Of a stretch of 22,737 bases of DNA, positions 1 to 22,737 are shown in pieces (the stretch's first letter is position 1; every line of letters begins with the position of its first letter). Location of the stretch: the IMG/VR virus record IMGVR_UViG_3300024433_002526; one strand, 5' to 3'. A model generated the notes under the pieces. That model worked only from the letters and a program-made list of their open reading frames with translations. It had not been told where the DNA came from and made no database searches. The position numbers and the translations under genes were made by a program. Source of the DNA: a virus.

Positions 1-6266: not shown

Positions 6267-8115
6267 TCTCGTCCTTCGTCTCGTCGATGGTCATCGCCAG
6301 ATCGAGGTGGTCCTCGGTCTTGTACAGCTCTCCGCTGGTGTCCTTGCTCGGAATAGCCGAACCCTCTTCCTCGCCGCCTTCCCTCCCGAACCAGTCCTCA
6401 CGAAGGTCCTTCACGAAGAAGTGCTTCGCATCGGAAGGCTTGACCTTGCGTGACTCCATCATCTGGTTGACCCGGCCGAGCCGCGTGACCAACTCCATGA
6501 GCAATGGCCGTAGCTCGGGCCGGAGCTTCTCGAACTCTGCTCCTGGTGCTCCCGAGGGTCCTTCGGCCGGAGGCGGCGGCGGCGGAGGCAGTCCCGGACC
6601 GGCGGCATTGACATCGCCCGGCGGTGGCATCTCAGGAGGCGGCGCTGGCGGCGCACCAGGCTCGCCACCTTGTTGCTGTGGAGCACCCGGCAGGATCAAC
6701 GCGTCGATCAGCCTGTCGGACAGGTGCCCATACTGCTTGAGCACGTACCTGATCCAGATCTGCATGTCGAAGTTGACCTGTTGTCCGAGGTTGAGCAGGC
6801 GATCGATGATGTCAATGCGGATCTCGATCAGCTGCTGACGGTGCAGCTCTTCGAGGAACGAGACCGGTGCCATAGCCAGGGTGAACTGGTTGTCCGGATC
6901 TCGGGGGTCGATCCCCCTAAACGCCAGGTTCAGCTGGAGGACACGGTGAACACCAAGCAGGAAGTACCGCTGCAGCTTCTGCGGTATGCGGACGTATCGA
7001 CTGTCCTGCTGTGTGAGTCTCCGGCTGGGGTCATACGGTGTCGAGCCCTCGATGTTGTAGCCAAAGAAGCTGGGCGGGATGCGGACCGACGCGTGATACC
7101 GCGCCAGATAGTAGTGCAGGTTCGTAGCTTCATTCGCGTTGCTCGAACCCTTGAGTCGTTCGATCTTCGTCTCGCGTCCCTGCACCTGAGGGACCACGAG
7201 GTCCTCATTCGCCGTCCACGGGTTCCAGTCCTCACGGAGCTGGCCGCTGCTCGGGTCGTAGTACTTCGTCTTCTTGAGCTTCGTCGTGAAGCGCTCGACG
7301 TAGTCCGAGGTCTCCTCGTCAGTGAGGCCAGTGCAGTCGACGTAGTAGACGTCGCGGTCAGCATGGCGCTGAAGGATGTAGACGACGTCGGCGTCTTCGG
7401 CCATGCGCAACCTGCGGTACGGCCTGCGAGATGACACGAGCAACGTGGTGCCGTACATGGCCGAGAGCGATCCAAAGATCCTGAAGTGCACGATCTCCCA
7501 CGGCTGCTTGTTCGGCTCCGAGGAACCACCAGCAGTCTCGCCGAGGTAGAAGCCGAGCAGCGTTCCGGTGTCGTAGTCCTCAAACCTGCGGAACCGCTTC
7601 GGGTGGTGGAAGCGCAGCATGCTAATGCCGGTACCGGGCTCCCAGAAGAGTTCGACAGGGAAGTCGCCATATTTGCCGAGGCCTCTGCCGACCAGTGGCG
7701 CGTACTCTTCGAGCTGAGTGGTCTCGATGCACTCCTCGCAGATCTGGCGGATCTCTTCGTTGCAGTCCTCCACCCAGAGCATGCGGTTCGTTGCCGGGTC
7801 GATCTGGATTGCGTCCTCGGTATACGTGTCGAGCACGGCCGACGGGAGATCGTCCGAGTCCATGACATCGACCTCGTCGTAGATCTCCATCCTCGTCTTG
7901 CCCAGACGCATGCGCTCGCCGTAGAACGAGTACATGTTCTGGCCTTCTTCGCCAGACGCGAGCGACGGCGCGGCAGCCTTCCCCGAGGTGTCCCGTCGTC
8001 GCATGTAGGGTTTGGGCGCTCCATAGAGGACGCCTCGGATGAAGTTGTAGATACGGGTCCCAAAGCCTTGCCTGGGTCGCATCTCTTCGTTGACCACCTG
8101 CGGTGCCTGCGCCAT
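6256..8115 (-). CDS. Portal protein candidate (619 aa) immediately downstream of the large terminase. C-terminal poly-Pro/Gly tract.
   Basis: Position directly after the large terminase (4-nt spacing) and the size fit a portal. The segment RMRLGKTRMEIYDEVDVMDSDDLPSAVLDTYTEDA resembles the ERY.EYeeMD..PEIs.ALDiYAdeA region I recall from T4 gp20-type portals. The tract PGAPPAPPPEMPPPGDVNAAGPGLPPPPPPPAEGPSGAPGAE lies near the C-terminus. Confidence 0.45.
   Translation of the reverse strand: MAQAPQVVNEEMRPRQGFGTRIYNFIRGVLYGAPKPYMRRRDTSGKAAAPSLASGEEGQNMYSFYGERMRLGKTRMEIYDEVDVMDSDDLPSAVLDTYTEDAIQIDPATNRMLWVEDCNEEIRQICEECIETTQLEEYAPLVGRGLGKYGDFPVELFWEPGTGISMLRFHHPKRFRRFEDYDTGTLLGFYLGETAGGSSEPNKQPWEIVHFRIFGSLSAMYGTTLLVSSRRPYRRLRMAEDADVVYILQRHADRDVYYVDCTGLTDEETSDYVERFTTKLKKTKYYDPSSGQLREDWNPWTANEDLVVPQVQGRETKIERLKGSSNANEATNLHYYLARYHASVRIPPSFFGYNIEGSTPYDPSRRLTQQDSRYVRIPQKLQRYFLLGVHRVLQLNLAFRGIDPRDPDNQFTLAMAPVSFLEELHRQQLIEIRIDIIDRLLNLGQQVNFDMQIWIRYVLKQYGHLSDRLIDALILPGAPQQQGGEPGAPPAPPPEMPPPGDVNAAGPGLPPPPPPPAEGPSGAPGAEFEKLRPELRPLLMELVTRLGRVNQMMESRKVKPSDAKHFFVKDLREDWFGREGGEEEGSAIPSKDTSGELYKTEDHLDLAMTIDETKDENES
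6540..6700 (-). repeat. Low-complexity GC-rich tract (ggcggcggcggcggaggc...) encoding the poly-Pro/Gly/Ala segment of the portal candidate.
   Basis: Plus-strand runs of ggcgg/ggagg at ~6560-6660. The encoded peptide is GEPGAPPAPPPEMPPPGDVNAAGPGLPPPPPPPAEGPSGAPG. Confidence 0.5.
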
Positions 8116-8118
8116 CTA

Positions 8119-11100
8119 TCAACCTCCCACCAAAATTGCCGGTGCCTGCGGTAGTCCCCCGACCGGTAGCCGTTGCTGCATCTCCAACTTGTTGGCCCTC
8201 TTCCTCGGTGGGATCAGACCGTAGACTGCCCCACACAGAGCGTCGCTCACGTCCTTGGACCCACTGAGCGGCTTGAAGACCTTCTTCGCCGTTATGTCGT
8301 GCGACAGGTGCCTCAGCTCAGTTTCGAGCGGTTCGTACGGGTACGTTCTGATTATCCCGGACTCGTAGACACCCTTCAAGTTTATATACGGATCATCCGA
8401 TTCGTCGACACTCACAAAATCAGCCTCGATGCCCATCTTGTGGAGCTTCTGTACGAAGTGCCTTGACTGGTACTTGTCCAGGGAGACCATCTGGAACGTG
8501 TAATGGTTCCGGTGGAGGTACTCAACGAATTCGATGATCTTGTCGAAGTCCACTTCGCCCCGGCCGTACGGAGGCGGATCGATCCGGAATGCGAAGTCCA
8601 GGTAGGTGAGCGGCATGCCTCCCTGTGGCGGTGTCCACATGTGCACGCACGCGATTCCCACTGAGCAGCCGGTCACCGCAAGGTCGATATGCATGACGCG
8701 CCCAGCCTCTGGGTGCAGCCTCGGCCGATAGTGGTTGAGGTGTGTCTCGAACATGATGTCCTCGCGCACAGCGTCCTGAATGCGGACAGGCGAGTTCGTC
8801 GAGATCACCATGAACTGGGTCTTGAACGGGTGAACCAAGTTCTCGTCGTAGTTGTTGTATATGACTTCCGGCCTGTGGAACAACCCGCTCGCCGCAACCG
8901 TCGCACGCCCAGCGATATTGCGGATGAAGTCTTCGATGTTGTTTTCGGCGTCGGGCTTGTGCTCCAACGGGGCCGTGATCACATTGGCCTCGTCTACCTG
9001 GTCAGCCTCGTCCTCGCCCTCCACGAGAATACGAGGCTCCGCAGTGTCGTCGCCACAGAAGACCCGGAACGTCCTTCCGCTCTTGTATGTGCCCTCGGGC
9101 TGAACGTCCCATATGGCACGAGAAATTACCGCGACACCGTCCTCGTGGCCGTGCTTCGTAATGTGCTCTTCGAGGAAGTCAGTCTGGGCGCGTCGCTGCG
9201 AGAGCAGGCACATGAAGTATGGCGCGGCCGAGCCAGGGCTGGCTACGAACTGGTTGCGGAGGCGTCCTCGGATCGCGCCGTACAGCTTCTGCGCCTGACC
9301 CAGCGATTCCTCTGCATGCGCCCTGCTTCGGCCCTTAGCCGAGCGCATGAAGTTGACCTCGTCGAGAATACCGCCGATGAATGTTTCACCCAGTGCGTGA
9401 AGCTCGGTGGCGCCCTCAACGATCGACACATGGTCCGGAAGGATCAGCTCCTTGCTGCGCTCGCCACTCAGCCGAGAGAACTTCTCCACGAAGTACGGGC
9501 ACTCGTCGATGATCGCCTGGATACGCGAGTGCATGTCGCCGGTCTTGTACTTGAAGATATTGAAGATGCCGTACCGGATGCTCGATCCACGCATCAGACC
9601 AAAGAATCCCTGTGGGTCCCTCAGCAACGAGAGTAGATAGATCCGGTACCCGGCCATGATCGTAGCCAGGGTGGTGTTATGTGTGACTACACAATGGTCT
9701 GTCAGATAGAGACCACCTGGCGCGGACGTTGAGATGCACTGGGTCTCTTCCGCACCGGAGTATTCAACTGATACAATGGCCCTACTTGGAGCGTATCGAG
9801 CCCTCGGCCTGTAGTGGTTCTTCTTTCTAGTGAGCTGGAATGGGCAGAGCCATGATGGGAGTGCCAGCCTCAGCCTATACCGATCTCGACCGGCCGTAGG
9901 ACCAACAAGATATCTGCAAACACCGCCAAGACTTTCGACCAGGAAACGCACATCGGCAGCAAGACGTGGCGACGCAGTCGAATACTCCAGCTTGTTGTTG
10001 CTGTGCTCAACAGAACCGTTTTCAGTATCCATGAGACCCTGCAACAAATACGCCCGTTGCTGTACGCTGCCATAGAGGTAGTCCTTCGGTACTCGCTTCT
10101 CGTGCGCTGGGTGGCACATGTCGAGTGCCTTGAGGGCTTGCATCAACGGATTAGACTTACCACCGCGCGTGCCAGAGGAGAGCGAGTAAGTGTACCGGCC
10201 TTTGTGGTTTGCCTGAACACCAGGAGGTAAGAGAGCCGCCACCCAATGCAGAAGTTCCCTATCAGAGGTCGTCAATATTGGCGTGTTCTGCGTGAGACCG
10301 CCATTACCGATCAACACACCCGCCAGGTATGGGTGAAGCAGGAGATGTCGTTCCGACCACTGTATCGGGTCAGCCACTGGAACGAACCACTTATTCGAGC
10401 CGTCCCTATAGTGTAGGTCCGACGAAAGCTCCCGAAGAGTCTTCGTTCTCAGGGGTCGCCTATAGTGCTTGTCAGACTTCGTGAAGACAGACCAGAGATG
10501 CTCCGCGCCGCACCGAACCACCTGTCCATCAGAGAACGTCACAGTGTAGACGTCACGAGCACCCTGTGGGTAGACACCGGTCACCGGGTAGAAGTAGCCA
10601 TCCCTGCCAGCTACCAGATCATTGGTAGTGATGTCTCCCATCTTCTTCAGGCCGTCGGAAGTGATCAGTTCTGAGGTCAGTGGTTGGTCTTTGCCCCACC
10701 TTGTGGAGCCCGTGAGGACGACCTCGAAGACTCGGTTCTTCGGGTTGAGCAGCCAGCACGCATCCCGGAAGTTGACTGGGTAGAGACCCTCACCGAAGCG
10801 GCCCGCGTAGTATGGGTCAGTGAGAAACTGGCGTGGTGTGACCGGGATGTCCTTGTAGTCCTGTGTGACAATCCCAGCCGCAGTCTCGCTCCAGCCATCA
10901 AGCATCAGCTCGTCAACGATACGAGGAATCGAGTCGCGGAGGTGCTGGAAGTCTTCTGCCCTGACAAGGTTCGCAACCTCGTCGAAGGATGAATAGACCT
11001 TCAGAATCTCTCTGCGGAGATCCGGGTCGAGACCGGCGACAAACTCGTCGTCACCGTTTATGTGAGCCGTCAGTGCCAGCTGGAGGAGATTTCTCTTCTT

Positions 11101-11136
11101 CCCCACTACCGGCCTGTCGACCTCGGGCCTTAACAT
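8119..11136 (-). CDS. terL: Terminase large subunit (ATPase + RNase H-like nuclease) interrupted by an intein in the Walker A P-loop. 1005-aa precursor.
   Basis: N-extein ends ...VVLTGSTRWGK and the C-extein begins TTLATIMAGYRIY (compare T4 gp17 SRQLGKTTVVAIFLA). Splicing would restore GSTRWGKT. Walker B is GGILDEVNFM. Nuclease motifs are VMHIDLAVTGCS ... SLDKYQSRH. ATG at 11136 is preceded by TGGAG 7 nt upstream. Confidence 0.85.
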   Translation of the reverse strand: MLRPEVDRPVVGKKRNLLQLALTAHINGDDEFVAGLDPDLRREILKVYSSFDEVANLVRAEDFQHLRDSIPRIVDELMLDGWSETAAGIVTQDYKDIPVTPRQFLTDPYYAGRFGEGLYPVNFRDACWLLNPKNRVFEVVLTGSTRWGKDQPLTSELITSDGLKKMGDITTNDLVAGRDGYFYPVTGVYPQGARDVYTVTFSDGQVVRCGAEHLWSVFTKSDKHYRRPLRTKTLRELSSDLHYRDGSNKWFVPVADPIQWSERHLLLHPYLAGVLIGNGGLTQNTPILTTSDRELLHWVAALLPPGVQANHKGRYTYSLSSGTRGGKSNPLMQALKALDMCHPAHEKRVPKDYLYGSVQQRAYLLQGLMDTENGSVEHSNNKLEYSTASPRLAADVRFLVESLGGVCRYLVGPTAGRDRYRLRLALPSWLCPFQLTRKKNHYRPRARYAPSRAIVSVEYSGAEETQCISTSAPGGLYLTDHCVVTHNTTLATIMAGYRIYLLSLLRDPQGFFGLMRGSSIRYGIFNIFKYKTGDMHSRIQAIIDECPYFVEKFSRLSGERSKELILPDHVSIVEGATELHALGETFIGGILDEVNFMRSAKGRSRAHAEESLGQAQKLYGAIRGRLRNQFVASPGSAAPYFMCLLSQRRAQTDFLEEHITKHGHEDGVAVISRAIWDVQPEGTYKSGRTFRVFCGDDTAEPRILVEGEDEADQVDEANVITAPLEHKPDAENNIEDFIRNIAGRATVAASGLFHRPEVIYNNYDENLVHPFKTQFMVISTNSPVRIQDAVREDIMFETHLNHYRPRLHPEAGRVMHIDLAVTGCSVGIACVHMWTPPQGGMPLTYLDFAFRIDPPPYGRGEVDFDKIIEFVEYLHRNHYTFQMVSLDKYQSRHFVQKLHKMGIEADFVSVDESDDPYINLKGVYESGIIRTYPYEPLETELRHLSHDITAKKVFKPLSGSKDVSDALCGAVYGLIPPRKRANKLEMQQRLPVGGLPQAPAILVGG
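9676..10689 (-). mobile_element. Intein (338 aa, residues 150-487 of the terminase precursor) with an embedded LAGLIDADG homing endonuclease. Class-3-like (Trp-Cys-Thr triad) with a non-nucleophilic Asp as residue 1.
   Basis: Block A is DQPLTSELITSDGLKKMGDI, and its DG sits at positions 12-13 as in Sce VMA CFAKGTNVLMADG. Block B is GQVVRCGAEHLW with Trp at B:12. LAGLIDADG motifs are LAGVLIGNGGL (10297..10326) and LLQGLMDTENGS (~10012..10044). Block F has Cys at F:4 (ETQC) and block G is HCVVTHN with Thr at G:5, followed by +1 Thr. I verified the junction codons by hand: K149/D150 at 10692..10687 and H486/N487/T488 at 9681..9673. Confidence 0.7.
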
Positions 11137-11995
11137 TGATCTGCTCCACTGCTACTTCCCGCTCGACCTTCGACGGTATGTCCGGCCCGTTCTCAGGGCC
11201 GCCGGACAGGAATCCCTGCATGGCTTGGGTGAACTCACTGACCGAAGCGGTCAGGTGATGCCTCCGCTGTTCAACCTGCCTCCGCGCCTCGGTGTCGGTG
11301 CTGTCACCAGACTCGATGGTGCCAGCTGCTACGAAACCCATGCGCACGGTACCGCCGTCACCTTTGGGCGGCTTGGGCGTCGCCTTCTCCACAACCTCAG
11401 CAAGTAATCGTATCGCGTTGGTCGCGTCCTTGATGTGGGCATTGGCGTGCCCCATGAAGTCCCACAGATCGTCGTAGTTGAGTTCCGATGCGTCAGCCAG
11501 CTCGAACATCCTGCGTGACGCTACAGCGCTTGCCTCCATGATCGGACCGATCCTGTGCATCTGGTACGTCAGCAGCATATTCGCCGCCGCACGCAGCAAC
11601 GAAGGGTCCGCGCTGTCGATCTCTATCTGCTGGTTACCGTCGAACCAATCAGGCCAGCGTCCGTTCGTCATGCGGTACATGTACGCACGGTAGATCTGAT
11701 CCCCAGTGACCCGCTTATCGAACGGGATGAAGAACGACTGGCCGGGATACATCTTGTCGTACTCACGCAGCGTCGTCTCGTGATCCTCGCTCAGGTGCTT
11801 CTCGAATTCAGCTATGCCGTTGAGGTGTTTGTGGCACAGCCAGCAGGTACGCACACCGAGCTGCTTCAAGATCTTGGCATCGGGCTGCTTCCTCTTCTTC
11901 GCCTTCTGCTCAAACCAAAGCTCACGCCGCGTTGCCGCCTTCTTCTTGGCAGCCTTCTTCTTCTTCTTGGTTGCAGCCTTCTTCATCTTAGCCAT
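11051..11995 (-). CDS. Lys-rich protein with a C2H2-type zinc finger (314 aa). Candidate terminase small subunit by position.
   Basis: MAKMKKAATKKKKKAAKKKAATRR N-terminus. The finger CWLCHKHLNGIAEFEKHLSEDH has C-x2-C-x12-H-x4-H spacing. The gene lies immediately upstream of terL, and its last 28 codons overlap the terL ATG at 11136. Confidence 0.45.
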   Translation of the reverse strand: MAKMKKAATKKKKKAAKKKAATRRELWFEQKAKKRKQPDAKILKQLGVRTCWLCHKHLNGIAEFEKHLSEDHETTLREYDKMYPGQSFFIPFDKRVTGDQIYRAYMYRMTNGRWPDWFDGNQQIEIDSADPSLLRAAANMLLTYQMHRIGPIMEASAVASRRMFELADASELNYDDLWDFMGHANAHIKDATNAIRLLAEVVEKATPKPPKGDGGTVRMGFVAAGTIESGDSTDTEARRQVEQRRHHLTASVSEFTQAMQGFLSGGPENGPDIPSKVEREVAVEQINVKARGRQAGSGEEEKSPPAGTDGSHKR

Positions 11996-12389
11996 CAGAG
12001 CGTGGTCTCAGTTCCATAGCCAGGCTGTCCATGAGGCTCTTCATGTTGATGTAGGTCTGTCGGACTTCGGTCTTGCGCATCCCCAGCCTGGTCGCAACCT
12101 GCTCTACCACCCGCTCGATCTTCTCTTTGTCACCCTCGCAGCTGCCCATTGCCGTGTATACCGACACCTGCTTCAGCTTCGTTACGAGATCACGAACAGA
12201 CGGCACCGCGACTGTGCGACCGGAAAAGATCTCGACAAATTTCAGCGCGTCGTCTCCGAAGATGTCGAAGATCTCCGGCAGCGCGTCGAACGGGCACTCC
12301 AACAACACCGCCGCGTGCAGGGCAGTGACGAACCGCTCCCTGTTGCGGTGGAAGATCTCAAACACCTCGTTTGGTATGTGCATGCCCAT
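11988..12389 (-). CDS. Mor-family-like transcriptional activator candidate (133 aa from MGMHIPNE...).
   Basis: ...FVEIFSGRTVAVPSVRDLVTKLKQVSVYTAMGSCEGDKEKIERVVEQVATRLGMRKTEVRQTYINM parallels the Mu Mor pattern (LGGRSVYIPK ... RDRAIVAEFNG ... LARKYGLSERQIYRIL). ATG at 12389..12387 overlaps the stop of the upstream gene by 1 nt. Confidence 0.45.
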   Translation of the reverse strand: MGMHIPNEVFEIFHRNRERFVTALHAAVLLECPFDALPEIFDIFGDDALKFVEIFSGRTVAVPSVRDLVTKLKQVSVYTAMGSCEGDKEKIERVVEQVATRLGMRKTEVRQTYINMKSLMDSLAMELRPRSDG

Positions 12390-13039
12390 TATGCCACCAA
12401 TGCTTCTGGTCCGTAGGTCACGTCGTAGTAGACCCAACGGTAGAGTATAGTCAGGTAGGTGTACATGAAGCCCGGGTCCCAGTAACCCGTCTCGATGATC
12501 ATCTCTTCTATCGTCCTGGAGTCTGCGTTCCGGCATTCAAGCTCCACGTAGTTACGGCACAGGTCGAAGTCCACGACGTCGAAGCGTGCACGTCCTGCCA
12601 TCTTCTCCGCGATCACATCCTTGTGCCAACCCGCCAGATGCGCGGCCCACAACTTGCCGTGCAGATTCGGCTCCTGCTCGGGCTCGGTGCTCTCGGCGTA
12701 CTTGTCCCGCGAGCGCTCTTCGGCCTGTGTCTTCCGATGGTTGCCGATCAGGAATTGTTGTGTCACAACCCGCACCGACCCCACAAAGAGACTTGGACTG
12801 TCACAAGGGATCTTCCGCTGGGACAGCCTCGACCACAGTTCCAACTGCAGCTCGGCCAGGTGGTCATCGAGATCGAACTCGGAACAGTTGTAGTCCTTAC
12901 CCTTGATGACCGCAGTGACGTAGTGCTTGATCACCGACCAGATCGCAACCCACCGATCCTCGGGCATGCTCGTCTCGTTGCCAGCGGCATACTCACAGTA
13001 CGCGTGGAACGCCGTCATCTTGTAGTCGCTACGCCCCAT
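12389..13039 (-). CDS. Hypothetical protein (216 aa). Weak resemblance to the T4 gp55-type late sigma factor (speculative).
   Basis: Lies between Rad50 and the Mor-like gene. The segment KIPCDSPSLFVGSVRVVTQQFLIGNHRKTQAEERSR vaguely parallels gp55 [24 protein letters not shown]. In T4, gene 55 sits near genes 46/47. Confidence 0.45.
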   Translation of the reverse strand: MGRSDYKMTAFHAYCEYAAGNETSMPEDRWVAIWSVIKHYVTAVIKGKDYNCSEFDLDDHLAELQLELWSRLSQRKIPCDSPSLFVGSVRVVTQQFLIGNHRKTQAEERSRDKYAESTEPEQEPNLHGKLWAAHLAGWHKDVIAEKMAGRARFDVVDFDLCRNYVELECRNADSRTIEEMIIETGYWDPGFMYTYLTILYRWVYYDVTYGPEALVA

Positions 13040-14687
13040 TGAAAACCACCATTGGCTTCGTTGGTTCCGGCTCGTTGTATGCGCCTATCCACGAGCCCTG
13101 GCTCTCGGTGTAATTGACAACGATCTTCCGCCGTACCGGCACCGGGTACTCTCCTTGCGGGCTCATTACGAAGACAGCCGAGCCCTGAGCAGTCGGCAAC
13201 AGATAGTTCTTGTAGAGACGACGCTTTGCCCATGGATCGAGCACGTCGACAACGTCGTCGCAGACTAGGATCGGCACCGGGTTCGGCCAGGTCCCCATAA
13301 GCACCTCACGCAGAGCGGCCTGGATACTCAGGTCGATCTTCCTTCGCTGACCGACCGAGGACTTCTTGTACTGCCCGGCCCGGCTCTGCACAAGCAGGTT
13401 GATCTCGGCCTTGGTCGTGCCCTTCTTCAGCTCGCGATCGGTGCATAGCTGCGCCAGGAACTCGGATTCCCACACATCGTTGCACATCTCGACGAGCTTC
13501 GTGTTCACTGCATCCAGCACCGACCCCATCTTCCGTATTGGGATCTCGGCGAAGGCAGCGTCTAGCAGATCCAACTCAGCAACCTCGCCTGTCGTCTGCG
13601 CCACTGCTGCCTCAACCTGGGCGAGCTGTAGCTCGATCGAGGTAACTTGCTCTGTAGCCGCGTCTACTTGGGCCAGCTCACCAGTAAGCTGCTGCAGCTG
13701 CATGCGGTAGTGCTGGATCTCGGCAAGCAGCTTGTCAGACACAGCTTTCAGATCGGCCAGGGTGCTCGACGCTATGACCCGAGCACACTCAGTGTTCTCG
13801 GCCGTGAGCTTCTTGATCGCGTTCGCCGCTGTCTTCTGGGCAGACTCGATCGCCTGCTTCGAGTAGGGCCTCTTGCAGGTCGGACACGCAGTCATGCTCT
13901 GGAGCGAGGACCTCTGCTGTGCAATCTGGCGCTCAGTATTGTTCTTGTTAGCCATGGCCTGGCCTATGCGAGTCGACTCACCCTGAACCTTTGAGTTGGC
14001 CGCGCCGAGTTGCTGGCTCCTCGCCTGCTCCTGCTGCTGGGCCGTGGTCATCTCCGCCACGATCGTGGCCCTCGGCCTACGCACTTGGGCCTGTGTTGCC
14101 TTGAGCTGCGTCAACTGATTGCGCAGGGTGTTGGCGGACCCTTGTAGCTGCTGCAGCTCGCCAGTGCGCTTCCTGCGCTCCTGGGCAAGCGTAGAGCGAG
14201 CCTGCTTCCAACGTTCGAGCCCGAGCAACTCAGAGAGCTGCTGGGCTCGGTTGCCTGGTGTCCAGGAGGACAGGCGCTCGGCCACCCCCTGGCCAAGGAT
14301 CAACGTCGAGCAGAAGATCTCCTTCGGTGGGAAGACCTGCGCGAGGTACGCTTTGGAATCCGCCAGCGTGCGCGGGCCGCCATCGATCGTGATCTCGTTG
14401 CTGGTACCATCCGCCTTCTGCGACCTCGCGATCGTGACGAATGGAAGCTCCAACTCAACGCGGCACGACTCTGCCCCGTTGTAGCAAACCTCTCGGATGC
14501 CCTCGGTGGTCTCTCCATAGATCACCCATGCTAGAGCGTCAGGCAAGAAGGTGCTCTTGCCTGCACCGTTCGACCGGTCGCCCTCTCCCTCGTAGATGCC
14601 CTCAACTGCAACGAGACCTGCAGTCTCGATCTTGTAAGAGAGTTTTTGGTACGAACGGAAGTTCTCAGCTGTCAGCCTCAGTATCAT
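13029..14687 (-). CDS. sbcC: Rad50/SbcC-like (gp46-like) recombination ATPase with a coiled coil and a CxxC zinc hook.
   Basis: Walker A SNGAGKSTFLPDALAWVIYGE. Long Gln/Ala/Leu-rich coiled coil with central CPTCKRP. Signature motif SVGQRRKIDLSIQAAL. Walker B/D-loop ILVCDDVVDVLD. Confidence 0.8.
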   Translation of the reverse strand: MILRLTAENFRSYQKLSYKIETAGLVAVEGIYEGEGDRSNGAGKSTFLPDALAWVIYGETTEGIREVCYNGAESCRVELELPFVTIARSQKADGTSNEITIDGGPRTLADSKAYLAQVFPPKEIFCSTLILGQGVAERLSSWTPGNRAQQLSELLGLERWKQARSTLAQERRKRTGELQQLQGSANTLRNQLTQLKATQAQVRRPRATIVAEMTTAQQQEQARSQQLGAANSKVQGESTRIGQAMANKNNTERQIAQQRSSLQSMTACPTCKRPYSKQAIESAQKTAANAIKKLTAENTECARVIASSTLADLKAVSDKLLAEIQHYRMQLQQLTGELAQVDAATEQVTSIELQLAQVEAAVAQTTGEVAELDLLDAAFAEIPIRKMGSVLDAVNTKLVEMCNDVWESEFLAQLCTDRELKKGTTKAEINLLVQSRAGQYKKSSVGQRRKIDLSIQAALREVLMGTWPNPVPILVCDDVVDVLDPWAKRRLYKNYLLPTAQGSAVFVMSPQGEYPVPVRRKIVVNYTESQGSWIGAYNEPEPTKPMVVFNGA

Positions 14688-14693
14688 CGGGCA

Positions 14694-15149
14694 CTACCCG
14701 CCTGCTCTTGGAGCTTCGTTCTTGGGGCGCCAGAAGGTCACGTTCCCCGGTAAGTGCTTCACGACTTGAAGAACATGTGCGTCAGCGATCCGGTGACGCC
14801 CAGGGAACTCGACGTTGAACGCTGTCCTCGGGTCGTCTTCCGCCATCACTTGCAGCGACTCGACTGCCGCCTGGAGTACGGACATCGTGTGCGATTGCAT
14901 CATCCCAAACCAGCACATCAGTGAGGCACCGCCGCGTGCGAACTGCTCCCGGAGATGTTCCGGGTCGAAAAGGAGCAGGTTGTACGGCTCCTTCTCCTGG
15001 CGGAGTTTCTCAGCCACGCGGCGAGCGATCGGCTGCAAGACGAGGTACCTGATCACGCTGCCAACAGGGTCGACGATGAACGCCGTGCCCGGCCGGTTCC
15101 ACTGAGAAGTCATGTCACCGTACTTGAACGTTGGGTTCCTCATGTTCAT
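14694..15149 (-). CDS. Hypothetical protein (151 aa) inserted between the Mre11-like and Rad50-like genes.
   Basis: ORF in the array with 6-nt spacing to the Rad50 start. No motif recognised. Confidence 0.45.
   Translation of the reverse strand: MNMRNPTFKYGDMTSQWNRPGTAFIVDPVGSVIRYLVLQPIARRVAEKLRQEKEPYNLLLFDPEHLREQFARGGASLMCWFGMMQSHTMSVLQAAVESLQVMAEDDPRTAFNVEFPGRHRIADAHVLQVVKHLPGNVTFWRPKNEAPRAGG

Positions 15150-22737: not shown

Follow-up and report, generated by a model that had tools for sequence, protein, structure and literature searches.

We found that the large terminase (TerL) gene in the window, by which we mean the whole 22,737-nucleotide stretch of viral DNA analysed here (IMG/VR record IMGVR_UViG_3300024433_002526), is interrupted, between the Walker A Lys and Thr, by a mobile class 3 intein that contains a LAGLIDADG domain in frame. 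The intein appears to have been acquired recently and its endonuclease has probably decayed. To this reading as a whole, intein included, we assign a probability of roughly 0.88.

The precursor is encoded by a 1005-aa open reading frame on the minus strand (8119..11136; the features of this gene given below are all on the minus strand), comprising N-extein, intein and C-extein, and was identified as TerL from the ORF list, tblastn and its adjacency to a portal gene. In tblastn it matched annotated terminases of phages RcTiptonus, Vibrio VA-RY-4 and Stenotrophomonas DLP5 at 28–31% identity, with E values down to 1e-70, and a Portal_T4 (T4-like portal) gene (6256..8115) lies directly downstream. 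The protein has the TerL arrangement of an N-terminal ATPase with Walker A and B motifs and, at the C terminus, an RNase H-like nuclease whose key Asp residues are conserved; Walker B (ILDE) and the nuclease-domain Asp residues (HIDLA, GSKDVSDA) were invariant in an alignment with annotated terminases (A1). No Pfam terminase match was obtained with the library used, the PHROG family phrog_2 matched at E 0.005 only, and an exact look-up of the window TerL in the assembly index returned no match. We recommend annotating the gene as a large terminase that contains an intein, the mature product being 667 aa long.

The N-extein (residues 1–149; 10690..11136) ends in GSTRWGK, the start of Walker A, and the C-extein (8119..9675) begins with TTLATIM, its first residue, Thr488, acting as +1 nucleophile and also supplying the Walker A Thr. 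Between them lies the 338-aa intein, Asp150 to Asn487 (9676..10689), made up of a HINT splicing domain and the inserted LAGLIDADG domain, and its excision restores GSTRWGKT. The first-pass annotation had proposed an intein with exactly these ends, splitting the P-loop so that excision would restore GKT, and had named comparison with intein-less terL homologues as a check. Such alleles exist and bear the proposal out. The metagenome contigs L004 and L005, both otherwise 98–99% identical to the window, contain the same gene without the insert, reading GSTRWGK-TTLATIL, and the intein-less proteins P0183 (L004, L005) and P0185 (L007) read LTGSTRWGK-TTLA; in the DNA of L004, GGCTCAACTCGTTGGGGCAAG is followed directly by ACCACCCTGGCTACGATCCTG. 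The window and L004 are 98–99% identical across about 20 kb, the 1014-bp insert being the sole large difference, and the extein of an empty allele is 100% identical over the covered 99% of the query. Since the empty alleles join Lys149 straight to Thr488, the boundaries of the insert are Asp150 and Asn487, and the earlier numbering of Asp150, Trp215, Cys467, Thr485 and Asn487 holds.

The same alleles decide against two other accounts of the insert, both of which the annotation had itself named as refuters. A class 1 intein could begin at a nearby Ser or Cys, such as Ser155, leaving DQPLT in the N-extein, and Thr154 and Ser155 do lie close to the junction. However, such a start would strand DQPLT inside the P-loop, which the Lys149–Thr488 joint in alleles with an identical extein refutes; the block A register and the AQPLD consensus of relatives also put residue 1 right after the P-loop Lys, and blocks F and B carry Cys at F:4 (not the class 1 Asp) and Trp at B:12. 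We regard this account as having a negligible probability. Equally negligible is a native accessory domain of the terminase family, with no insertion at all: the reading frame is continuous and the insert in frame, but most orthologues lack the segment, one of them with a 100% identical extein, which refutes this reading. Moreover, the codon usage of the insert is foreign, and its nearest relatives reside in unrelated P-loop proteins (PhoH-like, SNF2, DnaB and AAA_30). Among TerL orthologues the intein is distributed sporadically: P0184, P0193 and P0043 carry one at the same site, and P0186–P0189, P0191, P0192 and P0195–P0197 do not.

The insert contains the splicing blocks of an intein in order. 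Block A, DQPLTSELITSDG (10651..10689), starts with Asp (codon GAC) and has DG at intein positions 12–13; the block B core AEHLW (10492..10506; positions 62–66) supplies His64 (B:10) and Trp66 (B:12); the block F core ETQCIS (9730..9747) supplies Cys318 (F:4; TGC at 9736..9738), the predicted class 3 nucleophile; and block G, CVVTHN followed by the +1 Thr (9673..9693), supplies Thr336 (G:5), His337 and Asn338. We took a motif census over 183 near-full-length relatives of the insert, aligned with MAFFT under faster settings. His64, Trp66 and Cys318 were present in every one of them; in block G, Thr, His and Asn occurred in 182, 179 and 182, with Thr (165) or Ser (15) at +1 and thus one or the other in 180. 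Gly13 was found in 180/183, Gln2 in 138, Pro3 in 142 and Leu4 in 132, residue 1 being variable, and the residue preceding the intein was Lys in 154/183. With 4,248 cluster representatives matching the insert at E ≤ 1e-30, the motif match is far beyond chance.

These residues include the Trp–Cys–Thr triad of class 3 inteins (Trp66, Cys318 and Thr336), which aligns on that of the prototype, the intein of phage Bethlehem. Residue 1 is non-nucleophilic and the +1 residue is Thr, in keeping with class 3 inteins, which have Thr or Ser and not Cys there. The triad and the non-nucleophilic first residue, both claimed in the annotation, were thus recovered, and the triad is near-invariant among the relatives. 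The insert is also homologous to verified class 3 inteins, matching the Bethlehem intein in BLASTP at E 5e-16 and the solved inteins 6rix and 6bs8 in phmmer; class 3 has been reported as monophyletic. An AlphaFold model of the intein (pLDDT 90, pTM 0.89) has the HINT fold, with PI-SceI as the best match in the PDB (TM 0.74) and further matches to the TliVMA, gp41-1 and DnaB intein structures. Scans with Pfam and NCBIfam splicing-domain profiles gave no significant match: Intein_splicing was not hit, Hom_end_hint reached E 0.25, and only LAGLIDADG_3 and an intein-containing DnaB model scored. Since direct comparison with inteins of solved structure or assayed activity does give significant homology, we ascribe the missing match to the limited sensitivity of those profiles toward class 3 sequences; the class assignment therefore rests on class 3 homology, not on a Pfam call. 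PF14528, given in the annotation as a Hint family, is in fact LAGLIDADG_3.

An intein starting with Asp had been singled out as notable. What defines the class, however, is that its first residue is not a nucleophile, whichever residue that may be (PMC2807308), and in our own census, which is the source of the distribution given here (no literature figures enter it), residue 1 was Ala in 134 of the 183 relatives and otherwise P, S, G, D, F, E, C, L, Q, Y or M. Four other inteins start with Asp and three with Glu, and Asp1 recurs in four unrelated hosts. Asp1 thus looks like a tolerated rare variant, already seen in other inteins, and it leaves the known splicing chemistry unchanged. A change from Ala to Asp would need a single base (GCC to GAC), and a residue with no chemical role could be expected to tolerate it. 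Position 1 is not entirely neutral, because replacing Pro1 of the Bethlehem intein with Ala, Ser or Cys reduced splicing (PMC2807308); in the literature we found no class 3 intein in which Asp at this position had been tested. We also considered a part for the Asp1 side chain in catalysis and rejected it, as residue 1 varies freely in the family and the side chain is placed toward its own C-terminal peptide bond and not toward Lys149–Asp150.

By analogy with class 3 inteins, the block B residues His64 and Trp66 would activate Cys318, which would attack the Lys149–Asp150 bond to give a thioester-branched intermediate. The N-extein would then be transferred to the side chain of Thr488, cyclization of Asn487 would free the intein, and an O-to-N shift would yield GSTRWGKTTLATIM. 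As the P-loop would be complete only after splicing, we propose that packaging depends on it. It is quite improbable that the window copy is splicing-dead, through Asp1 or substitutions near block F, and that the genome is defective or helper-dependent. That account could draw on the rarity of Asp1 (4/183), the reduced splicing of the prototype upon changes at residue 1 (PMC2807308), the eight residue differences and one insertion that separate the window copy from a near-identical intein in contig L006, and a class 3-like intein pseudogene on record (PMC3196547). That pseudogene, however, lacks His B:10 and Cys F:4 (PMC3196547), whereas the catalytic residues of the window copy are all intact and its reading frame is free of stops and frameshifts; furthermore, L006, which comes from an independent sample, carries this Asp1 intein in a syntenic genome that is otherwise intact, and the recurrence of Asp1 in unrelated hosts argues in the same direction. 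We thus favour a splicing-competent intein.

The LAGLIDADG domain lies in frame within the insert, as the annotation had it: Pfam LAGLIDADG_3 matched at E 4e-7, both motif strings, LAGVLIGNGGL and LLQGLMDTENGS, were found, and the model shows the pseudo-dimeric fold (two helices, alpha-beta-beta-alpha-beta-beta-alpha), matching PI-SceI, PI-PfuI and I-DmoI. Antisense or out-of-frame endonuclease reading frames of the actinophage-intein type were considered and rejected, since only unsupported ORFs of 67–81 aa overlap the intein and the LAGLIDADG domain is in frame.

The description of the endonuclease as apparently intact applies only to the reading frame and the predicted fold, for both catalytic acid positions are non-canonical, and neither motif ends in the Asp or Glu followed by Gly that is typical of active LAGLIDADG homing endonucleases. 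In motif 1 (LAGVLIGNGG, 10297..10326), Asn129 (AAT at 10303..10305) takes the place of the catalytic Asp. The corresponding column holds Asp in 153 of the 183 relatives, Asn in 23 (13%) and Glu in 6, and the L006 intein also has Asn there. In motif 2 (LLQGLMDTENGS, 10012..10047), Glu223-Asn224 (GAA AAC at 10018..10023), followed by Gly, stand where a single catalytic Asp is expected. L006 has GAC at this point, which a 3-nt insertion, AAA, has turned into GAA-AAC in the window; the inserted column is empty in 183/183 relatives, 178 of which have the Asp. As only a single assembly shows the insertion, it could be an artefact of assembly. Single-chain I-CreI and I-MsoI lose double-strand cleavage when one half-site undergoes a single Asp-to-Asn change (PMC2655683), and the endonuclease of another class 3 intein was inactivated by mutating the two corresponding Asp residues (PMC3196547). 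From the sequence, double-strand cleavage by the window endonuclease has probably been lost, because Asn replaces the first catalytic acid and the insertion disrupts the codon for the other.

Inteins with Asp or Glu as first residue are enriched in the Asn variant of motif 1, and the recurrence of this variant in 23/183 could mean that it has a function in the family, for example as a nickase.

Two lines of evidence point to recent acquisition of the intein by homing: its foreign codon usage and a cluster of substitutions over 35 bp at the junctions. Third-position GC is 59.8% in the intein and 76.0% in the extein, and the GC content of the intein is lower than that of all other 1014-nt stretches of the window. 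The 5′ junction flank (10690..10705) differs from the intein-less allele at five synonymous positions (in Ser, Thr, Arg and Lys codons), the sole mismatches with L004 across 1279 nt upstream, and is a probable co-conversion tract. In the 3′ flank (9657..9675) there is one difference from the empty allele, at +19 (ATG versus CTG, Met versus Leu), which is the sole mismatch with L004 across the first 1328 nt downstream. Six substitutions thus fall within −16..+19; there are none in the other ~1260 nt upstream and only one, at +1329, in the remainder of the 1500 nt compared downstream. The cluster follows the intein, as AGG..AAA is found with it (L006, L008) and CGN..AAG in the empty alleles (L004, L005, L007). 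We suggest that the intein was gained recently through homing-type gene conversion, in a phage lineage of which intein-free members are still in circulation. The cluster could also have arisen in the empty allele, through mutations giving target-site immunity, instead of by co-conversion.

The same polymorphism bears on the state of the endonuclease. A LAGLIDADG domain that is still an active homing enzyme, acting as a nickase or with Glu223 as metal ligand and now spreading the intein, would replace only the decay part of our reading; we consider it possible, though clearly the less likely option. In some LAGLIDADG enzymes the catalytic acid is a Glu, for example E117 of I-DmoI. An active enzyme would also fit the presence/absence polymorphism among 98–99% identical genomes, the tightness of the junction cluster and the recurrence of the motif 1 Asn in relatives, and D22N single-chain I-MsoI still nicks DNA (PMC2655683). 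Against it stand the loss of double-strand cleavage after a single Asp-to-Asn change in the enzymes tested (PMC2655683) and the inserted motif 2 residue, which is unique among the 183 relatives and missing from the sister copy in L006. More tentative, and in our view rather doubtful, is the idea that the motif 1 Asn variant marks natural nicking endonucleases still driving homing, with the 35-bp tract as a nick-initiated, very short co-conversion footprint. We therefore retain the reading of a recently acquired intein with a probably decayed endonuclease. The near-identical contigs with and without the intein form a clean natural pair, with a defined empty site and a short co-conversion-like tract, L006 and the window hold the endonuclease at two stages of active-site change, and the set could thus be used to study the gain, decay and loss cycle of homing inteins in uncultured phages.

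The annotation had called class 3 inteins a small mechanistic class, known mostly from phage or prophage helicases and terminases. However, class 3 inteins with LAGLIDADG domains are common in phage terminases, where there are hundreds of them: 287 class 3 inteins, mostly in TerL and Cas4, have been counted in PhagesDB alone (bioRxiv 10.1101/2025.01.02.630785), and the class 3 prototype itself resides in a terminase. That prototype, the Bethlehem intein, is the 'MP-Be DnaB' intein of Tori et al. 2010 (PMC2807308) and TerL1-c of Kelley et al. 2016 (PMC5050341). We located it in gp11, adjoining the portal gene; a search of the right half of that phage's genome, which contains the DnaB-like gene gp62, found no 'DnaB' intein. 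Like the insert, the Bethlehem intein is a class 3 intein of ~340 aa, has its LAGLIDADG domain in frame, lies in a phage large terminase and combines a non-nucleophilic residue 1 with Thr at +1. A BLASTP alignment of the two spans both in full (26% identity, E 5e-16), with His64, Trp66, Cys318, Thr336 and Asn338 of the insert falling on His65, Trp67, Cys320, Thr339 and Asn341, the roles of which have been described (PMC2807308). The Bethlehem intein splices, and its endonuclease cleaves the intein-less TerL gene of phage Solon. It starts with Pro, lies outside the P-loop, after VSQDQ, and keeps both acids (LGDG and DSDG), whereas the insert starts with Asp, occupies the Lys/Thr site of the P-loop and is changed at both acid positions.

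The P-loop site is that of TerL1-a of Kelley et al., where the inserted element likewise follows the invariant Lys and precedes the Walker A Thr, and is a classic intein site in the literature (Kelley et al., PMC5050341; the 2010 paper); the host TerL described here belongs to a different, poorly annotated family from the TerL1-a hosts. Among cultured phages the nearest match is the terminase of Rhodobacter phages RcTiptonus, RcDurkin, RcKickapoo and RcMenchie, which aligns over 97% of its length and has a Lys/Thr intein with AEHLW, the block F Cys and VTHN-T. Overall identity is only ~28%, and that intein begins with Arg and keeps LGDG and DTDG. GenBank annotates these proteins simply as 'terminase', with the intein unmentioned, and an intein annotation is likewise due for them and other unannotated relatives. 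The mycobacterial DnaB mini-inteins MchDnaB1 (6rix/6riy) and Msm DnaBi1 (6bs8), the structures of which are solved, belong to the same splicing-domain family; they have the Trp–Cys–Thr triad, follow the P-loop GK, are 27–28% identical to the insert over the N-terminal ~65 residues, and match it (6rix, 6bs8) in both sequence and fold. They differ in having no endonuclease, an Ala at position 1 and a bacterial helicase as host. For the combined HINT and LAGLIDADG architecture the best fold match is PI-SceI, the VMA1 intein (1ef0/1vde; TM 0.74), although it belongs to class 1 (Cys1, Cys+1), has an additional DNA-recognition region and shares only 16–19% sequence identity. The insert is thus unexceptional within a known and very large family; neither its class nor its site is new.

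By sequence, the 1005-aa ORF at 8119..11136 on the minus strand is the large terminase of a phage-type array in which every gene lies on the minus strand; the others encode a family A DNA polymerase, a RecA-like protein, a 5'-3' exonuclease, SbcD-like and SbcC-like proteins, a T4-like portal (6256..8115), an HU-like protein, a holin-like protein and a PDDEXK nuclease. In tblastn, 97% of the ORF's length is covered by terminases annotated in the Rhodobacter phages RcTiptonus, RcDurkin and RcKickapoo, and its C-terminal half also by Vibrio SIO-2-like and Stenotrophomonas DLP5-like phage terminases; the alignment with annotated terminases shows no variation in Walker B (ILDE) or in the nuclease-domain aspartates. 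The spliced sequence matched no Pfam terminase model and had only a weak PHROG match; this TerL family is thus poorly covered by profile libraries. The ATG at 11136 gives an 86-nt overlap with a preceding 314-aa ORF (11051..11995), and in the related contigs L004 and L007 the gene was called instead from a GTG lying 10 codons further downstream; the start codon actually used is uncertain.

Elsewhere in the window, residues 112-145 of a 177-aa ORF (3551..4084, minus strand) match Pfam NRDD (E 7.5e-6), restricted to the last ~31 Pfam positions, which form the C-terminal glycyl-radical segment (TRIVGYYSQMHNWNGSKKAE). There is no NrdD body in the vicinity; the ORF could be a gene remnant or encode a glycyl-radical 'spare part' that stands alone. 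Among the structural genes, a large ORF that extends past the 5' end (2..2407, minus strand; the L004 counterpart has 895 aa, 17686-20373) encodes a protein with matches to the shoulder domain of the major vault protein (PF11978, E 9.5e-18) and to a vault repeat (PF17795), domains unusual in a phage gene.

The terminase is interrupted by a 338-residue intein, residues 150-487 (9676..10689, minus strand), flanked by GSTRWGK and TTLATIM, exactly where the first-pass annotation had put it. Numbered from Asp1 (Asp150), it has Gly13, His64 and Trp66 in AEHLW, LAGVLIGNGG at 122-131, LLQGLMDTENGS at 215-226, Cys318 in ETQC, and a C-terminal Thr336-His337-Asn338 followed by Thr+1. Using the conceptually spliced 667-aa extein as a query, we found a 657-aa protein, P0183, that is 100% identical across 99% of the query and is without the insert. 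The two contigs encoding P0183, L004 (47.5 kb) and L005, are syntenic with the window (DNA identity 98-99% across ~20 kb), and the sole large difference is a 1014-bp segment. The predicted excision product is matched exactly by these empty alleles, LTGSTRWGK-TTLATIL. The same intein occurs at the same position in a second sample (P0184, contig L006). We also compared more distant orthologues that have the LTGS[TI]RWGK loop: an intein occupies the Lys/Thr site in three (P0184, P0193, P0043), ten have none there (P0186-P0189, P0191, P0192, P0195-P0197, P0185), and P0190 has an intein at a different site. So scattered a distribution and the existence of empty sites exclude both a native terminase domain and another N-terminal boundary, such as Ser155; both alternatives, raised at the outset, fail against the empty-site alleles, and the insertion stands.

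A search with the intein gave 16,259 cluster representatives at E<=0.001, of which 4,248 reached E<=1e-30; for a residue census we aligned 183 near-full-length copies taken from the best matches and the first search. His B:10, Trp B:12 and Cys F:4 are present in all 183, Thr G:5 and Asn G:7 in 182 each, and His G:6 in 179; the +1 residue is Thr in 165 and Ser in 15, and the -1 residue is Lys in 154, the insertion points there being P-loops of PhoH-like, SNF2, DnaB, AAA_30 and terminase proteins. Class 3 is defined by this very pattern, in which a non-nucleophilic first residue co-varies with a Trp-Cys-Thr triad and Thr/Ser+1 (Tori et al. 2010, PMC2807308), and we therefore assign the intein to class 3. 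The triad columns and a full-length alignment to the prototype bear out the original reading of a class 3 intein in the terminase P-loop. The top structural match to a confident AlphaFold model of the intein (pLDDT 90, pTM 0.89; 20-sequence alignment as input) is PI-SceI (TM 0.74), which likewise has a HINT domain with a LAGLIDADG domain inserted, and the solved class 3 DnaB mini-inteins 6rix and 6bs8 match in sequence and in fold. In several database proteins (P0034, P0035, P0036, P0040 and others), one polypeptide holds between two and four inteins of this family, some of them outside P-loops and beginning with Pro1 or Ser1; P0061 has two copies immediately next to each other.

Residue 1 of the relatives is Ala in 134 of 183, Pro in 14, Ser in 10, Gly in 8, Asp and Phe in 4 each, Glu in 3, Cys in 2, and Leu, Gln, Tyr and Met in 1 each. 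Since the closest orthologous inteins at this site (P0043, P0193) have Ala first, a single transversion separates Asp1 (GAC) from the ancestral Ala codon. Asp1, earlier singled out as notable, is rare (~2%) yet precedented, and no new chemistry is predicted, because class 3 is defined by residue 1 not serving as the nucleophile and so already accommodates it. Asp1 might nevertheless affect splicing quantitatively, given that Pro1 substitutions lowered the splicing efficiency of the prototype (PMC2807308). Asp/Glu1 co-occurs with Asn at the motif 1 catalytic position of LAGLIDADG (four of six Asp/Glu1 copies versus 23 of 183 overall); relatives of the Asp/Glu1 type include P0024, P0105, P0141 and P0149, and the window intein has both features.

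The endonuclease had been described as apparently intact, but both acidic positions are altered. The terminal acidic position of motif 1, Asp in 153 relatives, Asn in 23 and Glu in 6, is Asn129 here and Asn also in the L006 intein. Motif 2 ends in Asp in 178 of 183; the window intein has Glu-Asn where all other copies in the alignment have a single residue. Relative to the 99%-identical L006 intein, a 3-nt AAA insertion (GAC-GGT to GAA-AAC-GGT) converted Asp-Gly to Glu-Asn-Gly, so that an active-site change is seen in two successive states. Changing a single Asp to Asn in one half-site is enough to stop double-strand cleavage by single-chain I-CreI and I-MsoI, with nicking alone retained by I-MsoI (PMC2655683), and the two equivalent Asp were the residues chosen for mutation to knock out the endonuclease in a different class 3 intein (PMC3196547). 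From these precedents we infer, with moderate confidence, that the window endonuclease no longer makes double-strand breaks; the recurrence of motif 1 Asn among relatives leaves room for a nickase. The ~18 substitutions and the 3-nt insertion separating the two inteins all fall in the 3' half (intein nt 525-1008; window 9676..10165), and the first 524 nt (10166..10689) are identical, which suggests a recombination breakpoint or uneven constraint within the intein.

At 54.9% GC, the intein lies below the minimum (56.1%) of all other 1014-nt stretches in the window, and its GC3 is 59.8% versus 76.0% for the extein. Compared with L004, the upstream 1279 nt have mismatches solely at -1, -10, -12, -13 and -16, all synonymous (TCC/TCA, ACA/ACT, AGG/CGT, AAA/AAG), and +19 is the sole mismatch in the first 1328 nt downstream. 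On a uniform expectation, the probability of six substitutions within 35 of ~2600 nt is ~6e-12 (arithmetic from this alignment). In L008, a distant orthologue, the intein again comes with the AGG..AAA flank, and all three empty alleles (L004, L005, L007) have CGN..AAG. The simplest reading would be homing-type gene conversion that copied a short donor flank; alternatively, the cluster may represent immunity mutations in the empty target. Either gene conversion or target immunity would imply endonuclease-driven dynamics in the recent past, and the window and L004 form a natural pair, with and without the intein, in which the empty site is defined.

The prototype of Tori et al., a 341-aa intein with native junctions VSQDQ/P...N/TKNTF (PMC2807308), is located in gp11 of Mycobacterium phage Bethlehem (7260..9971, AY500153), the gene immediately upstream of the portal. 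Gp11, labelled 'hypothetical protein' in AY500153, is the large terminase; its intein was published as a 'DnaB' intein, and the Bethlehem DnaB-like gene gp62 (273 aa) has no intein. The prototype is TerL1-c of Kelley et al. (2016), who showed both its splicing and its cleavage of intein-less TerL, and who named Lys/Thr the classic P-loop site (PMC5050341). The window intein can be aligned with it over the full length (E 5e-16), which pairs His64/Trp66/Cys318/Thr336/Asn338 with Bethlehem His65/Trp67/Cys320/Thr339/Asn341. Gene 25 of RcTiptonus (MW677527.1; 1046 aa), labelled just 'terminase', contains an unannotated class 3-type intein, as do the terminases of its relatives RcDurkin, RcKickapoo and RcMenchie; the RcTiptonus intein occupies the same Lys/Thr P-loop site as that of the window, has AEHLW and the block F Cys, and starts with Arg (junctions GGGK/RLAVDT...VTHN/TT). 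Nor is the class as small as first supposed: 287 class 3 inteins, almost all in TerL and Cas4 and with mostly canonical LAGLIDADG domains, have been counted in actinophages alone (bioRxiv 10.1101/2025.01.02.630785). The window intein belongs to this already known kind, in a host that is an uncultured phage lineage of non-actinobacterial type.
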